Source: a virus
Taxonomy: Duplodnaviria; Heunggongvirae; Uroviricota; Caudoviricetes
Length of the DNA: 12,153 nt
IMG/VR virus record: IMGVR_UViG_2693429719_000002
Location: 1 to 12,153 of that record
Direction: 5' to 3' (one strand)
Part shown: positions 1 to 12,153 of the stretch, piece by piece
How the letters are laid out: every line of letters begins with the position of its first letter
Position numbering within the stretch: position 1 is the first letter of the stretch
The notes under the pieces: model-generated
Database searches by the model: none
Told to the model about the DNA's origin: nothing
What the model saw: only the letters and a program-made list of their open reading frames with translations
Made by a program: the position numbers and the translations under genes

Positions 1-314
1 TGGGCGTAATTCCGGGAAAGCTGCTCATACGAGACACCCAGCCCGGCAGCGATATACCGCAGCAGTGACTGCTCAAACACGGAGTAGCCGTTATCCGTAT
101 CCTGAGCCGTCTGCAGGTTCAGTGAGTCACCCGGCATCAGGTGCGGTACTTTTGCGCCTCCCAGCCGGACCGGCGCTGCGGCGTAATACGCGGCAATTTC
201 ACCAATCCAGCCGGTCAGCCTTTCCCGCTGCTCCTGACTGTTCGCGCCCAGAATAAAATCCATCGCTGACTGCGTATCCAGCTCACTCTCAATGGTGGCG
301 GCATACATCGCCTT
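1..314 (-). CDS. B: Lambda-type portal protein, C-terminal portion (begins ...KAMYAATIESELDTQSAMDFILGAN...); separated from its N-terminal portion by the insert; runs off the window start
   Basis: Minus-strand translation from 314 downward is open to position 1 and reads as the direct continuation of the portal sequence that stops at the right junction (SAIVKA | MYAAT...). Matches my recollection of lambda gpB; not listed in the ORF track because it touches the window edge. Confidence 0.85.
302..314. other. attL junction: core ATCGCCTT (307..314) within CATACATCGCCTT
   Basis: Same 13-mer with one mismatch occurs at 11230..11242 (CATAAATCGCCTT). The identical 8 bp at 307..314 and 11235..11242 is the likely crossover core. 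Confidence 0.7.
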
Positions 315-388
315 TATGAAAAGACAGGAAAAAATAAAATTTAAAAACAGTACATTACGAATACTCAAACCTATCGTTTAAAGGAGTC

Positions 389-410
389 GCAATACACATT
401 GCAATACACG
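389..410 (+). repeat. Tandem GCAATACAC(A) repeats near attL, putative integrase arm-type binding sites
   Basis: gcaatacacattgcaatacacg at 389..410 is nearly identical to 11084..11105 near the other end, between int and attR. Confidence 0.5.
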
Positions 411-650
411 ATTATTTCTCAGATGAGCGGCAAGCATCCAACAACTATCCGTCATAAAGCTGGTGGATGATCACGGATAAACCGTTATGGGAATCCCCAT
501 ATCGGCATCATGCCCACCAGCGTGGCGCATTTTTTTAATTTCGCGGGTTTAAAAATTTGACGAGGCTGGCGGTCCCATAAGCAATGGGGTGTAGGGATTC
601 CGATCCCCCCGGGGTATTAAACACCCACCCTATTTAAATACCGTCTTTTT

Positions 651-700
651 TGTCACTGTGTGTCACTGGTTGTCACTCTCCGTCACAGTATGTCACCATA
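651..700 (+). repeat. Five phased 10-bp repeats (TGTCACnnnn x5)
   Basis: TGTCAC/CGTCAC at 651, 661, 671, 681 and 691, exactly 10 bp apart, just downstream of the last minus-strand gene. Confidence 0.6.
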
Positions 701-702
701 AG

Positions 703-987
703 TTAACGTCGTAACCGCTCCGGCTTCTTCCACTGGTACGTAATTTTTTCTTTCTCCTGGTACATCTGCACGCGGCGACGGTATGACAACATCTCCAGAA
801 CTCTGCTCCGTATGTCGCGCATATCCACGCCGTTAAGCTCAATACCGTCACGGCGCATCACCTCAGCCACCACACGCGCGTAATTTTCGGCTATCACGCT
901 ATCCGGCTGCGTGGCCTTCTGTTTGCCTGCTGCCTGGCTGGCTCCGGTAATGCAGCGAATCATTTTGAGCATTTCGGCTTCGGTCAT
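703..987 (-). CDS. Hypothetical protein (94 aa from ATG at 987; ORF-track version starts at TTG 1017)
   Basis: ORF in track; GGAGG lies 8 nt upstream of the ATG at 987. No family recognised. Confidence 0.5.
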   Translation of the reverse strand: MTEAEMLKMIRCITGASQAAGKQKATQPDSVIAENYARVVAEVMRRDGIELNGVDMRDIRSRVLEMLSYRRRVQMYQEKEKITYQWKKPERLRR

Positions 988-1024
988 TATCATGGCCTCC
1001 GTGGTGATGGAAAACAATGCCGTA

Positions 1025-1250
1025 ATTGTGGCGGGTCCTTCCTGGAAAATGAAACACCGGGGGTAGCCATACGCGCAATTCTTAACTGTTTATGAAAATT
1101 TTTCGGGAAAAGCCAGATCCGTTCTTCTTCTCTGTAACTCATTGTTTAATGGTAAAATCATCAAAAAAAGAAAGGATCTGACAGTGGTCATTTTGGGCCA
1201 AAAATGACGTTATCAGATCCTTTCTCAGTTTTGTTCAATAATTGCGCGGC
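1025..1250 (+). other. Second cos-like segment in plus orientation: lambda-cosB-like arm with three R-site-like elements carrying CAGATCC instead of CGTTTCC, and a diverged cosN-like segment
   Basis: Plus strand 1080..1250 aligns to the remembered lambda left arm (TTTATGAAAATTTT.CGG, CGTTCTTCTTC, AAAAGAAAGGA, GACAG.G, CCTTTCTC.GTTTTTGT). The position equivalent to cosN reads CGGGGGTAGCCATACGCGC, not GGGCGGCGACCT. Confidence 0.5.
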
Positions 1251-1252
1251 TG

Positions 1253-1780
1253 TCACTCACCTTTCTGTTGCCGTAATTTCTCCGGTACGTTTCCGGTTGT
1301 TTCCATCAGATAATCGGACATCATCAGCGGGATATTTTCATCAAGTTTTGCGCATGCGTTACAGGCTCTGATAACTTCTTTTTTCAGGCCATCCAGCATA
1401 GACGGCTTCATATCGGGAAACTTCCTTATCATGACAAGTGGCAGGCTATCCATGATTGAAGAAATCTGACTCGCCAATTTTGAAAGCACGTATATACAAA
1501 ACGCTGTATCAATAACGTCGCCGCGTTCACGCTCGTTTTTAAGCTCCTGCGCCTCTGCCTGTGCTGTCAGTAATCTGATCCTGACTCGTAGGAGTTCATC
1601 ATCATCAATCTCGCCCGTTTCGTTTGTAATCTGGCTGATTGCATTGTTAACCCGATTATCTATTACACTGGCGACATCATAAAACGCCTCGCGGCCCTTA
1701 CGCTCGACGGGAATCACTCCCCACTTATCGAACGCAGTGGCGCTTACACGGCAACTTTTTGCCATGTTTTTTTTGTTCAT
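1253..1780 (-). CDS. Terminase small subunit, lambda Nu1-like (conserved C-terminal part, divergent N-terminal winged-HTH)
   Basis: C-terminal two-thirds aligns to lambda Nu1 (LLTAQAEAQELKNERERGDVIDTAFCIYVLSKLASQISSIMDSLPL... vs [46 protein letters not shown]...). N-terminus is related but substituted in the putative recognition helix. Start set at the internal ATG (MNKKN, 1780) by alignment with Nu1 MEVNKK. Confidence 0.85.
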   Translation of the reverse strand: MNKKNMAKSCRVSATAFDKWGVIPVERKGREAFYDVASVIDNRVNNAISQITNETGEIDDDELLRVRIRLLTAQAEAQELKNERERGDVIDTAFCIYVLSKLASQISSIMDSLPLVMIRKFPDMKPSMLDGLKKEVIRACNACAKLDENIPLMMSDYLMETTGNVPEKLRQQKGE

Positions 1781-1894
1781 CAGGTGCAATTTCATTGATA
1801 CCACAACTTAATTACTGTTTCAGGTTGGTGTATTGATTGTACTTTTCTCTTATTATTCATGCAGATACAGCGAACAACAAAACCACCACCAGTC

Positions 1895-1990
1895 CCCTTA
1901 AAATGCTCATAAATAGCGAAAACCCGCGAGGTCGCCGCCCCGTAGCCTACCGGATCGCCGGAAAGGACCCGCCAGCCAGAACGGGCCCTA
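1895..1990 (-). other. Lambda-type cos site (cosQ-like sequence, cosN, first ~22 nt of the left arm) upstream of the Nu1-like gene
   Basis: Minus strand reads GGCGGGTCCTTTCCGGCGATCCGGTAGGCTACG GGGCGGCGACCT CGCGGGTTTTCGCTATTTATGA, near-identical to the remembered lambda right end, cosN and left end. Sequence then diverges from lambda cosB (1781..1894). Confidence 0.75.
1929..1940 (-). other. cosN cohesive-end sequence GGGCGGCGACCT (minus-strand reading)
   Basis: Plus strand shows AGGTCGCCGCCC, the exact reverse complement of the lambda 12-nt cohesive end. Confidence 0.75.
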
Positions 1991-1996
1991 ATTTCA

Positions 1997-2380
1997 TCAA
2001 CCAATCAACTTATAGCGACCATCCCGCGCATTGCGACGTACACGCTCAATCTTGAGGCATAGCGCCGCATCTGGCTTTTTTGGGACAGGTACGCGGCAAT
2101 ATTCAGAAGCTCGAGGAATATTGTTTATCCAGTCGATCACTTCACTTAAATACCAGGCCTTACGCCCTTCCGTAACCTGTACGCGTTCGGGGAACTCTCC
2201 GCGAGCCTCAAGGTTTAGCAATGTGCGACGGCTAAGGGTAGTAAGTTCCATCACCTGATTCATATCAACAAGGCGTTCACTTAAACGCATTTTGTCAGCA
2301 ATAGCCTTTAATTCCTCTACTGCTGGATCCGGATACATCATTTCGGCAATTGGCTTAAGGTCATTGTAATGATTCTGCAT
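1997..2380 (-). CDS. AlpA-family helix-turn-helix protein with a ~40-aa N-terminal extension (second AlpA-like gene of the island)
   Basis: Contains MNQVMELTTLSRRTLLNLEARGEFPERVQVTEGRKAWYLSEVIDWI, typical of AlpA/excisionase-type HTH. GGGGG RBS 5 nt upstream of ATG; starts 11 nt after the decoration gene stop. Confidence 0.65.
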   Translation of the reverse strand: MQNHYNDLKPIAEMMYPDPAVEELKAIADKMRLSERLVDMNQVMELTTLSRRTLLNLEARGEFPERVQVTEGRKAWYLSEVIDWINNIPRASEYCRVPVPKKPDAALCLKIERVRRNARDGRYKLIG

Positions 2381-2391
2381 TGTATCCCCCT

Positions 2392-2733
2392 TTACACACG
2401 AGCCAGCGGCTGAACAGAAATACCTGAGCCAACAAACGCGGCAACCTTTGCCGACAGTTCTTTTACAGACTCAGGCCAGTTCAGAGCATCAACATTTAAA
2501 ACACCTGTCTTATAAACCTGTGCCTGTGTTTTTTTCGCTGTGTCGATTTGTACAGCGGAAACATAAACCGCTTTACCTACGCTCGAACCATCCCATACCA
2601 CCAGTGCACCTGTTGCATCTTCCTGCATCAGTGGCGTAAATGCAGGAATTACCCCTTTATTAGCTGAAAATATCCCCAGCGTAGTCACCAGTGCTTCAGT
2701 GCCAGCCATGAGTTCAGTGTAATGAGTAGCCAT
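2392..2733 (-). CDS. Head decoration protein, lambda gpD-like
   Basis: Aligns to lambda gpD (TPLMQEDATGALVVWDGSS vs TPLMLDTSSRKLVAWDGTT; WPESVKELSAKVAAFVGSGISV vs [23 protein letters not shown]). Confidence 0.8.
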   Translation of the reverse strand: MATHYTELMAGTEALVTTLGIFSANKGVIPAFTPLMQEDATGALVVWDGSSVGKAVYVSAVQIDTAKKTQAQVYKTGVLNVDALNWPESVKELSAKVAAFVGSGISVQPLARV

Positions 2734-2742
2734 TGCTCCCCC

Positions 2743-3789
2743 TTAGCCAATGCGAACGGTAACAAAACGATTGATGCGGGCCGGTATTGGCTGTGGTGCT
2801 GAATGTGTCTGCACATATTCAATAGCCGGATCACCAGGCACAATATAGTTTTTCGGTGCAAGTTCGGCTTTAGTCAGCCCCATTCGGATTAGCTCCGGAT
2901 CCTGAATACCGCCATAGGCGACAATCCCCTGAAGAGCCGTATTGCCAAGCACCATCAAATCAGGATCAAGGAAATGTTTTTCTGTTCCGTCCTCGTCGGT
3001 ATAACGCCCGCTGTAAACAACAATCGCAACATCGCCCATATACCCTTTAAAACTCACCGAATCACCAAGGTCTTTAAGGGCCGTTTCCAGTTCGGAATTA
3101 GAACCACGACGGGTATCCAAAGCCTCTTTTATCGCTCTGAATGAACGGTATTTCTTCCATACATTACCACCCATAATGATGATATTAGTGACGCCCTCAC
3201 TAAATTCTGCGTAGCTCTCAATATCATCATTTGGATCAAAAGTTTCTTTATCCTTACCTGACCACTCAGTACCGCCAGACTGAGTGATGATATTTTGTGG
3301 TTTTATATTCCAGTCCAGCTCATAACGTTCAATACCATCGCCCTCAATGATATTTTTCCCCGTTGTGATTGCCTGAACAGCAAGCCATTCAATACGTGCA
3401 CGAATAGCTTTAGCCTGATTTACAATCGCCTGTTTAACTTTAATATTACGCGCCCCAAAAGCATTGTATTGCTCAGGTGACACACCAGCAGGGCGCACAG
3501 CTAACTTATTTGGATCAATGCTGCTTTTCGGCTTCATATAACCTGGACGAATTGTTTTTGATTCGTATCCCTCATCTCGTGAAACTTTACTGCCCACCAT
3601 AGGAGAGCAAAACGCCGCGATCGGGATATTTGGATCGTCGATCGTATCAAGAATAATGTCTCTCGATTCAAACATTACCGAGCGAGTGAAAAACAAACTG
3701 GTAAACAACGCATTTAATTTTTTTTGCACATCTTCAGCATTAGCCACCTGCACAAGCTGTGTAGGCGAATATAAATCAACCATACTCAT
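2743..3789 (-). CDS. Major capsid protein, lambda gpE family
   Basis: Strong similarity to lambda gpE (NIITQSGGTEWSGKDKETFDPNDDIESYA vs NITQSGGTEWSKRDKSTYDPTDDIEAYA; LDTRRGSNSELETALKDLG; GDVAIVVYSG; MVLGNT). Start trimmed to MSMVDLY (3789), AAGAGG RBS adjacent; the ATG at 3783 is an alternative. Confidence 0.9.
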   Translation of the reverse strand: MSMVDLYSPTQLVQVANAEDVQKKLNALFTSLFFTRSVMFESRDIILDTIDDPNIPIAAFCSPMVGSKVSRDEGYESKTIRPGYMKPKSSIDPNKLAVRPAGVSPEQYNAFGARNIKVKQAIVNQAKAIRARIEWLAVQAITTGKNIIEGDGIERYELDWNIKPQNIITQSGGTEWSGKDKETFDPNDDIESYAEFSEGVTNIIIMGGNVWKKYRSFRAIKEALDTRRGSNSELETALKDLGDSVSFKGYMGDVAIVVYSGRYTDEDGTEKHFLDPDLMVLGNTALQGIVAYGGIQDPELIRMGLTKAELAPKNYIVPGDPAIEYVQTHSAPQPIPARINRFVTVRIG

Positions 3790-3954
3790 CCTCTTTACAT
3801 TCATTACAAATAATTGTGAATATATTCTATTACCGATGTCTGCTATGCGAATACATGCAACCAAGTGCAATGTTGTATAAAATATGCCGTAACAACTTCA
3901 GTGCTGATAATTCGTGTTAATGTATTTACTTCCTTTGGTCGGGATTTATGTAGC

Positions 3955-3983
3955 ATGCCGGAAAATCTATTTTTTTCCGGCAT
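3955..3983 (+). terminator. Perfect 11-bp inverted repeat (ATGCCGGAAAA ... TTTTCCGGCAT) followed by CTTTTTGTTTG on the plus strand
   Basis: Read directly; lies in the SSB-capsid intergenic region. T-run follows only on the plus strand, antisense to the operon. Confidence 0.3.
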
Positions 3984-4000
3984 CTTTTTGTTTGCAGAAT

Positions 4001-4423
4001 TTAAAACGGTATATTATCGCCGTACGGATCATCATTCCCCGACTGTTGTTTTGCCCTGTTCAGTGCGTCAGTGGCCTGCCCCTGCTGGCCTTTTTTGCCG
4101 CCCGGTCGCGCCGTTCGCGCACTGATTACGCTGTCTGCGATAACCTGCCAGCCCCGCCGCGTTTCGCCGTTCTGGCCTGTCCACTGGCTTACCTGCATGT
4201 TACCCGCCACGCTCACCAGTTCGCCTTTGTGGTGTCTGGCCAGTGCGTCAGCCTGTCTGCCAAACGCCAGGACGGATAACCACATCGTCGCCGTTCCGTC
4301 ATCTGCCTGGCTGCACGGCAGGGGAACCGCCATACTCGCCATCGCCATTTGTGTCCCTTTGCTGGTGGTCTTTAACTGCGGGTCAGCCACCAGCCGCCCG
4401 TAAGCCGCTATCTGTGCTGTCAT
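4001..4423 (-). CDS. ssb: Single-stranded DNA-binding protein (SSB-like)
   Basis: OB-fold region similar to E. coli SSB (WLSVLAFGRQADALARH..GELVSVAGNMQVSQWTGQNGETR vs [43 protein letters not shown]). Acidic C-terminal tail ends ...DDPYGDNIPF, like DDDIPF. Confidence 0.8.
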   Translation of the reverse strand: MTAQIAAYGRLVADPQLKTTSKGTQMAMASMAVPLPCSQADDGTATMWLSVLAFGRQADALARHHKGELVSVAGNMQVSQWTGQNGETRRGWQVIADSVISARTARPGGKKGQQGQATDALNRAKQQSGNDDPYGDNIPF

Positions 4424-4665
4424 GCTGTCTGCTCTCCGGTTTTAACGTTGATGGTTGTCACCTGTTCCGCTTCGGCAATCTCCCGTTCTGTCAGCGTGGC
4501 AAAGTTTGCCGCCGTCGTGGCCATGAATGCGCTTATCAGTTCGGGATGTGCTTTCGCGTATCCCTCTCCCGCGTTGCGGTCGATGATTTTTATCGCCACC
4601 CTCAGCCAGTGTTCTGTCAAATCAAGGGCGTGAGATTGTGGTTTTTTTGCGTGCTTCGTTGTCAC
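4420..4665 (-). CDS. Hypothetical protein (81 aa, GTG start), translationally coupled to ssb
   Basis: GAGGT lies 7 nt upstream of the GTG; stop overlaps the ssb start (ATGA). No family recognised. Confidence 0.5.
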   Translation of the reverse strand: MTTKHAKKPQSHALDLTEHWLRVAIKIIDRNAGEGYAKAHPELISAFMATTAANFATLTEREIAEAEQVTTINVKTGEQTA

Positions 4666-4699
4666 AGGCTTTACCTCACAGCAATAAAATAAAATTTTT

Positions 4700-4945
4700 G
4701 CATTTTAACCCTTCACCTGTTCACCTTTTGCGATTTTCCCTTTTTATTCATGATGTTAAGGGGTGAACAGTTTCACAAAAACTATTCACCAACTGTTCAC
4801 CACTGTTCACCCTTAAAGCTCAATAAATAATCAAAAAGGTGAACAGTGAATAGTTTGGTGAACAGTTCACAAATAACTGTTCACCCTATAATGTACTGAT
4901 ATAAAAGACATTTATGACAGGGTGAACAGTGGTGAACAGTTATTC
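4700..4945. repeat. Iteron array (about 10 copies of GGTGAACAG / CTGTTCACC in both orientations) in an AT-rich region; putative origin of replication
   Basis: Copies at about 4716, 4762, 4782, 4792, 4803, 4838, 4857, 4878, 4921 and 4931, immediately downstream of the primase-helicase gene. Confidence 0.65.
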
Positions 4946-4952
4946 CATAAGT

Positions 4953-6758
4953 TTAATTTTTTCCATCGTCATTTGTGACCGATGTACATGATGGCATCCA
5001 GTCTTCTGAATCCTCTGTCAGGGTCACATTTGAACGCAAACCGTGCTTCGTTTTCCGTTTCATATACTCCCTGCCATATTCCGCCATTGCCCCCGGCATA
5101 TCTTTACCGAAGCGCGTCAGTGTTACAGGTTTACCGAATCCGTGTGCCCTCATATATGCCAGATAGGCGTGATAAAGATACCTGCGCGGACTGAACGGAA
5201 TAATTTCGGCATTACCCACTAACAGACCATCACACATTACCGACGACATGAGATAGCCGCAGAAGTCCACCAGCGAATCGCCCTCGCGTTTTATCACCAG
5301 AGCTTCTTCTGATTTCTGCTGCTCATACAGCAGGCGTTTAGCTTCGTCCTGGTCAGAAAAACGAGTAAGCAGGTGGCGAATCACAACCGCCAGCTCTCCT
5401 TCTATTTTTTCTGCCAGCATGGGGTCGCGTTCGTTTTCCGGTACAACCTCCGAAAAATTGAATATCACCCGACGACGTGAGATCCCCCCGCTGCGGTCAC
5501 TGAATGACATGGCGTTATTGTTCACCGCCAGCACGACCGCCTGAATGCGTGTTGAGTAGGGAGCTTTATGTTTCGGGTCAATTGCCACCTTGTCACCGCC
5601 TGTAATGGCCTTAATTCCTGCACCATCACCAGCGTAGCGGGTCATATCCGGCATGATAATCAGCGAAAAGCCAACCACTAACGCGCGTTCCCTGGCATCT
5701 TCCAGCGCCTTCATGCTTGCCGACACCGTGTTGGCCTTACCCGCCAGCATGGTGCAAATCTCCGCCATTACGCTTTTACCGCTTCCACCCGGCCCCGTTA
5801 CCTCAAGAAATAACTGCCAGTCGTATCGGTTCGCCAGCACCATGAATAACGCCGCCAGTACGCGATCCGCTTTACGGTCATTCTCTGCCACCGAACGGCG
5901 CAACCATTTCCAGAAATTCGGCGCATGCGTTGCCAGCGTTTCCCCCTCTGCTGGTGGGCTGAACGGTAATTCACTGGCAATTAACAGCCAGTCGTTTTTG
6001 TCATGCTCCCGAAAATCGCCTGTCCGGGTATCAAAAACACCGTTACTGAATCCAATCAGGTTACGGGCGGTATTTCCCATTACGGGCAAACTTAACTTCA
6101 TGGTATCGACCGCCGATTTGATGGCGTTCTGCGAATAACTGATCTCCGCATCAATAAAAATCTGCGCCATAGCCCGCTGTAACTCTTTATCCTGTACCGG
6201 CTCCCATACAACGCCGTTGTAGTGGTGAACTGTGTCAGAGTCCGCATTGATTGCCAGTTCACCGCCATAATGGGCCAGGAGAACTTCGCCGCGCTGGCTT
6301 GCTCCCATCTGGTTAAGCGCCAGTGGTGCGGCGCTGTCTTCTGTTTTTTTCTTAACAGGAAGCTGAATAACCAGACCATCAGAAAGATTCTGGCGCTCAC
6401 GCTCCAGATATTCGCGCCACTCCTCCCGCTTCTGGCTGTGCATTCCCTCAGGGTAATAATTCGCATCCCGTACACCTGCCGCCGCCAGCTTTTGCCCGAT
6501 GGCATTAATATTTGACGGCTTGATGTGGCCTGCCTTGTACAGCCGGACACAATAGCGACCATCGTCGATAATTTTCAGGTCTGCCAGTTCGTCAAGCTGG
6601 CTGTCTCCCAGCCATACAGGCGGAACATTGTCACCAGCAAGTCGCCCGTCCTGCTCCTGCCATTGTTTCGCGTGCGCCCAGGCATCACTACCCGCAAAAA
6701 TAATGACTTCGGTCATTTTGTCGTGCGGCTGTTTTTTTAAGTTCGGTGCCAGTTTCAT
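4953..6758 (-). CDS. Primase-helicase / replication initiator with P-loop NTPase domain
   Basis: 601-aa ORF with Walker A motif (EVTGPGGSGKSVMAEICTML) and an N-terminal primase-like region. Usual position for a satellite replication protein, followed by iterons. Confidence 0.85.
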   Translation of the reverse strand: MKLAPNLKKQPHDKMTEVIIFAGSDAWAHAKQWQEQDGRLAGDNVPPVWLGDSQLDELADLKIIDDGRYCVRLYKAGHIKPSNINAIGQKLAAAGVRDANYYPEGMHSQKREEWREYLERERQNLSDGLVIQLPVKKKTEDSAAPLALNQMGASQRGEVLLAHYGGELAINADSDTVHHYNGVVWEPVQDKELQRAMAQIFIDAEISYSQNAIKSAVDTMKLSLPVMGNTARNLIGFSNGVFDTRTGDFREHDKNDWLLIASELPFSPPAEGETLATHAPNFWKWLRRSVAENDRKADRVLAALFMVLANRYDWQLFLEVTGPGGSGKSVMAEICTMLAGKANTVSASMKALEDARERALVVGFSLIIMPDMTRYAGDGAGIKAITGGDKVAIDPKHKAPYSTRIQAVVLAVNNNAMSFSDRSGGISRRRVIFNFSEVVPENERDPMLAEKIEGELAVVIRHLLTRFSDQDEAKRLLYEQQKSEEALVIKREGDSLVDFCGYLMSSVMCDGLLVGNAEIIPFSPRRYLYHAYLAYMRAHGFGKPVTLTRFGKDMPGAMAEYGREYMKRKTKHGLRSNVTLTEDSEDWMPSCTSVTNDDGKN

Positions 6759-7069
6759 TTTGCCTTTCCCCGTTCACGAATAATTTCACGTACTGCCTTA
6801 ATGCGTTCCATACCTGTAACGCGCATGATTCTGTCGATGTCGCTTAAGTTCGCTGGTGGTGCTTTGCTTACCAGGGTGAATTCACTCTCAAAACGCATAT
6901 GTGACGACACGCAGGGATGCGCATAACCTTCGCGGATATAAGTCACGCGAAAATCGTCAACGGTTTTTATCGTTATTCGTCCGCCGTATTTATCTTTGAA
7001 AATATCGTCGGGGCGGATTTCAGGCCGAGCGGGGCCGCTGGCAGTAAAGCCAGAATTTTTCTTTTTCAT
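6755..7069 (-). CDS. Hypothetical protein (104 aa), translationally coupled to the primase-helicase gene
   Basis: ORF in track; stop overlaps the primase start (ATGA). No family recognised. Confidence 0.55.
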   Translation of the reverse strand: MKKKNSGFTASGPARPEIRPDDIFKDKYGGRITIKTVDDFRVTYIREGYAHPCVSSHMRFESEFTLVSKAPPANLSDIDRIMRVTGMERIKAVREIIRERGKAK

Positions 7070-7075
7070 GTTTTT

Positions 7076-7294
7076 TTACTCCAGAGGCAGCTTTTTAGCG
7101 GCGAGCTCAATATCAGATGTCAGAGAAACCTGTGTATTTGCCAGGTCTAACAACAAAGAAATAAGAATTTCCTCTCTGCTATCGGATTTATCGGTGCTAA
7201 GGCTGTTCATCCACATATTGACGACTTCCCTGATTTTTTTCGCGGAGTGCAGGGCTTCAAATGCCAGGTCTTCAATATCACGTTTATTTCGCAT
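7076..7294 (-). CDS. Hypothetical protein (72 aa from ATG at 7294)
   Basis: ORF in track; start moved to the internal ATG (MRNKRD) preceded by a GGGGG RBS. Confidence 0.45.
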   Translation of the reverse strand: MRNKRDIEDLAFEALHSAKKIREVVNMWMNSLSTDKSDSREEILISLLLDLANTQVSLTSDIELAAKKLPLE

Positions 7295-7529
7295 AATCGC
7301 CCCCACCATTTTCACAATCAACAATCAGGATGGCTTTAGCCTCATTCAGCGCCATATCAGCGGTAAGCTGCACATATGCCAGCGAATGCGGGATTATCGC
7401 CCCTGTATATTCCGGCTCTCTGGTAATGTGTTTTTCTGCGGTTGCTGCCGTGCATGAAATATCAATCAGCGCGTCCATCAGCGTTCTGATGGCTTCGCCT
7501 GCTGCGTCCGGCGTGTTTTTATTGCACAT
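7284..7529 (-). CDS. Hypothetical protein (81 aa)
   Basis: ORF in track; start overlaps the stop of the upstream 68-aa gene; GGGGG RBS upstream. Confidence 0.45.
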   Translation of the reverse strand: MCNKNTPDAAGEAIRTLMDALIDISCTAATAEKHITREPEYTGAIIPHSLAYVQLTADMALNEAKAILIVDCENGGGDYAK

Positions 7530-7725
7530 GGCGCACCCCCTGACGAATACGGGCGGCGAATACCATCACACAGCCATCAGGAGATTGCTGGCGTGCTTCC
7601 TGTTCGCTGGTGGCCTCGATGGTAATCACGCGCGGCTGTGCCGTGCTCAGGGCGATAAAACGCCAGATGTATTTATTCAGGTTGTACGAGTCCCGCCCTT
7701 GCGGGTGTGTGGTATGATTTAACAT
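7522..7725 (-). CDS. Hypothetical protein (68 aa), first gene of the leftward operon
   Basis: Corresponds to the last 68 codons of the 411-aa track ORF 7519..8754. ATG at 7725 has GAGG 5 nt upstream; the upstream part of that long ORF is judged spurious. Confidence 0.5.
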
Positions 7726-7823
7726 AGCTACCTCGATACTTCTGCTATCGTTGGTGGTTAGAAGCCCCGTTACTGCTCCTACAGTGCGGGGTTTCGTCGT
7801 TTCTGCACCTTGCATTAACAAGG

Positions 7824-7900
7824 TGTAAGTAACTTTATTTATAGGTGGCTTACATGTCAATGCTTTTATGTAAGACTTTTTATGTGTATATTGTCTTACA
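7824..7900. promoter_or_regulatory. Divergent promoter region with two ~31-bp operator-like elements (TGTAAG-N19-CTTACA)
   Basis: TGTAAG at 7824 and 7869, CTTACA at 7849 and 7895. A TTGACA -35 for the leftward operon (reverse complement of 7855..7860) abuts the first element. Confidence 0.5.
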
Positions 7901-7921
7901 CTTTCATTGAGAGGATTACAG

Positions 7922-8227
7922 ATGGCTACAGGTTCAAAAAACGCAAAATCACAATCACTGACAGCTCGGATCCCGCATGATGTTATTGAAGGCATGGAAT
8001 CCGTAAAACTGGACGGTGAAAGCAACGCCGGATTCATCGTAACCGCCATGCGCGGTGAAATCGCCCGCCGCCAGGCAGAAGGAAGCGGAGAAAACCTCCT
8101 GGTTTCTTCGCTCGATGCACTGGCGCAGGTGGAAAAAATCGGAGTCAAAGCAGCCGAGGAGATCGGGCAACTCATCACCGTCGCGCGTGAAGAACTCCAG
8201 CGTCGCAAGGCCAAAGAGCAGGAGTAA
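7922..8227 (+). CDS. Small regulatory protein, possibly ribbon-helix-helix type (101 aa)
   Basis: ATG at 7922 with GAGAGGA RBS 6 nt upstream. N-terminal SLTARIPHDVIEGMESV resembles an RHH strand-helix motif (weak, by eye). Sits next to the operator-like repeats. Confidence 0.5.
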   Translation: MATGSKNAKSQSLTARIPHDVIEGMESVKLDGESNAGFIVTAMRGEIARRQAEGSGENLLVSSLDALAQVEKIGVKAAEEIGQLITVAREELQRRKAKEQE

Positions 8228-8284
8228 CCATCACCAGCGCCGTGGTGCGACGAACTGTGGCGCACAGGGTTACAGGTATCTACG

Positions 8285-8482
8285 ATGACTGACAAATCAT
8301 TAAAGAAATTATCCTCATCCAGGAAAAAACAACGCAAAAACGCGGTAAGCGAACAAGAACAGGAAAGATTCGCGCCATGTGCGTTTGTCCTTGAGAAGTT
8401 CCTTAACGAGTACAGGCGCACAAAAATGGGATCGCATACCTGGAAAACATCGCAGCATGGCGATGCTAAAGAGCAGGAATAG
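8285..8482 (+). CDS. Hypothetical small basic protein (65 aa)
   Basis: ORF in track; weak RBS. Its last residues and stop context duplicate those of the upstream gene (AKEQE). Confidence 0.35.
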   Translation: MTDKSLKKLSSSRKKQRKNAVSEQEQERFAPCAFVLEKFLNEYRRTKMGSHTWKTSQHGDAKEQE

Positions 8483-8585
8483 CCCACCAGCAAGCCAGCA
8501 CACTGATCACATTGCCAACCGGATGTAATCACGGCATAGTAATCAGCGCTCATGCGTTGGGGATAACGCGCAATTAGTGTTGAAG

Positions 8586-8613
8586 GGCCACCGTAGCGGG
8601 TGGCCTTTGTTTT
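8586..8613 (+). terminator. Rho-independent terminator (GGCCACC-GTAGC-GGGTGGCC + TTTGTTTT)
   Basis: GC-rich hairpin followed by a T-run, about 100 bp downstream of the plus-strand genes. Confidence 0.6.
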
Positions 8614-8666
8614 GCCTGTTATCCGGCAATTGTGGCGCTTCGTCACACGGTTGATATAATTCCCCT

Positions 8667-8740
8667 GCACTGATCCATTTTTTTCGCAGCAGGTTAATTG
8701 TTCGCAAGGGCGCTCCGGCAACGGGGCGCTTTTTGTTTTT
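8667..8740 (+). ncRNA. Candidate small RNA (~75 nt) between an extended -10 promoter and a strong terminator
   Basis: TGATATAAT at 8652..8660; terminator at 8710..8740; no ORF in the interval. Confidence 0.3.
8710..8740 (+). terminator. Rho-independent terminator (8-bp stem with GCAA loop + TTTTTGTTTTT)
   Basis: GCGCTCCG-GCAA-CGGGGCGC followed by an 11-nt T-rich run. Confidence 0.65.
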
Positions 8741-8898
8741 ACCCACCAGCACAATAAAAATCTTCATTTTCCATTTTTGTAAAATTTCATGCTTTCCGGA
8801 TGGCTGGCCATATGTCATTTTTTAGCAGAAGATTTTGCCTTGCTGGTGGATAGCTTCCCGGTCAACACGATGTACCGTATAATCAGCACCGCGTGTGG

Positions 8899-9477
8899 TT
8901 ACTGAATACGCTCACCAAAGTAAAACTCAGGCTGATATTCACGTATCAGCCTTTTTTCTTCTTCCTCCAGCTCACGCTTTTTGCGCTTACATGCCTGTAG
9001 CTCCCTCCCCTTCTCGCTGGCACTTATCCGGTATTGCTCTTTGCGGCGGGAAAAATCCTGTAATGCGCCCCACGGGATACCATAAGCCCCCGTTTTTCTG
9101 ATACCCGGTATCACATTTCTGAATACCCAATTACTGAAACTATGAGCAAATGTGCCAGGCGTCATTGCTTTGCGGCTACGGGCTATTAGTTTGTAGAAAC
9201 CTGACTCAGAGATAATGCTCATATTCTGATTTCCTCCGGGGGTGTAAGTTAAATTTACTCCCTTTTCATCATCATCAAGCATCTGCAACGCCGTACGCGA
9301 ATTGGTCAGTTCCAGCGCAGCGCAGACATCCTTTGCAACAAACCACGGATCGCCGTTCAGATACACCACGCGAACGTTCACACCATCAAAGCGCAGAACG
9401 ACGAGATCACGAATATCGCAGAATTTTTTCACTGGACGAGCGTACCCCTTGCCCGTCACGGCAATATTTTTATTCAT
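8899..9477 (-). CDS. Bro-N domain protein (putative antirepressor-like)
   Basis: Bro-N signature read by eye: VRVVYLNGDPWFVAKDVCAALEL...SESGFYKLIARSRKAM...FSNWVFRNVIPGIRKTGAY. Confidence 0.8.
   Translation of the reverse strand: MNKNIAVTGKGYARPVKKFCDIRDLVVLRFDGVNVRVVYLNGDPWFVAKDVCAALELTNSRTALQMLDDDEKGVNLTYTPGGNQNMSIISESGFYKLIARSRKAMTPGTFAHSFSNWVFRNVIPGIRKTGAYGIPWGALQDFSRRKEQYRISASEKGRELQACKRKKRELEEEEKRLIREYQPEFYFGERIQ
8929..8958 (+). terminator. Plus-strand hairpin + T6 inside the 3' end of the Bro-N coding region (antisense)
   Basis: AGGCTGATA-TTCACG-TATCAGCCT followed by TTTTTT; a TATAAT at 8878..8883 lies upstream. Confidence 0.4.
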
Positions 9478-9494
9478 CGCGTTTTGACCTTATA

Positions 9495-9520
9495 GACAAA
9501 AAACCCCTCGTAATGAGGGG
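9495..9520 (-). terminator. Rho-independent terminator downstream of alpA (CCCCTC-ATTAC-GAGGGG + TTTTTTG on the minus strand)
   Basis: Hairpin and U-tract begin 14 nt after the alpA stop. Confidence 0.6.
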
Positions 9521-9533
9521 CGTTATTTACTGG

Positions 9534-9791
9534 TTATTGCTGTTTTGTTTTTCCAGGTTTCCATCCAGGATGCCACTCACCACGGATCCACGCCTGAACC
9601 TCTGAAAGTCGATAGCCTGCCGCACGTTCGCCGATCTTGATACGTCGCGGGAATTTACCTGCCTGCTCCATTTTCCAGCGTGTTGAGTTTGCCAGCGTGG
9701 TAAGTGCTATGCATTCTTTTTCACGAATGAACCGATCAATGTCCTTCATTGCGCGCAAATCGTTTTCATCCACAAGAGAATAAATTGTCAT
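9534..9791 (-). CDS. alpA: AlpA-family transcriptional regulator / excisionase-like protein
   Basis: 85-aa HTH protein directly downstream of int (start 1 nt after the int stop); GAGGTGG RBS. Confidence 0.8.
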   Translation of the reverse strand: MTIYSLVDENDLRAMKDIDRFIREKECIALTTLANSTRWKMEQAGKFPRRIKIGERAAGYRLSEVQAWIRGEWHPGWKPGKTKQQ

Positions 9792-9792
9792 A

Positions 9793-11034
9793 TCACACCA
9801 CCTCTTTATTAAGCTCGATAACGTTGTTGTTAAATCCTGCTATCGTATTAAGGTAATTAACCCACATATTAAGCACCTCAAGTTTTTTCTTTATATGCCT
9901 GCTTTTATTGTAAACACCAGCAACCCCTTTCACTTTATGACCCAAAAGAAGTTCGACAATATAAGGATCCGCCCCCATATCATTAAGCATTGTGGAAAAT
10001 GTGCGCCTGAAATCATGTATGCACCACAAGCCATTAGTATCATGACCAAGACGCCTGCATATTCTGTTTGCAGCCCCTGTTATTGTCGCCCTTTGCAAAG
10101 CACAACCGACAACATAACCGCGATTCTTTGTTTCTGCGTAAAGATTAACGATCCATTGTTTTATACCGTCAGGAACGGGCCTTACTATGGCCTCACCGTT
10201 TTTGCTGTGCTCTTTTGGGACTGTCCATACCCAGTTTTTTAAATCCCATTCTTCCCAGGTGGATAACCTCGCCTCCTGCTGTCGACAACCAAACGCCAGG
10301 CATATCACCATAATTCTTCGGTTATGTATCGATGAGAGAGTAAGCAAATTATTTCCATAAGCATACGACCATACATCAGCAGTTTCATTGATGCTAAGAA
10401 CGCGATCCCGTATACCGGACGAGCGGCCTACATAACTTACATTAATGTCTCCAAATGGATCGCAAGCGATATATTGCCTGACGCGACAAAACCGCAACGC
10501 CTGTTTAATATCAAGAAAAATTGCACCAGACATAACAGGCGCATTTTTTTTAATCCTGTCAAAGACGGTAAGCCATGTGTGTAATTTGCACTGTTCTATG
10601 GCCATATCGCCGATATAGGGGAATATATGCTTTTCAAATCGTTTTATTAAATATTCATGCTCTTTTCTGGCTGTTGTGGCGTGATTGTCGTACCAGTAAA
10701 ACAGCGCATCCCTTACGGTCACTGGTTGCATAGTTTTTTCGGCAGCAAGTTTTATTTGCCTGCGGGGGTCCAGATTTTCAGCCAGCCATTCACGGCACTG
10801 ATCACGCATGCGCCTGGCAGTTGCAAGAGACATGTCAGGATAGCGACCAAGTGTAAGCCATACCGGAGGGGATTTCCTGCCACCAAGACGATAGTAAAAA
10901 ACAAAGCTTATCCCCCCGACCATGCTTACACGCACAGACAGCCCGCGACCATCCGCTATTGTTTTTTGTTTGTCCTGTCGTTTTCCGGCAAGACTCTTTA
11001 ACAGTTTGTCGCTGAGTTTGTTTTCAATAGCCAT
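9793..11034 (-). CDS. int: Tyrosine-type site-specific integrase (P4-like)
   Basis: 413 aa; C-terminal catalytic motifs HDFRRTF ... LLGHKVKGVAGVYNKS (H-x-x-R ... Y); sits next to the element end. Confidence 0.95.
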   Translation of the reverse strand: MAIENKLSDKLLKSLAGKRQDKQKTIADGRGLSVRVSMVGGISFVFYYRLGGRKSPPVWLTLGRYPDMSLATARRMRDQCREWLAENLDPRRQIKLAAEKTMQPVTVRDALFYWYDNHATTARKEHEYLIKRFEKHIFPYIGDMAIEQCKLHTWLTVFDRIKKNAPVMSGAIFLDIKQALRFCRVRQYIACDPFGDINVSYVGRSSGIRDRVLSINETADVWSYAYGNNLLTLSSIHNRRIMVICLAFGCRQQEARLSTWEEWDLKNWVWTVPKEHSKNGEAIVRPVPDGIKQWIVNLYAETKNRGYVVGCALQRATITGAANRICRRLGHDTNGLWCIHDFRRTFSTMLNDMGADPYIVELLLGHKVKGVAGVYNKSRHIKKKLEVLNMWVNYLNTIAGFNNNVIELNKEVV

Positions 11035-11052
11035 TAACAGCCCTCAAGAGAT

Positions 11053-11106
11053 TTGCAATACACACCCATCCCGATCGCCAATTTGCAATACACATTGCAA
11101 TACACA
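11053..11106 (+). repeat. Three TTGCAATACACA repeats between int and attR, putative arm-type integrase sites / int promoter region
   Basis: Copies at 11053, 11083 and 11095; the last two form the same 22-mer found at 389..410. Confidence 0.5.
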
Positions 11107-11182
11107 AAACCGCGAAAAACCGGAATAGTGGTGAACGGTCATCAAAAGTATGGAAAACGACATTCCAGACGCAGCAAGGGTT

Positions 11183-12064
11183 TTAGTGGAGTTGGCGAAC
11201 GATGCGGACAACTACGGTGAGATGATAGACATAAATCGCCTTCACAATGGCGCTCTGCAGCTGCGTGTTCTGCAGCGTGTCGAGCATCTTCATCTGCTCC
11301 ATCACGCTGTAAAACACATTTGCACCGCGGGTCTGCCCGTCCTCCACGGGTTCAAAAACGTGAATGAACGAGGTGCGCCCGCCGGGTAACTCACGGGGCA
11401 TCCATGTCCATTTCTGCGGCATCCAGCCAGGATACCCGTCCTCGCTGACGTAATATCCCAGCGCCGCGCCGCTGTCATTAATCTGCACACCGGCACGGCA
11501 GTTCCGGCTGTCGCCGGTATTGTTCGGGTTGCTGATACGCTTCGGGCTGACCATCCGGAACTGTGTCCGGAACAGTCGCGAGGGACTGGTATCCCAGGTG
11601 GCCTGAACGAACAGTTCACCGTTAAAGGCGTGCATGGCCACACCTTCCCGAATCATCATGGTAAACGTGCGTTTTCGCTCAACGTCAATGCAGCAGCAGT
11701 CATCCTCGGCAAACTCTTTCCATGCCGCTTCAACCTCGCGGGAAAAGGCACGGGCTTCTTCCTCCCCGATGCCCAGATAGCGCCAGCTTGGGCGATGACT
11801 GAGCCGGAAAAAAGATCCGACGATATGATCCTGATGCAGCTGGATGGCGTTGGCGGCATAGCCGTTATTGCGTACCAGATCGTCTGCGCGGGCATTGCCA
11901 CGGGTAAAGTTGGGCAACAGGGCTGCATCCACACTTTCACCCGGTGGGTTCCACGCCCGCAACTGCCCTCCAAATCCGCTGCCACCGCCGTGATAACCGG
12001 CATATTCGCGCAGCGATGTCATGCCGTCCGGCCCCAGAAGGGTGGGAATGGTGGACGTTTTCAT
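11183..12064 (-). CDS. B: Lambda-type portal protein, N-terminal portion; ends in 17 element-derived codons after ...SAIVKA
   Basis: 293-aa ORF starting [34 protein letters not shown], near-identical to remembered lambda gpB. Homology stops at the core, then reads [17 protein letters not shown] and terminates. Confidence 0.9.
11230..11242. other. attR junction: core ATCGCCTT (11235..11242) within CATAAATCGCCTT
   Basis: Direct repeat of 302..314 with one mismatch at the fifth base. Confidence 0.7.
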
Positions 12065-12153
12065 ACATAAAATCCTGCAGGTCCCCTGCGTCGCTGTGTC
12101 ATGCCGGTCTGCACTTCCAGCTCCGCAATGTATTTTTTCAGGTCAGACACGGA
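12061..12153 (-). CDS. W: Head-tail joining protein W, C-terminal part (runs off the window end); stop overlaps the portal start
   Basis: Minus-strand translation ...[30 protein letters not shown] matches the remembered lambda gpW C-terminus. Has the lambda-like GTATGA overlap with the B start. Confidence 0.8.

Follow-up and report, generated by a model that had tools for sequence, protein, structure and literature searches.

Known helper-embedded satellites and the portal-site insertion

Helper-embedded PICIs (HE-PICIs) have been described at 14 late-gene sites of prophages (Tommasini, Mageeney & Williams 2023, NAR Genom Bioinform 5:lqad036; PMC10111431). One of these sites, B:Phage_portal_2:241, has aaggcgat as its identity block, which is ATCGCCTT in reverse complement, and about 76 mapped members, whose helpers form composites of about 59-60 kb (PMC10111431). 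Many HE-PICI helpers look truncated, and the authors read the whole group as a case of "regulated gene integrity", for which the literature cited there gives sporulation and DNA replication fidelity as examples (PMC10111431).

The founding HE-PICI, Eco567.11capE, lies in the E (capsid) gene of 50icd, a prophage of E. coli NRG857c. After induction the composite excises and replicates, and then the satellite excises, as followed by qPCR and deep sequencing (PMC10111431). 11capE, which sits at a capsid-gene site, is the only member with induction and excision data; its virions could not be recovered by the authors, and transfer of HE-PICIs is still unproven (PMC10111431).

The portal-site arrangement and its excision-restorable reading have been known since 2023. 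An earlier note on the DNA studied here knew of no described satellite targeting the portal gene of its helper; its premise of novelty fails, as B:Phage_portal_2:241 was published in that year (PMC10111431). We are confident that the window analysed here (a whole contig of 12,153 bp, in which only the portal and gpW ends of the helper are seen) is an HE-PICI of this site group, placed inside the portal gene (the cognate of lambda B) of a lambdoid prophage and running in the same direction as that gene. The record CYGH01000022.1 (GCA_001286465.1) was not found among the examined entries of the supplementary lists of PMC10111431. The features of the window are as follows.

1-306, -, portal gene (lambda B cognate), fragment on the C-terminal side, truncated at the contig end (in-frame join; Pfam Phage_portal_2 for the joined protein, E=1.8e-86)
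307-314, core/identity block ATCGCCTT, late-zone-side junction, attR in the orientation of the island (one of two copies; published attR 153/154)
389-408, -, first copy of the HE-PICI doubled motif, TGTATTGCAATGTGTATTGC (exact match)
703-1017, -, hypothetical protein, last late-zone gene (phrog_1561, E=9.2e-49, function unknown)
1253-1795, -, small terminase subunit of the lambda Nu1 family, the satellite's terS (Pfam Phage_Nu1, E=1.3e-24; called in the source record, 180 aa)
1900-1972, -, cos site, with the exact lambda cosN 12-mer GGGCGGCGACCT at 1929-1940
1997-2380, -, second AlpA-like HTH regulator, late zone (Pfam Phage_AlpA, E=1.4e-08; phrog_2790, E=1.8e-48)
2392-2733, -, head decoration protein, lambda D family (Pfam HDPD, E=4.1e-15)
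2743-3783, -, major capsid protein, lambda E family, the satellite's own copy (Pfam Phage_cap_E, E=3.8e-41)
4001-4423, -, single-strand DNA-binding protein (Pfam SSB, E=1.2e-15)
4420-4665, -, hypothetical protein (phrog_1231, E=2.4e-48)
4716-4941, probable replication origin just downstream of the primase gene, about 9-10 iterons GGTGAACAGT in both orientations (repeat families D1/D2, 24 inverted pairs)
4953-6758, -, primase/helicase (Pfam D5_N, DUF5906 and Pox_D5; E=9.6e-14, 1.1e-10 and 7.1e-13)
6755-7069, -, DUF4222 protein (Pfam, E=7.6e-18)
7076-7529, -, two small overlapping hypothetical genes, 7076-7294 and 7284-7529 (gene calls; phrog_2196 and phrog_5146, function unknown)
7519-7725, -, Icd-like protein, P4 Icd family (NCBIfam phage_ICD_like, E=1e-19; phrog_6196, E=4.1e-44, labelled "transcriptional repressor" in PHROGs)
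7860-7832, -, promoter-like site upstream of the Icd-like gene (sequence scan)
7922-8227, +, YlcI/YnfO family protein, the sole clearly divergent gene (NCBIfam YlcI_YnfO_N, E=7e-20)
8899-9477, -, Bro-N domain protein, anti-repressor-like, "Bro zone" (Pfam Bro-N, E=2.2e-19; phrog_2593, E=5.1e-84)
9503-9521, -, terminator-like hairpin and T-run directly after alpA (consensus scan only)
9534-9791, -, AlpA, excisionase/transcription factor family (Pfam Phage_AlpA, E=4.7e-14)
9793-11034, -, tyrosine integrase with arm-binding domain (Pfam Arm-DNA-bind_3, E=1e-17; Phage_integrase, E=1.4e-14)
11055-11062, extra single half-site of the doubled motif (exact match)
11085-11104, -, HE-PICI doubled motif, copy 2 (exact match)
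11235-11242, core/identity block ATCGCCTT, integrase-side junction, attL in the orientation of the island (second of two copies; published attL 160/163)
11243-12064, -, portal gene, N-terminal fragment; the ORF runs on to 11183 with 17 island-encoded residues and a stop (ORF calls, join, Pfam)
12061-12153, -, helper gpW gene, 3' end, cut by the contig end (Pfam gpW on a 30-aa partial product)

Junctions and the joined portal frame

The core ATCGCCTT occurs exactly twice on the + strand, once at each junction, and zero times on the - strand of the whole window. The repeat extends imperfectly to CATA[C/A]ATCGCCTT, and on the - strand the core reads aaggcgat, the identity block. The element proper spans 315-11242, or 10,928 bp with one core copy counted. 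The island of about 10.9 kb proposed by the earlier note stands, with its limits amended from 302-11242.

The same note had the portal ORF in two - strand pieces that share a core and join in frame, and this was borne out. The ORF 11183-12064 encodes 293 aa (the N-terminal part of the portal protein, 17 island-encoded codons and a stop), and 1-314 carries on the C-terminal part. When 1-314 is joined to 11243-12153, an uninterrupted 378-aa frame without a stop results, whose sole cut is the contig end. The joined protein is of the lambda-B-type and matches Phage_portal_2 over residues 32-377. As was also noted, an integrase gene adjoins the right junction.

Additionally, we assembled an in silico "empty site" of 159 nt from both flanks; it is 100% identical, over 100% of its length, to annotated intact portal genes. 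With a match required to cover at least 80% of the 159 nt, it was found in 3119 of 5426 complete E. coli genomes. The core, the in-frame join and the natural empty-site matches together indicate that the breakpoints are exact and that the repeat did not arise by chance. Within the attachment region there is no replacement for the portal sequence. The junctions, the Pfam and empty-site matches and the satellite gene set support the view that the helper morphogenesis gene is reversibly disrupted and that precise excision would restore the portal ORF.

The published attachment sites of one member, Eco10269.11.B_Phage_portal_2_241, are 98-99% identical to those of the window: attL (163 nt) matches 11136-11298 at 160/163 positions, and attR (154 nt) matches 212-365 at 153/154. 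The site group and the window also share the target gene, the codon position, the 8-bp identity block, the doubled TGTATTGC motif pair, the orientation relative to the late operon, a length of about 11 kb and a four-zone gene order. The integrase-side junction recurs in 62 complete E. coli genomes, and in L001 and L003 the island is flanked by full lambdoid late operons.

These matches bear on the reading that a chromosomal PICI was falsely joined to prophage portal fragments during assembly. The contig is indeed short, and both its ends lie in repeated prophage late genes. However, a chimeric contig is unlikely given the identical junction in the 62 complete genomes; moreover, the junctions agree with independently published attL and attR, and the flanks join into the sequence of real portal genes. 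An assembly artefact is effectively refuted, and we regard its probability as negligible.

Doubled motifs and the integrase

Two co-oriented exact copies of the doubled motif, tgTGTATTGCantgTGTATTGCa, lie at 389-408 and 11085-11104, where 0 are expected by chance. They are probably integrase arm-type or AlpA sites. From the core centre to the near edge of the 20-mer we measured 78.5 nt for the former and 134.5 nt for the latter; the published distances from the attP centre are 81±2 upstream and 132±2 downstream (PMC10111431). The upstream distance departs from the published one by 2-3 nt, the exact figure varying with the definition of the centre, and the offset probably reflects a differing definition of the attP centre. 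The two distances sum to 213, which equals the published sum, and 210 nt separate the full 23-nt motifs. The integrase is 53% identical to that of 11capE over its full length (E=1e-169) in a pairwise comparison, and is a candidate member of the single integrase clade of the HE-PICIs; that the window belongs to the site group is clear from its att sequences.

Gene content of the satellite

The insert, with its int, alpA and primase genes, has the orientation of the portal and gpW genes. Its genes follow the order integration, Bro, replication and late zone, matching the published one, and in the replication zone of the family origins colocalise with primase, SSB and DUF5906 genes (PMC10111431). 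In general, the island has what is expected of a Gram-negative PICI (about 10-15 kb; int, alpA, primase/origin and a packaging/capsid module). No terminator-like site was predicted between the portal fragment and int. The cos region is 93% identical to that upstream of nohD/Nu1 of the L001 helper, and also to that of about 50 lambdoid phage records, and the E-like capsid protein shares 42% identity with the E protein of a helper prophage. Neither tail or holin genes nor recognisable defence cargo appeared among the called island ORFs (Pfam, PHROGs).

Much of this set is shared with 11capE, which likewise has int, an alpA-type HTH gene, YlcI, Icd-like, DUF4222, primase, SSB, E-like and D-like genes and an AlpA-like HTH gene. 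11capE differs in its target (E:Phage_cap_E:80), in its HEPN and DUF262 cargo and in being without terS (PMC10111431), whereas the window element has a Nu1-like terS and a portal target. Classical Gram-negative PICIs, among them EcCICFT073 (Fillol-Salom et al. 2018, 2019, as cited in the literature), likewise have an int-alpA-primase backbone, are cos-packaged by lambdoid helpers and have captured late genes. They occupy chromosomal sites and meet the helper in trans only, in contrast to the window element, which does so in cis, inside the helper portal gene.

Some of the genes could also point to a P4-type satellite, a cf-PICI or a small nested prophage instead of a classical PICI-type element: a P4-like integrase with an arm-binding domain, a primase of the P4 alpha/D5 type, and Icd-like, capsid and decoration genes. 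The architecture and attachment features are, however, those of HE-PICIs, and we find this group of alternatives highly improbable. Among the scanned island ORFs, none was named sid, psu, delta or epsilon (Pfam, PHROGs, NCBIfam). In the SatelliteFinder description, the P4-like core set reportedly combines int, alpA and the alpha primase with sid, psu and delta, which act in capsid sizing and transactivation. A P4-like satellite was rejected, as only the Icd-like gene and the D5-type primase are in common among the scanned ORFs. The markers of cf-PICIs are portal, head-tail connector and adaptor genes of their own (PMC10085698). A cf-PICI was rejected too: the head and packaging proteins of the island are capsid, decoration and TerS only, and the called ORFs of the 10.9 kb include no portal, protease, head-tail adaptor/connector, tail or lysis genes.

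What sets the HE-PICI assigned here apart from its nearest copies in complete E. coli genomes is the Bro/regulatory zone (6770-8897), a mosaic of modules that occur in other E. coli genomes, in stretches with Icd-like, YlcI/YnfO and DUF4222 annotations. Among complete E. coli genomes, the closest ones have a frameshifted Bro-N gene in the island. This shows that members of the group do decay, and it speaks for a rival reading in which the element, a genuine HE-PICI by descent, is fixed in a defective prophage remnant, never excises productively and just marks an inactivated portal gene, with no regulatory role. The frequent truncation of HE-PICI helpers (PMC10111431) fits this as well, and the contig stops in portal and gpW and covers none of the immunity, replication and lysis modules of the helper. 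On the other hand, every satellite ORF in the window is full length, Bro-N included, and the att cores and doubled motifs are intact; the composite size of the site-group helpers fits a full-size lambdoid prophage. Fixation is a possibility to be taken seriously, though clearly the less likely one.

Proposed cycle and its implications

If the HE-PICI is functional, its cycle can be outlined from the family description and from the experiments on the capsid-site relative 11capE. Upon induction, the helper-satellite composite would excise and replicate, and late transcription of the helper through A-W-B' would read on into int-alpA. Int and AlpA would then recombine the ends at AAGGCGAT, releasing the satellite and making the portal gene whole. 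The circular satellite may replicate from the iteron origin with its own primase and SSB. For packaging, it would use its own lambda-type cos and Nu1-like TerS together with the large terminase of the helper, and in its heads the E-like and D-like proteins of the satellite would be combined with the portal, protease/scaffold, connectors and tail supplied by the helper. Since a portal gene is missing from the satellite itself, its excision would be a checkpoint for both partners.

As in other cases of regulated gene integrity, the attachment site has no replacement sequence, so integration breaks the gene and precise excision mends it. Here, unlike in those cases, the broken gene is part of a second mobile element, the helper phage, and it is presumably the satellite, not the cell, that is served by the regulation. 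Helper-embedded satellites show that an integrase clade can specialise on the genes of another mobile element, which ties the satellite life cycle in cis to the transcription of the helper's late genes and to helper replication. With the window, the family gains one more member that looks intact, has a variant regulatory zone and brings its own terS and cos, and that could serve for work on portal-site excision kinetics, virion recovery and capsid composition.

We also considered that insertion at the portal site might go beyond passive delay and act as a two-step interference, a mechanism undescribed so far and, in our estimate, quite unlikely. Before excision, late transcription of the helper would yield the 293-aa portal fragment (residues 1-276 plus the 17-residue island tail), which could poison or seed assembly of the helper procapsid. 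After excision, the E/D-type shell of the satellite would assemble on the restored helper portal. Such interference, if true, would be specific to portal-site HE-PICIs.

The interrupted portal gene

The 8-bp core ATCGCCTT is found in two exact copies in the window, at 307–314 and 11235–11242, and an exact search of the whole window showed it to be absent from the opposite strand. The repeat can be extended imperfectly as CATA[C/A]ATCGCCTT. On either side of the island, the following parts of the portal gene were recognized:

11183–12064, minus strand: N-terminal part of a lambda-type portal ORF (293 aa), which continues for 17 codons of unrelated sequence before a stop just within the insert
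1–314, minus strand: continuation of the portal frame, in the same frame once the flanks are joined

In silico removal of 315–11242 yields an unbroken 378-aa frame that is stopped by the contig edge alone, and the rejoined protein matches the Pfam family Phage_portal_2 (E=1.8e-86). The portal ORF in two pieces, the shared core and the in-frame join described in the earlier note are thus all confirmed. The comparison it had proposed with prophages lacking the insert gave a concordant result: a 159-nt "empty site" built from both flanks is 100% identical over its full length to annotated intact portal genes and is matched, at a coverage of at least 80%, in 3119 out of 5426 complete E. coli genomes. 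Since the flanks match intact portal genes at 100%, the breakpoints are exact. The right end of the originally proposed extent (302–11242) stands, while the left end has to be moved, and the element proper spans 315–11242 (10,928 bp including one core copy).

No replacement portal sequence is present in the attachment region. Together with the exact junctions and the in-frame join, this supports the interpretation that a second mobile element disrupts the portal gene in a manner restorable by excision. Mis-assembly is effectively excluded: identical junctions are present both in complete genomes and in published att alignments, and the flanks correspond to intact portal genes. In the integrated state, a truncated portal is predicted, in which residues 1–276 are joined to a 17-residue island-encoded tail and a stop (11183–11242).

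Gene content of the island

The recognizable island genes are arranged in the order integration, Bro, replication and late zone, and with one exception they share the minus-strand orientation of the portal gene.

Features of the island
Integration zone
9793–11034, minus: tyrosine integrase with arm-binding domain
9534–9791, minus: AlpA
9503–9521: terminator-like hairpin after the AlpA gene
Bro/regulatory zone
8899–9477, minus: Bro-N protein, intact, 192 aa
7922–8227, plus: YlcI/YnfO gene, divergent
7519–7725, minus: Icd-like gene
minus: two further small genes, function unassigned
Replication zone
6755–7069, minus: DUF4222
4953–6758, minus: primase, D5_N/DUF5906/Pox_D5
4716–4941: cluster of about 10 GGTGAACAGT iterons
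minus: small gene, function unassigned
4001–4423, minus: SSB
Late zone
2743–3783, minus: capsid gene, lambda-E family
2392–2733, minus: decoration gene, lambda-D family
1997–2380, minus: second AlpA-like gene
1900–1972: cos site
1253–1795, minus: small terminase gene, Nu1 family (terS)
703–1017, minus: phrog_1561 gene, function unassigned

The satellite gene set is intact in the window and provides a cos site, terS, an origin and capsid genes of its own; portal, protease, connector, tail and lysis genes were not found in the island. This content is that of a PICI-type satellite, which agrees with the "satellite-like island" suspected from sequence reading, and the integrase indeed lies beside one end. 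A P4-like satellite was rejected, the names sid, psu and delta having been assigned to none of the ORFs scanned, and a capsid-forming PICI (cf-PICI) because the portal and connectors are missing.

Within the cos site, the exact lambda cosN 12-mer GGGCGGCGACCT is located at 1929–1940. The surrounding segment (1900–1972) shows 93% identity to the cos region of a helper prophage in E. coli GZEC065 and to about 50 lambdoid phage records.

The stretch from the portal fragment to int contains no predicted terminator. An Rfam scan at E<=1 gave no match to C4 or isrK, the P4-type immunity RNAs that have been reported for some HE-PICIs (helper-embedded PICIs; Tommasini, Mageeney & Williams 2023, PMC10111431). 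Sub-threshold hits involved eukaryotic miRNA/snoRNA models only; those to the plant microRNA precursors MIR821 and MIR5380 (4732–4912) fall in the iteron-rich origin and were dismissed as artefacts of the numerous inverted repeats there. In the non-coding part of the Bro zone, the plus strand of 8560–8760 carries two strong hairpins followed by T-runs (8583–8608 and 8706–8733). They occupy the position of P4-type immunity RNAs in some relatives, lack an Rfam C4/isrK match, and lie under a long, probably spurious 411-aa ORF (7519–8754, minus).

Relation to published HE-PICIs

The HE-PICIs described so far use 14 sites, which are distributed over cognates of nine late genes of lambda; B (portal) holds three of the confirmed sites. 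Their insertion has been read as "regulated gene integrity" that serves the satellite (PMC10111431). The supplement of that study lists a site group B:Phage_portal_2:241 with the identity block "aaggcgat", identical to the window core when read on the complementary strand; about 76 entries of the group appear in the attL (integrase-side) and attR (late-zone-side) alignments. For the entry Eco10269.11.B_Phage_portal_2_241, the published attL shares 160 of 163 positions with window 11136–11298, and the attR 153 of 154 with 212–365.

The HE-PICI-specific doubled motif tgTGTATTGCantgTGTATTGCa is present in two exact co-oriented copies (389–408 and 11085–11104), whereas chance alone would give none. 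The distances between the core centres and the near edges of the 20-mers are 78.5 and 134.5 nt; the published values are 81±2 and 132±2 (PMC10111431). The published description includes two doubled copies only, whereas the window has an additional, fifth TGTATTGC half-site at 11055–11062; it has the same orientation as the integrase-side doubled motif and is located 22 nt away from it, towards int.

Over its full length, the window integrase shares 53% identity with the integrase of 11capE, the founding HE-PICI in capsid gene E of E. coli NRG857c, and the four-zone gene order is the same as in the HE-PICIs of PMC10111431. The late zone of 11capE closes with HEPN and DUF262 genes that are likely defence cargo (9737–11453 of the NRG857c locus, L004), whereas the window island has terS and the phrog_1561 gene at this position and no recognizable defence cargo.

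Taken together, att identity, identity block, doubled motif, integrase and gene order place the element, as judged from its sequence, in a family and a site group (B:Phage_portal_2:241) that have already been described. The premise that no known satellite targets its helper's portal gene consequently fails, this group having been published in 2023 (PMC10111431). The contig itself (CYGH01000022.1, GCA_001286465.1) was not found among the entries listed in those portions of the supplementary tables that were accessible. The window element is thus at most one more intact-looking HE-PICI, usable for experiments still missing for the family.

Proposed excision and packaging

After mitomycin C treatment of the 11capE strain, the whole composite excises and replicates, and the satellite then excises in 42–98% of copies; no 11capE virions were recovered (PMC10111431). 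With 11capE as the tested relative, we infer excision, replication and packaging for the window element as follows. Transcription of the helper late genes would run into int-alpA, and recombination at AAGGCGAT by Int and AlpA would make the portal gene whole again. The satellite could then replicate from its own iterons and be packaged from the satellite cos by the satellite TerS together with the helper large terminase. Heads would be formed from the satellite E-like and D-like proteins on the helper portal and tail; the E-like capsid protein is 42% identical to helper E. Having no portal gene of its own, the satellite would depend on restoring the gene it interrupts.

Occurrence and the helper prophage

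The window is a whole draft contig (12,153 bp) that ends in the C-terminal part of the portal gene and in gpW. The assembly probably broke here because the genome holds further copies of this prophage sequence; the strain would then be expected to contain more than one lambdoid prophage. With the helper lying beyond the contig, and many HE-PICI helpers appearing truncated (PMC10111431), the island might be an "abandoned" copy sitting in a defective helper. We consider this rather unlikely, as its ORFs and att features are intact and point to a functional element. Two complete genomes were inspected, those of GZEC065 and SCEC020022; in each, the island interrupts the portal gene of a helper with a complete late operon (Nu1-A-W-[B]-C-D-E-FI-FII-Z-U-V-G-T-H-M-L-K-I-J).

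The integrase-side junction (406-nt query) was covered to at least 80% in 62 out of 5426 complete E. coli genomes. In about 3180 genomes the match begins at the core and is limited to the portal half of the query. We also searched 50,697 phage records for a helper-satellite composite or a free satellite sequenced from virions. None covers more than 14% of the island, and the match to lambdoid phages is confined to the 73–80-nt cos segment.

The zone 6770–8897 differs from the nearest complete E. coli copies and is a mosaic of modules that occur elsewhere among E. coli genomes, where the stretches concerned carry the same Icd-like/YlcI/DUF4222 annotations. On sequence comparison, this fits the "dynamic zone" of PMC10111431. 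The closest complete copies have a Bro-N gene with an annotated frameshift (23811–24387 of the GZEC065 locus, L001; 25811–26387 of the SCEC020022 locus, L003).

The helper in GZEC065 and SCEC020022 carries iss, an increased serum survival lipoprotein gene (L001 30563–30856). A block of transporter, LysR and gamma-glutamylcyclotransferase genes lies between hokD and more prophage-type genes (L001 38262–41043; L003 40261–46511) and may represent cargo within the helper prophage. Chromosomal-looking genes follow hokD in GZEC065, which could suggest a truncated helper, and in SCEC020022 prophage-type genes (DUF977, YdaT family) are located beyond the block.

Follow-up and report, generated by a model that had tools for sequence, protein, structure and literature searches.

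EcCICFT073 (Fillol-Salom et al. 2018, 2019), the model Gram-negative phage-inducible chromosomal island (PICI), is the closest characterized relative of the island described here. It uses lambda-like helpers, is ~11 kb long, with arm repeats 11,219 bp apart (~11.2 kb), and carries two cos sites, one upstream of its packaging-specificity gene and a second, inverted one downstream of it. Experiments on EcCICFT073 in 2018 posed and resolved the problem of packaging an 11-kb cos satellite in a 48-kb head. Its packaged DNA was all phage-sized (PMC6092414, PMC6739421, review PMC6893505), and no PICI monomer band was present with the native helper prophage (PMC6092414). Deletion of c1499 (capsid) or c1500 (decoration) left transfer and interference unchanged (PMC6092414). 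Integration of such islands inside a prophage is known from the helper-embedded PICIs (HE-PICIs), a class published by Tommasini, Mageeney and Williams in 2023 (PMC10111431). One of them, 11capE, excised on induction (PMC10111431). With the helper-embedded arrangement already published, the island analyzed here adds a further member to the class and not a new idea.

Rpp, a protein that redirects the TerS (small terminase) of the helper, is one criterion for Gram-negative PICIs, but it is not universal among them, as IHE3034 and 18098 encode a TerS instead (PMC6092414). Among TerS-encoding E. coli PICIs, transfer has been measured for these two alone, and it did not exceed ~100 per ml (≤ 40 per ml for EcCIIHE3034; PMC6092414), which counts against the packaging route proposed below. 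[quoted passage not shown] Capsid-forming PICIs (cf-PICIs) are described as encoding all proteins for building their own small capsids. The cf-PICI set consists of a capsid protein, portal, protease, head-tail connectors, TerS, and TerL. Small cos replicons were reportedly packaged in vivo by lambda as chains of copies within a 75–105% length window, in work of Feiss and colleagues from around 1979–1982. Such cosmids are man-made and depend on the cosB and TerS of the helper, whereas the island described here has its own TerS and a putative cosB of its own.

The window, which is the whole analyzed stretch of 12,153 nucleotides of viral DNA, contains one island flanked by helper DNA (Table 1). 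The island is bounded by an 8-bp direct repeat, ATCGCCTT, and measures 10,928 bp with one repeat copy counted. The repeat by itself could be due to chance; however, the ends are fixed by three independent features, which are the halves of the interrupted gene, the open frame formed by the rejoined flanks, and the arm motifs, and together they confirm the span of 307–11242 proposed in an earlier note on this DNA. A single lambda-family portal gene (Pfam PF05136) is divided between the flanks, one half on each side, and the upstream part, as integrated, has a short out-of-gene tail at its end. Rejoined in silico, the flanks form a single open frame of 378 residues with the junction after residue 276, and 372 of the 378 residues (~98%) are identical to residues 1–378 of lambda gpB. 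The insertion is located at approximately PF05136 position 241, as the match of one flank ends at 242 and that of the other starts at 238. Close to each end, within the island, there is a doubled motif of 21 nt, GCAATACACATTGCAATACAC (389–409 and 11085–11105), and an additional arm half-site is positioned at 11051–11064.

Table 1 Features of the island and its flanks in the 12,153-nucleotide window.
Feature	Position	Strand	Evidence and remarks
Helper portal gene (lambda B type), downstream part	1–306	−	PF05136 positions 238–331 match 3–308(−); runs off window
Attachment-site core, late-zone end	307–314		ATCGCCTT; gene strand reads AAGGCGAT
Doubled arm motif, copy 1	388–410	−	cgTGTATTGCaatgTGTATTGCg on gene strand
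TGTCAC/CGTCAC, five copies at exact 10-bp spacing	651–696	+	Read from sequence
Conserved 94-aa protein, last island gene	703–987	−	phrog_1561
Degenerate second cos-like copy	1031–1232	+	Inverted relative to functional cos; decayed cosN GGGGTAGCCATA
Small terminase (Nu1 family), 180 aa, full length	1253–1795	−	PF07471, E = 1e-24
Putative island-specific cosB	1805–1899	−	Position only: between cosN-proximal lambda homology and terS
cosQ–cosN segment	1900–1972	−	72 bp around cosN 92% identical to lambda cosQ–cosN (E = 3e-25); 93% identical to helper cos of comparison locus L001
AlpA-like helix-turn-helix protein, late zone	1997–2380	−	PF05930, phrog_2790
Head decoration protein (gpD family)	2392–2733	−	PF02924
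Major capsid protein (gpE family)	2743–3789	−	PF03864, E = 4e-41
SSB gene (4001–4423) and small conserved gene (4420–4665)	4001–4665	−	PF00436, phrog_1231, EcCICFT073 homologs
Replication origin, direct and inverted GGTGAACAG iteron cluster	4710–4952		Just downstream of primase gene
Primase/helicase	4953–6758	−	D5_N, DUF5906, Pox_D5 domains
Small early genes	6755–7725	−	DUF4222 6755–7069; hypothetical 7076–7324 and 7284–7529; Icd-like 7519–7725
Divergently transcribed pair	7907–8482	+	YlcI/YnfO-family 7907–8227; 65-aa gene 8285–8482
Bro-N domain protein	8899–9477	−	PF02498, phrog_2593
AlpA (activator/excisionase family)	9534–9791	−	PF05930; 60% identical to EcCICFT073 AlpA
Tyrosine integrase with arm-binding domain	9793–11034	−	PF13356, PF00589, PF22022
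Doubled arm motif, copy 2	11084–11106	−	Repeat search
Attachment-site core, integrase end	11235–11242		ATCGCCTT
Helper portal gene, upstream part, N-terminal 276 aa	11243–12064	−	PF05136 positions 2–242 match 11183–12064(−)

Judged by its sequence, the island is a HE-PICI of site class B:Phage_portal_2:241, inserted in a lambda-like prophage within its portal gene. Its core is identical to aaggcgat, the identity block listed for the B_Phage_portal_2_241 islands (supplement, PMC10111431), and the target gene and codon position are shared with the class. The HE-PICI-specific motif tgTGTATTGCantgTGTATTGCa forms two co-oriented doubled copies, ~81 bp upstream and ~132 bp downstream of the attP center (PMC10111431). 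The doubled TGTATTGC arm motif is common to the island and the class and is found at matching distances, with copies 77.5 and 132.5 bp from the core center (sum of 210, versus the published 213 ± 4). The size of 10.4–10.9 kb, the four-zone gene order, and the late-gene co-orientation are also shared; int, alpA, and pri lie on the minus strand, like the interrupted portal gene. The int-alpA-bro DNA is 96.5% identical to that of Eco2613.11.B_Phage_portal_2_241, and this identity indicates that the integrase falls in the HE-PICI clade. The DNA of the late zone is 97% identical to that of a listed B:241 member. In contrast to the class, the central replication and regulation segment (~4600–8900) of the island is mosaic, and the segment 470–700, which includes the TGTCAC repeats, is its own and has no match in the comparison loci L001, L006, and L007.

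The same integrase-side junction occurs in 64 of 5,426 complete E. coli genomes, and just 67–81% of the window aligns to any one of the complete E. coli genomes. Island length is 10.4–11.0 kb in 49 of the 55 complete-genome members, which corresponds to a tetramer of 86–91% of lambda, and it stays within 10.4–11.0 kb although variants have exchanged their replication modules.

The gene order from int to the last gene is the same as in EcCICFT073. The primase is 48% identical to the EcCICFT073 pri product, and the last gene product is 71% identical to its EcCICFT073 counterpart. EcCICFT073, however, occupies a chromosomal site adjacent to phoQ, whereas the island resides inside a prophage. The layout is that of Gram-negative PICIs, with int-alpA followed by pri, a downstream iteron origin, and a late zone, a length within 10–20 kb, and no full set of structural or lysis genes. 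The position of the iteron cluster agrees with that of the PICI origin described previously (PMC6092414). The cos type is also that of Gram-negative PICIs, with helper-like cosQ and cosN and a differing cosB. EcCIIHE3034 has the same late-zone order of capsid, decoration, one small gene, TerS, and then a 93-aa gene, but it occupies a chromosomal site beside clpS and has an integrase different from that of the island.

The cosN sequence of lambda, GGGCGGCGACCT, is present exactly once in the window, at 1929–1940(−). In an alignment to lambda cos, the homology ends ~30 bp past cosN, and no similarity to lambda cosB is found. The segment that follows is a putative island-specific cosB, assigned by its position. 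The degenerate second cos copy, found by local alignment to lambda cos, has the position and orientation of EcCICFT073 cos2; both cosN copies of EcCICFT073 are intact, whereas the second cosN of the island is decayed.

The island encodes a full-length TerS, whereas EcCICFT073 encodes RppA, a 144-aa protein without the TerL-binding tail, and borrows the TerS of its helper. RppA of CFT073 (L003:15660–16094) matches RppC (PDB 6hlk) at 5e-31; at that position the island has the Nu1-family TerS, and no Rpp is found in the island. The TerS is 81% identical to that of EcCIIHE3034 and 38% identical to lambda Nu1, with the likeness reaching into the C-terminal gpA-binding part (15 of 41 residues identical).

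The capsid protein of the island is 55% identical to EcCICFT073 c1499 and 42% identical to lambda gpE, and its PDB matches are 3bqw (1e-121) and 7vi9, the structure of lambda gpE (9e-78). It is a mosaic in which residues ~165–280 are 65–80% identical to gpE and the N-terminal 150 residues just 20–30%. The decoration protein is 54% identical to EcCICFT073 c1500 and 38% identical to lambda gpD. By its sequence, the intact pair resembles a functioning capsid module. All B:241 variants examined have both genes, as do 21 of 29 reference Gram-negative PICIs. Most enterobacterial PICIs retain such a lambda-type gene pair in intact form, and no phenotype is known for it. Packaging into helper-size heads assigns no role to these two genes, which counts against it.

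Two other kinds of satellite were considered and rejected. The island shares head genes and its own TerS with cf-PICIs, but a Pfam and PHROGs scan of all open reading frames gave just capsid, decoration, and TerS. P4-like satellites have the Sid external scaffold, Psu, and a P2-type cos and helper, whereas the island has a cos and a flanking helper of the lambda type; the Pfam and PHROGs scans gave no open reading frame with a Psu or Sid match, and no match to P4-type CI RNA families was found in Rfam.

We consider it probable, at roughly 0.7, that the island TerS directs the helper terminase to package tetramers of the island into helper-size heads as part of a HE-PICI life cycle, by analogy with the described relatives. 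Upon induction, the composite of prophage and island would excise and replicate. The integrase and AlpA of the island would then excise it at AAGGCGAT, as suggested by the excision of 11capE, and restore the portal gene of the helper, so that head formation would have to wait for the release of the island. Replication from the island's own primase and iteron origin would then produce concatemers in which cos recurs every 10.9 kb. The Nu1-type TerS would bind the putative cosB of the island and recruit the helper gpA to the lambda-identical cosN, and the DNA would be pumped into heads built by the helper. A lambda-type terminase cuts the terminal cos only in a nearly full head; therefore, three cos sites would be passed and the fourth cut, yielding a 43.7-kb tetramer of 90% of the lambda length. 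The phage-sized product and the dispensability of the capsid and decoration genes are extrapolated from EcCICFT073, from which the island differs in encoding its own TerS.

The length of the island points to the same conclusion. Four copies of 10,928 bp give 43,712 bp, or 90% of lambda, whereas three give 68% and five 113%. The earlier note had pointed to a cos-bearing island with its own capsid genes and a length far below the ~37–51 kb packaging window. These observations hold, as the exact lambda cosN lies within 72 bp of lambda-like cosQ–cosN, the capsid and decoration genes match PF03864 and PF02924 and resemble gpE and gpD, and 10.9 kb is 22.5% of lambda. The two options it offered are sound, namely packaging of multimers into heads of helper size or of one or two units into smaller ones. 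Its preference for small heads made of the island capsid protein is, however, not supported by EcCICFT073, in which all packaged DNA is phage-sized and the deletions of capsid and decoration genes are without effect; this is the outcome that the note itself had named as speaking against small heads.

Tetramers could also be packaged in full-size (T=7) heads in which the capsid and decoration proteins of the island replace or mix with those of the helper, changing the composition of the head and not its size. Such heads would agree with the phage-sized DNA of EcCICFT073 and explain the conservation of the gene pair, and the central 115 capsid residues, which are 65–80% identical to gpE, might permit mixed capsomers. 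We nevertheless regard them as unlikely, given that the c1499 and c1500 deletions have no phenotype and that co-assembly is uncertain at 42% overall identity. If they were formed, the stability of the shell or its visibility to defense systems might change.

Another possibility is that the capsid and decoration proteins of the island, together with the portal, scaffold, and protease of the helper, form small heads that hold one genome and exclude the 45–50 kb helper DNA. Both genes are intact, and the divergence of the N-terminal 150 capsid residues from gpE (20–30%), combined with a decoration protein of the island's own, points to two matched partners. The constant length despite the swaps of the replication module is also consistent with small heads. 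SaPIbov5 Ccm and PmCI172 provide precedents, in that both satellites encode a homolog of the helper capsid protein, as the island does, and produce small heads; their proteins and helpers are, however, unrelated to those of the island, and its closest tested relative, EcCICFT073, does not produce small heads. For a lambda-like T=4 shell we estimate a filling of ~56–65% with a monomer and ~112–131% with a dimer, and one copy would fit a T=3 shell only. We know of no isometric T=3 heads in tailed phages. Moreover, a Pfam scan found no scaffold, protease, or portal gene of the island's own. Small heads are therefore rather improbable. It is doubtful in particular that the pair builds island-specific heads for one 10.9-kb genome with the native, portal-interrupted helper. 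If it did, lambda-size DNA could not fill those heads, and the island would be an intermediate between head-stealing classical PICIs and capsid-forming PICIs.

It is highly improbable that the island is an immobile remnant that just inactivates a defective prophage. In favor of a remnant, the one available test gave poor transfer of TerS-type E. coli PICIs, and insertion sequences are present in 6 of the 55 complete-genome copies. Against it, all island genes in the window are open, the cores and arm motifs are intact at both ends, as is cosN, and the related 11capE excises on induction (PMC10111431).

The 94-aa product of the last island gene was considered as an Rpp candidate and rejected, as it has no PDB match; AlphaFold predicts it to fold into three helices (pLDDT 66). 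Two strong terminator-like hairpins, at 8583–8608 and 8706–8733, follow the divergently transcribed pair.

Almost all long open reading frames in the window are on the minus strand. At its two ends, the window contains pieces of a single portal gene: in a profile search, positions 2–242 of PF05136 (lambda-family portal) matched 11183-12064(-), and positions 238–331 matched 3-308(-). An 8-bp direct repeat, ATCGCCTT, flanks the island (307-314 and 11235-11242), in exact agreement with the limits of 307-11242 assigned to it in an earlier note; the island is 10,928 bp long when a single repeat copy is counted. When the island is left out, the flanks join after residue 276 into a single 378-codon open frame, 98% identical (372/378) to residues 1–378 of the lambda portal protein gpB. 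A 21-nt doubled motif, GCAATACACATTGCAATACAC, is located just inside both island ends. Since the portal halves, the restored frame, and the doubled end motif support the boundaries in addition to the 8-bp repeat, we consider them real. As in the published helper-embedded PICI arrangement, the split leaves the helper without a portal, and hence without heads, until the island is excised. The island was found in none of the phage records searched, and thus there is no sign that the helper and the island are packaged together.

On sequence grounds, the island belongs to the published class of helper-embedded PICIs (HE-PICIs), site B:Phage_portal_2:241. HE-PICIs were described by Tommasini, Mageeney and Williams in 2023 as co-oriented satellites inside late genes of lambda-like helper prophages, with 14 integration sites, B:Phage_portal_2:241 among them (PMC10111431). 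The supplementary table of that paper contains dozens of E. coli members from this site, 10.4–10.9 kb long, with the attL/attR identity block 'aaggcgat', which is the reverse complement of the repeat bounding the island. The HE-PICI-specific motif tgTGTATTGCantgTGTATTGCa occurs in two co-oriented copies, at distances of ~81 bp (upstream) and 132 bp (downstream) from the attP centre (PMC10111431); the copies in the window, at 388-410 and 11084-11106, are 77.5 and 132.5 bp from the core centre by our own count. The int-alpA-bro block and the late zone are 96.5% and 97% DNA-identical, respectively, to those of Eco2613.11.B_Phage_portal_2_241 from strain CFSAN029787. The middle of the island is a mosaic, and only 67–81% of the window aligns to any one complete E. 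coli genome. An otherwise full lambda-type morphogenesis cluster, Nu1-A-W-split B-C-D-E to J, surrounds the island in one related complete genome. The integrase-side junction is present in 64 of 5,426 complete E. coli genomes, the other junction in 59, and the uninterrupted portal segment in ~3,180. Strains carrying such a composite include E. coli GZEC065 (NZ_CP048025.1, 705.6-716.6 kb) and CFSAN029787 (NZ_CP011416.1). Both the element and the puzzle of its packaging have already been described in the literature.

Features of the island, listed in the direction of transcription
Feature	Coordinates	Strand	Remark
Tyrosine integrase	9793-11034	-	first in transcription direction
AlpA	9534-9791	-	
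Bro-N protein	8899-9477	-	
YlcI/YnfO gene pair	7907-8482	+	divergent
Icd-like gene	7519-7725	-	followed by small genes and a DUF4222 gene
D5-type primase/helicase	4953-6758	-	
GGTGAACAG iteron cluster	4710-4952		after primase/helicase gene in transcription direction
SSB gene	4001-4423	-	
gpE-family major capsid protein	2743-3789	-	
gpD-family decoration protein	2392-2733	-	
AlpA-like HTH protein	1997-2380	-	
Nu1-family small terminase	1253-1795	-	full length
Conserved 94-aa protein	703-987	-	last island gene

The island capsid genes invoked in the earlier note are present, and among the island's own genes there are none for portal, protease, scaffold, large terminase, tail, or lysis proteins. 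The joined ends of lambda have one strong match in the window, a 72-bp segment at 1900-1971(-) with 92% identity (E = 3e-25), which is 93% identical to the helper-prophage cos from a related locus. Lambda cosN, GGGCGGCGACCT, occurs in exact form only once in the window, within this segment (1929-1940, minus strand), which bears out the description of the island as cos-bearing. Because the similarity to lambda ends ~30 bp past cosN, the region 1805-1899, up to the terS start, is by its position the putative island-specific cosB. An inverted second cos-like stretch downstream of terS, 1031-1232(+), retains cosB-like parts ~71–73% identical to lambda. It was rejected as the cos site, since the alignment showed its cosN to be decayed to GGGGTAGCCATA, and the true cos is that at 1900-1972(-). 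The similarity of the 180-residue island TerS to lambda Nu1 extends through the C-terminal part that binds gpA. With the TerS of EcCIIHE3034, which was noted in 2018 along with one other TerS-encoding E. coli PICI, it shares 81% identity; PICIs of this type were barely transferred in the tests of that year (PMC6092414).

The island and EcCICFT073, the model Gram-negative PICI, parallel each other gene for gene. The sole functional difference is the packaging-specificity gene, which is RppA in EcCICFT073 and the 180-aa Nu1 homolog here. RppA lacks a TerL-binding tail and acts by capturing the helper TerS (PMC6739421; PMC9026076); that of CFT073 was recognized because it matches the solved structure of RppC (6hlk). 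The 94-aa last gene had been considered a candidate Rpp from its 71% identity to a CFT073 gene. PDB searches identified Rpp as the neighboring 144-aa gene and returned no solved relative of the 94-aa protein, which AlphaFold predicted from a single sequence to form three helices, at a confidence (pLDDT 66) too low to support fold searching. In both elements the packaging-specificity gene lies between cos1 on its upstream side and an inverted cos2 on its downstream side, but in EcCICFT073 cosN is intact in both copies. Deletion of cos2 increased the transfer of EcCICFT073. Identities between the two elements are 40% for integrase, 60% for AlpA, 48% for primase, 69% for SSB, 55% for capsid (c1499), 54% for decoration (c1500), and 71% for the last gene. 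The arm repeats of EcCICFT073 are 11,219 bp apart, placing it in the same size class.

Lambda-type packaging requires ~75–105% of the genome length between the cut cos sites, and the 10.9 kb of the island correspond to 22.5% of lambda. The size premise of the earlier note was therefore correct, and its two options, multimers in helper-size heads or one or two units in smaller heads, are the right ones. Four island copies amount to 43,712 bp, or 90% of lambda, whereas three give 68% and five 113%. The fit of a multimer is weak by itself, because any monomer of ~7.6–17 kb has some multiple inside the lambda window. Of 55 complete-genome members, 49 have an island of 10.4–11.0 kb, corresponding to tetramers of 86–91% of lambda; insertion sequences are present in the other six, longer copies. 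Two estimates of small-head capacity, one based on geometric scaling and the other on the genome ratios of P4/P2 and SaPI1/80alpha, put the content of a lambda-like T=4 shell at ~17–19.5 kb. Such a shell would be filled to 56–65% by one copy and to 112–131% by two, both outside the lambda fill window. A single copy would suit only a T=3 shell of ~12 kb.

The note's preference for small heads is not supported, since the analogy with EcCICFT073, which has homologous capsid and decoration genes and packaged only phage-sized DNA, speaks against it. [quoted passage not shown] The outcome that the note had set against small heads, transducing particles with helper-size DNA only, is thus the published result for this relative of the island. 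Interference and transfer were both unchanged when c1499 or c1500 was deleted, and EcCICFT073 with cat in place of c1499 was still transferred, at a higher frequency (PMC6092414). Fillol-Salom et al. 2018 concluded that successive cos sites are skipped by the terminase (PMC6092414), and later papers describe EcCICFT073 as packaged in capsids of phage size or in the form of concatemers of phage length (PMC6739421; PMC6893505).

The most likely mechanism begins with induction of the composite, after which the integrase and AlpA would excise the island at AAGGCGAT and restore the portal gene, no helper portal being available before that. The island would then replicate from its own origin into concatemers, and its TerS would bind the island cosB and bring the helper large terminase gpA to the lambda-identical cosN. 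Finally, a tetramer would be packaged in helper-size heads. The anatomy in this scheme is that of the island itself, whereas two elements come from relatives: excision was observed for the HE-PICI 11capE (PMC10111431), and head size is taken by analogy from EcCICFT073. The specificity of TerS and the number of copies packaged are our inference.

The capsid and decoration pair is intact in the island and occurs in all B:Phage_portal_2:241 variants inspected, even where the primase is swapped for a RepA helicase module, as well as in 21 of 29 reference Gram-negative PICIs. The island capsid protein is a mosaic, with residues ~165–280 65–80% identical to gpE and the N-terminal 150 residues only 20–30%; the pattern is roughly reversed relative to c1499. 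A 136-bp stretch of the capsid gene is 74% DNA-identical to lambda E. This mosaic suggests, at the level of sequence, a past exchange with a helper capsid gene, and the decoration protein is presumably matched to the diverged N-terminal part. Since the pair looks like a working module, we retain two further readings. It is possible that the island capsid and decoration proteins go into full-size shells; the formation of small heads with the native helper is less likely.

The length of 10.4–11.0 kb is kept although about one-third of the sequence, including primase versus RepA helicase and early genes, is swapped between variants (loci L001, L006, and L007, which carry other islands of the class, and the 55 complete E. 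coli genomes). The constant length hints at selection on length and fits either packaging model. Fis-site PICIs in the attL alignment file of the PMC10111431 supplement peak at 11 kb (17) and 16–17 kb (148), about one-quarter and one-third of a lambda-size genome, with few (4) at 12–14 kb; the full, clone-dominated table has many at 9–10 and 13 kb and no clean pattern.

The gene strand has a terminator-like hairpin, 9503-9521(-), in the interval separating alpA from the Bro-N gene; it is reminiscent of the regulated termination of the Bro region in P4, but an Rfam scan gave no match to the P4-type C4 and isrK immunity RNAs. Two strong terminator-like hairpins, 8583-8608(+) and 8706-8733(+), follow the divergent plus-strand gene pair. 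Just past the last island gene, at 651-696, five TGTCAC/CGTCAC hexamers are spaced by exactly 10 bp and may form a protein-binding array. They sit in a 230-bp segment, 470-700, to which three other islands of this class have no match. The island primase gene is 79% DNA-identical to that of LR881103.1 (16.5 kb), which was submitted under the title 'Escherichia phage vB_KppS-Ant, induced prophage' and looks like a PICI from a lysate filed as a phage.

What the first reader, a model, noticed from the sequence alone, without database searches (positions are those of the whole stretch)
651..700. Five helically phased TGTCAC repeats at the left end of the island
A hexamer repeated five times at exact 10-bp spacing places all copies on one face of the helix, which suggests cooperative protein binding. 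It is not explained by any annotated feature. Candidates are a binding array for one of the two AlpA-like proteins, a small-terminase recognition site, or a partition-like site.
Basis: seen in the sequence. Interest (0 to 1): 0.5.

Follow-up and report, generated by a model that had tools for sequence, protein, structure and literature searches.

The report
Phage-origin-like repeat array in a satellite island
Five GTCAC repeats, one per DNA turn, near the end of a phage-parasitic island are a real, conserved, movable DNA element that matches none of the island's own proteins but closely resembles the replication-origin repeats of a very common family of lambda-like phages, so it may be a landing pad or decoy for a helper phage's replication initiator.

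Summary
Positions 651-700 carry five GTCAC cores at exactly 10-bp spacing (four TGTCAC and one CGTCAC). No shuffle reproduced even three phased copies.

The window is a helper-embedded PICI inserted in a lambda-type portal gene. The array lies about 335 bp inside its left end.

- The same array occurs in PICIs with unrelated integrases, replicases and packaging modules.
- It is absent from a close relative with 98-99% identical Int and both AlpA-like proteins and a 91% identical Rpp (the Nu1-like 'small terminase').
- The likely Int arm sites are a different, published doubled motif.

The only other enterobacterial phage context I found for phased GTCAC clusters is inside the O-position 'replisome organizer' gene of lambdoid phages. 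That gene type is present in 41% of complete E. coli genomes and also occurs in Aeromonas and Pseudomonas phages. Some PICI arrays share the flanks, the 10-10-11 spacing and 15-16-mers with those phage clusters.

Best reading (about 0.4): a stand-alone iteron cluster bound by a helper phage initiator, acting as a decoy or as a recruitment site.

Co-occurrence evidence is weak. Two of three array-bearing embedded islands sit in such helpers, and the genome-level test was neutral. Binding is untested.

The parts
651..700 (+). The array: five 10-bp units (TGTCACtgtg, TGTCACtggt, TGTCACtctc, CGTCACagta, TGTCACcata), with GTCAC cores at 652, 662, 672, 682 and 692.
   Evidence: Conserved with 4 or 5 units in 281 of 5426 complete E. 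coli genomes. Core columns vary less than spacer columns.
612..650 (+). Conserved left border of the array: AT-rich inverted repeat GGTATTAAA-N11-TTTAAATACC, then CCGTC and a run of six T. The CCGTCTTTTT part accompanies every window-type array.
   Evidence: Not predicted as a stable RNA hairpin or terminator.
703..990 (-). Last gene of the island (94-95 aa, PHROG 1561, function unknown). Its stop codon is 2 bp from the array. It is usually, but not always, the array's neighbour.
   Evidence: No match in Pfam, NCBIfam or the PDB.
433..1274 (.). Exchangeable end cassette (Chi site, conserved element, array, last gene, cos1-like site). It is replaced as a block in the otherwise 97-99% identical island L206.
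306..318 (+). attL core repeat CATAcATCGCCTT (partner at 11229-11241). This marks the left boundary of the island inside a lambda-B-like portal gene.
   Evidence: The flanking portal reading frame is interrupted. Site class as in PMC10111431.
389..409 (+). Doubled motif GCAATACACATTGCAATACAC (second copy at 11085-11105, single extra copy at 11053-11064). It is the likely Int arm-type site and is not part of the array; listed to show that this role is already filled.
   Evidence: Published as tgTGTATTGCantgTGTATTGCa, 81 and 132 bp from the attP centre.

Best explanation
The array is a stand-alone cluster of iteron-type binding sites, related to the origin repeats of a widespread lambdoid-phage replication module. 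In those phages the gene at the position of lambda O ('phage replisome organizer' or DnaT-like protein, with a winged-helix N-domain) contains two clusters of GTCAC(G) repeats spaced 10-11 bp apart, and the second cluster is followed by an AT-rich stretch. I infer that this initiator coats such repeats head to tail, one monomer per helical turn. The satellite island carries one such cluster in its non-coding end region, so when a phage of this type replicates in the cell, its initiator would also load onto the island. I commit to the decoy version as the more likely outcome. The island amplifies from its own origin, and its many copies of the array then titrate or 'handcuff' the helper's initiator and damp helper replication, as extra iteron clusters do in plasmids. 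Recruiting the helper's replisome to the island is the alternative outcome. Shown here: the array is real, conserved, modular, independent of the island's own Int, AlpA, Rep and packaging proteins, and related in sequence to the phage clusters. Inferred: that the phage clusters are origin iterons, that the initiator binds them, that it binds the island's version, and what the consequence is.
For: 1. Phased GTCAC clusters lie inside the O-position gene of lambdoid phages. Cluster 1 has 4-6 copies with spacing 10,10,(10),11; cluster 2 has 3-5 copies about 229 bp downstream, followed by an AT-rich stretch (GATAAAGATACA repeats in the E. coli phages). This holds in E. coli (L014, L208, L211, L219), Aeromonas (L209) and Pseudomonas (L210). 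The cores are kept in three different reading frames.
3. This module is in 2212 of 5426 complete E. coli genomes, so it is a common potential helper type.
4. PICI arrays of the L144/L194 type share with phage cluster 1 the left flank CTGGTG, four copies at 10-10-11 spacing and the right flank TGATG. The 16-mer GTCACGGCGTGTCACT is identical in phage L211 and PICI L218, and L144-type and L002-type arrays share GTCACGGTGTGTCAC.
5. No island-encoded protein cluster tracks the array (28 loci with it against 30 without). No homologue of the initiator is encoded in the islands.
6. In two helper prophages that carry array-bearing embedded islands, the only GTCAC clusters found in the 35 kb examined of each are in the O gene. 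Their Int arm sites read CTCTGCAAAA.
7. Core positions are more conserved than spacers.
Against: 1. The genome-level test found no array-specific co-occurrence. Of array-bearing genomes, 64% have the GTCAC-type module (124/193). So do 67% of genomes that have an array-less PICI marked by the same last gene (914/1370).
2. One array-bearing embedded island (L223, strain AREA_492) sits in a prophage whose O-position gene has different repeats (TTGACCCGTCAA) and no GTCAC cluster in 39 kb. So only 2 of 3 pairs match.
3. The base after the core is G in most phage units but T, T, T, A, C in the window.
4. There is no second cluster and no clear AT-rich unwinding element, so this is not a complete origin.
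5. Neither the phage origin nor initiator binding has been shown experimentally. I found no paper describing these repeats.
6. The window's own helper replication region is not in the window and could not be retrieved.
Confidence: 0.4

Rival explanations
1. The array binds an unidentified protein that is either common to all these islands or host-encoded, for example a nucleoid-type or winged-helix factor. It organises the non-coding end region near cos and att by bending or compacting DNA, or by blocking read-out transcription. The likeness to phage iterons is convergence on a short core.
For: The array always lies in the cis-element zone of the island end, on the same strand as a cosQ-like site 328-403 bp downstream in 11 loci. 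It sits among Chi sites and other conserved elements. In array-less relatives the same place holds three copies of a hairpin plus an IHF-consensus-like site, which suggests interchangeable architectural modules. No variable island protein tracks the array. The co-occurrence tests with phage modules were neutral.
Against: No candidate protein is known. The extended identity with phage clusters (flanks, 10-10-11 spacing, shared 15-16-mers) is hard to explain by convergence. The array also occurs in capsid-forming PICIs where no lambda-type cosQ-like match was found.
Confidence: 0.25
2. The array is a functionless remnant of phage origin DNA, picked up by recombination between islands and helper prophages and spread passively with the neighbouring last gene.
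For: These islands capture helper DNA often (PMC10111431). The end region is highly mosaic. Most array copies are nearly identical, so they could reflect recent spread. Close relatives do without the array.
Against: Only the repeat cluster is retained, not the neighbouring O coding sequence. Copy number changes in whole 10-bp units. Cores are more conserved than spacers. The array is kept in islands with at least six integration sites and several gene contents.
Confidence: 0.15
3. The array is a binding site for an AlpA/Xis-type directionality factor or transcription factor of the island. Such factors typically bind head-to-tail repeats at 10-11 bp, as established for lambda Xis, P2 Cox and 186 Apl (from my own knowledge).
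For: The geometry fits this class. Every island encodes an AlpA-family protein.
Against: L206 has AlpA 98.8% and the second AlpA-like protein 99% identical but no array. The identical array accompanies AlpA proteins only 45-58% identical to the window's. The distance to the att core ranges from about 335 to about 820 bp. There is no promoter-like site next to it.
Confidence: 0.08
4. The array consists of integrase arm-type sites, the island's or the helper's. The lambda Int arm consensus C/AAGTCACTAT contains GTCACT, and the three P' sites are also adjacent at 10 bp (from my own knowledge).
For: GTCACT is present in three units. The tandem 10-bp layout resembles the lambda P' arm. The island's Int has an arm-binding domain.
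Against: The same array occurs with integrases 23-43% identical at six or more att sites and is absent with a 98% identical Int. There is no GTCAC cluster on the right arm. The published doubled TGTATTGC motif occupies both arms at fixed distances. The Int arm sites of the two GTCAC-type helpers examined read CTCTGCAAAA.
Confidence: 0.04

Closest known systems
Origin iterons inside the lambda O gene (ori-lambda), and more generally origins embedded in phage initiator genes such as SPP1 oriL in gene 38 (recalled from memory)
   Same: Several closely spaced initiator-binding repeats. The phage clusters that resemble the array lie inside the gene at the lambda O position, are followed by an AT-rich stretch, and are followed by a lambda-P-like or DnaC-like loader gene.
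   Different: Lambda iterons are 18-19-bp palindromes bound by O dimers. Here the units are 10 bp with a 5-6-bp core in direct orientation. The island's array is outside any initiator gene, is a single cluster, and has no clear unwinding element.
Extra-origin iteron clusters of plasmids that control copy number by titration or handcuffing (P1 incA, F incC; recalled from memory)
   Same: A cluster of initiator-binding repeats that is not itself an origin. This is the functional analogy for the decoy reading.
   Different: Those clusters act in cis on their own replicon. Here the cluster would sit on a satellite and act in trans on a helper phage's initiator. That has not been shown.
The PICI's own replication origin (Fillol-Salom et al. 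2018, PMC6092414)
   Same: Iteron sets in a PICI.
   Different: The known origin lies immediately 3' of the primase/rep gene, with two iteron sets flanking an AT-rich region. In this window that is 4740-4954, with TGTTCACC-type repeats. It is not at 651-700, and the array is independent of replicase type.
Doubled attP motif of helper-embedded PICIs (Tommasini, Mageeney and Williams 2023, PMC10111431)
   Same: A repeated short motif near the island ends, proposed to bind Int arm domains or AlpA.
   Different: The sequence differs (TGTATTGC), it lies on both arms at fixed distances, and it is specific to that integrase clade. The GTCAC array is not mentioned in that paper and is shared with PICIs of other integrase types.
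Rpp / cos redirection in E. coli PICIs (Fillol-Salom et al. 2019, PMC6739421)
   Same: A satellite cis-site paired with a hijacked helper protein. The window encodes an Rpp homologue flanked by two inverted cos sites.
   Different: That system concerns packaging (TerS and cosB). The array is not in cosB and occurs with unrelated packaging modules.

Membership tests
Iterons of the GTCAC-type lambdoid 'replisome organizer' origin | GTCAC core repeated head to tail | tested here: met
   Five cores in the window. Phage clusters have the same core.
Iterons of the GTCAC-type lambdoid 'replisome organizer' origin | 10-11 bp centre-to-centre spacing, 3-6 copies per cluster | tested here: met
   Window spacing is 10,10,10,10. 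Phage spacing is 10,10,(10),11 and 10,10,(11),10.
Iterons of the GTCAC-type lambdoid 'replisome organizer' origin | G after the core (GTCACG) in most units | tested here: not met
   The window has T, T, T, A, C. Related PICI arrays (L002, L217, L218 and L144 types) do have G in some or all units.
Iterons of the GTCAC-type lambdoid 'replisome organizer' origin | Located inside the initiator gene, with a second cluster about 229 bp away and an AT-rich stretch | tested here: not met
   The array is a single cluster in non-coding DNA. No initiator homologue is found in the islands. It is therefore not filed as an origin, only as a related stand-alone cluster.
Iterons of the GTCAC-type lambdoid 'replisome organizer' origin | Bound by the initiator's N-terminal winged-helix domain | not testable with these tools
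   The fold is predicted as a winged helix. Binding needs EMSA or ChIP.
Integrase arm-type sites | Lie at fixed short distances from the att core, usually on both arms | tested here: not met
   About 335 bp from the core in the window and about 350-820 bp in relatives. None on the right arm.
Integrase arm-type sites | Co-vary with the integrase | tested here: not met
   The same array occurs with Int 23-43% identical and is absent with Int 98% identical.
cosB / small-terminase (gpNu1, Rpp) recognition sites | Adjacent to cosN on the cosB side, and co-vary with TerS/Rpp | tested here: not met
   The array is 336 bp upstream of the cosQ-like site. It is present in capsid-forming PICIs with P27-type TerS and no lambda-type cosQ-like match, and absent in L206 with a 91% identical Rpp.
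Excisionase / AlpA (RDF) binding arrays | Head-to-tail repeats at about one helical turn | tested here: met
Excisionase / AlpA (RDF) binding arrays | Presence tied to the cognate RDF, and position between core and arm sites or at a regulated promoter | tested here: not met
   Absent from a relative with 98.8% and 99% identical AlpA proteins. It lies outside the core-to-arm interval. There is no promoter-like site beside it.
Iterons of the island's own replicon | Next to the rep/primase gene, and specific to the replicase type | tested here: not met
   The island's own origin is at 4740-4954. The array occurs with P4-alpha-like, RepA-helicase and DUF927 replicases.
Plasmid-type partition centromere | Linked genes for a ParA/ParM motor and a centromere-binding protein | tested here: not met
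   None of the 19 window ORFs scanned against Pfam or PHROGs matched a partition protein.

The most novel reading that the evidence does not exclude
Phage satellites of E. coli carry a portable cluster of helper-phage origin repeats. With it they capture the replication initiator of the commonest lambdoid replication module. This would be a purely cis-acting piracy or interference device aimed at helper DNA replication, exchangeable between island lineages like a cassette.
Probability: 0.35. Interest if true: 0.75.

Novelty: new variant of a known kind. Interest (0 to 1): 0.55.

Why it matters
Known interference and piracy by Gram-negative PICIs acts on packaging (Rpp and cos) and on capsids. 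A satellite-borne copy of helper origin repeats would add helper replication as a target, and it would need no satellite protein at all.

The idea can be tested with simple experiments: EMSA, plating of phages on a strain with the array on a plasmid, and deletion of the array.

Two by-products are useful in themselves. The likely origin of a replication module present in 41% of complete E. coli genomes appears to be undescribed. And the non-coding end of PICIs turns out to be a zone of exchangeable cis-elements: Chi sites, IHF-like repeats, cos sites and this array.

If the array binds something else, it is still an unannotated conserved element present in about 5% of E. coli genomes.

Tried and rejected
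- Int arm sites, AlpA sites, TerS sites, own-replicon iterons and a partition site were each rejected on comparative grounds (see the membership tests).
- RNA readings: Rfam found nothing at 400-1000. Folds of the array and its left border are no better than shuffles (z between -0.3 and +1.7). The pattern scan found no terminator at the T-run.
- Helper Int decoy: the arm sites of the two GTCAC-type helpers are CTCTGCAAAA.
- The last gene's product as the binder: it is present in 1563 genomes against about 193-281 with the array, and its alleles next to arrays range from 78 to 99% identity.
- Protein-cluster association scan: no positive hit of note. The only strong signals were an antisense ORF in the ssb region and the absence of a PerC-like gene.
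- Do array-less embedded islands carry their own helper's iterons instead? They do not.
It did yield the key lead, L014.
- The phage collection holds no homologue of the last gene or of the array region.
- Genome-level co-occurrence gave an apparent enrichment (OR 2.7). It disappeared when compared with PICI-bearing genomes without the array.
- MatP/matS (GTGACRNYGTCAC), CRP and PhoB/OmpR-type boxes were considered from memory. They were dropped because their orientation or period does not fit.

Full report
OBSERVATION. Positions 651-700 read TGTCACtgtg TGTCACtggt TGTCACtctc CGTCACagta TGTCACcata. The GTCAC cores start at 652, 662, 672, 682 and 692, and Tandem Repeats Finder reports period 10. 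Four units are TGTCAC and one is CGTCAC. GTCAC is not enriched in the window overall (24 against 18 expected). Three phased copies, even allowing one mismatch, never arose in 200 shuffles.

CONTEXT. The window is a roughly 10.9-kb island inserted in a lambda-B-type portal gene. The portal reading frame runs on the minus strand through 1-318 and resumes at about 11241-12064, with a core repeat CATA(c/a)ATCGCCTT at 306-318 and 11229-11241. All main genes are on the minus strand:

| Coordinates | Gene |
|---|---|
| 9793-11034 | Int, with arm-binding domain |
| 9534-9791 | AlpA |
| 8899-9477 | Bro-N protein |
| 4953-6758 | D5/P4-alpha-like primase-helicase |
| 4001-4423 | SSB |
| 2743-3870 | Lambda-E-like capsid protein |
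| 2392-2733 | D-like decoration protein |
| 1997-2380 | Second AlpA-like protein (127 aa) |
| 1253-1804 | Nu1-like protein |
| 703-990 | 94-aa protein of unknown function (PHROG 1561) |

- This is a helper-embedded PICI as described by Tommasini et al. (PMC10111431).
- Their 'doubled motif' is present at 389-409 and 11085-11105, at the published distances from the core. That paper does not mention TGTCAC.
- The Nu1-like protein corresponds to Rpp of Fillol-Salom et al. 2019.
- As in EcCICFT073, Rpp is flanked by two inverted cos sites. One has a canonical cosN, GGGCGGCGACCT, at 1940-1929 on the minus strand. The other is cos-like, on the plus strand at 1033-1225, with a divergent cosN position and lambda-like R repeats.
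- The island's own origin is the iteron region 3' of the primase gene at 4740-4954, as PICI origins are described.

DISTRIBUTION. The array, with four or five units differing by whole 10-bp steps, occurs in 281 of 5426 complete E. coli genomes. Array-bearing islands were found at these sites:

| Site |
|---|
| thiM |
| yejO/tRNA-Pro |
| yifB |
| smrA |
| clpS |
| ydgV region |
| Inside prophage late genes |

- These islands have integrases only 23-43% identical to the window's.
- They carry three different replicase types.
- They carry several packaging and capsid modules: lambda E/D plus Rpp, HK97-type capsid-forming PICIs with P27 TerS, TerL and HNH, and ClpP-capsid fusions.
- Many islands with the same last gene lack the array. 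They have other elements there instead, often three copies of a hairpin plus an IHF-consensus-like site.

The key comparison is the E. coli island L206.
- It matches the window at 97-99% over most of its length. Int is 98% identical, AlpA 98.8%, the second AlpA-like protein 99%, capsid and decoration proteins 100%, SSB 99%, Rpp 91%, and att region 1-432 is 98.8% identical. The primase region is diverged (primase 48%).
- Window segment 433-1274 is replaced and there is no array.
- No cluster of island proteins tracks the array.

The array is therefore a movable cis-element whose partner is none of the island's variable proteins. None of the 19 ORFs scanned against Pfam or PHROGs matched a partition protein.

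THE LEAD. A collection-wide pattern scan returned an E. albertii prophage, L014. There GTCAC(G) repeats at 10-bp spacing form two clusters inside a 352-aa gene that sits where lambda O sits: after cI, cro and cII-like genes and before a lambda-P homologue.
- The same N-terminal domain, with the same two clusters, recurs in E. coli phage vB_EcoS-640R1 (annotated 'DNA replication protein O'), in an Aeromonas phage and in Pseudomonas phages. Cluster 1 has spacing 10,10,11. Cluster 2 lies 228-229 bp further on and is followed by an AT-rich stretch.
- The cores are conserved although they fall in three reading frames.
- The N-domain models as a winged helix similar to CRP-type DNA-binding domains, the DnaD N-domain and a plasmid initiator.
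- By analogy with ori-lambda lying within O, these are most likely the origin iterons of that replicon. I found no paper describing them.
- The module is very common: 2212 of 5426 genomes.

RELATEDNESS OF ISLAND AND PHAGE REPEATS. A second kind of PICI array (L144, L145, L147, L148, L194, L196) aligns with phage cluster 1, including the left flank CTGGTG, four copies at 10-10-11 spacing and the right flank TGATG. It lies in the same non-coding module as the window-type array.
- That module shares the conserved 'GGCGGGCGGTCCC...AGGGATTT-GATCC' element, several Chi sites and a cosQ-like site about 400 bp downstream.
- Intermediates link the types. GTCACGGTGTGTCAC is shared by L144-type and L002-type arrays. 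GTCACGGCGTGTCACT is identical in the phage gene (L211) and in PICI L218.
- Among 13 variants of the window-type array, core columns vary less than spacer columns (3/25 against 12/25, p=0.012).

CO-OCCURRENCE TESTS. The results are mixed.
- Embedded islands and their host prophages:

| Island | Host prophage | O-position gene of host |
|---|---|---|
| L001, array-bearing | ompW Stx2a prophage, strain SA53-3 | 6+5 GTCAC repeats |
| L214, array-bearing | ompW prophage, strain TUM9812 | 4+5 GTCAC repeats |
| L223, array-bearing | potC prophage, strain AREA_492 | Different repeats; no GTCAC cluster in 39 kb |
| L206 / L212, array-less | DLP12-like prophages | Different iterons |

- Genome level, by union counting with chimeric queries. 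Of 193 array-bearing genomes, 124 have the module (64% against 40% elsewhere; OR 2.7, p=2e-11). But genomes with an array-less PICI have it just as often, 914 of 1370 or 67%.
- There is therefore no array-specific association with resident prophages. Satellites can be mobilised by infecting phages, and lambdoid genomes are mosaic, so this does not refute the idea. It gives no support either.

MECHANISM. The best-supported reading is a stand-alone iteron cluster for a helper phage's winged-helix initiator. There is no second cluster, no clear unwinding element and no need for a second origin, so I favour titration or handcuffing of the initiator by the amplified island, in the manner of plasmid extra-origin iteron clusters. 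Recruitment of helper replication is the alternative. Every step from 'the phage clusters are iterons' onward is inference. I put this reading at about 0.4.
- Rival 1: an unknown common or host protein organising the end region (0.25).
- Rival 2: a passively spread remnant of phage DNA (0.15).
- Rival 3: AlpA or Int sites (about 0.1 together).

NOVELTY. The array is not mentioned in the PICI papers I read, and I found no paper describing the phage repeats. Iteron decoys are known for plasmids and cis-site piracy is known for satellites, so this would be a new variant of known kinds rather than a new category.

Noticed in passing
window 1-318 and 11241-12064 (minus strand); core repeats at 306-318 and 11229-11241: The island interrupts a lambda-B-like portal gene of a lambdoid prophage, so it is a helper-embedded PICI. 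Fifty-nine complete E. coli genomes share this left junction, but none holds this exact island; the best relatives differ in the end cassette.
   Followed up: yes
window 389-409, 11053-11064, 11085-11105: GCAATACAC repeats: two doublets at the published distances from the att core, plus one extra single copy next to the int start. They match the 'doubled motif' of helper-embedded PICIs and are probably the Int arm sites. Other PICIs have a different doublet at the same place: AACTACACC in L004 and L005, ACTGACCACACA in L002.
   Followed up: partly
window 1929-1970 (minus strand) and 1033-1225 (plus strand): Two inverted cos-like sites flank the Rpp gene. The minus-strand site has the canonical lambda cosN, GGGCGGCGACCT. 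The plus-strand site has a cosQ-like element, only 7 of 12 matches at cosN (GGGGGTAGCCAT, 1059-1070), and three R-like repeats built on GGATCTGA rather than lambda's GGAAACGA (1114-1130, 1169-1184, 1210-1225). Which site is used for packaging is unknown.
   Followed up: partly
window 459-466 (GCTGGTGG) and 514-521 (CCACCAGC); L194 5021, 5229, 5343; L144 and others: Chi sites are dense in the non-coding end region of these islands, in both orientations. In L144/L194-type islands a Chi site lies 4 bp from the array, where the phage gene has CTGGTGAG. This may protect the linear or rolling-circle DNA against RecBCD, since no Gam homologue was among the island ORFs I annotated.
   Followed up: no
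window 560-612; L003 about 11990-12050; L194 5380-5440 (inverted); split by a roughly 350-bp insertion in L004: A conserved non-coding element GGC(G/T)GGCGGTCCC-N16-AGGGATT(C/T)CGATCCCC, with a small hairpin that has a UNCG-like loop. It occurs near the array in either orientation. There is no Rfam match and its function is unknown.
   Followed up: no
window 4740-4954 and 11123-11142: The island's own origin has GGTGAACAGTT repeats in two inverted sets. These contain TGTTCACC, which I recall as the P4 alpha type I iteron. A near-copy, GAATAGTGGTGAACGGTCAT, lies in the right att arm, reminiscent of the second cis replication region of P4.
   Followed up: no
L005 11800-12000; L206 20700-20900; L002 8090-8170: Array-less relatives carry, at the same position, two or three repeats. 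Each repeat is a hairpin whose stem sequence varies with compensating changes (CCTCAAATTGAGG, CCCCCAATGGGGG, CCTGCATTGCAGG), followed by a match to the IHF consensus (AATCAAnGGGTTAG).
   Followed up: no
window 703-990 (minus strand): The last gene (PHROG 1561, about 94 aa, basic C-terminus) is present in 1563 of 5426 complete E. coli genomes. It has no Pfam, NCBIfam or PDB match and no homologue in the phage collection, so it looks like a satellite-specific gene of unknown function.
   Followed up: partly
E. coli complete genomes: Genomes with a PICI marked by that last gene carry the GTCAC-type phage replication module twice as often as genomes without one: 1038/1563 (66%) against 1174/3863 (30%). 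This may reflect prophage-rich lineages or a real helper relationship. It has not been corrected for phylogeny.
   Followed up: partly
L014 3032-4090; L208 2507-3577; L209 1935-2852; L210 2001-2900; L211 9107-10147; L219 16565-17635: The likely origin of a very common lambdoid replication module appears to be undescribed. It consists of two GTCAC(G) repeat clusters 228-229 bp apart inside the 'replisome organizer' gene, the second followed by an AT-rich stretch. The arrangement is conserved from E. coli to Aeromonas and Pseudomonas phages, while the C-terminal half of the protein and the loader gene (P-like or DnaC-like) are swapped.
   Followed up: partly
L002 8607-8690 (plus strand) and 9130-9200 (minus strand): In the thiM island of strain ST130, two canonical lambda cos sites face each other across about 500 bp of AT-rich DNA, with no Rpp gene between them.
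   Followed up: no
L031 about 1400-1850 (Scandinavium hiltneri, 14-kb contig with coverage 1167): A plasmid-like, high-coverage contig has a T-run followed by five GGTCAC repeats at 10-12 bp and then GCCACT repeats. This looks like an origin and is unrelated to PICIs.
   Followed up: no

Follow-up and report, generated by a model that had tools for sequence, protein, structure and literature searches.

A second, inverted cos-like site in an EcCICFT073-like satellite carries the CAGATCC boxes of an Stx2/LT-II prophage clade

The window analysed here, 12,153 bp in length, is the whole of contig CYGH01000022.1 from assembly GCA_001286465.1. It contains an EcCICFT073-like satellite that interrupts a lambda-family portal gene. 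In Pfam, the stretch 11183-12064 (-) matches positions 2-242 of the portal profile, and the stretch 3-323 (-) matches its positions 235-331. Between the two portal parts lie genes for an integrase (9793-11034, -), a D5-type primase (4953-6758, -), a capsid-E-like protein (2743-3870, -) and a gpD-like protein (2392-2733, -), together with those for AlpA, a Bro-N protein, an SSB and a second AlpA-like protein. Every island gene between the portal halves is found on the minus strand, integrase included, and the island is co-oriented with the portal. This split-portal arrangement is the 'helper-embedded satellite' layout of Tommasini et al. (bioRxiv 10.1101/2022.07.18.500453), and related composites are seen elsewhere. 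Portal and gpW sequence is found at either end of the contig, and the breaks probably fall there on account of repeated copies of such prophage sequences in the genome.

A small-terminase-like gene of the Nu1 family, terS, is located at 1253-1804 (-; Pfam Phage_Nu1 E = 1.3e-24), with a likely ATG at 1765. Upstream of it lies the main packaging site, cos1 (1805-1975, -), in which a canonical cosQ (1960-1970, -) and the sole canonical cosN of the window (GGGCGGCGACCT, 1929-1940, -) are followed by a simple cosB that is devoid of R triplets (GGTGGTGGTTTTGTTGTT). Such simple cosB sequences come in two different types, CACCACC in EcCICFT073 and GGTGGTGGTTTTG in the window, and the cos1 type seen here precedes the same type of TerS in about 36 related satellites. 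Cos1 is presumably read by the island TerS together with the large terminase of the helper.

The island TerS aligns with Nu1 proteins in its central and C-terminal parts, while the N-terminal DNA-binding region is shorter and divergent. The recognition region reads SATAFDKWG in the island protein versus DVRTVTAWQ in Gifsy-1, SIRTIQNWQ in lambda and DPRTIERWQ in 21-type proteins. The protein can be described as a hybrid: its winged-helix region at the N-terminus is short and divergent, its Nu1-like core contains a deletion, and its tail is distinct. This C-terminal tail (…ETTGNVPEKLRQQKGE) exactly matches the one found in the 21-like TerS of other satellites and is unlike the Nu1 tails of lambda, 21 or Gifsy-1; it may represent a satellite-specific TerL-binding end. 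A comparison of the island TerS to solved structures, lambda gpNu1 and RppC included, gave no significant match. No BLASTP alignment to RppA was obtained, and the island terS is therefore not an Rpp by sequence.

On the opposite strand, a second cos-like arm (cos2) occupies positions 1029-1245 (+), immediately downstream of terS. Both this location and the lambda-like geometry of R3, I1, R2 and R1 had been pointed out in a first-pass annotation and are confirmed here. The annotation had considered the arm colinear with lambda cosB, which stands, but understated the extent of the likeness, as a cosQ-like box and the block TTTATGAAAATTTT are present in addition; the arm is colinear with the complete cos sites of lambda, Gifsy-1 and SerU-LTIIb. 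The cosQ-like box GGGTCCTTCC (1033-1042, +) aligns with the lambda-type cosQ GGGTCCTTTCC, as expected for a lambda-family cos site, and the region around it (1029-1045) forms an inverted repeat with the cos1 cosQ region at 1958-1974. The cosN equivalent GGTAGCCATACG (1062-1073, +), belonging to the class ACACCGRGGGT-N6-ACGCGCAA, aligns with lambda bases 1-12. It differs from GGGCGGCGACCT in both halves, with a left flank of GG rather than CG, while the right flank CG is kept. The spacing from here to TTTATGAAAATTTT (1089-1102, +), a block in common with lambda, and on to R3 is identical to that of lambda.

The R3 equivalent CAGATCC is located at 1114-1120 (+), the R2 equivalent CAGATCC (GGATCTG on the plus strand) at 1174-1180 (-) and the R1 equivalent CAGATCC at 1214-1220 (+). 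Counted from cosN base 1 (window position 1062), these correspond to +53/+113/+153 in +/-/+ orientation, compared to 53/114/155 in lambda and 53/114/154 in Gifsy-1. The box positions are thus those of a lambda-family cos site, and three CAGATCC boxes in +/-/+ orientation are what defines the Gifsy-1-type cosB group. CAGATCC occurs exactly three times in the 12,153 bases, all in the cos2 arm. A count of three is in itself unremarkable, being attained in 21 of 200 shuffles; what is unusual is where the words lie. A predicted IHF site (AAACAATGAGTTA, 1135-1147, -) with one mismatch to WATCAANNNNTTR lies between R3 and R2, placed like lambda I1, and the lambda I1 region obtains the same score by the same crude consensus test. 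Lambda cos and cos2 have the same subsite order and orientation, with spacing that agrees within 2 bp, and have the blocks TTTATGAAAATTTT and GTTCTTCTTC in common; lambda differs in its R boxes (CGTTTCC) and its cosN (GGGCGGCGACCT). In cos2, the position downstream on the same strand, where a cognate small-terminase gene would be expected, is taken by the opposite-strand terS with its different recognition region.

R2 and R1 together constitute a 28-nt imperfect palindrome with arms at 1169-1196 and 1198-1225. Across 20 distinct cos sites, the dyad symmetry of the R2-spacer-R1 unit is kept between lineages while the spacer sequence changes. The R2-R1 spacers have a mean perfect stem of 6.4 nt versus 3.6 nt in shuffles, and a stem of at least 6 is found in 65% versus 3% of shuffles.

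Judged by its sequence organisation, cos2 is a complete second cos site of the satellite, head-to-head with the main cos. With cos1 (-) and cos2 (+) flanking terS, the island therefore has two convergent cos-like sites, and the distance between their cosN positions is 878 bp. Cos2 is followed by orfX (703-993, -), a 96-aa ORF whose translation (MIMTEAEMLKMIR...) is homologous to that of the gene after EcCICFT073 cos2 (MTEAEILRLIRR...) and whose position is kept across satellites. A search of orfX against Pfam gave no family match.

The EcCICFT073 island, a PICI of E. coli, provides the closest described counterpart. Its architecture is the same as that of the window (int, alpA, primase, SSB, capsid-E-like gene and gpD-like gene), and it contains two cosN only, at 21559-21570 (+) and 22298-22309 (-) of L129, flanking rppA. 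The rppA gene (21660-22094) comes directly after the cos1 cosN, and the cos2 cosN is located just before a 93-aa gene starting at 22374, the orfX homologue. In both islands, cos2 therefore lies between the packaging-specificity gene and the orfX homologue (in the window, between the terS stop at 1253 and the orfX start at 993), and is inverted relative to cos1 (cos1 -/cos2 + in the window, cos1 +/cos2 - in EcCICFT073). The content of the two sites differs. EcCICFT073 cos2 combines a canonical cosN with boxes of the ATGTCCGG type at +51, +110 and +140, of which the last two point the same way; in the window, cos2 pairs a variant cosN with CAGATCC boxes arranged exactly as in lambda. Between its cos sites, EcCICFT073 has rppA and the window has a Nu1-family terS, with no detectable similarity between the two genes.

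Fillol-Salom et al. (2018, 2019) named the EcCICFT073 sites cos1 and cos2, and found that each confers plasmid transfer by lambda and phi80 (PMC6092414, PMC6739421). Transfer of the island is lowered by cos1 deletion, raised by cos2 deletion and abolished by the double deletion, and RppA steers the helper TerS to cos1 (PMC6092414, PMC6739421). A second, inverted cos has thus been known in the EcCICFT073 island family since 2018, with its role left open. The same authors did not find phage cosB in either cos site (PMC6092414, PMC6739421). Despite this reported absence, three ATGTCCGG-type boxes can be seen in EcCICFT073 cos2 (L129 22090-22360, -). Compared to the CRTGTCGG boxes of the 21-type prophage at icd in CFT073, they have one additional base; the EcCICFT073 cos2 boxes are close to, though not identical with, the 21-type boxes of its helper. 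A further satellite with two putative cos sites is SaPIbov4 (PMC6092414), compared here by mention only, which is like the window in this respect but is a Gram-positive island of unrelated sequence.

The first-pass annotation had interpreted CAGATCC as a substitution of lambda CGTTTCC in all three R sites of this island. This does not hold, as CAGATCC is the standard box of Gifsy-1 and of 57 prophage contigs. Salmonella phage Gifsy-1 and the LT-IIb prophage SerU both have CAGATCC / GGATCTG at their R boxes, with GAGATCC at R1 in SerU. An exact-pattern scan of IMG/VR, using R3 plus its 3' flank as the query, yielded 117 stretches, 57 of which are prophage contigs with a Gifsy-like Nu1 and TerL downstream on the same strand, usually accompanied by portal and capsid genes. 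CAGATCC is the standard R box of another natural specificity group and not an altered form of the lambda box. A phage 21 origin of the box was ruled out. The CFT073 prophage at icd, mentioned by Murialdo and Feiss as a 21-type TerS helper (PMC9026076), has R boxes of the CRTGTCGG type (CGTGTCGG / CCGACATG / CATGTCGG), which are also unlike lambda's CGTTTCC.

Similarly, the cosN equivalent had been described as merely diverged, but proves to be a recurrent natural class that is used by complete prophages. The cosN flanks GAAACACCGRGGG...ACGCGCAA, followed by TTTATGAAAATTTT and then CAGATCC, are found in the prophage contigs L045, L055, L066, L081 and L082, and also in L088, L094, L110, L126 and the SerU prophage, with central cosN bases that differ among them. 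TerL is 98-100% identical among the six comparable contigs of this clade, and only 81-87% identical to the TerL of prophages with canonical, Gifsy-type or other cosN. One terminase clade therefore goes with many cohesive-end cores. The cores observed in this Stx2/LT-II-type clade include ACGTGT, ACGCGT, CTGGGG, CGGTAG and others, and further clade loci are located in L213 (about 6000-6215) and L214 (about 7535-7750). The cohesive-end core looks either free to vary or under diversifying selection within the clade. Clade prophages in complete genomes are toxin-converting, with Stx2k in STEC313 and Stx2a in SA53-3, and in both the order is stx, lysis genes, cos, TerS, TerL, W and portal.

Comparison of cos2 to these phage sites reveals a close resemblance: Gifsy-1 and Stx2/LT-II cos have the same CAGATCC boxes, R3/R2/R1 positions, A-tract before R2 and IHF-site region, and in the Stx2/LT-II clade the cosN flanks match as well. 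Differences are found in the cosN core, in R1 (CAGATCC in cos2 versus GAGATCC in the Stx2/LT-II clade) and in the surroundings. In the phage version, the cognate Nu1 and TerL genes follow cos on the same strand, whereas cos2 runs into the 3' end of a terS of unrelated specificity on the opposite strand.

A match between satellite arm and helper is seen in SA53-3, where the late region of an Stx2a prophage harbours an embedded satellite with an arm 99.2% identical to that of the window. The cos of this prophage has the same cosQ and cosN flanks as the arm, with boxes CAGATCC / GGATCTG / GAGATCC. The clade was scored as cos plus Nu1 at a coverage of at least 80% in 5426 complete E. coli genomes. 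A clade prophage is present in 16 of the 30 best arm-bearing complete E. coli genomes, compared to 42 of 5426 overall. This corresponds to an odds ratio of ~236 (Fisher p = 9e-28), as scored on the 30 listed genomes, clones included, and uncorrected for relatedness; after collapsing obvious clones, p = 3e-22. With the exception of SA53-3, the clade prophage is located far from the satellite in the co-occurring genomes. Pairing by genome identifier in IMG/VR gave one satellite-prophage pair only (L018 and L126).

The prophage in which the island of the window is embedded is probably of another kind. Portal and gpW DNA of the window shows 98.5-98.7% identity to the two closest composites, in which the helper has the cos of lambda, with CGTTTCC boxes. 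For the portals of CAGATCC-type phages, identity to the window portal is only about 60%. These sequence comparisons suggest that the embedding prophage probably has a lambda-type cos, and the cognate helper of the arm would therefore differ from the embedding one. The earlier suggestion that the arm mimics the cosB of a helper is live in view of SA53-3, where the embedding prophage has the matching cos; in the window, the arm would match a helper other than the probably lambda-type one in which the island resides.

The distribution of cos2 was surveyed in 80 satellites found via the SSB gene, with cos detected by pattern. About 36 of these have cos1 alone and about 13 have two convergent cos sites; the remainder have no site matching the pattern or are incomplete sequences. 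Most of the satellites in which a cos could be detected (about 36 of roughly 50) lack cos2. Where occupied, the cos2 slot holds a Gifsy-type, 21-type or ATGTCCGG-type cosB, or one like that of the window's cos1, and in many satellites its cosN is fully canonical. It adjoins three kinds of packaging gene, namely the window's TerS type, a 21-like TerS and RppA. Copies 99.2-99.6% identical to the window arm are present in other satellites, while in the arm-less portal satellites VG35A2 and STEC313 the terS stop and orfX start are 11 bp apart. Since these close relatives have no arm, the arm with its flanks can be regarded as a ~260-bp block that is either present or absent.

A total of 18 distinct satellite copies of the Gifsy-type cos2 were aligned and form two subfamilies. 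The cosQ box (GGGTCCTT), R2 with its A-tract, R1, the IHF core TTGTTTAA and the last 20 bases are invariant among them; R3 and its 3' flank are likewise invariant, in this case because they were used as the search pattern. The parts that vary are the stretch between cosQ and cosN, the cosN core, and the spacers that flank I1 or separate R2 from R1. The same pattern of invariant and variable parts is displayed by phage cos sites. The alignment provides evidence that cos2 is kept by selection, and supports the first-pass reading of the uniform R boxes as the result of selection as opposed to decay.

What is observed is the anatomy, the homology to EcCICFT073 cos2, and a helper clade that matches the arm and co-occurs with it; from this we infer how cos2 might be bound and cut, and why it is inverted. 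We think it reasonably likely that cos2 is a helper-type packaging site of this EcCICFT073-like satellite, read by the native terminase of the Stx2/LT-II clade. The native TerS of a CAGATCC-type helper would bind the three boxes across the IHF bend and then set its TerL on the cosN equivalent 53 bp away, such that the island would be packaged from cos2 without an island-encoded specificity factor. The specificity of cos2 would be that of the Gifsy-1-type TerS clade, which in E. coli resides in Stx2- and LT-II-converting prophages. Cleavage of cos2 is putative, as its core AGCCAT, sought with its flanks in IMG/VR, was found in six satellite contigs only and in no phage.

The inverted orientation can be rationalised by the requirements of packaging termination, which needs cosQ and cosN but not cosB (PMC4669245); lambda terminase also stops at the cos of 21, and 21 terminase at that of lambda (PMC4669245). 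As cosB plays no part in termination, a directly oriented second cos would act as a premature stop, while an inverted cos would be passed over. A terminase starting at either cos would thus ignore the other, which it meets in the wrong orientation. In EcCICFT073, lambda and phi80 transfer the island better once cos2 is deleted, which shows that the site can carry a cost when the helper is not its cognate one. Such a cost fits a site kept for another helper, but also a decoy.

As a decoy, the arm would bind the helper TerS without productive cutting, with replicated copies titrating TerS and depressing helper packaging. This could explain why R boxes, IHF site and spacing are intact while the cosN core is one not observed in any phage, and it is in keeping with the co-occurrence of the arm with the matching prophage clade; the increased EcCICFT073 transfer on cos2 deletion (PMC6092414) is also what a non-packaging site would produce under those helpers. 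A pure TerS sponge would, however, have no need for the cosQ and cosN-class flanks that are kept, and cos2 of many satellites has a fully canonical cosN. Prophages with 98-100% identical TerL use many cosN cores, and an unusual core therefore need not block cutting. Furthermore, transfer is enabled by plasmid-borne EcCICFT073 cos2, and removing both cos sites is more damaging than removing cos1 alone. We consider the decoy function unlikely.

That the arm is a recombination relic, i.e. a piece of phage cos captured from prophage exchange and carried along as a functionless passenger, had also been proposed and appears improbable. All functional subsites are intact and invariant in the 18 distinct copies of both subfamilies while the spacers vary, EcCICFT073 keeps the slot and its orientation with a different cosB, and the co-occurrence with the matching helper clade is strong. 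These observations outweigh the signs of recombination on which the proposal can draw: the satellites are mosaic, with the terS 3' end, arm and orfX travelling together among islands with different terS bodies and integrases; close relatives exist that have no arm; and the inversion of the module in some islands indicates frequent recombination at cos.

The first-pass annotation had also considered that the island TerS might have its true recognition site in the arm; such a role, exerted at ~0.9 kb from the cos1 cosN, is very doubtful. The recognition region SATAFDKWG is unlike the DVRTVTAWQ of CAGATCC-linked Nu1 proteins, and the same arm accompanies different packaging proteins: it is found with a 21-like TerS whose own cos1 has 21-type boxes, and even in islands from which terS is deleted. 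Conversely, about 36 islands with the same TerS type have no arm. The arm does adjoin terS, and N15 offers a precedent in an accessory inverted R site (rR2) that is located ~200 bp from R3, within terS (PMC4669245), but lambda depends critically on the spacing from cosN to R3 (PMC9026076).

A regulatory region or non-coding RNA for orfX that only resembles cos is scarcely credible: although the arm fills the gap between terS and orfX and holds a 28-nt palindrome, this palindrome simply consists of R2 and R1, promoter and terminator scans of 600-2100 gave no signal over shuffled expectation, an Rfam scan of 600-2100 gave no match near threshold, and orfX needs no such region, given the arm-less relatives with terS and orfX 11 bp apart.

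Returning to cos2 as a helper-type packaging site, three aspects add to what was known of the EcCICFT073 family. Cos2 can, on the sequence evidence, be a complete cosB of heterologous phage specificity; the CAGATCC-type cos2 matches and co-occurs with the Stx2/LT-II prophage clade; and the cos2 slot varies between specificities. A purpose for the slot is suggested by the many islands that hold a complete phage-type cosB differing in specificity from cos1. We tentatively propose, at somewhat less than even confidence, that such satellites possess two packaging addresses, a private cos served via TerS or Rpp and an inverted copy of the full helper cos, with recombination at the shared cosQ-cosN repeat swapping the slot between specificities. 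In the window, the two specificities would be those of the lambda-type embedding prophage and the Stx2/LT-II clade. Should the site be functional, helper range in these satellites would be set by two sites and not one, and Shiga-toxin phages would be helpers of a widespread E. coli satellite family. If the two-address reading is true, one island could ride two terminase specificities, and the spread of these islands would be tied to toxin-converting phages.

Some further rearrangements of the cos region were observed among the satellites. When compared to L003 and the window, L018, L046 (= L177) and L175 have the entire cos-terS-cos segment in the opposite orientation with respect to the island backbone, which is the expected outcome of recombination between inverted cosQ-cosN repeats. 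The two cos sites of L013 are identical from cosQ through TTTATGAAAATTTTT. In L211 and L212, two IMG/VR entries with an RppA-like gene, cos2 combines the core of the window (GGTAGCCATACG) with a simple cosB (GGTGGTTGTTGTTT) like the window's cos1 type. Cos modules of every type have evidently been shuffled between the two slots, and the address an island presents for packaging may even belong to the TerS of a different satellite.

Two sets of repeats are located outside the cos sites. Just beyond the orfX stop codon, GTCAC occurs five times at exact 10-bp steps (652, 662, 672, 682 and 692; window 652-696, +). This array is conserved in the SA53-3 satellite and probably serves for phased binding of a protein; at the corresponding position, EcCICFT073 has a triple repeat of another sequence (TAACCCGTTGAT...). 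In addition, GCAATACAC repeats are present near both island ends (389-409 and 11055-11105, all +), with two copies at the left end and three at the right end beside int. These are probably integrase arm-type sites, corresponding to the doubled attP-region motif mentioned by Tommasini et al.

Follow-up and report, generated by a model that had tools for sequence, protein, structure and literature searches.

A Nu1-family small terminase gene of N15 type beside a lambda-type cosN in a helper-embedded phage satellite

Introduction

Three strategies for the packaging of phage satellites have been summarised (bioRxiv 10.1101/2022.09.08.507074): copies of the helper cos, the small terminase (TerS) of the SaPIs together with Ppi, and Rpp. 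The second of these serves islands that depend on pac phages and the third those of cos phages, and all three count as established routes to preferential packaging. According to Fillol-Salom et al. 2018, some Gram-negative PICIs carry a terS homologue, and only islands without one were characterised (PMC6092414). EcCICFT073 is an experimentally studied PICI whose packaging strictly requires the TerS of the helper (PMC6092414, PMC6739421). Rpp proteins have a length of 139-154 aa (PMC9026076) and, as argued by Murialdo & Feiss 2022, need helper TerS because they have no C-terminus which binds the large terminase (TerL). No functional study of a Nu1-type TerS of a PICI was found in the searchable literature.

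Phage N15 possesses a 'simple' cosB with one critical R3 (GAGGTTGTTGTT, bp 48-59), in which GTTGTT is most important and which is accompanied by neither I1 nor R2 nor R1; the N15 terminase is able to use lambda cos, whereas lambda is unable to use N15 cos (PMC9026076, PMC4669245). In lambda, the spacing between R3 and cosN is critical (PMC9026076). Helper-embedded satellites (HES) were described by Tommasini, Mageeney and Williams and were mapped into lambda late genes including B (bioRxiv 10.1101/2022.07.18.500453).

The DNA analysed here (the window) comprises 12,153 nucleotides of the IMG/VR record IMGVR_UViG_2693429719_000002 and corresponds to contig CYGH01000022.1 of assembly GCA_001286465.1 in reverse orientation. 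A first-pass annotation, made from the letters without database searches, had described a Nu1-like small terminase with a conserved C-terminal part and a substituted N-terminal winged HTH (wHTH), located beside a cos with lambda cosN and cosQ and a different cosB, and had read this as redirection of the helper gpA to island DNA.

Results

Satellite and insertion site

Both ends of the window are halves of the portal gene B of a lambda-like prophage. Positions 12153-11230 are 98.3% identical to lambda 2747-3670 and positions 314-1 are 100% identical to lambda 3658-3971; the gene is interrupted at lambda 3658-3670. For mapping of the insertion, the portal of the CFT073 prophage was also tried, which showed no nucleotide similarity, and the map was obtained with lambda B. 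The 13 bp common to both junctions constitute the attachment core (Table 1). The composite of satellite and gene B was found in 61 complete E. coli genomes.

All satellite genes are located on the minus strand in the order tyrosine integrase, AlpA, Bro-N protein, DUF4222 protein, D5-type primase, SSB, E-like major capsid, D-like decoration protein, second AlpA-family protein, the cos/Nu1 region and a 94-aa PHROG 1561 protein. Gram-negative PICI/HES are defined by ordered zones, unidirectional genes and a size of 10-20 kb (bioRxiv 10.1101/2022.07.18.500453); the int-alpA, Bro, replication and late zones, the single direction and the length found here agree with this definition. The element is the helper-embedded satellite form of a Gram-negative PICI. 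No gpA-like gene is present anywhere in the island, and the sole TerL is that of the helper, outside the island. An Rfam scan of the window gave no match, and a promoter and terminator scan of positions 600-2500 yielded nothing usefully above shuffled sequences.

Table 1. Positions of the satellite, its packaging cassette and the neighbouring genes in the window.
Feature	Position	Strand	Remarks
Whole satellite, PICI-like helper-embedded element	315..11229	-	10.9 kb; owner of the packaging cassette
13-bp repeat at both junctions	302-314 and 11230-11242		flanks the satellite inside gene B
94-aa gene	703..987	-	PHROG 1561; beyond cos2, right neighbour of the cassette
cosQ-like sequence of cos2, GGGTCCT	1033-1039	+	inverted relative to cos1; from alignment to lambda cos
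Divergent cosN-like core of cos2, GGGGGTAGCCATACGCGC	1059-1076	+	predicted first cohesive-end base ~1062
Tripartite Gifsy-1-type cosB of cos2	1113..1228		R3 1113-1130 (+), R2 1167-1184 (inverted), R1 1213-1228 (+)
Satellite terS-like gene	1253..1795	-	Nu1 family, 180 aa, ATG start
N-terminal wHTH DNA-binding domain (DBD), N15 type	~residues 1-55		from alignment
Central oligomerisation-like region	~residues 76-135		from alignment
C-terminal segment homologous to the TerL-binding end of lambda Nu1	~residues 136-168		from alignment
Satellite-specific tail	12 aa		follows the C-terminal segment
Candidate R3-equivalent of cos1, GGTGGTGGTTTTGTTGTT	1873..1890	-	predicted; bp 51-68 from the left cohesive end
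cosN of cos1, exact lambda 12-mer GGGCGGCGACCT	1929..1940	-	lambda-identical core 1907-1972
cosQ of cos1, GGGTCCT	1964..1970	-	starts 30 nt upstream of the cohesive-end sequence, as in lambda; in all aligned satellites
AlpA-family gene	1997..2380	-	Pfam Phage_AlpA; PHROG 2790; directly upstream of cos1, left neighbour of the cassette

Small terminase gene and protein

The gene product matched Pfam Phage_Nu1 (PF07471) with 87.1 bits (cut-off 30) and PHROG 57 'terminase small subunit' over residues 2-175 (E=1.9e-50; profile positions 9-194 of 199); a search of NCBIfam matched no model. The automatic ORF list gives a GTG start at 1804, which is three codons longer; the N-terminus M-x-x-H-L-[LM]-N-K-K is kept in homologues and agrees with the ATG start. 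Beginning at 1795, the gene is located downstream of cosN (1929-1940) on the same strand, the placement expected of a TerS gene, and no partner gene for a large terminase overlaps or follows it.

The protein was aligned end to end with lambda, 21-type and N15 TerS and has the three-part architecture of this family. Identity to lambda Nu1 is 38% over residues 9-169, and the alignment extends to the last residues (IPLMMSDYLMET vs IPGLLSEYIEQS). Taken separately, the DBD is 33% identical to lambda, the central region 50% and the last 33 residues 39%. The contrast drawn in the first-pass annotation between a conserved C-terminus and a substituted N-terminus was thus overstated: the part most conserved with lambda is the central region, not the extreme C-terminus. 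An AlphaFold model computed from a 20-sequence alignment was of low confidence (mean pLDDT 56.5, pTM 0.28); the secondary structure in this low-confidence model (H-H-hairpin-long helix) fits a TerS architecture. A sequence search of the PDB with the satellite protein found neither a Nu1 DBD nor an Rpp (RppC entries included).

The wHTH, described as substituted in the first-pass annotation, is not novel. It is a homologous domain and of the phage N15 type: the first 55 residues are 55% identical to N15 gp1, two deletions relative to lambda are common to both, and the recognition helices (TAFDKWGV vs QAFDKWGV in N15) are identical at 7/8 positions. The dimer-interface residues I11-F12-G13 of the lambda DBD are S-C-R in the satellite protein.

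Among phage records, N15 gp1 (47% identity) is the closest relative and none is nearer; since no phage relative exceeds this value, the protein family is a satellite lineage and not a recent capture. Twenty homologues had a mean column identity of 71%. At least 226 protein clusters were counted, some of them on hundreds of contigs, and versions with 60% identity occur in Enterobacter/Citrobacter satellites embedded in the capsid gene E (sampled: P0105, three loci). The family is widespread and routinely annotated as 'terminase small subunit'. A dN/dS of 0.16-0.17 indicates purifying selection on the satellite terS.

The cohesive end site cos1

Upstream of the gene, a 64-nt lambda pattern consisting of cosQ, cosN and 22 nt to the right was found with 0 mismatches in the window (0/200 shuffles matched). 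Together with the Pfam score, this bears out a Nu1-like small terminase next to lambda cosQ and the exact cosN 12-mer on the same strand. Between -32 and +34, 61/66 positions of cos1 are identical to lambda; farther on, 11/26 are. As claimed in the first-pass annotation, the stretch between cosN and the gene has no lambda R site (no match to the R consensus with ≤ 2 mismatches), and in comparison to lambda the cos1 region has no IHF site either.

Downstream of cosN, a single block, GGTGGTGGT(T/G)TTGTT, is conserved between the satellites of E. coli and those of Enterobacter/Citrobacter, the TerS of which are ~60% identical; the rest of this stretch has diverged. In the window, the block is composed of GGTGGTGGT (1873-1881) and TTTGTTGTT (1882-1890). 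Its position coincides in part with R3 of lambda (bp 50-65) and of N15 (bp 48-59; PMC9026076, PMC4669245), and it contains the motif TTGTTGTT, which is related to R3 of N15; (GGT)3 stands where N15 has (GTT)3 and is followed by TTGTTGTT. The N15 R3 is matched best in cos1 with 3 mismatches and a shift of 8 bp, and the TTGTT core is 6-9 bp farther from cosN than in N15. In a search for a remote inverted rR2 inside the terS gene, as in N15, only a low-complexity A-run at the start of the gene came close. Because a single conserved block occupies the R3 position, cos1 was read as a putative N15-like simple cosB (the candidate R3 alone, no R2, R1 or I1) beside a lambda cosN. The cosB indeed differs from that of lambda as had been proposed, and it would be of the simple type; the tripartite R sites of Gifsy-1 type in the neighbourhood (1114-1225) are on the other strand and are part of cos2.

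A Chi site was also considered for the conserved block. Some relatives have GCTGGTGG without a mismatch, but Chi is not conserved in the window (7/8), in O157 and in the Enterobacter satellites and was therefore rejected.

Covariation of DNA-binding domain, cosB and helper cosN

A PICI of STEC313 integrated at clpS-cspD has a protein in which the satellite-type C-terminal half, with an identical tail (ETTGNVPEKLRQQKGE), is fused to a DBD of phage 21 type, and cos1 of this island has R3 and R1 of 21 type (CATGTCGG). All islands with an N15-type DBD retain GGTGGTGGT-TTGTT irrespective of cos2, which may be of Gifsy type, of another type or missing. The types of DBD and cosB thus co-vary among islands.

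cosN, in turn, tracks that of the helper. In one locus (L004), the cohesive-end sequence of the helper is GGGCGGCAGGCG and that of cos1 in the sister island is GGGCGTCAGGCG, the right half of cosN being altered in both. The sister island of L004 and L005 has the 12-mer GGGCGTCAGGCG in cos1 where the window has the lambda 12-mer, and cos1 is otherwise identical. For the B-embedded satellite in four complete E. coli genomes, the helpers have TerS and cosB of lambda type (3) or 21 type (1); the cosB of the satellite differs from the cosB of all four helpers, and cosN is common to all.

A second, inverted cos

Past the 3' end of the terS gene lies a second, inverted cos (cos2, 1033-1228). It was missed in the first-pass annotation, from which the helper-embedded context was absent as well. 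In all three R sites of cos2, CAGATCCnTTCT replaces CGTTTCCnTTCT of lambda (at 1114 (+), 1169 (-) and 1214 (+)); 0.14 matches were expected and 0/200 shuffles reached three. Counted from a cohesive end at ~1062, bp 53 is the first of R3, which agrees with lambda. The R sequences and their layout are the same as upstream of the terS genes of Gifsy-1 and SerU-LTIIb (CAGATCC in R3, R2 and R1 with equal order, orientation and spacing), but cos2 of the window is not followed by a cognate terS and points away from a satellite gene with another DBD. The cosN class of cos2 recurs in the cos of the SerU-LTIIb prophage and in cos1 of the clpS island of STEC313.

In STEC313, cos2 is 99.6% identical and lies beside a 21-type DBD. 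The same N15-type DBD goes with a different cos2 in NDM6 and with none in the four B-embedded satellites of complete genomes (L020-L023). A role of cos2 as cognate site of the island protein was rejected, given that it does not co-vary with the DBD and its R sequence is that of Gifsy-1. Since cos2 does not follow the island DBD, it was read as an independent phage-type cos and not as the target of the satellite protein.

Comparison with described packaging systems

EcCICFT073 is of the same island family and resembles the window in its capsid and decoration genes, a cos1 with lambda cosQ and cosN and no phage cosB, a specificity gene, an inverted cos2 and a PHROG 1561 gene, to which the product of 703..987 is homologous. 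The satellite terS occupies the rppA slot in the late zone of this enterobacterial PICI, with cos1 on one side and the inverted cos2 on the other. cos2 of EcCICFT073 has 21-like R sites, that of the window has Gifsy-1-type sites.

Two islands at the same phoQ site, those of CFT073 and O157:H7, are 96% identical up to ~40 bp past cosN of cos1. They then differ wholly, with rppA in the former and an N15-type terS disrupted by an IS element in the latter, and become similar again from cosN of cos2 onwards. rppA and N15-type terS are therefore positional alternatives in a cassette bounded by inverted cos cores.

An N-terminal wHTH, together with one R3-equivalent at ~bp 48-65 (a candidate in the window), is common to the Rpp system of EcCICFT073 and the satellite module. 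However, RppA and the satellite protein gave no BLASTP alignment and an hhalign probability of 0.1%, and RppA matches PHROG 57 over the wHTH only (residues 7-47). Rpp has neither the central nor the C-terminal region of TerS and is dependent on helper TerS, whereas the satellite protein is a full-length TerS of 180 aa with both regions. Its wHTH is of N15 type and that of Rpp is lambda/21-like; the R3 block is GGTGGTGGT-TTGTT as opposed to ACCACCACC in EcCICFT073. By these comparisons, the satellite protein is not an Rpp and belongs to a different family.

With N15, the satellite module has in common the related gp1 (overall and DBD identity, deletions and recognition helix as given above) and a single R3-type site, here a candidate, which has a GTTGTT-like core and is not accompanied by I1, R2 or R1. 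In contrast to N15, the gene is not followed by one for TerL, the cosN 12-mer is that of lambda, the block covers bp 51-68 instead of 48-59, no convincing rR2 is present, and the C-terminus is a satellite-specific variant. Lambda Nu1 and cos are matched in Pfam/PHROG family, cosQ, cosN, spacing and orientation of the gene downstream of cos, but not in R and IHF sites, the DBD (33% identity) and an adjacent gpA. The SaPI TerS (TerS-S, with Ppi) follows the same concept, in which a satellite small terminase is combined with the helper large terminase and an own packaging site (bioRxiv 10.1101/2022.09.08.507074). The SaPI system differs in that packaging is by headful from pac, TerS is of an unrelated family and interference falls to a separate protein, whereas the satellite in the window has a cos system which keeps helper-compatible cosN and cosQ.

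Discussion

On balance, the satellite protein is probably an autonomous TerS, which attaches to the R3-like block of cos1 and brings in the TerL of the helper. This explanation was preferred because of the homology, the anatomy of the locus, the covariation of DBD with cosB and of cosN with the helper, purifying selection and the satellite context. The N15-type wHTH would recognise the single R3-like element of cos1 (1873-1890), which is placed at the canonical distance from a helper-type cosN with cosQ. The central and C-terminal regions would assemble with the large terminase (gpA/TerL) of the helper prophage; TerL would nick cos1, and satellite concatemers would be packaged into heads made by the helper. 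Packaging would then need only a compatible TerL and cosN and would be independent of the TerS/cosB specificity of the helper, be it of lambda or 21 type. As a separate cos of Gifsy-1 specificity, cos2 might be used directly by helpers of this specificity and would be dispensable for the module.

Several observations are awkward for an autonomous TerS. The TTGTT core is 6-9 bp beyond that of N15, and at the homologous locus the precedent of EcCICFT073 needs helper TerS. The central domain with its 50% identity to lambda Nu1 would permit mixed oligomers. The C-terminal 33 residues are 39% identical to helper TerS and are followed by a satellite-specific tail, so that TerL binding is not guaranteed; direct binding of TerL/gpA is presumed from this segment. 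Likewise, binding to 1873-1890 and interference with helper packaging are predicted from the DNA and protein comparisons. The redirection of the helper terminase by an island-specific small subunit and cosB, as initially proposed, is therefore upheld in part: covariation, tracking of cosN, purifying selection and the mismatch to the helper specificity speak in favour of it, while direct contact to gpA is assumed from the 39% segment and the Rpp precedent acts via helper TerS.

As the main alternative, the protein may co-assemble with helper TerS via its central domain and/or DBD in the mode of Rpp. The mixed complex would read cos1 by the satellite wHTH, helper TerS would supply TerL, and helper packaging would be poisoned simultaneously. 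The gene sits exactly in the rppA slot and the islands of CFT073 and O157 swap rppA for terS; the central domain is close to lambda Nu1, and Rpp itself provides the precedent (PMC6739421). Nevertheless, we consider co-assembly unlikely. The whole C-terminus of TerS is kept, unlike in the short Rpp with no TerL-binding end, similarity to RppA is undetectable by BLASTP and hhalign, and the dimer-interface residues of the lambda DBD are changed to S-C-R.

Quite improbable is a main function as interference factor, which would block helper packaging by titration or mis-targeting of helper TerL or by binding to helper cos, the satellite being packaged via cos2 or with helper TerS. PICIs commonly interfere with their helpers, and an N15-type TerS might engage helper DNA in view of the use of lambda cos by N15 terminase (PMC9026076, PMC4669245). 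However, the four B-embedded satellites of complete genomes keep cos1 and the gene and have no cos2, and conservation of the R3-like block together with the DBD argues for a target in cis in the satellite. It is very improbable that a phage cos-terS module was captured and is now an inert relic: although late zones of satellites do capture late genes of helpers and an IS element interrupts the copy in O157, dN/dS is ~0.17, hundreds of genomes from different genera have an intact frame, the lineage is specific to satellites, and the type of cosB varies with that of the DBD.

An autonomous TerS with its own cosB is probably a variant of the known packaging tricks of satellites rather than a new kind of system. 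What is added here comprises the N15-type specificity with a putative simple cosB, the covariation of DBD and cosB, the helper-matched cosN and the allelic relation to rpp in an inverted-cos cassette. The data point to a fourth combination in enterobacterial satellites, namely a complete cos-type TerS, an own simple cosB and a cosN matched to the helper. If the module works without helper TerS, this would explain how one satellite lineage resides in helpers of both lambda and 21 specificity, and it would offer a testable answer on the origin of Rpp, a question left by Fillol-Salom et al.

A more far-reaching model is possible, although we hold it tentatively and would sooner bet against it than for it. 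Here, terS and rpp would be interchangeable alleles of one packaging-specificity cassette, in which recombination at cosQ-cosN swaps the protein together with its cosB. The full-length N15-type TerS would be autonomous, requiring only helper TerL, and likely represent the ancestor state of Rpp; cos2 would add Gifsy-1 to the helper range.

In E. coli, STEC and ExPEC among them, such islands are frequent; lambdoid phages move them, and the practical weight is moderate. In addition, with an R3 that differs in sequence and spacing, the locus offers a natural experiment on the positioning of TerL on cosN by TerS.

Integration within the helper portal gene

A lambda-like prophage carries the island (315-11229) in its portal gene B. 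The island has the same orientation as this prophage and is flanked by a core repeat (see the table). The portal gene of the helper is therefore split until the satellite is excised. Close to both island ends, a doubled motif was found which is probably the 'doubled DNA sequence motif' mentioned for attP regions by Tommasini et al. (bioRxiv 10.1101/2022.07.18.500453). A phased array of (T/C)GTCAC copies, possibly the binding site for a recombination-directionality protein or a regulatory protein, is located in the stretch that separates the att junction from the final gene of the satellite.

Repeats and short motifs in the window
Feature	Position	Strand	Sequence	Remarks
Core repeat, 13 bp	302-314 and 11230-11242		CATACATCGCCTT / CATAAATCGCCTT	Equivalent to lambda 3658-3670
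Doubled GCAATACAC motif	389-409 and 11085-11105; also 11051-11064		GCAATACACATTGCAATACAC	Near both island ends
Phased array, five copies	651, 661, 671, 681, 691 (array 651-696)	+	(T/C)GTCAC	Spacing exactly 10 bp
Hexamer pair	1288-1304	+	CGTTTCCGGTTGTTTCC	Inside 3' end of terS-like gene; on cos2 strand
Repeats beside primase gene	4759-4941		GGTGAACAGTT	In 29-nt imperfect palindromic units at 4762, 4857 and again 4928

cos1 sequences and R-like motifs

In islands with a full-length terS (terS-type), the block at the R3 position of cos1 starts with GGTGGTGGT at bp 51-59 from the left cohesive end (1873-1881 in the window), whereas the invariant block of islands carrying rpp in the same slot (Rpp-type) is ACCACCACC at bp 55-63 (Murialdo and Feiss; cos1 of CFT073, L014). 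The two are exact reverse complements of each other at nearly the same position, a relation which may be either a coincidence or an inverted site. The 12-nt cosN of cos1 is GGGCGTCAGGCG in the sister islands of the related loci L004 and L005; that of the helper, which is visible in L004 only, is GGGCGGCAGGCG (regions compared in L004: 19160-19260 and 6090-6160).

The terS-like gene contains, inside its 3' end, two GTTTCC hexamers that are 10 bp apart and resemble the lambda R core. Both fall in the codons for ETTGNV in the conserved protein tail, which is kept among E. coli satellites, and their presence is probably coincidental with this coding.

Chi sites and repeats beside the primase gene

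The island is strongly enriched in the Chi octamer GCTGGTGG: 11 sites (six on the plus and five on the minus strand) are spread over 459-8849, compared with 0.40 expected from shuffled sequences, and none of 200 shuffles reached 11. The related locus L020, which carries the same satellite, has 10 Chi sites. No recognisable RecBCD inhibitor gene was found in the island. Directly downstream of the primase gene, the GGTGAACAGTT repeats are located; PICI replication origins have been reported directly downstream of this gene.

Gene content and module exchange

A 411-aa ORF at 7519-8754 (-) is probably not a gene: the gene calls for the same DNA in L007 and annotated relatives give several small genes in this interval, which in the relatives are Icd-like and YlcI/YnfO-like and lie on both strands.

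The satellite of L006 has an identical integrase and terS module, with an AAA_25 helicase replacing the D5 primase and an additional Lambda_tail_I-like ORF that has the AlpA-like gene on one side and cos1 on the other (L006 5982-7397 and 10353-10961). These differences show that modules are exchanged in a mosaic manner.

Follow-up and report, generated by a model that had tools for sequence, protein, structure and literature searches.

A capsid and decoration gene pair has already been described in satellites of E. coli, and the observation of such a pair is not new in itself. EcCICFT073 carries the capsid gene c1499 and the head decoration gene c1500 (reported in 2018; PMC6092414), and the crystal structure of c1499 is PDB entry 3BQW, whose sequence is that of the CFT073 island protein (100% identity). 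Deletion of either c1499 or c1500 left transfer and interference with lambda unchanged, and the packaged DNA was all phage-sized (PMC6092414; PMC6739421). Both TerS-encoding islands tested in 2018 showed poor transfer. Among 29 reference Gram-negative PICIs, 21 have a capsid homologue (PMC10111431), and such a homologue also serves as a marker in the SatelliteFinder PICI model (PMC10085698). A literature search for the function of PICI capsid homologues gave nothing beyond the papers of 2018, 2019, and 2023. The first-pass annotation of the DNA analyzed in this study had presented a shell and decoration set as unusual for satellites; in view of the frequency among reference PICIs, the SatelliteFinder marker, and the publication of c1499/c1500 in 2018, that framing was wrong.

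Capsid homologues are also encoded by other satellites. Ccm of SaPIbov5, a cos-packaged island without portal or TerL, is a homologue of the helper major capsid protein, as is the protein studied here, but it is 23% identical to the helper protein, has no decoration partner, resides in pentamers, and, with strong interference, shifts prolate heads to T=4 (PMC6893505, PMC8569155). In the E. coli element EcCICFT073, in contrast, neither a size change nor a phenotype was seen for the homologue (PMC6092414). The cf-PICIs (e.g., EcCIEDL933) resemble the present island in the int-alpA-rep backbone and in an own capsid protein and TerS. They differ from it in having their own portal, maturation protease, head-tail connectors, HNH, and TerL, and in forming small capsids (bioRxiv 10.1101/2022.09.08.507074).

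The stretch of DNA analyzed in full length here (hereafter, the window) comprises 12,153 nucleotides of the IMG/VR virus record IMGVR_UViG_2693429719_000002. It is a clean example of an E/D pair in a helper-embedded, TerS-type island. To the earlier descriptions, this study adds the lineage specificity of the pair, its order in nine islands, purifying selection on both genes, and their adjacency to cos and terS. The function of E and D, once shown, would clarify both the dependence of classical PICIs on helper capsids and the origin of capsid-forming satellites.

Identity and Insertion Site of the Island

The window contains a Gram-negative PICI of the helper-embedded type (HE-PICI; site type B:Phage_portal_2:241), which interrupts a lambdoid prophage within its portal gene and has the orientation of the prophage late genes (Table 1). 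From att repeat to att repeat, the island measures 10,928 bp, in agreement with the ~10.9 kb estimated previously. Its portal insertion point and co-orientation, as well as the att identity block with its flanks, are those published for HE-PICIs. The genes correspond to the EcCICFT073 type of Gram-negative PICI (int, alpA, pri-rep, a downstream ori, and one transcription direction), the size lies within the range of about 10–15 kb, and tail and lysis genes are absent. All key island genes are located on the strand of the portal gene. The window appears to be a member of Eco*.11.B_Phage_portal_2_241 (Tommasini, Mageeney and Williams 2023), with which it shares the portal insertion point, the att block (AAGGCGAT, the same as ATCGCCTT), a size of ~11 kb, late-operon co-orientation, and the zone order Integration/Bro/Replication/Late; no difference was found at the level examined. 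The attR sequence published for this group matches window positions 281–365.

Table 1. Features of the island and of the interrupted portal gene, listed from right to left in window coordinates
Feature	Position	Strand	Evidence and remarks
Interrupted portal gene, N-terminal 270 codons	12064 down to 11237	-	lambda-family; Pfam Phage_portal_2
att core ATCGCCTT	11235..11242	.	right island end; equals published 'aaggcgat'
Tyrosine integrase	9793..11034	-	Pfam Arm-DNA-bind_3, Phage_int_M, Phage_integrase
AlpA regulator/excisionase	9534..9791	-	Pfam Phage_AlpA 4.7e-14
Bro-N domain protein ('Bro zone')	8899..9477	-	Pfam Bro-N 2.2e-19
Primase-helicase (pri-rep)	4953..6758	-	Pfam D5_N/DUF5906/Pox_D5
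Putative ori	4716..4941	.	8 exact copies of GGTGAACAGT, both orientations; near-copy 4716-4727
Single-strand DNA-binding protein (SSB)	4001..4423	-	Pfam SSB 1.2e-15
gpE-family major capsid protein (E)	2743..3789, likely start 3783	-	Pfam Phage_cap_E, phrog_29, PDB, model
gpD/SHP-family head decoration protein (D), 113 aa	2392..2733	-	Pfam HDPD, phrog_49, PDB 1TD0, gpD
AlpA-like HTH protein, 127 aa	1997..2380	-	directly after D; Pfam Phage_AlpA 1.4e-8, phrog_2790 1.8e-48
Island cos site	1907..1964	-	lambda cosN 12-mer GGGCGGCGACCT, exact, at 1929-1940
Nu1-like small terminase (TerS)	1253..1804, RefSeq-type start 1795 (180 aa)	-	Pfam Phage_Nu1 1.3e-24, phrog_57 6.9e-51
Conserved hypothetical protein, last island gene	703..1017	-	phrog_1561
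att core ATCGCCTT	307..314	.	left island end; equals published identity block 'aaggcgat' of group Eco*.11.B_Phage_portal_2_241
Interrupted portal gene, C-terminal coding part	resumes at or below 308	-	lambda-family match

The two portal pieces at the window ends are a prophage gene split by the island, and not island genes. The N-terminal frame continues for 23 codons inside the island DNA to a stop at 11183, and its Pfam Phage_portal_2 match stops at profile position 242. In E. coli GZEC065, a near-identical island (about 92.6% identity to the window) sits within a full lambdoid prophage. The gene of the 'helper-supplied portal' is thus interrupted by the island itself, which the first-pass annotation had missed.

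That annotation had described an island with neither portal, protease/scaffold, nor large terminase, and this description holds: no island ORF matched any of these in Pfam and phrog profile searches. Likewise, none of the ORFs of at least 40 aa matched the cf-PICI set of portal, protease, head-tail connectors, HNH, and TerL. The putative ori lies directly downstream of the primase gene, and known PICI ori sites are also located 3' of pri-rep (PMC6092414). An Rfam scan of the whole window revealed no known RNA family that would represent P4-like CI/seqA (C4, isrK) immunity RNAs; it gave two far-sub-threshold miRNA-family matches only, over the palindromic ori.

The insertion site bears on an idea put forward by Tommasini et al. 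for islands in gene E (PMC10111431), namely that E and D back up helper functions which are interrupted, or affected by polarity, while the island is integrated. Gene E is the commonest HE-PICI site, for which an intact spare copy was proposed (PMC10111431), and helper C, D, and E follow downstream of the present island within the same late transcription unit. However, it is the portal gene that is interrupted here, and yet no portal gene is carried. Together with the distribution and age of the E/D lineage described below, this makes a back-up function a slim prospect.

Capsid and Decoration Proteins

The homology of both proteins was examined by profile and structure searches, and the gpE-like and gpD-like assignments proposed from the sequence were confirmed. 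For E, the ATG at 3783 is the likely start (346 aa, as in RefSeq homologues), with an AAGAGG Shine-Dalgarno motif 6 nt upstream; the alternative ATG at 3789 (348 aa) is less likely. The protein matches Pfam Phage_cap_E (PF03864) with 2.9e-41 and 142 bits (cut-off 22.9) over residues 14–345 and profile positions 4–327 of 329, and phrog_29 (major head protein) with 2e-89. Full-length matches by sequence were obtained to PDB 3BQW (1e-121), the best PDB match, and to lambda gpE 7VI9 (9e-78). An AlphaFold model (pLDDT 78.7, pTM 0.81) was superposed on 3BQW with a TM of 0.88 and on lambda gpE (7SJ5/7VI9) with 0.83–0.87; as modeled, E has an HK97-type fold which is superposable on solved gpE.

Similarly, D matches Pfam HDPD (PF02924; 4e-15, 56.4 bits, cut-off 29.1), phrog_49 (head decoration; 6e-26), the phage 21 SHP structure 1TD0 (4e-16), and lambda gpD (8e-12). 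Identities to the lambda and helper proteins are 42–43% for E and 37–39% for D, and each is 55% identical to its EcCICFT073 counterpart (c1499 and c1500, respectively).

Island E is collinear with lambda gpE, with small indels only. Its identity to helper E is lowest in the spine helix (24%), N-arm (28%), and E-loop region (29%), compared to 53–62% in the core. The sole known role of gpD is binding to the expanded gpE lattice via the N-terminus, E-loop, and N-arm (PMC5701804). The regions of island E that would contact gpD are therefore those most diverged from helper E, which fits a cognate E-D pair.

A conserved capsomer core with a divergent periphery would also fit interference subunits, that is, island E, with or without D, mixing into helper capsomers while not being needed for transfer. 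Such subunits could be penton specialists in the manner of Ccm, or poison subunits, either cutting the helper yield or biasing capsids toward the satellite. Ccm, a satellite capsid homologue which fills pentamers (PMC8569155), is a precedent, and a phenotype could be hidden by redundancy with Rpp- or TerS-based interference (PMC6739421). On the other hand, interference with lambda was not relieved by deletion of c1499 or c1500 in EcCICFT073, and a pure poison needs no cognate decoration protein under equally strong selection. We consider this explanation improbable.

The gene order was read correctly in the first-pass annotation. The island is transcribed E then D, the D start following the E stop by 9 nt with a GGGGGAG Shine-Dalgarno motif in between, whereas D precedes E in lambda and in the helper prophages. 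E was directly followed by D in all nine islands compared (the window, L001, L002, L004, L005, L006, L007, L009, and L010), and the relative L007 has an extra S49 gpC-type protease/scaffold gene after the pair. An E+D fusion (P0089), a candidate for the E-then-D order among phage-type E proteins, was ruled out as a read-through in the lambda order D-E; a second fusion (P0005) is a read-through of the island-type E-D.

The island shares with the D-E genes of lambda both protein families, their folds, and an identical cosN. It differs in sequence (E is 43% and D 37% identical) and in the reverse order, lacks the flanking C/Nu3 and FI genes, and falls in a clade separate from all sequenced phages. 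EcCICFT073 is closer: its gpE- and gpD-family genes also run E then D, in a late zone that follows pri-rep, ori, and SSB, and it is likewise without portal, protease, and TerL. In contrast to the present island, which encodes a full Nu1-like TerS and lies within the helper portal gene, EcCICFT073 is chromosomal (phoQ side), uses Rpp and the helper TerS, and shares only 55% identity in each of E and D.

Late Zone and Packaging Functions

The late zone is one tight operon of E, D, an AlpA-like HTH gene, cos, the Nu1-like terS, and a small ORF. An AlpA-like gene is found at the equivalent position in L004 (annotated as HTH regulator), L009, and L010, and a small hypothetical gene follows terS in L001, L004, and L005. 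A hairpin at 3955–3983 was considered as a terminator between SSB and E; its T-run is on the + strand only, and it is therefore not a clear terminator. In a scan of positions 300–5000 for sigma-70 promoters, promoter-like sites were no more numerous than in shuffled sequence.

The E/D pair adjoins the island's own cos site and small terminase gene. In an alignment, 55 of the 58 bp of the cos block are identical to the helper cos of GZEC065. The cosQ/cosN block is common to island and helper, while the cosB side toward terS is divergent. Similarly, island TerS is 43% identical to lambda Nu1, with the identity concentrated in the C-terminal half and a divergent N-terminal DNA-binding part.

A complete fold and a cognate E-D pair under strong selection beside the island's own cos and terS could indicate a private, smaller shell (e.g., T=4 or T=3), assembled on helper portal, scaffold/protease, TerL, and tails, that fits one to two islands and excludes helper DNA. 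By rough capacity scaling from lambda, T=4 would hold ~21 kb compared to 21.9 kb for two units, and T=3 ~13.6 kb compared to 10.9 kb for one unit. There are precedents in PmCI172, which has a capsid homologue and makes small capsids (PMC6092414), and in the redirection of capsid size by Ccm of SaPIbov5 (PMC8569155). Nevertheless, no sequence feature predicts another T number, E is collinear with lambda gpE, and in EcCICFT073 the DNA is phage-sized and deletion of E or D leaves transfer and interference unchanged (PMC6092414; PMC6739421). The smaller lattice that the first-pass annotation had suggested is at odds with these packaging data, and a private small shell is unlikely.

Selection, Lineage, and Distribution

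E and D are under strong purifying selection (dN/dS 0.01–0.08). For E, dN/dS was 0.010 at a dS of 0.13 and 0.078 at a dS of 1.39; in the same two comparisons, D gave 0.029 and 0.074. Both genes are tighter than terS (0.14–0.16). L005 was not part of this analysis. Clusters of intact, 346-aa E (643, 1275, 243, and 146 members) are far larger than those of truncated forms. Of 5426 complete E. coli genomes, 395 contained the E/D pair at a coverage of at least 80%; in CREC-629, the E-D region is 100% identical to that of the window.

The closest match to island E among 50,697 phage records was 42% identical, and dS between the island and helper E/D genes is saturated. The lineage is therefore old and not recently captured. 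By these sequence comparisons, satellite E and D form an old, satellite-specific branch of the lambda gpE/gpD families, in a clade separate from sequenced phages. This E-D module is also found in chromosomal PICIs outside any prophage (L002, L004, L005, L007, and L009). The metagenome scaffold L008 has an apparent chimera of lambda E and island E. Both the age of this satellite-specific lineage and its presence in non-embedded islands further argue against the back-up function considered above.

In L001 and L006, the embedding prophage itself carries a lambda-type head module. L010 interrupts the sheath gene of its prophage, the tail of which is P2-like; here, the lambda-type head module was seen only in a related prophage, L011, which was chosen via a 94%-identical baseplate protein and has a full head module of the lambda type together with a contractile, P2-like tail. 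E/D islands with helpers lacking lambda-type heads, for which L010 had been the lead, are unsupported, since this closest available relative has a lambda-type head. No island of the L010 type was found in the E. coli genomes searched at a coverage of at least 80%.

Strong selection on E and D could also be caused by a non-structural function, for example in regulation, or as decoys for or triggers of capsid-sensing defence systems. The lack of a structural phenotype in the model element EcCICFT073 would agree with this, and defence functions are frequent in PICIs (PMC9122126). However, the whole HK97 fold is conserved, a lattice-binding decoration partner is retained, and the observed co-occurrence with helper heads of the lambda type points to a connection with head assembly. 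If the genes were neutral remnants of captured late genes, decay would be expected; this is excluded by dN/dS values of 0.01–0.08 and the predominance of intact copies. Taken together, a non-structural or remnant status has little probability.

Proposed Role of E and D

Strong selection, a clade absent from sequenced phages, the fixed gene order, and lambda-type helper heads in the helper-embedded cases compared make a role in head assembly very probable. Moreover, purifying selection, constant pairing, and the lambda-type head module in three helper-embedded cases (for one of them, in the closest available relative of the prophage) suggest that E and D are probably genuine shell components which work with the helper portal and scaffold. 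As the deletions in EcCICFT073 were without phenotype, it is conservation and context that point to such structural participation. Most likely, the pair is not an obligate private capsid, and a dedicated small capsid is hypothetical. Our preferred reading, tentative and at somewhat less than an even chance, is that E and D contribute to lambda-sized heads as genuine but accessory parts of the shell, redundant with helper E and D in the laboratory and kept by selection in nature.

We infer the following assembly and packaging steps for this element. After helper induction, the island would be excised, which would restore the portal gene, and would replicate from its own ori. Island TerS would bind its own cosB and recruit the helper large terminase, which would cut the common cosN. 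Island E and D would join capsid assembly on the helper portal, scaffold/protease, and chaperones. The shells would consist either of pure island E or of a mixture with helper gpE, and island D would cement the expanded lattice. Co-assembly of island E with the helper protein, or its compatibility with the helper scaffold, is putative at 43% identity to gpE. The heads would be of lambda (T=7) size and hold approximately four island units (4 × 10,928 bp = 43.7 kb, 90% of lambda), an arithmetic no better than that of T=4 with two units or T=3 with one unit, which fit about equally well.

The first-pass annotation had gone further and inferred that the island builds its own shell on helper-supplied parts. 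As an obligate strategy, this is contradicted in EcCICFT073, while the weaker form, shell components used with helper portal and scaffold, is supported. Unchanged transfer upon deletion, which that annotation had named as refuting its view, was found in the 55%-identical EcCICFT073, a relative of the Rpp type, whereas the present island is of the TerS type.

A satellite-owned shell, in which island E and D on helper portal, scaffold, and protease give particles distinct from those of the helper, is doubtful. Such particles could be of another size or favor the island-TerS terminase. If this were true, the lack of an effect in EcCICFT073 would be due to its Rpp subtype, to the helpers used in the laboratory, or to redundancy, and TerS-type enterobacterial PICIs would represent a half-way stage between classical and capsid-forming PICIs.

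Capsid and decoration genes

Nearly all large ORFs of the window are encoded on the minus strand. The first-pass annotation had interpreted two of them as a gpE-like major capsid protein (E) and a gpD-like decoration protein (D) of the island, a phage satellite of the PICI type, transcribed in the order E-then-D. Profile searches agreed with both assignments and with the order (see table). Over its full length, E matched PDB 3BQW (1e-121), which is 100% identical to the capsid homologue of the model E. coli PICI EcCICFT073, and lambda gpE (7VI9, 9e-78). The proposed structural comparison with gpE was carried out on an AlphaFold model (51-sequence alignment, pLDDT 78.7, pTM 0.81), which superposed with a TM score of 0.88 on 3BQW and 0.83-0.87 on lambda gpE. 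D matched the SHP of phage 21 (4e-16) and lambda gpD (8e-12). The ATG at 3783 is the better start of E, with AAGAGG 6 nt upstream and the same start annotated by RefSeq in homologues. A gap of 9 nt with a Shine-Dalgarno sequence in it separates the end of E from the start codon of D, and the next gene begins 11 nt past the D stop.

Features of the window and their supporting matches
Feature	Position	Strand	Remarks
E	2743-3789	-	Pfam Phage_cap_E 2.9e-41; PHROG major-head families 2e-89
D	2392-2733	-	Pfam HDPD 4e-15; PHROG head-decoration family 6e-26
cos	1907-1964	-	Exact lambda cosN 12-mer at 1929-1940
Candidate ori	4716-4941		Directly 3' of primase gene; GGTGAACAGT repeats and long imperfect palindromes
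Portal N-terminal part (lambda family), residues 1-270	11237-12064	-	Right flank; Pfam match ends at profile position 242

ORF, Pfam, and PHROG searches of the island revealed no ORF resembling a portal, protease/scaffold, or large terminase, as had been anticipated. D directly followed E in all nine islands examined, namely those of the window, four E. coli loci (L001, L002, L004, and L005), Edwardsiella (L006), Lelliottia (L007), Serratia (L009), and Salmonella (L010). The order D-then-E was found in lambda, in the helper prophages of L001 and L006, and in L011, a relative of the L010 helper. In the Lelliottia island, integrated at fis (L007, 10001-12752), E and D are followed by a 447-aa S49 gene (gpC-type protease/scaffold); its head module is thus fuller than that of the window, but likewise lacks portal and TerL.

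Insertion site, island anatomy, and packaging signals

The island lies in the portal gene of a lambdoid prophage, co-oriented with the late operon. In the left flank, the portal frame picks up again on the minus strand, at or below position 308. The sequence ATCGCCTT is common to both junctions (307-314 and 11235-11242), which sets the island length at 10,928 bp, in line with the ~10.9 kb estimated previously. The truncated portal ORF reads 23 codons into island DNA, and exact excision at ATCGCCTT would rebuild the portal as ...QSAIVKA|MYAATIESE.... Just inside both island ends, TGCAATACAC occurs at 400-409, 11054-11063, 11084-11093, and 11096-11105, and the 21-nt GCAATACACATTGCAATACAC at 389-409 and 11085-11105. 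These repeats are probably arm-type sites of the integrase, and perhaps the "doubled DNA motif" of the HE-PICI attP mentioned by Tommasini et al.

Helper-embedded PICIs (HE-PICIs) in lambdoid late genes were described by Tommasini, Mageeney and Williams in 2023 (PMC10111431), and 14 insertion sites have been published. One of these is named B:Phage_portal_2:241; its published attR sequence matches the left junction of the window, and the supplement lists E. coli members of ~11 kb with the att identity block "aaggcgat" (PMC10111431). According to the same paper, 21 of the 29 reference Gram-negative PICIs have a capsid gene (PMC10111431), and SatelliteFinder counts a gene for capsid morphogenesis among the typical components of enterobacterial PICIs. 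The capsid and decoration pair had been reported in EcCICFT073 in 2018 (PMC6092414). Neither the pair nor this type of element is therefore new, and the window belongs to a group already published. The island of E. coli GZEC065 (L001), ~92.6% identical to that of the window (81% of the window covered), lies between the two portal-gene halves of a complete lambdoid prophage comprising nohD/Nu1, A, W, B, C, D, E, FI etc. through J. In Edwardsiella tarda (L006, 765-12681), a second genus, an island occupies the same portal-gene position; it carries E then D with no terS before its right end, and the helper D then E follow just downstream.

The window island begins with int, alpA, Bro-N, small ORFs, a D5-type primase gene, and an iteron-rich ori; these are followed by SSB, E, D, an AlpA-like HTH gene, cos, a Nu1-like terS, and a small ORF. 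The probable ori contains GGTGAACAGT in eight exact copies in both orientations plus a near-copy at 4716-4727; an Rfam search of the whole window returned only two spurious, far-sub-threshold miRNA hits, over this region. A TTG-initiated, Cys/Ser-rich ORF of 411 aa at 7519-8754(-), antisense to a YlcI/YnfO-like gene at 7907-8227(+), has no annotation in related RefSeq islands and is probably not a gene.

The 58-bp cosQ/cosN block is identical to the cos of the GZEC065 helper at 55 of 58 positions, and the two sequences diverge on the cosB side, which faces terS. A full-length Nu1-like terS comes directly after this divergent cosB and, together with the own cos, marks a TerS-type island, unlike the Rpp-type EcCICFT073. 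Island TerS shares 43% identity with lambda Nu1, mostly in the C-terminal half, the gpA (TerL)-binding part of Nu1 (PMC6739421).

Divergence and selection

Window E shares 43% identity with lambda E, 42.5% with the GZEC065 helper E, and 55% with EcCICFT073 E; the corresponding values for D are 37, 39, and 55%. In a neighbour-joining tree of 108 full-length E homologues, the midpoint split separated a clade of 47, including the window and CFT073 island proteins, from a clade of 61 with lambda and helper E. A tblastn search of 50,697 phage records gave at best 42% identity to E and 41% to D, so the satellite-type pair is absent from sequenced phages. The fixed E-then-D order, together with saturated dS relative to the helper, argues for a single old acquisition of the pair rather than repeated recent capture.

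For E, dN/dS was 0.010 between window and GZEC065 (dS 0.13) and 0.078 against L004 (dS 1.39); for D, 0.029 and 0.074; for terS, 0.14-0.16. These values exclude neutral decay of E and D. Intact copies predominate in the protein clusters, and 395 of 5426 complete E. coli genomes contain the E-D pair when ≥80% coverage is required. Compared with its L004 counterpart, window E shows 84% identity (dS 1.39) but the adjoining D 96% (dS 0.27), which points to recombination between the two genes inside the satellite lineage.

By segments drawn from the secondary structure of the AlphaFold model, window and helper E diverge most in the N-arm (28% identity), the E-loop region (29%), and the spine helix (24%), compared with 53-62% in the central domains. 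As the gpD N-terminus pairs with the E-loop and N-arm of gpE (PMC5701804), the most diverged parts are those island D would need to recognise. In metagenome scaffold ERZ28600228 (L008), the capsid protein P0043 (2801-3829) is about 99-100% identical to lambda gpE from residue 1 to ~230 and 100% identical to window island E beyond; a lambda-type D precedes its gene and an island-type D follows. P0043 either arose by natural recombination between helper and island, with the crossover in the best-conserved block, or is a chimera created during assembly.

Possible role of the capsid and decoration proteins

The first-pass homologies, gene order, and missing head genes are all confirmed, but the view that the island builds its own, perhaps smaller, shell on helper parts is only partly supported. 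Against it, deletion of c1499 or c1500, the capsid and decoration homologues of EcCICFT073, left island transfer (Table 1 of that paper) and lambda interference unchanged (Fillol-Salom et al., PMC6092414). Transfer was thus unaffected by loss of either gene in the closest studied relative, an outcome that the first-pass annotation had itself named as refuting its view. No phenotype was found for c1499, all packaged EcCICFT073 DNA was phage-sized (PMC6092414), and a 2019 follow-up again placed this island in phage-sized capsids (PMC6739421). A private smaller shell in the TerS-type subgroup is unlikely, given these data from a relative; rough volume scaling would yield capacities of ~21 kb for a T=4 and ~13.6 kb for a T=3 head.

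We tentatively prefer, at slightly less than even confidence, a mechanism in which E and D are accessory shell components of lambda-sized heads, combined with packaging by the island's own cos and TerS. Helper induction would lead to island excision and restore the portal gene; as the integrated island splits this gene, no portal would be made before excision. The island would replicate from its own ori, and its TerS would bind its own cosB and recruit helper gpA, which would cut the shared cosN. E and D would then join head assembly on the helper portal, scaffold, and protease without forming an obligate private capsid. Lambda packages 78-105% of its genome length (37.8-50.9 kb). Four island units amount to 43.7 kb (90% of lambda), which falls inside this range, so that lambda-sized heads could hold about four. 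Such an accessory role reconciles strong selection with the absent laboratory phenotype in EcCICFT073.

Interference through mixed capsomers has a precedent in Ccm (PMC8569155), but we give it little credence. We consider it very unlikely that E and D back up the helper genes, and just as improbable that their roles are non-structural.

The prophages embedding the GZEC065 and Edwardsiella islands carry lambda-type head modules. In Salmonella enterica GCA_005980655.1 (L010, 3526-15165), an island with E and D interrupts the tail sheath gene of a prophage whose tail is contractile and P2-like; the head genes of this prophage fall beyond the ends of the locus analysed. L011, chosen as a relative of this prophage by a 94%-identical baseplate protein, has a P2-like tail and a head module of the lambda type (Nu1, A, W, portal_2, S49, D, E, and FI).

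Follow-up and report, generated by a model that had tools for sequence, protein, structure and literature searches.

A P4-type iteron cluster as the probable replication origin of an Escherichia coli PICI

The DNA analysed here (the window) is a stretch of 12,153 nucleotides, positions 1 to 12,153 of the virus record IMGVR_UViG_2693429719_000002. It contains the whole of an E. coli phage-inducible chromosomal island (PICI, a phage satellite; approximately 315–11236), whose genes listed below for the island are all on the minus strand. Directly 3′ of a 601-aa minus-strand gene, whose stop codon is at 4953, lies an intergenic gap of 287 bp (4666–4952) filled by a cluster of short repeats. The question raised by this locus is whether replication of the island starts at these repeats or whether they serve accessory, regulatory or packaging functions. 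Judged by sequence comparison, the cluster at 4709–4939 very probably serves as replication origin in an EcCICFT073-type PICI with the DNA-binding specificity of satellite phage P4. A preliminary description of this DNA had proposed a satellite origin here, and the proposal is well supported by an iteron identical to that of P4, an alpha-like C-terminus of the initiator, the same layout in 25 relatives, co-variation of iteron and wing, and the published test of EcCICFT073 (PMC6092414). The kind of element is already known, both as the PICI origin 3′ of pri-rep and as the type I iteron origin of P4.

Anatomy of the iteron cluster

The 9-mer GGTGAACAG is present in nine exact copies, on the plus strand at 4762, 4838, 4857, 4921 and 4931 and on the minus strand at 4717, 4793, 4803 and 4877. 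A copy with one mismatch, GGTGAATAG, is found at 4782 on the minus strand, and all ten copies lie within 4717–4939. The preliminary description had counted about ten copies in both orientations, and both the count and its coordinates were accurate. When two mismatches were allowed, two degenerate copies were added, GGTGAAGGG at 4709 (minus) and AGTGAATAG at 4845 (plus), giving a total of 12 sites with dyad symmetry about approximately 4824. Across the full 12 kb window, GGTGAACAG at no more than one mismatch was found 17 times compared with 2.5 ± 1.6 expected, and none of 200 shuffles reached 17. The 8-mer GGTGAACA occurs 10 times in the window compared with 0.38 expected. Nine of these copies are inside 4717–4939 and the tenth is a solitary site within a gene. 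The shuffles rule out a chance or low-complexity repeat.

On the plus strand the layout of the cluster reads << (36 bp) > (11 bp) <<< (26 bp) >>> (11 bp) < (35 bp) >>, so that two six-site modules are mirror images of each other about approximately 4824. Neighbouring sites of the same orientation are mostly 8–12 bp apart from start to start, which is about one helical turn. The gene-proximal module (4838–4939) has the layout of P4 ori. It begins with three direct sites at 4838, 4845 (the degenerate copy) and 4857. An inverted site comes 20 bp later at 4877, and direct sites come a further 44 bp on at 4921 and another 10 bp on at 4931. The gene-distal module (4709–4811) mirrors this arrangement with sites at 4709 (degenerate), 4717, 4762, 4782 (one mismatch), 4793 and 4803.

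The 9-mers were also said to flank AT-rich stretches, and the spacers between the sites do have a GC content of only 0.19–0.31 compared with 0.485 for the window. The central segment (4812–4837; 26 bp, GC 0.19) is placed between two inward-facing iteron triplets and is a candidate melting site. The other two long spacers each lie between divergent iterons, the distal one at 4726–4761 (36 bp, AT/T-rich, GC 0.31) and the proximal one at 4886–4920 (35 bp, AT-rich, GC 0.26). Neither the DnaA box TTATNCACA (at no more than one mismatch) nor the IHF consensus nor GATC sites were found in 4641–4970, and no Rfam family matched at the gathering threshold across the window. Single-strand folding of the region predicted long hairpins on both strands (z −6.8 and −8.6). 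Because the iterons are inverted, these hairpins do not constitute independent evidence.

Counterparts in P4, EcCICFT073 and other relatives

The P4 record X51522 carries 8-bp 'ori type 1 repeat' features in both ori and crr, and the P4 ori sequence contains GGTGAACAG six times, which is the same 9-mer as the iteron of the window. The sites of the window are identical to the P4 type I iteron TGTTCACC, and this iteron (TGTTCACC / GGTGAACA) is multicopy in the window; the type 2 repeats of P4 ori were not seen in the window. Ziegelin and colleagues are said to have found in 1993 that alpha binds the type I iterons of ori as well as those of crr. P4 ori (9310–9414) starts with a direct triplet at intervals of 10 and 11 bp, which precedes an inverted site 21 bp further on and, after 44 bp, a direct pair at an interval of 10 bp. 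In the proximal module the sites follow one another in this order and orientation, with spacings of 20, 44 and 10 bp compared with 21, 44 and 10 bp in P4, and 77 of 108 aligned columns (71%) are identical between 4838–4939 and P4 ori. The proximal 35-bp spacer resembles the P4 ori spacer, a likeness equalled by 12 of 2000 shuffles. The distal spacer (4726–4761) scored 10–14 against the two P4 crr repeat spacers compared with −1.7 ± 3.4, and 0–1 of 2000 shuffles reached its score. Relative to the initiator gene, both modules of the window are oriented as their counterparts are in P4. Going by these alignments, the cluster resembles a P4-ori-like module fused head to head with a P4-crr-like one.

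The arrangement in P4 differs from that in the window in several respects. P4 ori and crr are 4.5 kb apart, whereas the ori-like and crr-like modules of the window stand head to head within 231 bp. P4 crr is a tandem 120-bp duplication and a terminator (t-alpha) separates it from alpha, whereas the window has no terminator there. A separate cis-required crr several kb from ori belongs to the P4 pattern, whereas the island holds a single cluster. The element itself is a PICI with homologues of lambda-type capsid, decoration and TerS proteins, whereas P4-like elements carry sid, delta and psu. One locus in the comparison, from Erwinia rhapontici (L026), encodes a full-length alpha homologue of 812 aa that includes the primase part. 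There a terminator (3845–3900) comes right after the alpha gene and GGTGAACA iterons lie approximately 2.1 kb downstream (5987–6090), a dispersed P4 pattern unlike the compact PICI pattern.

Because P4 has crr, a cis-required accessory site, directly 3′ of its initiator gene and its ori 4.5 kb away, position 3′ of the gene alone does not mark an initiation site. The cluster could by this analogy be only a crr-like accessory or copy-control element that is bound by the initiator and brings about pairing or handcuffing of DNA, with the start of replication at another place. The place of crr in P4 and the crr-like distal spacer are in keeping with such a role, which we nevertheless consider unlikely. 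The proximal half of the cluster reproduces P4 ori. A search across the window and the island for a second GGTGAACA cluster, as a P4-like distant ori or crr would provide, found none, and the island lies entirely within the window. In EcCICFT073, moreover, removal of the equivalent region abolishes replication (PMC6092414).

This last result comes from the replication assay that the preliminary description had suggested, a test of pri plus ori, which was already published for the sister island EcCICFT073. Its pri-ori plasmid replicates in DH5alpha, and versions lacking ori or pri fail to do so (Fillol-Salom et al. 2018, PMC6092414). Replication of the pri-ori plasmid was seen in a helper-free strain (PMC6092414). 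The same study placed the origins of Gram-negative PICIs 3′ of the replication gene, with a set of iterons on either side of an AT-rich region where melting could take place; it named the EcCICFT073 pri product Pri-Rep, noted that pri and rep are fused only in some PICIs and, comparing the proteins of PICIs with alpha, termed them 'different in sequence' (PMC6092414). In the window, an arrangement of this kind is found at 4666–4952, 3′ of the pri-rep gene, where AT-rich DNA is enclosed by two sets of iterons. A deletion primer from the supplement of that paper, EcoCFT073-pri-4c, maps onto the iterons of the EcCICFT073 locus, which confirms that the gene is 'pri' (PMC6092414). The initiator of the window is 48% identical to the EcCICFT073 pri product over the full length. 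The N-terminal domains of the two proteins are approximately 75% identical (by eye), whereas the winged-helix domains are divergent. The two islands have a common gene order (DUF4222, initiator, an iteron region of approximately 288 bp, a small ORF, SSB, capsid and decoration homologues) and a common 2-1-3 / 3-1-2 layout of sites. The iteron of EcCICFT073 is GGTAGACA/GGTAGATA as opposed to GGTGAACAG, and it is the allele of the window that shares the specificity of P4.

The comparative set comprised 23 further Enterobacterales loci, the induced satellite vB_KppS-Ant, EcCICFT073 (L028) and P4. Iterons are clustered just past the stop codon in all but one of the 23 loci and also in vB_KppS-Ant and EcCICFT073, so that 25 related elements have a cluster 3′ of the homologous gene when P4 is counted in its dispersed form. 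Most clusters of the set share the 2-1-3 / 3-1-2 layout. Six iteron variants occur among the relatives, GGTGAACA(G/C), GGTAGACA, GGTGGAGA, GCGGACAG, GGTGGACAG and GGTAGATAG, and each is paired with its own sequence and length of a segment in the C-terminal domain of the initiator that we take as the beta-hairpin wing of a winged helix (KRKTKHGLRSN in the window, aa 567–577, 5028–5060, minus strand). The segment YLYHAYLAYM is nearly invariant in most groups. The wing of the window and that of P4 (KRHTKQGIQTN) are closely related. Two loci from one metagenome-assembled genome, L018 and L025, encode initiators that are 95% identical overall and differ in the wing; their iterons are GGTGAACAC and GGTGGAGAG, respectively. 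Because the sequence and length of the wing track the iteron among the relatives, we infer that the wing is the specificity determinant. Nine loci have the GGTGAACA iteron (the window, vB_KppS-Ant, L004–L006, L008–L010 and L019). In these, conservation reaches 80% in the columns of the iterons and 59% in those of the spacers (Mann-Whitney p 2e-8, an approximate value since the sequences are related). Taken together, these comparisons show that the C-terminal domain of the initiator binds at the repeats and that selection acts on the sites as well as on their geometry.

A full-text literature search for the iteron sequence retrieved no paper. The exact P4 iteron in this allele, the reading of the cluster as a fused ori and crr, the table of iteron and wing specificities and the degenerate Toprim domain described below were not found in the searchable literature, although Figure 2a of PMC6092414, which lists iteron sequences, may show part of these points.

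The initiator and a proposed mechanism of initiation

The initiator gene (4953–6758, minus strand; 601 aa) encodes a P4 alpha homologue that lacks the primase part, and the protein is 50% identical to alpha aa 313–776. In P4 alpha, a DnaG-type primase is joined to an SF3 helicase and, at the C-terminus, to a winged helix (PMC2777425). The C-terminal domain of the initiator (aa 493–589; 4992–5282, minus strand) matches PDB 1ka8, the solved origin-binding domain of P4 alpha, in a phmmer search (E=2.4e-24), and it also matches Pfam Pox_D5. The D5_N and SF3 helicase core (aa 158–446; 5421–6287, minus strand) matches Pfam D5_N, DUF5906 and, weakly, PPV_E1_C, as well as the primase-helicase 7ola.

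The N-terminal part is different. In alpha, Pfam identifies Zn_Ribbon_Prim (30–66) and Toprim_3 (210–299), which have no counterparts in the protein of the window, and its first 160 aa gave no Pfam family even at E≤10. Structure prediction suggests that the N-terminal approximately 130 aa (6369–6758, minus strand) fold like Toprim, and this domain is without the catalytic Glu and DxD. In a comparison by eye, FAGSD replaces AEGYA of alpha and LYKAG replaces ADRD, and the catalytic acidic residues appear to be lost. An active DnaG-type primase, with a Zn ribbon and a Toprim domain containing EGYATA, as in P4, was not recognised in the initiator, and primase activity of this protein is doubtful on these grounds. 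The gene had been called a primase-helicase in the preliminary description; the primase half of that name is not supported, given the absence of the primase domains of alpha and the degenerate N-terminal domain. The N-terminal domain (aa 1–130) is also a mobile module. Near-identical copies (65–90%) are present on other E. coli replication proteins, in fusion with AAA_25/RepA-like ATPases (PF13481) and with a third type of partner beginning DDELKPRVESRADGVFWV. The Toprim-like domain might recruit the host primase or replisome.

Repeats at helical spacing beside AT-rich DNA, with the initiator gene adjacent, are also found in iteron plasmids of the pSC101, R6K and RK2 type. The Rep proteins of these plasmids have no helicase function of their own and require DnaA boxes as well as the loading of DnaB. 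Membership of this class (RepA, pi, TrfA) was rejected on the basis of an SF3 helicase as initiator and no DnaA box in 4641–4970. SV40 large T, papillomavirus E1 and poxvirus D5/E5 are, like the protein of the window, SF3 hexameric helicase initiators with a separate origin-binding domain. The origins of such viruses have in common with the window dyad sites around AT-rich DNA and share no sequence homology with it, so that the analogy is one of mechanism only. By this analogy, dyad sites around AT-rich DNA suggest loading of a double hexamer. For alpha itself, the biochemistry covers helicase polarity, looping between ori and crr, and independence from DnaA, DnaB, DnaC and DnaG.

For the origin of the island we propose the following sequence of events. 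The initiator, an SF3 hexameric helicase of the D5/P4-alpha type, would bind the GGTGAACAG sites through its C-terminal winged helix. Each module has as many sites (six) as a hexamer has subunits, and from this count one hexamer may dock on each module. The mirror arrangement would then load two hexamers flanking either the central 26-bp AT-rich segment or the 35–36-bp spacers, and the AT-rich DNA would be melted and unwound in both directions, as with other SF3 initiators. Primers are probably supplied by the host because the primase domains of alpha are missing, and the island SSB may help in this step. This SSB (4001–4423, minus strand; 140 aa, Pfam SSB 1.2e-15) ends in ...DDPYGDNIPF. The tip of E. 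coli SSB, DDDIPF, recruits host replication proteins, and the IPF tail of the island protein resembles it. The EcCICFT073 protein, whose pri-ori plasmid replicates without a helper, has the same N-terminal domain; either priming falls to the host or this domain is active in a way that has gone unrecognised.

If the origin reading is right, a widespread island gains a concrete origin and a recognition code between initiator and DNA. The six natural pairs of iteron and wing, including initiators that are 95% identical and have different iterons, amount to a specificity table for recognition by SF3 winged-helix domains. The replication modules of PICIs and P4 would be linked more closely than in the 2018 description (PMC6092414), and cross-talk or incompatibility is predicted between co-resident satellites. 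A more speculative proposal, which we advance tentatively, is that, through the P4-specific Rep-ori of this PICI, members of two different satellite families that share an E. coli cell could each fire, titrate or block the origin of the other; that P4 ori and crr are a dyad-symmetric 12-site origin, docking two helicase hexamers, that has been pulled apart; and that a swap of the wing re-programs specificity, as the six iteron and wing pairs suggest. None of this overturns current understanding.

Transcription, packaging and the surrounding island

The cluster lies just upstream of the genes for an 81-aa protein, SSB and capsid. The 81-aa ORF (4420–4665, minus strand) is the first gene past the origin, and its position is kept in EcCICFT073 and CP148493. 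The sites might therefore be mainly operators, where binding of the initiator regulates or provides the promoter for these genes. A weak sigma-70-like match, TTCACT-17-TTTATT at 4850–4822, would fit such a role, as would an AT-rich stretch after the last iteron pair that is conserved in relatives. The match scores only 8.2 bits, which was the best value on the gene strand of the iteron region in a weight-matrix scan, and in an independent scan no match there reached 9/12 of the consensus. A far better promoter, TTGACA-17-TAAAGT at 7860–7832 on the minus strand, had the highest score on the gene strand of the whole window in the weight-matrix scan (15 bits). No terminator was found between the initiator gene and the 81-aa gene, and no terminator-like site was found on the gene strand from 7832 to the capsid genes. 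The same architecture also acts as an ori in P4 and EcCICFT073. We therefore regard a mainly regulatory function as very unlikely; an operator role could be additional to the origin role without replacing it.

The statement in the preliminary description that this region must carry the promoter of the SSB-capsid operon, which could couple replication to late expression, is likewise not borne out by these scans. The operon likely starts at 7860–7832 and runs through the replication genes and the origin. Read-through from this promoter is the simpler reading, and a weak or activator-dependent promoter in the iteron region is possible. The origin would then be located within a long operon and would probably be transcribed through. 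Close to the promoter, a 411-aa minus-strand ORF (7519–8754) with a TTG start looks spurious. RefSeq annotates in the equivalent region of relatives a plus-strand gene of the YlcI/YnfO family (window 7907–8227), divergent from the promoter at 7860–7832, and, as the first gene of the operon, one for an Icd-like cell-division inhibitor.

With its Nu1-family TerS the island needs a packaging site somewhere, but the idea that the repeats are this signal (cos/pac, TerS sites) can practically be dismissed, as they are 3 kb from terS, are identical to the P4 alpha binding sites and co-vary with the wing of the DNA-binding domain of the initiator.

The gene content of the island agrees with the reading of the cluster as a PICI origin. 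The core components of PICIs are int, alpA, an operon in one direction, a homologue of a capsid-morphogenesis gene and terS, without tail or lysis genes (PMC10085698). The island has int (9793–11034, minus strand), AlpA beside it (9534–9791, minus strand), a Bro-N protein, DUF4222, the initiator, SSB, a lambda-E-type capsid homologue, a D-type decoration homologue and a Nu1-type TerS, and it has no tail or lysis genes. A second AlpA-family gene (1997–2380, minus strand; 127 aa, PF05930 1.4e-08) lies between the decoration homologue and terS and may be a late or packaging regulator. Assignment to the capsid-forming (cf-PICI) class was rejected, as the island holds only capsid, decoration and TerS homologues and is without portal, protease, TerL and head-tail connectors. 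Portal fragments at the ends of the window belong to the surrounding prophage and are not the island's own.

The island is inserted in a lambda-gpB-like portal gene of a lambdoid prophage, and the two parts of this gene occupy 1–314 and 11237–12064 of the window (minus strand). The right end of the window holds the N-terminal 276 codons of the portal gene, which continues from KAMYAATIESEL at the left end. The insertion junctions (307–314 and 11229–11236) share the 8-bp core ATCGCCTT. The genome CP011416 has the same junction in a DLP12-like prophage, with terL/W on one side and the genes for the S49 protease, D and E on the other, and the junction of portal and integrase is common to 62 of 5426 complete E. 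coli genomes. A PICI that disrupts the portal gene of a potential helper merits separate study. Just inside both ends of the island there is a 21-bp direct repeat, GCAATACACATTGCAATACAC (389–409 and 11085–11105), the copies of which are candidate arm-type binding sites of the integrase.

A query of 901 bp (window 4400–5300), which comprises the origin and parts of the flanking genes, was covered to at least 80% in 531 of 5426 complete E. coli genomes. CP148493 carries a copy of the origin region that is 99% identical; the island that holds it has its genes in the same order and lies at tRNA-Pro/yejM. In CP011416 (L029, 10514–12268), the same integrase and attachment site are combined with a different Rep-ori allele that encodes the 584-aa protein WP_000761841. 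The number of this accession is next to that of the EcCICFT073 initiator, WP_000761835. The replication module appears to have been swapped independently of the integration module.

What the first reader, a model, noticed from the sequence alone, without database searches (positions are those of the whole stretch)
6755..7725. Four small overlapping ORFs of unknown function at the head of the leftward operon
The 68-, 81-, 72- and 104-aa ORFs are tightly stacked with overlapping start/stop codons between the control region and the primase-helicase gene. I recognise no family for any of them. In satellites this position often holds helper-interference or derepression factors, so they are candidates for novel functions.
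Basis: inference. Interest (0 to 1): 0.45.

Follow-up and report, generated by a model that had tools for sequence, protein, structure and literature searches.

The report
Small early genes of a PICI satellite
The four stacked small genes are real and sit at the front of the replication operon of an E. coli phage satellite; two belong to named families (the Icd/Kil cell-division-inhibitor family and the RgdR/DUF4222 regulator family) and two are satellite-only proteins of unknown function, so the region is largely ordinary for this kind of element.

Summary
Four minus-strand ORFs (7725-7519, 68 aa; 7529-7284, 81 aa; 7294-7076, 72 aa; 7069-6755, 104 aa) lie between a control region and a D5-type primase gene. 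A/B and B/C overlap by 11 nt and D/primase by 4 nt (ATGA); C/D are separated by 6 nt. All four have Shine-Dalgarno-like purine runs and dN/dS of 0.13-0.56. NCBI's annotation calls the same genes in related E. coli loci.

"No recognisable family" is wrong for two of them. ORF A belongs to NF033153 (Icd-like), together with phage P1 Icd and phage P4 Kil. ORF D is DUF4222, the family of the EHEC regulator RgdR, and models as a Tudor/KOW-like barrel. ORF B is a two-helix hairpin from a family restricted to Enterobacteriaceae satellites. ORF C belongs to a very small family found in the same slot. B, C and D are absent from 50,697 phage genomes.

The element is an EcCICFT073-type PICI embedded in a lambda-family portal gene. 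Its left operon mirrors P4's kil-epsilon-orf151-orf106-alpha. No homology between B and P4 epsilon was detected.

Two further points emerged. ORF A's frame stays open for 414 codons upstream, as in P4's nested eta/kil genes. A leader hairpin supported by covariation precedes ORF A.

Verdict: new members of a known kind, modest interest.

The parts
7519..7725 (-). ORF A, 68 aa: Icd/Kil-family protein and first cistron after the leftward promoter
   Evidence: NF033153 1e-19, 70.3 bits against a cut-off of 25. phrog_6196 4e-44 and phrog_1743 2e-23. 97% identical to the EcCICFT073 Icd-like protein. Aligns with P1 Icd and P4 Kil. dN/dS 0.13-0.21.
7284..7529 (-). ORF B, 81 aa: two-helix hairpin protein from a satellite-restricted family, function unknown
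   Evidence: phrog_5146 7e-26 and phrog_2512 2e-23. 100 homolog clusters, nearly all E. coli and all named 'hypothetical'. AlphaFold2 pLDDT 85, helices 9-37 and 39-73. Only generic hairpin fold matches. dN/dS 0.21-0.42.
7076..7294 (-). ORF C, 72 aa: member of a very small family found in the same slot of other satellites, function unknown
   Evidence: 14 near-identical E. coli clusters. 8 hits among 1.84 billion representative proteins. Distant members sit in the same slot in Pectobacterium loci and in L029. dN/dS 0.44 and 0.29.
6755..7069 (-). ORF D, 104 aa: DUF4222 / RgdR-family protein, ATGA-coupled to the primase gene
4953..6758 (-). D5-type primase-helicase, the downstream cistron of the operon
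   Evidence: D5_N, DUF5906 and Pox_D5 domains. 50% identical to P4 alpha over 464 aa.
7832..7860 (-). Sigma-70-like leftward promoter (TTGACA-17-TAAAGT)
   Evidence: Consensus scan, 10 of 12 matches. The TTGAC -35 element is conserved in the aligned loci. Function is inferred.
7761..7795 (-). Conserved 5'-leader hairpin upstream of ORF A
   Evidence: MFE fold of the leader -33.8 kcal/mol, z -3.29. In 15 loci from several genera, 87% of cells are paired against 28-49% in slid controls, and 6 pairs change on both sides.
7824..7900 (.). Two operator-like palindromes: TGTAAG-N19-CTTACA (7824-7854) and an N20 copy (7869-7900). The first overlaps the promoter.
   Evidence: One exact match against 0.01 expected by chance. 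The N20 copy was read. Other loci carry different repeats at the same place.
7922..8227 (+). Divergently transcribed YlcI/YnfO-family gene, the candidate regulator of the control region
   Evidence: NF041551 7e-20. Annotated as such in related loci.
7519..8763 (-). 414-codon open frame ending in ORF A, comparable to P4 eta with kil nested in it
   Evidence: the frame is open for 259-433 codons in 18 of 26 Icd-like loci. Outside the antisense genes the other two frames carry 4-20 stops each. In other loci its start is coupled to the upstream gene. In this window there is no good start.

Best explanation
The four ORFs are the promoter-proximal, translationally coupled accessory cistrons of the early or replication operon of an EcCICFT073-type phage-inducible chromosomal island. 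The island lies embedded in the portal gene of a lambda-like prophage.

Shown here:
- The ORFs are conserved, under purifying selection, and specific to satellites.
- ORF A is a homolog of phage P1 Icd and phage P4 Kil.
- ORF D belongs to the RgdR/DUF4222 family.
- The gene order parallels P4's kil/eta-epsilon-orf151-orf106-alpha.

Inferred mechanism:
- Transcription starts at the promoter at 7860-7832. That promoter is overlapped by palindromic operators, probably bound by the divergent YlcI/YnfO-type protein. Transcription could also read through from the alpA/Bro side along the long open frame.
- ORF A acts as a leader cistron. Its translation, gated by the structured leader, carries ribosomes into B, C, D and the primase through the start/stop overlaps. 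Its product transiently blocks host cell division, as P1 Icd does.
- ORF D is a small Tudor/KOW-like barrel with a basic helical tail. It acts as a low-specificity transcription co-factor, as reported for RgdR. Because it is always coupled to the replicase gene, it may also assist the replication module.
- ORFs B and C travel together in two diverged satellites. They are small helical proteins that most likely bind and modulate a host or helper protein. Their target is unknown.
For: - Element identity: integrase, AlpA, Bro-N, primase, SSB, capsid E, decoration protein and Nu1-type TerS, flanked by lambda-family portal fragments. It has the same architecture as EcCICFT073.
- Real genes: dN/dS below 1; PGAP annotation; 1644 genomes.
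- ORF A family. P1 Icd is annotated as an inhibitor of cell division required for ant expression. P4 Kil is the truncated form of Eta and its translation controls termination (PMC10111431, section 20, citing Forti 1999).
- ORF D family and fold. RgdR gives pleiotropic regulation and non-specific DNA binding (PMC3378721). ECs1581 lies directly upstream of the primase ECs1582.
- Coupling: overlaps read. ORF D is ATGA-coupled to three different replicases in related loci.
- B-C linkage: the two genes are adjacent in L029, where they are 37% and 47% identical to the window copies.
- Satellite specificity: tblastn against 50,697 phage genomes found nothing for B, C or D. It found one hit for A, in a 16.5-kb record with satellite-type gene content.
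- Icd-like genes are reported in most PICIs and P4-like elements of Enterobacter cloacae (PMC13612085).
Against: - No function was tested. Cell-division inhibition is transferred from P1 Icd, which is only 38% identical.
- ORF D lacks the RGD motif linked to RgdR activity; it has PDD at that position.
- B's helical hairpin gives no functional clue.
- ORF C was not modelled.
- The P1 and P4 systems use C4/CI antisense RNAs. None was found here, even at Rfam E-values up to 10.
- In this window the long frame has no convincing start codon.
Confidence: 0.7

Rival explanations
1. One or more of the ORFs, especially B in the position of P4 epsilon, is a helper-derepression or helper-interference factor acting on the lambdoid helper.
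For: The position matches P4, where epsilon (helper derepression) is the cistron after kil. B, C and D are absent from phage genomes and restricted to satellites. There is a weak local similarity between B residues 46-66 and epsilon residues 55-75.
Against: The profile comparison of B with epsilon gives probability 8.7%, and the two fall in different PHROG families. Gram-negative PICIs are reported to be switched on through AlpA, not by derepression (PMC6092414). An embedded PICI is induced along with its helper (PMC10111431). The block combines with many different late modules and integration sites, so it is not tied to one helper.
Confidence: 0.15
2. The operon is an abortive-infection or superinfection-exclusion module. 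[quoted passage not shown]
For: [quoted passage not shown] The long N-terminal extension matches the long open frame seen here.
Against: None of the four ORFs matches PADLOC. The identity of the ECOR61 locus with this block was not checked. The reconstituted effect was described as muted. The module is near-universal in satellites, which fits a core life-cycle role better than a defence cargo (PMC13612085).
Confidence: 0.2
3. ORF D is mainly a host-directed cargo gene: an RgdR-like regulator of virulence and motility genes rather than a satellite life-cycle gene.
For: RgdR and c1493 activate LEE1/type III secretion and repress motility (PMC3378721). ORF D belongs to the same Pfam family.
Against: ORF D has PDD where RgdR has RGD. 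The ED1a variant with CGD at that position was inactive on type III secretion (PMC3378721). DUF4222 genes sit in the same ATGA-coupled position in front of the replicase in species and strains without a LEE, which points to a function for the satellite itself.
Confidence: 0.1
4. Some of the ORFs, especially C, are chance open frames and not genes.
For: C has very few homologs and too few substitutions among close loci to judge.
Against: dN/dS for C is 0.44 at 85% identity and 0.29 at 47% identity. Length and position are conserved in a diverged satellite, and distant relatives occupy the same slot in Pectobacterium. A, B and D have strong family support.
Confidence: 0.03

Closest known systems
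EcCICFT073, the prototype Gram-negative PICI of E. coli CFT073, and its helper-embedded relatives (HE-PICIs)
   Same: The order is the same: int, alpA, Bro zone, divergent YlcI/YnfO gene, Icd-like gene, small ORFs, DUF4222 gene, primase, small ORF, SSB, capsid E, decoration protein. ORF A is 97% identical, ORF B 48% and ORF D 51%. The window element interrupts a lambda-family portal gene, as described for HE-PICIs (PMC10111431).
   Different: CFT073 has four small ORFs between the Icd-like gene and DUF4222, and none resembles ORF C. The integration site differs, and CFT073 carries a PerC gene.
Phage-plasmid P4 left operon (eta/kil, epsilon, orf151, orf106, alpha)
   Same: ORF A and P4 Kil hit the same NCBIfam and PHROG models. 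In both, the short gene is nested at the end of a long open frame that begins next to the alpA/vis gene (217 codons in P4, 414 here). In both, a few small overlapping cistrons precede a D5-type primase; the window primase is 50% identical to P4 alpha.
   Different: No CI/C4 or seqA/isrK RNA was detected. B, C and D are not detectably related to epsilon, orf151 or orf106. Here a YlcI/YnfO gene lies antisense inside the long frame. The helper is lambdoid, not P2.
Phage P1 immI operon (c4 RNA, icd, ant1/2)
   Same: P1 Icd (73 aa) belongs to the same family. It shares the IWRF...EDEAR...PDG...F.AR pattern. It is also the first cistron after a structured leader and overlaps the next gene.
   Different: P1 icd is followed by an antirepressor, not a replication operon, and is controlled by C4 antisense RNA. 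The two proteins are only 38% identical.
RgdR (ECs1581) of EHEC prophage-like element Sp7/CP-933C (O-island 51)
   Same: Same Pfam family. RgdR is 99 aa against 104 aa for ORF D. Both lie immediately upstream of, and overlap, a primase gene in a satellite.
   Different: 39% identity. The RGD motif is replaced by PDD. ORF D has the alternative C-terminal tail type (PPA.LSDIDRIM...), not the RgdR type.

Membership tests
Icd/Kil family (NCBIfam NF033153, 'host cell division inhibitor Icd-like') | Score above the curated cut-off of the family model | tested here: met
   ORF A 70.3 bits against a cut-off of 25. Reference members: P1 Icd 52.6 bits, P4 Kil region 73.9 bits.
Icd/Kil family (NCBIfam NF033153, 'host cell division inhibitor Icd-like') | Shared sequence pattern with the experimentally studied members P1 Icd and P4 Kil | tested here: met
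   Alignment A8: F23, A38, E41, A44 and R45 are invariant across ORF A, P1 Icd, P4 Kil and three satellite copies.
Icd/Kil family (NCBIfam NF033153, 'host cell division inhibitor Icd-like') | Short first cistron after the immunity/control region, overlapping the next gene | tested here: met
   The promoter-like site and leader lie upstream, and ORF A overlaps ORF B by 11 nt. P1 icd overlaps ant1. P4 kil overlaps epsilon.
Icd/Kil family (NCBIfam NF033153, 'host cell division inhibitor Icd-like') | Control by a C4/CI-type antisense RNA with target sites in the leader | tested here: not met
   No C4 or isrK match at gathering score or at E-values up to 10. No complement of the conserved leader sequence elsewhere in the window. 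A different conserved hairpin is present.
Icd/Kil family (NCBIfam NF033153, 'host cell division inhibitor Icd-like') | Inhibits host cell division or kills the host when expressed | not testable with these tools
   Needs expression in E. coli and microscopy.
DUF4222 / RgdR family (Pfam PF13973) | Score above Pfam's gathering threshold | tested here: met
   64.3 bits against 27, covering profile positions 1-52 of 53. All 120 listed homologs carry PF13973.
DUF4222 / RgdR family (Pfam PF13973) | About 100-aa protein encoded immediately upstream of the replicase gene of a satellite | tested here: met
   Window: ATGA overlap with the primase. Sakai: ECs1581 then ECs1582. CFT073. Three replicase types. 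L029.
DUF4222 / RgdR family (Pfam PF13973) | RGD tripeptide at residues 20-22, linked to activation of type III secretion | tested here: not met
   ORF D has P-D-D at that position. RgdR and c1493 have R-G-D. Most homologs have P-G-D.
DUF4222 / RgdR family (Pfam PF13973) | Activates LEE1 and represses motility | not testable with these tools
   Reporter and motility assays are needed (PMC3378721).
P4 epsilon (helper derepression protein), considered for ORF B | Detectable sequence or profile homology to epsilon | tested here: not met
   hhalign probability 8.7%. The two fall in different PHROGs (phrog_5146/2512 against phrog_10016/3688).
P4 epsilon (helper derepression protein), considered for ORF B | Second cistron of the left operon, overlapping the kil stop | tested here: met
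P4 epsilon (helper derepression protein), considered for ORF B | Binds and inactivates the helper's immunity repressor | not testable with these tools
   Needs binding or induction assays.
Gram-negative PICI, helper-embedded type (HE-PICI) | int plus alpA, a Bro zone, a primase/SSB replication zone and a late zone with packaging genes, in this order, in about 10-15 kb | tested here: met
   The four-zone definition is in PMC10111431, section 20.
Gram-negative PICI, helper-embedded type (HE-PICI) | [quoted passage not shown] | tested here: met
   A lambda-family portal N-terminal fragment lies at 11183-12064. In the closest E. coli loci the two portal fragments flank the element and are followed by the head-tail joining and terminase genes.
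Known anti-phage defence systems (PADLOC-DB 2.0) | Match to any model of a defence-system component | tested here: not met
   No hit at E-values up to 0.1 for A, B, C, D, the YlcI-like protein or the 81-aa ORF at 4420-4665.

The most novel reading that the evidence does not exclude
PICIs of Enterobacterales may run a P4-like control of their replication operon by translation of nested genes, but without a CI/C4 RNA. In this reading, a long eta-like frame that starts coupled to the alpA/Bro genes runs antisense through the YlcI/YnfO gene and ends in the Icd/Kil cistron. Together with a covarying leader hairpin that may occlude the start codon, it decides whether ribosomes and RNA polymerase reach the primase. 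Within that operon, the linked B-C pair and the Tudor/KOW-like DUF4222 protein would be uncharacterised host- or helper-targeting factors; DUF4222 might be an RNA-polymerase-binding co-factor.
Probability: 0.25. Interest if true: 0.55.

Novelty: new member of a known kind. Interest (0 to 1): 0.3.

Why it matters
These small genes occur, in whole or in part, in about 30% of complete E. coli genomes and in satellites of many Enterobacterales. Even so, only RgdR has been studied experimentally, and that work addressed virulence gene control. Three links made here give concrete hypotheses for genes usually drawn as white boxes on PICI maps:
- the Icd-like gene is the same family as P4 Kil and P1 Icd;
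- DUF4222/RgdR is predicted to have a Tudor/KOW-type fold;
- B and C travel together in two diverged satellites.

The work also shows that the PHROG label 'transcriptional repressor' for this family is inherited from an obsolete P4 annotation. None of this changes the overall picture: the region is a typical, mosaic accessory segment of a known kind of satellite.

Tried and rejected
- Sequence search of all four proteins against PDB chains: nothing below E = 0.2. The weak HicB hit for B (E = 0.24) was not supported by the fold, which is a plain helical hairpin.
- Fold search of B against PDB and viral models: only generic hairpins such as ATP synthase c subunits and DesK, none at E of 0.001 or below.
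- B as an epsilon homolog: rejected.
- C related to CFT073's fourth small ORF or to P4 orf151: rejected.
- P4/P1-type immunity RNA: no Rfam C4 or isrK hit. No complementary partner for the conserved leader sequence. The repeat search of 7400-9600 gave only short, probably chance pairs.
- Defence-system models: none.
- The 414-codon frame as a real domain-bearing protein: no Pfam domain upstream of the Icd-like part. Its translation is Cys/Ser-rich and dictated by the antisense genes and by terminator hairpins. I therefore treat it as a frame kept open for translation, not as a folded protein. The stop-count test is partly circular, because the region was defined by the open frame. The stronger evidence is its recurrence in 18 of 26 loci and the coupled start codons.
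- Forti et al. 1999 (PMC94026) is not held in the library. Statements about P4 eta/kil rest on the summary in PMC10111431.
Full report
**What is there**

The window is an E. coli contig: a protein 100% identical to ORF B is recorded on a 12,153-bp E. coli contig. It carries a complete phage satellite on the minus strand. In order, it has:
- integrase (11034-9793);
- AlpA (9791-9534);
- a Bro-N protein (9477-8899);
- a divergently transcribed YlcI/YnfO-family gene (7922-8227, plus strand);
- the four small ORFs of the finding;
- a D5-type primase-helicase (6758-4953);
- an 81-aa ORF and SSB;
- a lambda-E-type capsid gene and a head-decoration gene;
- a second AlpA-like gene and a Nu1-type small terminase.

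The right end of the window (11183-12064) encodes the N-terminal part of a lambda-family portal protein. In the closest E. coli chromosomes the element is flanked by two portal pseudogene fragments inside a lambdoid prophage. It is therefore a helper-embedded PICI of the kind described by Tommasini et al. (PMC10111431), with the architecture of the model island EcCICFT073.

**Checking the observation**

The four ORFs are at the stated coordinates. A and B overlap by 11 nt, B and C by 11 nt, and D and the primase gene by 4 nt (ATGA). C and D are separated by 6 nt. Each start has a purine-rich Shine-Dalgarno-like run upstream.

Against six E. coli loci carrying the same block, dN/dS is 0.13-0.21 for A, 0.28-0.42 for B and 0.16-0.27 for D. 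C has too few changes in those loci to judge. Against more distant copies, C gives 0.44 and 0.29. PGAP annotates the same four genes in these loci. Parts of the 1.4-kb region match 1644 of 5426 complete E. coli genomes, though only 24 genomes match over at least 80% of it. The ORFs are real genes.

**ORF A**

ORF A passes the NCBIfam model NF033153, 'host cell division inhibitor Icd-like' (1e-19), and is 97% identical to the corresponding EcCICFT073 protein. I tested the two experimentally studied proteins directly. P1 Icd scores 3.4e-14 against the same model. The C-terminal 65 residues of the P4 ORF deposited as 'cI gene product' score 7.8e-21 and fall into phrog_1743, as does ORF A. That P4 region is the kil/eta region. 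The three proteins align with a common pattern.

The PHROG label 'transcriptional repressor' for these families most likely comes from that old P4 annotation. P4 immunity is now attributed to the CI RNA (PMC10111431, section 20).

In P1, icd is the first cistron behind the C4 RNA targets, overlaps ant1, and is annotated as 'apparently required for expression of ant'. In P4, Kil is the short form of Eta, and translation of the two nested genes controls termination (PMC10111431, citing Forti 1999).

**An eta-like long frame**

ORF A's reading frame stays open for 414 codons upstream, to 8763. It runs antisense through the YlcI/YnfO gene and the next plus-strand ORF.

The same holds in 18 of 26 Icd-like loci gathered from E. 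coli, Klebsiella, Enterobacter, Rahnella, Rosenbergiella and others (259-433 codons). P4's frame is open for 217 codons.

The stretches over the antisense genes are in the register where third codon positions coincide, which favours open shadow frames. Outside those genes, however, the other two frames carry 4-20 stops each.

In many loci the first ATG or GTG of the long frame overlaps the stop codon of the upstream alpA/Bro-zone gene and has a GGAGG in front. In a 16.5-kb record from an induced prophage, whose gene content is satellite-type, the depositors annotated the long ORF itself.

The translated sequence has no domain and looks dictated by the other strand and by hairpins. I therefore read it as a frame kept open for ribosome passage, as proposed for P4 eta, not as a folded protein. 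In this particular window the frame has no convincing start codon, so the arrangement may be partly decayed here.

**Leader and control region**

A TTGACA-17-TAAAGT promoter-like site lies at 7860-7832, and its -35 element is conserved across loci. Two palindromes overlap or flank it: TGTAAG-N19-CTTACA at 7824-7854 and an N20 copy at 7869-7900. Other loci carry different repeats at the same place. This suggests operators specific to each locus's divergent YlcI/YnfO-type protein.

The roughly 100-nt leader folds well (z -3.29). Its central hairpin (7795-7761) is supported by compensatory changes in 15 loci: 87% of cells are paired against 28-49% in slid controls, and 0 of 500 shuffles reach the observed value. 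No C4/CI-type RNA was found.

**ORF D**

ORF D is a DUF4222 protein (7.6e-18). The family includes RgdR (ECs1581) of the EHEC element CP-933C/Sp7 and c1493 of CFT073. Both activate LEE1/type III secretion and repress motility, and RgdR binds DNA non-specifically (PMC3378721). ORF D is 39% identical to ECs1581 and 51% identical to c1493, and it has PDD where RgdR has the RGD motif.

ECs1581 also lies directly before the primase gene of its element. The same A-B-C-D block is joined, always with D overlapping the next start, to three different replicases: D5-type primase, a DUF927 protein and a RepA helicase.

**ORFs B and C**

B has about 100 homolog clusters, almost all in E. coli and all named 'hypothetical'. 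It matches two PHROGs of unknown function. It models confidently as a two-helix hairpin (pLDDT 85) with only generic structural neighbours.

C has 14 near-identical clusters. An exhaustive HMMER pass over 1.84 billion representative proteins gave only 8 hits. Distant relatives sharing an 'MW' motif occupy the same slot in Pectobacterium satellites and in a metagenomic satellite, L029. In L029 the order is Icd-like, an inserted recombinase-like gene, B-like, C-like, a 66-aa ORF, DUF4222, primase. That order is kept at 34-47% protein identity, and B and C again overlap.

B, C and D have no tblastn match in 50,697 phage genomes and none in PADLOC.

The operon parallels P4's kil/eta-epsilon-orf151-orf106-alpha, and the primase is 50% identical to alpha. 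Beyond A/Kil, however, none of the small proteins is detectably related to its P4 counterpart.

The slot between the Icd-like gene and DUF4222 is variable: one ORF in GZEC065, two here, three in Sakai and in strain 10, four in CFT073. A role in helper derepression or interference therefore remains an untested analogy. [quoted passage not shown] I could not check whether that locus is the same block.

**Verdict**

The claim of no recognisable family is refuted for A and D. The functional guess is neither confirmed nor excluded. This is a typical accessory segment of a known kind of satellite, with two uncharacterised small-protein families and a P4-like nested-gene and leader arrangement that deserves a note. 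Interest is modest.

Noticed in passing
window 11183-12064 (portal N-terminal fragment); window 1-317 (other portal fragment, by comparison with L002 2535-3317): The whole satellite sits inside, and co-oriented with, a lambda-family portal gene of a prophage. This is the helper-embedded PICI configuration described in PMC10111431. The attachment sites were not mapped.
   Followed up: partly
window 7519-8763, minus strand: The Icd-like frame stays open for 414 codons and runs antisense through the YlcI/YnfO gene. The same is seen in 18 of 26 loci from several genera. In many of them the start codon overlaps the stop of the upstream alpA/Bro-zone gene, as with P4 eta/kil. In this window no good start codon is present.
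   Followed up: partly
window 7761-7795, minus strand (leader of ORF A); also 7730-7755 and 7806-7825: A leader hairpin is conserved in 15 satellite loci with compensatory base changes. It is followed by a conserved CUUCUAACCA whose CCA is predicted to pair with the UGG of the AUGG start in most loci. It matches no Rfam family.
   Followed up: partly
window 7824-7854 and 7869-7900: There are two palindromes, TGTAAG-N19/20-CTTACA, and one covers the leftward promoter. Other loci have different repeats at the same position, as expected for immunity-specific operators of the divergent YlcI/YnfO-type protein.
   Followed up: partly
L001, L021 (primase); L022-L024 (DUF927 protein); L025 (RepA helicase): The same A-B-C-D block is fused by an ATGA overlap to three unrelated replicase genes in different E. 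coli satellites. The recombination junction therefore lies exactly at the D stop / replicase start.
   Followed up: partly
window 7076-7294 compared with L001 and L021-L025: ORF C DNA is almost invariant (dS 0.02-0.04) in loci where the adjacent ORF B has dS 0.13-0.9. This suggests recent spread of the C segment by recombination, or an extra constraint at the nucleotide level.
   Followed up: no
PHROG families phrog_6196, phrog_1743, phrog_6928; L020 (P4) 8168-8584: The PHROG label 'transcriptional repressor' for Icd/Kil-like proteins appears to be inherited from the obsolete GenBank annotation of a P4 'cI gene product' ORF. P4 immunity is now attributed to an RNA, so the label is misleading.
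   Followed up: yes
window 8285-8482, plus strand: A 65-aa ORF lies downstream of the YlcI/YnfO gene and is conserved in L002 and CFT073 (motif ERFAPCAF.LE.FL.E.R). It has no family hit and is followed by two terminator-like hairpins at 8583-8608 and 8706-8733.
   Followed up: no
window 1997-2380, minus strand: A second AlpA-domain protein (127 aa) lies in the late zone between the decoration gene and the small terminase gene, away from the int-alpA pair.
   Followed up: no
L029 3892-4770: In a diverged satellite, a 292-aa tyrosine-recombinase-like gene is inserted between the Icd-like gene and the B-like gene, inside the otherwise conserved small-ORF series.
   Followed up: no

Follow-up and report, generated by a model that had tools for sequence, protein, structure and literature searches.

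Four short operator-like sites, designated O1 to O4, lie in the divergent control region of a phage satellite, and the data presented below argue that they are bound by dimers of the adjacent 101-aa protein, for which a ribbon-helix-helix fold is predicted. Bound in this way, the protein would repress the leftward operon of the satellite at its promoter, P-left, and would autoregulate its own promoter, P-right. A probability of roughly 0.7 is assigned to this reading, which derives from sequence comparison and structure prediction. The window referred to throughout is the whole 12,153-nt stretch of DNA that was analysed; its relevant features are collected in Table 1.

Table 1. Features of the satellite and its control region, with coordinates in the window
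Feature	Position	Strand or orientation	Remarks
D5/P4-type primase-helicase	4953-6758	leftward	Pfam D5_N/DUF5906/Pox_D5
68-aa Icd-like protein	7519-7725	minus	gene 1 of leftward operon; NCBIfam NF033153, 70.3 bits; PHROG 6196; RefSeq annotation in relatives
Extended -10-like box, TGgTATGAT	7710-7718	plus	inside 5' end of icd-like ORF; candidate antisense promoter
Conserved hairpin	7761-7795	plus	U-rich tail to about 7806; proposed terminator of ~80-nt RNA
Operator-like site O1, GTGTAAGTAAC	7823-7833	reverse	reverse complement fits GTT-ACTT-ACAC; about -8..+3 of P-left
P-left	7832-7860	minus	-35 TTGACA 7860-7855, 17-bp spacer, -10 TAAAGT 7837-7832; predicted start near 7825
Operator-like site O2, GTGGCTTACAT	7845-7855		spacer beside P-left -35; about -30..-20
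Operator-like site O3, ATGTAAGACTT	7868-7878	reverse	about -31..-21 of P-right
Putative P-right -10, TATATT	7887-7892	plus	read by eye; poor -35; predicted start near 7899
Operator-like site O4, TTGTCTTACAC	7891-7901		about -8..+3 of P-right
101-aa YlcI/YnfO-family protein	7922-8227	plus	proposed repressor
65-aa basic ORF	8285-8482	plus	PHROG 21027 (function unknown); no Pfam/PADLOC match; facultative passenger
Two strong intrinsic terminators	8583-8608, 8706-8733	plus	end of rightward unit
Bro-N protein	8899-9477	leftward	Pfam
AlpA	9534-9791	leftward	Pfam
Integrase	9793-11034	leftward	Pfam

Identity and layout of the satellite

The satellite in the window is a Gram-negative PICI of the helper-embedded type. 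At its right end, about 280 N-terminal codons of a portal gene (11183-12064, minus strand) match positions 2-242 of Phage_portal_2, and the portal reading frame, as read by eye, resumes at the left end (1 to ~310, minus strand). Since both ends of the window are halves of a lambda-family portal gene, the island can be assigned to the helper-embedded PICIs that PMC10111431 describes. It is inserted within a late gene of a lambdoid prophage, at a position that corresponds to the published site B:Phage_portal_2:241 (PMC10111431). The genes of the island display the organization of Gram-negative PICIs (PMC6092414, PMC10111431), viz. int and alpA, a Bro zone, a replication zone with primase and SSB and a late zone, co-oriented over about 11 kb and in the gene order of EcCICFT073. 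Pfam matches were obtained for integrase, AlpA, Bro-N, D5_N/DUF5906/Pox_D5, SSB, Phage_cap_E, HDPD and Nu1.

The layout proposed in a first-pass annotation of this DNA, in which a leftward operon diverges from a small rightward regulator gene, was found to be correct. The Icd-like gene that opens the operon is followed by small ORFs, DUF4222 and the primase-helicase gene, and then, in order, by genes for SSB, a lambda-E-type capsid protein, a lambda-D-type decoration protein, a second AlpA-like protein and a Nu1-type small terminase. Rightward orientation is confined to the gene for the 101-aa protein and the 65-aa ORF. The latter, co-oriented with the regulator gene, contains the motif ERFAPCAF and is present in 36 of 107 related loci, EcCICFT073 included.

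Several further sequences were observed in the island. A direct repeat, roughly CATA[A/C]ATCGCCTT, is situated at both island junctions, near 303-316 and 11231-11244. Repeats of TTGCAATACACA, in three copies beside int (11052-11105) and two at the opposite island end (~385-410), look like integrase arm-type binding sites. Five TGTCAC (GTCAC) repeats with a spacing of ~10-11 bp, found at 648-700 at the left end of the island, just 3' of the last ORF, may be cos/TerS-binding or recombination-directionality sites. The second AlpA-like protein, an AlpA/MerR-like winged-helix protein of 127 aa (1997-2380, minus strand) encoded between the decoration and small terminase genes, recalls, by position and fold class alone, the Rpp packaging-redirection proteins of EcCICFT073 (PMC6739421).

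Four operator-like sites in the divergent control region

The control region had been described as holding two 31-bp TGTAAG-N19-CTTACA elements that overlap a TTGACA -35 hexamer. When the window was searched for TGTAAG-N(15-25)-CTTACA, exactly two matches were found. The first, at 7824-7854, is as described (N19, 31 bp), but the second, at 7869-7900, has an N20 spacer and a length of 32 bp. The TTGACA hexamer is real; it is on the minus strand, however, and abuts the right arm of the first element without overlapping it.

It is apparent that the repeats are real and are not the product of chance. Shuffled sequences contained a mean of 0.01 matches to the same pattern, and two matches were reached in 1 of 200 shuffles. 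Moreover, of the ten TGTAAG hexamers that the window contains, four are packed into 77 bp (7824-7900), a length in which ~0.03 would be expected from the shuffle mean of 4.59 per window (Poisson P(>=4) ~3e-8).

The arms of the repeats extend to RTGTAAG/CTTACAY, each TGTAAG in the window having a purine on its 5' side. The two inner arms can equally be paired as an everted repeat, CTTACAT-N12-ATGTAAG (7849-7875), and the description as two elements is therefore just one among several readings. The repeats are better read as four sites of ~11 bp in the frame GTG-N4-ACAY, about 22-23 bp apart. In this 11-mer frame, the distances from O1 to O2, O2 to O3 and O3 to O4 in the window are 22, 23 and 23 bp. 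Among the relatives described below, classes with direct repeats (xKNx and the EcCICFT073 class) show an unambiguous 23-bp period, while in the MTTV class O1 sits about 10 bp further out, i.e. one helical turn, so that helical phase is kept. Because 23 bp amounts to 2.2 helical turns, adjacent sites are not exactly on one face of the DNA. Thus, comparison supports the operator-like character claimed for the elements, but it favours a geometry of four sites spaced by ~23 bp over one of two 31-bp palindromes.

Additional candidates for sites were considered and rejected. Further copies of RTGTAAG, at 1743, 8986, 9242, 10436, 10851 and 10925, are all within genes; they are isolated, each without a partner at ~23 bp, and are probably chance occurrences. 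A possible fifth site, CTGCACC (7807-7816), ~22 bp to the left of O1, is weak and does not clearly track the class of the locus, and was not counted.

The YlcI/YnfO-family protein and its predicted fold

The 101-aa protein belongs to the YlcI/YnfO family. Its residues 9-50 score 70.8 bits against NCBIfam NF041551 (cut-off 30), it matches PHROG 6522 with an E value of 1.9e-57 (family PHROG 6522/949), and its relatives are called YlcI/YnfO family protein in RefSeq. Literature searches on YlcI/YnfO/DUF3950, on a PICI repressor and on EcCICFT073 returned no description of the regulator and no functional paper on the family. The 'repressor' of EcCIMP1 is an unrelated PerC/ANR-like protein.

In the AlphaFold model, an extended N-terminus is followed by helices at residues 19-28 and 35-53 and by a long C-terminal helix at 59-100. 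The N-terminal 55 residues model as a ribbon-helix-helix fold, in which a strand at about residues 10-17 and the first two helices form, over about 45 residues, the strand-helix-helix topology of MetJ/Arc/CopG proteins. Sequence motifs of such proteins were also recognized. The strand, K9-S-Q-S-L-T-A-R16-I-P18, alternates polar and hydrophobic residues and ends in Arg-h-Pro, R16 and P18 being invariant, and G32-E33-S34, with an invariant E33, corresponds to the G-x-S/T/N turn before helix 2. An hhalign comparison gave E values of 0.01 with Arc and 0.14 with Mnt, and placed xSxLxTxAxRIP on QFNLRWP of Arc, with residues 12, 14 and 16 on Gln9, Asn11 and Arg13. These are the base-contacting residues of Arc; those of Mnt are His6, Asn8 and Arg10.

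No curated ribbon-helix-helix family was matched by sequence. Pfam yielded no family at E<0.1 for the 101-aa protein, matches to PSK_trans_fac were all below threshold (25 of 33 family members, best E value 0.001), and a PDB profile search with the 101-aa protein gave no ribbon-helix-helix match. Comparison of the full-length model with the PDB by Foldseek returned noise only, a tblastn search of 50,697 phage records with the protein gave no match and PADLOC no defence family. A borderline PDB profile match was obtained between residues 45-86 and the Hef helix-hairpin-helix (1x2i, E value 0.006), in a segment that AlphaFold draws as one helix. The match covers the motif LxxLxxVExIGxKAxEEI, with an invariant Gly74, which was observed in residues ~59-101 (8096-8224). 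The version of the protein in EcCICFT073 has 59 aa; an in-frame deletion has removed exactly the part at residues ~59-101, and with it the C-terminal helix.

Co-variation of site cores and strand residues

A total of 117 loci were compared, from complete E. coli genomes, the genomes of 19 species (20 loci, 19 usable), exact-protein look-ups and 80 IMG/VR contigs. Among the complete E. coli genomes, a 1-kb query including the Icd-like gene found a match, at least partial, in 1,509 of 5,426.

Residues 12-15 are a hot spot of variation within an otherwise conserved domain, and across the 117 loci the core of the sites switches together with these residues at all four sites. At least nine classes were distinguished. 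The core CTTACA accompanies SLTA/SVTA strands (34 loci), the class of the window, in which the core reads CTTACAY; GAAACAC accompanies LTTV (52 loci) and GAATCAC accompanies QISI (9 loci, in two lineages). The remaining pairs are GAAATAC with MTTV, GATATAC with MTTI, GAATCCC or GAATACC with QxNA, TTGCAC with ALAA, GTGGCCCAC with ALKA, and GTGTGTAT or GTGTGCAT with xKNx.

Within the SLTA/SVTA class, the loci of Escherichia, Enterobacter, Klebsiella, Edwardsiella, Pectobacterium and Serratia have kept the four cores and the promoter hexamers, while the spacers drift. At O1, AAGGTGTAaGTA is invariant or nearly so in the loci from these six genera, and class-specific cores take its place in other classes. 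At O2, the frame GTG-N4-ACAY directly precedes GTCAA in most classes, with N4 being class-specific. In several classes O3 is weaker and more degenerate than the other three sites.

Together with the first 25 codons of the regulator gene, the operators form one contiguous stretch of about 175 bp. Between the window and a related locus (L002), identity is 92-95% in the flanks, 65% in the operator block and 73% in codons 1-25, and in residues 1-53 the two proteins differ only by G4T, S5N, S12L, L13T, A15V, I17V and I22M. Since operators and first codons travel in one recombination event, the association of classes does not, of course, by itself demonstrate an interaction. Linkage nevertheless leaves unexplained why all sites within a cassette change in concert and why the differences between the proteins cluster in the strand predicted to read the DNA.

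Promoters and terminators of the control region

P-left is the only strong sigma-70-like site of the region, with 10 of 12 matches in the promoter scan; its GTCAA and the TTAT of its -10 are invariant in an alignment of relatives and largely kept across classes. P-right was placed by inspection, since the absence of a match to a -35 hexamer left it uncalled in the scan; the block TGTGTATAnTG that holds its -10 is conserved in most classes. Measured from the predicted starts, O2 occupies about -30..-20 and O1 about -8..+3 at P-left, and O3 and O4 take mirror positions at the putative P-right. At each of the two divergent promoters, the sites would thus overlie both the spacer and position +1, an arrangement that fits repression of the left operon together with autoregulation.

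On the minus strand, a strong terminator (9503-9521) was observed directly 3' of alpA and before the Bro-N gene. The terminator scan found none on that strand between the Bro-N gene and P-left, and read-through into the leftward operon is therefore conceivable.

A candidate antisense RNA at the icd-like leader

Strong conservation marks the leader that separates P-left from the icd-like start codon, and the properties of this leader suggest a plus-strand RNA of ~80 nt, cis-antisense to the leader, the ribosome-binding site and the start codon of the icd-like gene. Such an RNA, beside the operators, would be a further layer of control that the first-pass annotation had not noticed. The plus strand of 7725-7812, as a single sequence, folds with -35.9 kcal/mol (z -5.2), and the consensus fold over 24 loci reaches -18.6 kcal/mol on the plus strand versus -9.3 kcal/mol on the minus strand. 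The hairpin consensus contains 8 pairs supported by compensatory changes and many G-U pairs, which would be A-C if read from the opposite strand. As for a promoter, TGnTA(T/C)GAT or TGGTATAAT is found in E. coli-type loci at the place of the extended -10-like box; because the box overlaps conserved HTT(H) codons, its conservation is ambiguous. No Rfam family was matched when the whole window was searched at gathering score or when 7400-8000 was searched at E<=1, and the leader is therefore not a recognizable C4, IsrK or sar RNA.

The proposed switch and the role of AlpA

It is proposed that dimers of the 101-aa protein bind O1 to O4 within the control region (7823-7901), each dimer inserting its two-stranded ribbon-helix-helix sheet into the major groove. 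Residues 12 and 14 of the strand, with their neighbours 13 and 15, would read the variable N4 core and the invariant Arg16 would read the constant flank, while the long C-terminal helix would probably join dimers on neighbouring sites and so make binding cooperative. Occupancy of O2 and O1 would shut off P-left, which would drive the operon of icd-like, primase, SSB, capsid, decoration and TerS genes, and occupancy of O3 and O4 would autoregulate P-right. The prototype EcCICFT073 carries the same module, with a degenerate O3, a degenerate O4 and the 59-aa protein; given the degenerate O3 and the absence of the C-terminal helix from that protein, the proposed bridging of dimers would not be a general feature.

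In EcCICFT073, AlpA is the published activator, required for induction, the over-expression of which alone induces replication; helper phages induce alpA, and a global repressor was called 'unclear' (PMC6092414). As AlpA over-expression is sufficient in that element (PMC6092414), the putative repressor cannot be the sole or top-level control. The suggestions of the first-pass annotation that the region is the master switch of the island, and the point of action of a helper-encoded inducer, have the standing of hypotheses. This raises an alternative that is unlikely but has to be weighed seriously, namely that the 101-aa protein binds the sites only as a local autoregulator or fine-tuner, the on/off state being set by AlpA, which activates its own expression and responds to the helper, by transcription that runs on from the alpA/Bro side, and by the candidate antisense RNA over the icd-like ribosome-binding site. 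The requirement for AlpA and its sufficiency in an element that possesses the same module are consistent with this, as are the truncated protein and degenerate O3 and O4 of EcCICFT073, the conservation of a structured plus-strand RNA element beside the operators, and the location of the minus-strand terminator after alpA with none found between the Bro gene and P-left. On the other hand, O1 and O2 are situated on the core of P-left in every class, and their conservation exceeds that of O3; this speaks for control of the left operon in addition to the protein's own gene. The upkeep of many specificity classes, in addition, suggests selection for immunity-like discrimination.

Candidate binders of the sites

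The adjacent protein, presumed to be the binder in the first-pass annotation, is by far the best candidate, a view backed by the fold model, by the co-variation of core and strand and by the uncoupled behaviour of other candidates. From the co-variation, the position of the sites over promoter elements and the exclusion of AlpA, the Icd-like protein and the replication proteins, we strongly infer that the 101-aa protein binds the sites and represses.

It is very improbable that the binder is instead AlpA, the Icd-like protein, a Bro-zone protein, a replication initiator (the repeats then being iterons) or a host factor. The Icd-like family is labelled 'transcriptional repressor' in PHROG 6196 and 1743, but its sequences are uncoupled from operator class: they are near-identical in four E. 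coli loci with three different cores (the window, L002, a further relative, L003, and CFT073), whereas SLTA loci from other genera have strongly divergent versions. As a DNA-binding protein, AlpA is known to regulate such islands (PMC6092414); it too is uncoupled, however, since loci of three operator classes have AlpA sequences of 95-97% identity, and two loci whose operators are identical have AlpA sequences of only 42% identity. Although repeated sites near replication genes can be iterons, three different replication proteins (of the DUF927, RepA-helicase and primase families) were found with the LTTV operator, and the sites are therefore not iterons. Bro-zone genes are missing from several loci with the same operators, and a host factor would not need some ten different cores within one species.

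Marginally less probable still is a type II toxin-antitoxin system, with the 101-aa protein as antitoxin, the 65-aa basic ORF as toxin and the repeats as autoregulatory operator. The order of the genes, regulator then small ORF, and the inverted repeats over the regulator's own promoter would fit such a system, but half of the sites are on the opposite promoter and a gap of 57 bp separates the two genes. A conserved adjacent cognate toxin was not found: only 36 of the 107 loci with enough flank carry the 65-aa ORF, and it matches no toxin or defence family, which argues against this interpretation. Finally, the notion that the repeats are a chance feature of the promoter region, without function of their own, might appeal to the AT-richness of the region and the shortness of the hexamers, but it is effectively refuted by the shuffle statistics, the retention of cores amid drifting spacers in six genera and the concerted replacement of all four sites between classes.

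Comparison with known systems

In the immI region of phage P22, the Mnt repressor (with Arc) and the sar antisense RNA operate, Mnt acting at Pant/Pmnt. The module described here resembles that system in several respects. Like Mnt, the protein would be a small ribbon-helix-helix repressor with a C-terminal helical oligomerization tail, oligomerization being putative in the present case, and its strand motif, x-h-x-h-R-h-P-x-E/D-V, aligns with those of Arc and Mnt. As in immI, the gene for the putative repressor is divergent from the controlled operon and would be autoregulated, with operators over back-to-back promoters, and the candidate antisense RNA, like sar, would cover the ribosome-binding site of the first controlled gene. 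It differs in that there is no significant sequence similarity to Arc or Mnt (E 0.01-0.14), four sites with a 23-bp period take the place of P22's single 17-21-bp operator, and the operon under putative control consists of satellite icd-like, replication and capsid genes rather than arc-ant.

Arrays of short sites are known from other ribbon-helix-helix proteins. NikR recognizes a pair of hexamer half-sites separated by some two turns of the helix (GTATGA-N16-TCATAC), each occupied by one dimer, and omega of pSM19035 binds arrays whose short units work as direct or as inverted repeats. The spacing observed here is like that of the NikR half-sites, and the freedom of orientation, with direct repeats in the xKNx and ALKA classes where others use inverted ones, is like that of omega. 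Unlike NikR, the 101-aa protein has no metal-binding domain, and unlike omega heptads, the units are not contiguous; a 23-bp period and a four-site array over two promoters are specific to the YlcI/YnfO family.

Stl of the SaPIs and Rpr of the Gram-positive PICIs are of the helix-turn-helix type; they are not described as ribbon-helix-helix proteins, the fold predicted here. The similarity is one of arrangement. In both cases the regulator gene is divergent from the satellite replication and packaging operon (PMC6092414) and lies between the int side and the replication side, and sequence-variable alleles suggest control that is specific to the element. For Stl/Rpr, derepression by helper proteins has been demonstrated (PMC6092414). 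In the present case, by contrast, AlpA is the documented activator, and in this island int and alpA point the same way as the operon.

Immunity systems based on RNA offer a further parallel. As in P1 immI (c4 RNA-icd-ant) and with the CI immunity RNA of P4, the controlled operon opens with an icd-like gene, at the leader of which a small structured RNA is predicted, and RNAs of the C4/IsrK type are reported from some Gram-negative PICIs (PMC10111431). The leader differs from P1 c4, P4 CI and IsrK in giving no Rfam C4 or isrK match, even at E<=1 in 7400-8000. Since the conserved structure is on the opposite strand, the RNA would be cis-antisense, whereas those of P1 and P4 are processed from the leader; a proposed protein repressor with operator-like sites is present in addition.

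Significance

These results identify a candidate repressor switch from an uncharacterized family, in satellites for which no repressor was described in the literature searched; the kind of switch, a ribbon-helix-helix repressor with its operators, is a known one. A more far-reaching proposal is put forward tentatively, and is on balance doubtful: the YlcI/YnfO protein may be the missing master repressor of Gram-negative PICIs, the counterpart of Stl, with at least nine hetero-immune classes set by two to four strand residues and with a cis-antisense RNA. Induction by a helper would then inactivate or bypass it, whether directly, via an antirepressor of the Bro/Ant type or by AlpA-driven read-through.

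Were the 101-aa protein to repress the replication and packaging operon, it would supply the missing quiescence factor of these satellites and a function for the uncharacterized YlcI/YnfO (DUF3950) family. The pairing of strand residues 12-15 with a 4-bp core would then constitute a compact natural specificity code, reusable for orthogonal repressors. The module of protein and operators, the reach of which extends to the prototype EcCICFT073, offers a tangible point of entry to the question of how such satellites are induced by their helpers.

Follow-up and report, generated by a model that had tools for sequence, protein, structure and literature searches.

Comparative sequence evidence supports a real small RNA gene at positions 8652-8741 of a 12,153-nt stretch of Caudoviricetes DNA (hereafter the window; all coordinates refer to it), made up of an extended -10 promoter element, a predicted transcript about 75 nt long, and an intrinsic terminator. 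We infer that the transcript, here called sRNA-B, accumulates. The best explanation for the gene, offered tentatively and at rather less than an even chance, is that sRNA-B acts as a cis-antisense brake on read-through from alpA and bro into the replication operon. This candidate gene is conserved and unannotated, lies opposite a leader frame resembling eta of P4, and belongs to a module found in about one in ten complete E. coli genomes (554-625 of 5,426). Published work on the control of Gram-negative PICIs concerns AlpA and, in some elements, CI-like RNAs; to our knowledge, how these elements are kept silent and how they sense their helpers are still poorly understood.

Judged by its genes, the window is a PICI satellite of the helper-embedded kind (HE-PICI) inside a prophage, with a lambda-type portal gene as the insertion point. 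The Phage_portal_2 gene is split by the satellite, the att sites are 21-bp direct repeats at 389-409 and 11085-11105, and Pfam matches identify int, AlpA, Bro-N, a D5-type primase, SSB, capsid protein E, decoration protein D and Nu1. Tommasini, Mageeney and Williams (2023, PMC10111431) divide HE-PICIs into four zones, Integration, Bro, Replication and Late. All four are found here, as int with alpA, a Bro zone, a primase/SSB zone and a late zone, in an element inserted with att repeats into a helper late gene. As in the elements of PMC10111431, the integrase adjoins the disrupted helper late gene, and AlpA, a Bro-N protein, a primase and captured capsid genes are present; related elements are integrated in terminase or head genes. 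A plus-strand cassette, which appears to run in the order YlcI-like gene, orf65, possible sRNA-A and sRNA-B, lies in the Bro/immunity zone of the satellite, where the following features were recognized.

7519..8763, minus strand: frame without stops, sharing the phase of the Icd-like gene (the leader frame), to which sRNA-A and sRNA-B are antisense
7519..7725, minus strand: Icd-like (Kil-like) gene (NCBIfam phage_ICD_like, E = 1e-19)
7922..8227, plus strand: YlcI/YnfO-family gene, first of the cassette (NCBIfam YlcI_YnfO_N, E = 7e-20)
8285..8482, plus strand: orf65, second gene of the cassette (ORF call; its homologue is a hypothetical protein in related records, and profile searches gave no family match)
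8512..8540, plus strand: promoter-like site of sRNA-A, TTGCCA-17-CATAGT (sequence scan)
8583..8615, plus strand: terminator 1, hairpin and T-run, ending the ylcI-orf65 operon and the possible sRNA-A
8652..8660, plus strand: extended -10 promoter element of sRNA-B (TGATATAAT)
8667..8741, plus strand: predicted sRNA-B transcript, about 75 nt, its 5' end placed from the -10
8706..8741, plus strand: terminator 2, of sRNA-B (stem 8706-8733, then TGTTTTT)
8878..8883, plus strand: TATAAT of candidate 2 (best -35 TTCCCG, 3 of 6 positions)
8899..9477, minus strand: bro, Bro-N domain gene (Pfam Bro-N, E = 2e-19)
8929..8958, plus strand: terminator 3, hairpin and T6 within the bro 3' end, accompanying bro with or without a promoter ahead of it
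9534..9791, minus strand: alpA (Pfam Phage_AlpA, E = 5e-14)

A first-pass annotation had proposed small RNAs between the regulator genes and bro, and the signals it named are all present: the extended -10 at 8652..8660, the strong terminator (8706-8741) that follows it and delimits a candidate of about 75 nt (8667-8741), the second TATAAT at 8878..8883, and three plus-strand terminators, each a hairpin with a T-run (8583-8615, 8706-8741 and 8929-8958), the last a hairpin with T6 antisense to the 3' end of bro and 28-54 nt inside that gene. The corresponding hairpins, 8583-8608 (followed by GTTTTG), 8706-8733 (TGTTTTT) and 8929-8952 (TTTTTT), have T-runs 3' of them on the plus strand only, and the surrounding 2 kb holds 11 terminator-like sites against 2.2 +/- 1.5 in shuffled sequence. 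TGATATAAT contains the only TGNTATAAT in the 12.2-kb window, and TGNTATAAT occurs at least once in 73 of 200 shuffles; TATAAT is found three times where 6.6 would be expected, and two of these are the plus-strand sites at 8655 and 8878. The predicted 75-nt RNA folds with z = -2.3 and the 69-nt candidate 2 (about 8890-8958) with z = -3.8, while the reverse complements of both fold less well or at chance level. In its predicted fold, sRNA-B has an open or weakly paired 5' half, then a 12-bp GC-rich terminator hairpin with a GCAA loop, no obvious recognition loop, and a U5-G-U5 tail; a plus-strand ORF of about 37 aa found no support. A single -10 and a single hairpin are, taken alone, within chance expectation. 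It is the comparison across relatives that raises sRNA-B, the first candidate, above chance.

BLAST similarity to most relatives stops at query positions 190-194 (window 8737-8741), that is, at the T-run of sRNA-B. Five 5' sequence types were distinguished, all sharing one 3' half; types 1-4 each have a -10 of their own, and type 5 uses the sRNA-A promoter. Among type-1 copies, which were retrieved with a 3'-end pattern that does not contain the -10, TGATATAAT is invariant while its flanks vary. At the corresponding distance, types 2-4 have TATAAT, TAAAAT or TACAAT, with TTCAC(T/A) as -35 and 17-nt spacers unrelated to one another, and the distance from -10 to terminator stays at 39-42 nt across the types. 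The promoter is therefore conserved at a fixed distance from the terminator, independently of what flanks it. Among 64 loci gathered through the neighbouring YlcI-like protein, 29 have sRNA-B, so that the unit appears to be gained or lost as a block; its absence from the remaining 35 implies that the element can dispense with it. The first-pass annotation had made its proposal depend on conservation in relatives, and with promoter, length and terminator conserved, and the module present at the frequency given above, the proposal of a small RNA here is supported. In other collections, the 3' pattern was found only in Escherichia ruysiae among 185,579 species-representative genomes, where the 5' pattern had no match; there was one match among plasmids and none among deposited phages.

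The covariation analysis that had also been suggested bore fruit in part. Terminator 2 exists as two alternative sequences at one place, GGGCGCTCC-GGCAAC-GGGGCGC and GGCGGCTCC-TTATC-GGGGCCGC, and one variant carries a compensatory double change from C-G to A-T. The hairpin thus seems to be maintained by compensatory change, to which we give modest weight because diversity is low. RNAalifold, run on an ungapped alignment, recovered part of the terminator only and lent no support to a conserved 5' hairpin.

Upstream, a possible sRNA-A of 65-70 nt (about 8547-8615) may arise from the promoter-like site at 8512..8540. Relatives keep its -35, TTGCC(C/A), and the 17-nt spacing around differing spacers, and have better -10 elements (TATGAT, TATCAT). 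Support is only moderate because the site is missing from one class of loci, those of L005 type. In relatives the position of terminator 1 is filled by stems of at least five unrelated sequences, and every one of them has a T-run after it. Downstream, the second small RNA suggested by the first-pass annotation found little support, and candidate 2 is a weak one: its -35 is poor, its TATAAT is kept only in a low-diversity group and is missing from O157:H7-type loci, and its predicted 5' hairpin is not maintained in relatives, which are few and nearly invariant. Terminator 3 is independent of the promoter and persists in the promoterless O157:H7-type elements; it therefore probably belongs to bro itself or serves as a back-up terminator.

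These observations bear on whether any functional RNA is made. Instead, the three hairpins could form a stack of fail-safe terminators, keeping transcription of the convergent ylcI operon out of bro, alpA and int; the hexamers that resemble a -10 would then be tolerated or weak promoters. The upkeep of terminator 1 by at least five unrelated sequences, the persistence of terminator 3 with no promoter ahead of it, the presence of terminator 1 alone in more than half of the relatives, and the fact that finding one TGNTATAAT in 12 kb by chance is nothing rare would all fit such a role. However, it would not account for a perfect extended -10 that stays invariant amid varying surroundings, for types 2-4 retaining both -35 and -10 around unrelated spacers, for the constant 39-42 nt to the terminator, or for a unit that moves as a block, and we regard this account as unlikely.

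The minus strand opposite the RNAs carries the leader frame. In the window, this icd-phase frame runs for 415 codons with no stops, where the other two frames of the minus strand have 27 and 17; of 69 distinct intervals, 604-1789 nt in length, about 55 likewise keep it free of stops, and in one locus of 1789 nt (L035) it has none against 39 and 40. It is closed ahead of the sRNA terminator in 19 loci. Relatives show possible starts, GAGG-N9-ATG and GGAGG-N9-ATG, respectively 16 nt and 34 nt upstream of the A-rich stretch that is the complement of the U-tail of sRNA-B, and three different truncations of bro are fused in frame to the leader frame. Where sRNA-B is missing, the same kind of start adjoins terminator 1. 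The window itself has no SD-ATG for this frame near sRNA-B, the only start there being a TTG at 8754 with no SD, and about 135 nt separate the frame from the bro stop. A start codon next to the sRNA terminator may merely reflect tight packing of convergent units. The translated frame is rich in Cys, Ser and Arg, and its amino acids are not conserved between types; it appears to be kept open and not kept in sequence, as is P4 eta. On the strength of the stop-free frame and the P4 precedent, minus-strand transcription and translation across it are probable.

Protein coding on this strand might itself be the reason for conservation, through either a 91-aa ORF (8543-8818) or the long proteins called by PGAP, which across the module in two loci (L004 and L006) has an "Icd-like" protein of 266 aa and a hypothetical one of 286 aa. 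The icd-phase frame is indeed free of stops. The 91-aa ORF, however, has no family match, and relatives whose flanks differ do not share the N-terminal part of it; the long frame shows the openness without amino-acid conservation just described, and the T-runs of the hairpins lie on the plus strand only. We consider this explanation very unlikely. Long "Icd-like" proteins annotated across the region are better treated as leader frames than as conventional proteins, and short RNA genes are liable to be missed in the Bro zones of satellites.

The arrangement recalls the immunity region of P4, which has PLL/PLE, nested eta and kil, the CI RNA, seqA/seqC and the Rho-dependent timm. Forti and colleagues are said to have found in 1999 that translation of the P4 leader frame permits upstream transcripts to read through. 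Eta translation prevents termination in P4 (PMC10111431). The eta ORF (8168-8812 in P4) spans the isrK and C4 matches and overlaps the 3' end of an alpA-like gene. Both systems have an alpA-like gene, a long leader frame with a Kil/Icd-like peptide at its end, and a primase operon, and in both the leader frame, open and not conserved, crosses regulatory RNA genes and an internal promoter; by analogy, the leader frame corresponds to the nested eta/kil genes of P4. The RNAs differ. The CI RNA of P4 is co-directional with the leader transcript, is processed from it, belongs to the Rfam C4 family and is accompanied by an IsrK-like seqA, none of which applies here; sRNA-B is encoded on the opposite strand, has a promoter of its own and an intrinsic terminator, and is in the company of a YlcI-like gene.

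That sRNA-B might nonetheless be a diverged member of the P4 CI/P1 C4 group is scarcely credible. It does occupy the zone in which PICIs and P4 carry CI and seqA. Yet C4 (RF01695) and IsrK (RF01394) had no match in 7400-9700 at E up to 10, nor at gathering score in the window and 14 relatives (15 elements), whereas P4 as positive control scored 74.9 bits for C4 and 60.8 bits for isrK; moreover, RNAs of this group are co-directional within an icd/kil leader and processed from it, and sRNA-B is opposed to the operon and has its own promoter. More broadly, sRNA-B had no Rfam match when the whole window was searched at gathering score; with the limit relaxed to E up to 10, 7400-9700 gave chance-level matches only (ctRNA_p42d and isrD on terminator 1, STnc310 near 9481). 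The earlier appeal to RNA-based immunity of the P4 type therefore stands for position, in a Bro/immunity zone with an eta/kil-like leader, but not for the kind of RNA. Immunity RNAs of HE-PICIs have been reported only as C4 and isrK matches in some elements (PMC10111431). The same paper makes no mention of opposite-strand small RNAs (the words "sRNA" and "antisense" do not occur in it).

If sRNA-B is a cis-antisense brake, it would pair with the 5'-proximal part of the leader frame on read-through transcripts, which could originate from int-alpA-bro or from the helper late operon. Pairing would hinder translation of the leader, and reduced translation would limit read-through into the icd-primase operon, either through polarity of the Rho type or because the duplex is cleaved. 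One relative encodes a ProQ/FinO protein. The logic would be that of P4 immunity, executed by an unrelated RNA from the opposite strand. We infer the regulatory outcome from position: sRNA-B lies opposite a leader frame that feeds the replication genes, and so it probably helps to keep the satellite silent. Parallels are provided by CopA with tap-repA of R1, RNA-OUT of IS10, sar of P22 and c4-icd-ant of P1, which sRNA-B resembles as a short predicted RNA with a constitutive promoter and a terminator hairpin, apparently matching, by full complementarity, the 5'-proximal part of the coding region in an ORF whose translation controls the genes downstream of it. The immI regions of P22 and P1 have small DNA-binding proteins and an antirepressor gene as neighbours, as does sRNA-B. 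Unlike CopA, RNA-OUT, sar and c4, sRNA-B has no recognizable kissing loop, the start codon of its target is not evident in the window, and the frame it would target extends over hundreds of codons and takes in entire genes of the opposite strand.

The main rival to the cis-antisense reading, possible though not probable, casts sRNA-B as an autonomous "moron". It would then work in trans as an Hfq-dependent sRNA or as a sponge, with its variable 5' half directed at RNAs of the host or of the helper phage, and its location opposite the leader would be incidental. Its own promoter, strong terminator and U5-G-U5 tail suit this role, as does its polymorphic presence among otherwise similar elements. 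Trans-acting prophage anti-sRNAs have a conserved 3' half and variable 5' halves (Tree et al. 2014), the pattern of AgvB and AsxR, and one that sRNA-B shares. The C/A-rich 5' parts of types 3-5 also pair with GcvB R1 somewhat above shuffles (11 of 300 as good), which is a lead only. However, when duplex energies at all starts of the element were compared with shuffles, no translation-initiation region within the element paired with sRNA-B above chance; a search for cis-encoded trans targets with exact complementarity of at least 9 nt gave nothing consistent across the types; and 5' types showed no association with the types of the icd-leader hairpin. The 5' part is variable even among close relatives, which would be unusual for a seed. 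Like AgvB, AsxR, Esr41 and PasA-D, sRNA-B is a moron-like unit of a mobile element with a constant 3' part, a variable 5' part and a Rho-independent terminator, but it sits in the Bro zone of a satellite, whereas those sRNAs lie in the lysis/late region of lambdoid phages. It had no match to Esr41, AgvB or AsxR through Rfam; against the Pas sRNAs, compared by their probe sequences, the best result had 8-10 mismatches in 23-25. The EcOnc and Pas catalogues do not include it, and a literature search with its sequence strings found nothing. EcOnc10/11/12 (Tree et al.), guessed from spacing to be this locus, were rejected because the Sakai site follows Rz in Sp10, outside any satellite. Should sRNA-B act in trans, it would represent a new family among the sRNAs with which mobile elements rewire regulation of the host in pathogenic E. 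coli.

Extending the cis-antisense reading to this family of E. coli PICIs and HE-PICIs leads to a broader and doubtful proposition, namely that the co-directional CI/seqA RNA of P4-type elements has been replaced by an opposite-strand cassette, a YlcI-like gene with one or two antisense RNAs, inside an eta/kil-type leader frame. The antisense RNAs would gate translation of transcripts arriving from upstream, including those of helper late genes, and hence the replication genes, and the interchangeable 5' halves (types 1-5) could serve as immunity specificities between co-resident satellites.

Candidate 1, a predicted plus-strand RNA of about 75 nt (sRNA-B, about 8667-8741), is, very probably, a genuine small RNA gene that PICI and HE-PICI satellites carry and that has not been described before. 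Its carrier is a satellite of ~10.7 kb, which we place within the portal gene of a helper prophage because that gene is split and a 21-bp direct repeat (GCAATACACATTGCAATACAC, at 389-409 and 11085-11105) flanks the element. Since the insertion divides a lambda-type portal gene, the satellite is embedded in the late operon of its presumed helper, in the same orientation as that operon. Related elements occupy other prophages' terminase or head genes, or adjoin tRNA-Pro or roxA. The window element belongs to the helper-embedded PICI class, in which Integration, Bro, Replication and Late zones are distinguished (Tommasini, Mageeney and Williams, PMC10111431), and the small-RNA region falls in its Bro zone.

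Genes and promoter sites of the satellite and the split portal gene
1-690 (left window end), minus: remainder of the portal reading frame
1253-1804, minus: Nu1-like protein
1997-2380, minus: second AlpA-like protein
2392-2733, minus: decoration protein D
2743-3870, minus: capsid E
4001-4423, minus: SSB
4953-6758, minus: D5-type primase
6755-7069, minus: DUF4222
7519-7725, minus: Icd-like peptide
7860-7832, minus: promoter TTGACA-17-TAAAGT, before the icd leader
8512-8540, plus: promoter-like site TTGCCA-17-CATAGT, which would yield an RNA of 65-70 nt (sRNA-A) ending at terminator 1
8899-9477, minus: Bro-N protein (bro)
9534-9791, minus: AlpA
9793-11034, minus: integrase
11183-12064, minus: lambda-type portal gene, N-terminal half, past the integrase

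All the promoter and terminator features listed in the first-pass annotation were found in the window. The TGATATAAT at 8652-8660 is its sole extended -10 consensus, two of the three TATAAT hexamers in 12 kb are the sites at issue, and plus-strand hairpins with T-runs are present at 8583-8615, 8706-8741 and 8929-8958 (terminators 1, 2 and 3), the third within the final 20 codons of bro. Terminator-like sites in the surrounding 2 kb number 11 against 2.2 expected, and the predicted plus-strand RNAs fold better than shuffles, their reverse complements folding less well or no better than chance.

The proposal that candidate 1 is a small RNA is upheld by its relatives, which keep the promoter, the unit boundaries and the terminator. 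The module (8548-8741) occurs in 554-625 of 5,426 complete E. coli genomes, and for the majority of them similarity stops at 8737-8741, the end of the T-run. Retrieval by 3'-end pattern yielded 109 viral contigs, and every type-1 copy so retrieved has TGATATAAT despite differing surrounding bases. Three more types have the last ~45 nt in common and unrelated 5' halves, each with its own -10 (TATAAT, TAAAAT or TACAAT) after TTCAC(T/A) and an unrelated 17-nt spacer; a fifth combines the 3' half of sRNA-B with the promoter of sRNA-A (TTGCCC-17-TATCAT). Retrieval by 5' pattern gave two alternative terminators (GGGCGCTCC...GGGGCGC and GGCGGCTCC...GGGGCCGC) and one variant in which C-G is replaced by A-T, a double change. 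Among loci gathered through the neighbouring YlcI-like protein, a sample unbiased with respect to the unit, 29 of 64 carry an sRNA-B-like unit, which has therefore been gained and lost as a block. Judged from these sequence comparisons, sRNA-B is a conserved, self-contained unit. Pattern searches of species-representative genomes place it in Escherichia only; deposited phage genomes do not contain it and plasmids almost never do, and it matches neither Rfam families nor the Pas, Esr41, AgvB and AsxR RNAs. The conserved promoters make it less likely that these are stacked terminators with a structural role alone. The main rival to the best-supported reading, a cis-encoded antisense RNA, is a trans-acting Hfq-type sRNA or sponge, which the architecture and the combination of conserved 3' half and variable 5' halves fit; toward GcvB there is only a weak lead, and neither a target within the element nor any co-variation with the icd leader was found. 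An imperfect palindrome (TGTGGCG-CTT-CGTCACA, 8631-8647), perfect in several relatives, overlaps the -35 region of the sRNA-B promoter and could be an operator or a hairpin; related loci of the L013 type have a different dyad, TGGTC-ATTTC-GACCA, at the equivalent place.

Terminator 1 ends the plus-strand ylcI-orf65 operon, and at its position relatives have at least five unrelated stems, each followed by a T-run. It is possible that sRNA-A is an RNA gene: its -35 and spacing are kept in relatives, some with better -10 elements, and the promoter-like site is missing from L005-type loci. Candidate 2 (TATAAT at 8878-8883 with the hairpin in the bro 3' end), also put forward as a small RNA, is doubtful as an RNA gene. 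Its best -35 matches at 3/6 positions, its few relatives hardly differ, and the changes that occur (8890-8898) do not keep the predicted 5' hairpin. In O157:H7-type elements the bro stop and this hairpin come directly after terminator 1, with no promoter between; the hairpin therefore travels with bro, and most plausibly serves as a back-up terminator of plus-strand transcripts, though candidate 2 may be an antisense RNA of 68 nt directed against the 3' end of bro. An inverted repeat (GTAAGAC...GTCTTAC, 7871-7899) overlaps the likely promoter of the YlcI-like gene, and L004, a PICI integrated at tRNA-Pro, has another palindrome pair there (ATGGTACGTACCA twice), which suggests type-specific operators.

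On the minus strand, the reading frame that shares its phase with the Icd-like gene is free of stops from 8763 to 7519 (415 codons), against 27 and 17 in the other two frames there. Of 69 distinct intervals between alpA/bro and icd in relatives (604-1789 nt, with 10-40 stops in each other frame), about 55 likewise keep this leader frame free of stops, and in the related locus L035 it crosses four plus-strand genes without a stop for 650 codons. It passes antisense through the ylcI-like gene and orf65, which differ in phase, and crosses terminators 1 and 2, sRNA-B and the divergent promoter region. What is kept across types is openness alone; the translated sequence is not conserved. The start varies with context: alpA-adjacent relatives have GAGG-N9-ATG 16 nt upstream of an A-rich stretch complementary to the sRNA-B U-tail (ATG AAC ATA ACA AAA AGC GCC), ant-adjacent relatives have GGAGGAAAACAGCC-ATG 34 nt upstream of such a stretch, three different bro truncations are fused in phase to the frame, and in loci without sRNA-B a similar SD-ATG adjoins terminator 1. 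PGAP calls some such frames as long "Icd-like" or hypothetical proteins, and most gene callers give 67-117 aa.

Past this geometry, each step of the cis-encoded antisense action is our inference. Transcripts entering from int-alpA-bro or from the helper late operon, whose direction is that of the split portal gene, would be paired by sRNA-B along the start-proximal part of the leader frame, and the 3' end of the ylcI operon transcript, plus sRNA-A if real, would act similarly. Pairing would hinder leader translation and thereby curb read-through into icd-primase. Three points speak against this antisense reading: no SD-ATG lies close to sRNA-B in the window's frame, the unit is missing from over half of the relatives, and adjacency of start codon and terminator may result from tight packing alone. 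Between its promoter and the icd start, the icd leader (7726-7826, minus, 100 nt) is strongly structured (z = -3.8), with compensatory changes in 7 of 10 pairs of its middle hairpin (7762-7794) across 16 variants and a third, invariant hairpin that pairs with part of the icd Shine-Dalgarno sequence. The leader matches neither C4 nor IsrK, and may be a co-directional regulatory RNA or attenuator of this satellite family.

The suggested likeness to P4 immunity RNAs holds for place and logic and fails for the RNA family, Rfam models of C4 and IsrK finding no match in the window and 14 relatives. In P4, a constitutive promoter lies inside eta, its transcripts end early through CI and seqA interactions, translating eta averts termination, and Kil is a truncated nested form of Eta (PMC10111431). 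The P4 ORF 8168-8812 overlaps the 3' end of the alpA-like ORF88, spans the isrK (seqA) and C4 (CI) matches, ends with the Kil peptide and has a translation as odd in composition as that of the leader frame. The nested eta/kil genes parallel the leader frame and the Icd-like gene, whereas the window family has an opposite-strand cassette inside the frame instead of C4/IsrK. sRNA-B joins a known kind, the small or antisense RNAs of mobile elements, with a modest probability of being a variant immunity design.

Several further features were recorded. The Rfam int-alpA RNA motif (RF02996) lies between int and the next gene in two relatives (L008, 4689-4756; L025, 13210-13277); the window, in which alpA directly adjoins int, lacks it. 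L004 encodes a ProQ/FinO-family RNA chaperone beside SSB (1-450), a gene absent from the window's element. Between alpA and bro, a GC-rich minus-strand hairpin followed by TTTTTT (9503-9521; z = -3.1) would end int-alpA transcripts unless antiterminated; its solely sub-threshold Rfam match is STnc310, on the plus strand. Chi (GCTGGTGG) occurs 11 times in the 12.2-kb window against 0.4 expected from shuffles, locally at 7606-7613 (+), 8484-8491 (-), 8743-8750 (-) and 8842-8849 (+). Two copies stand exactly at the module junctions, directly past the orf65 stop and directly past the T-run of terminator 2, and both are points where relatives change to other flanks.
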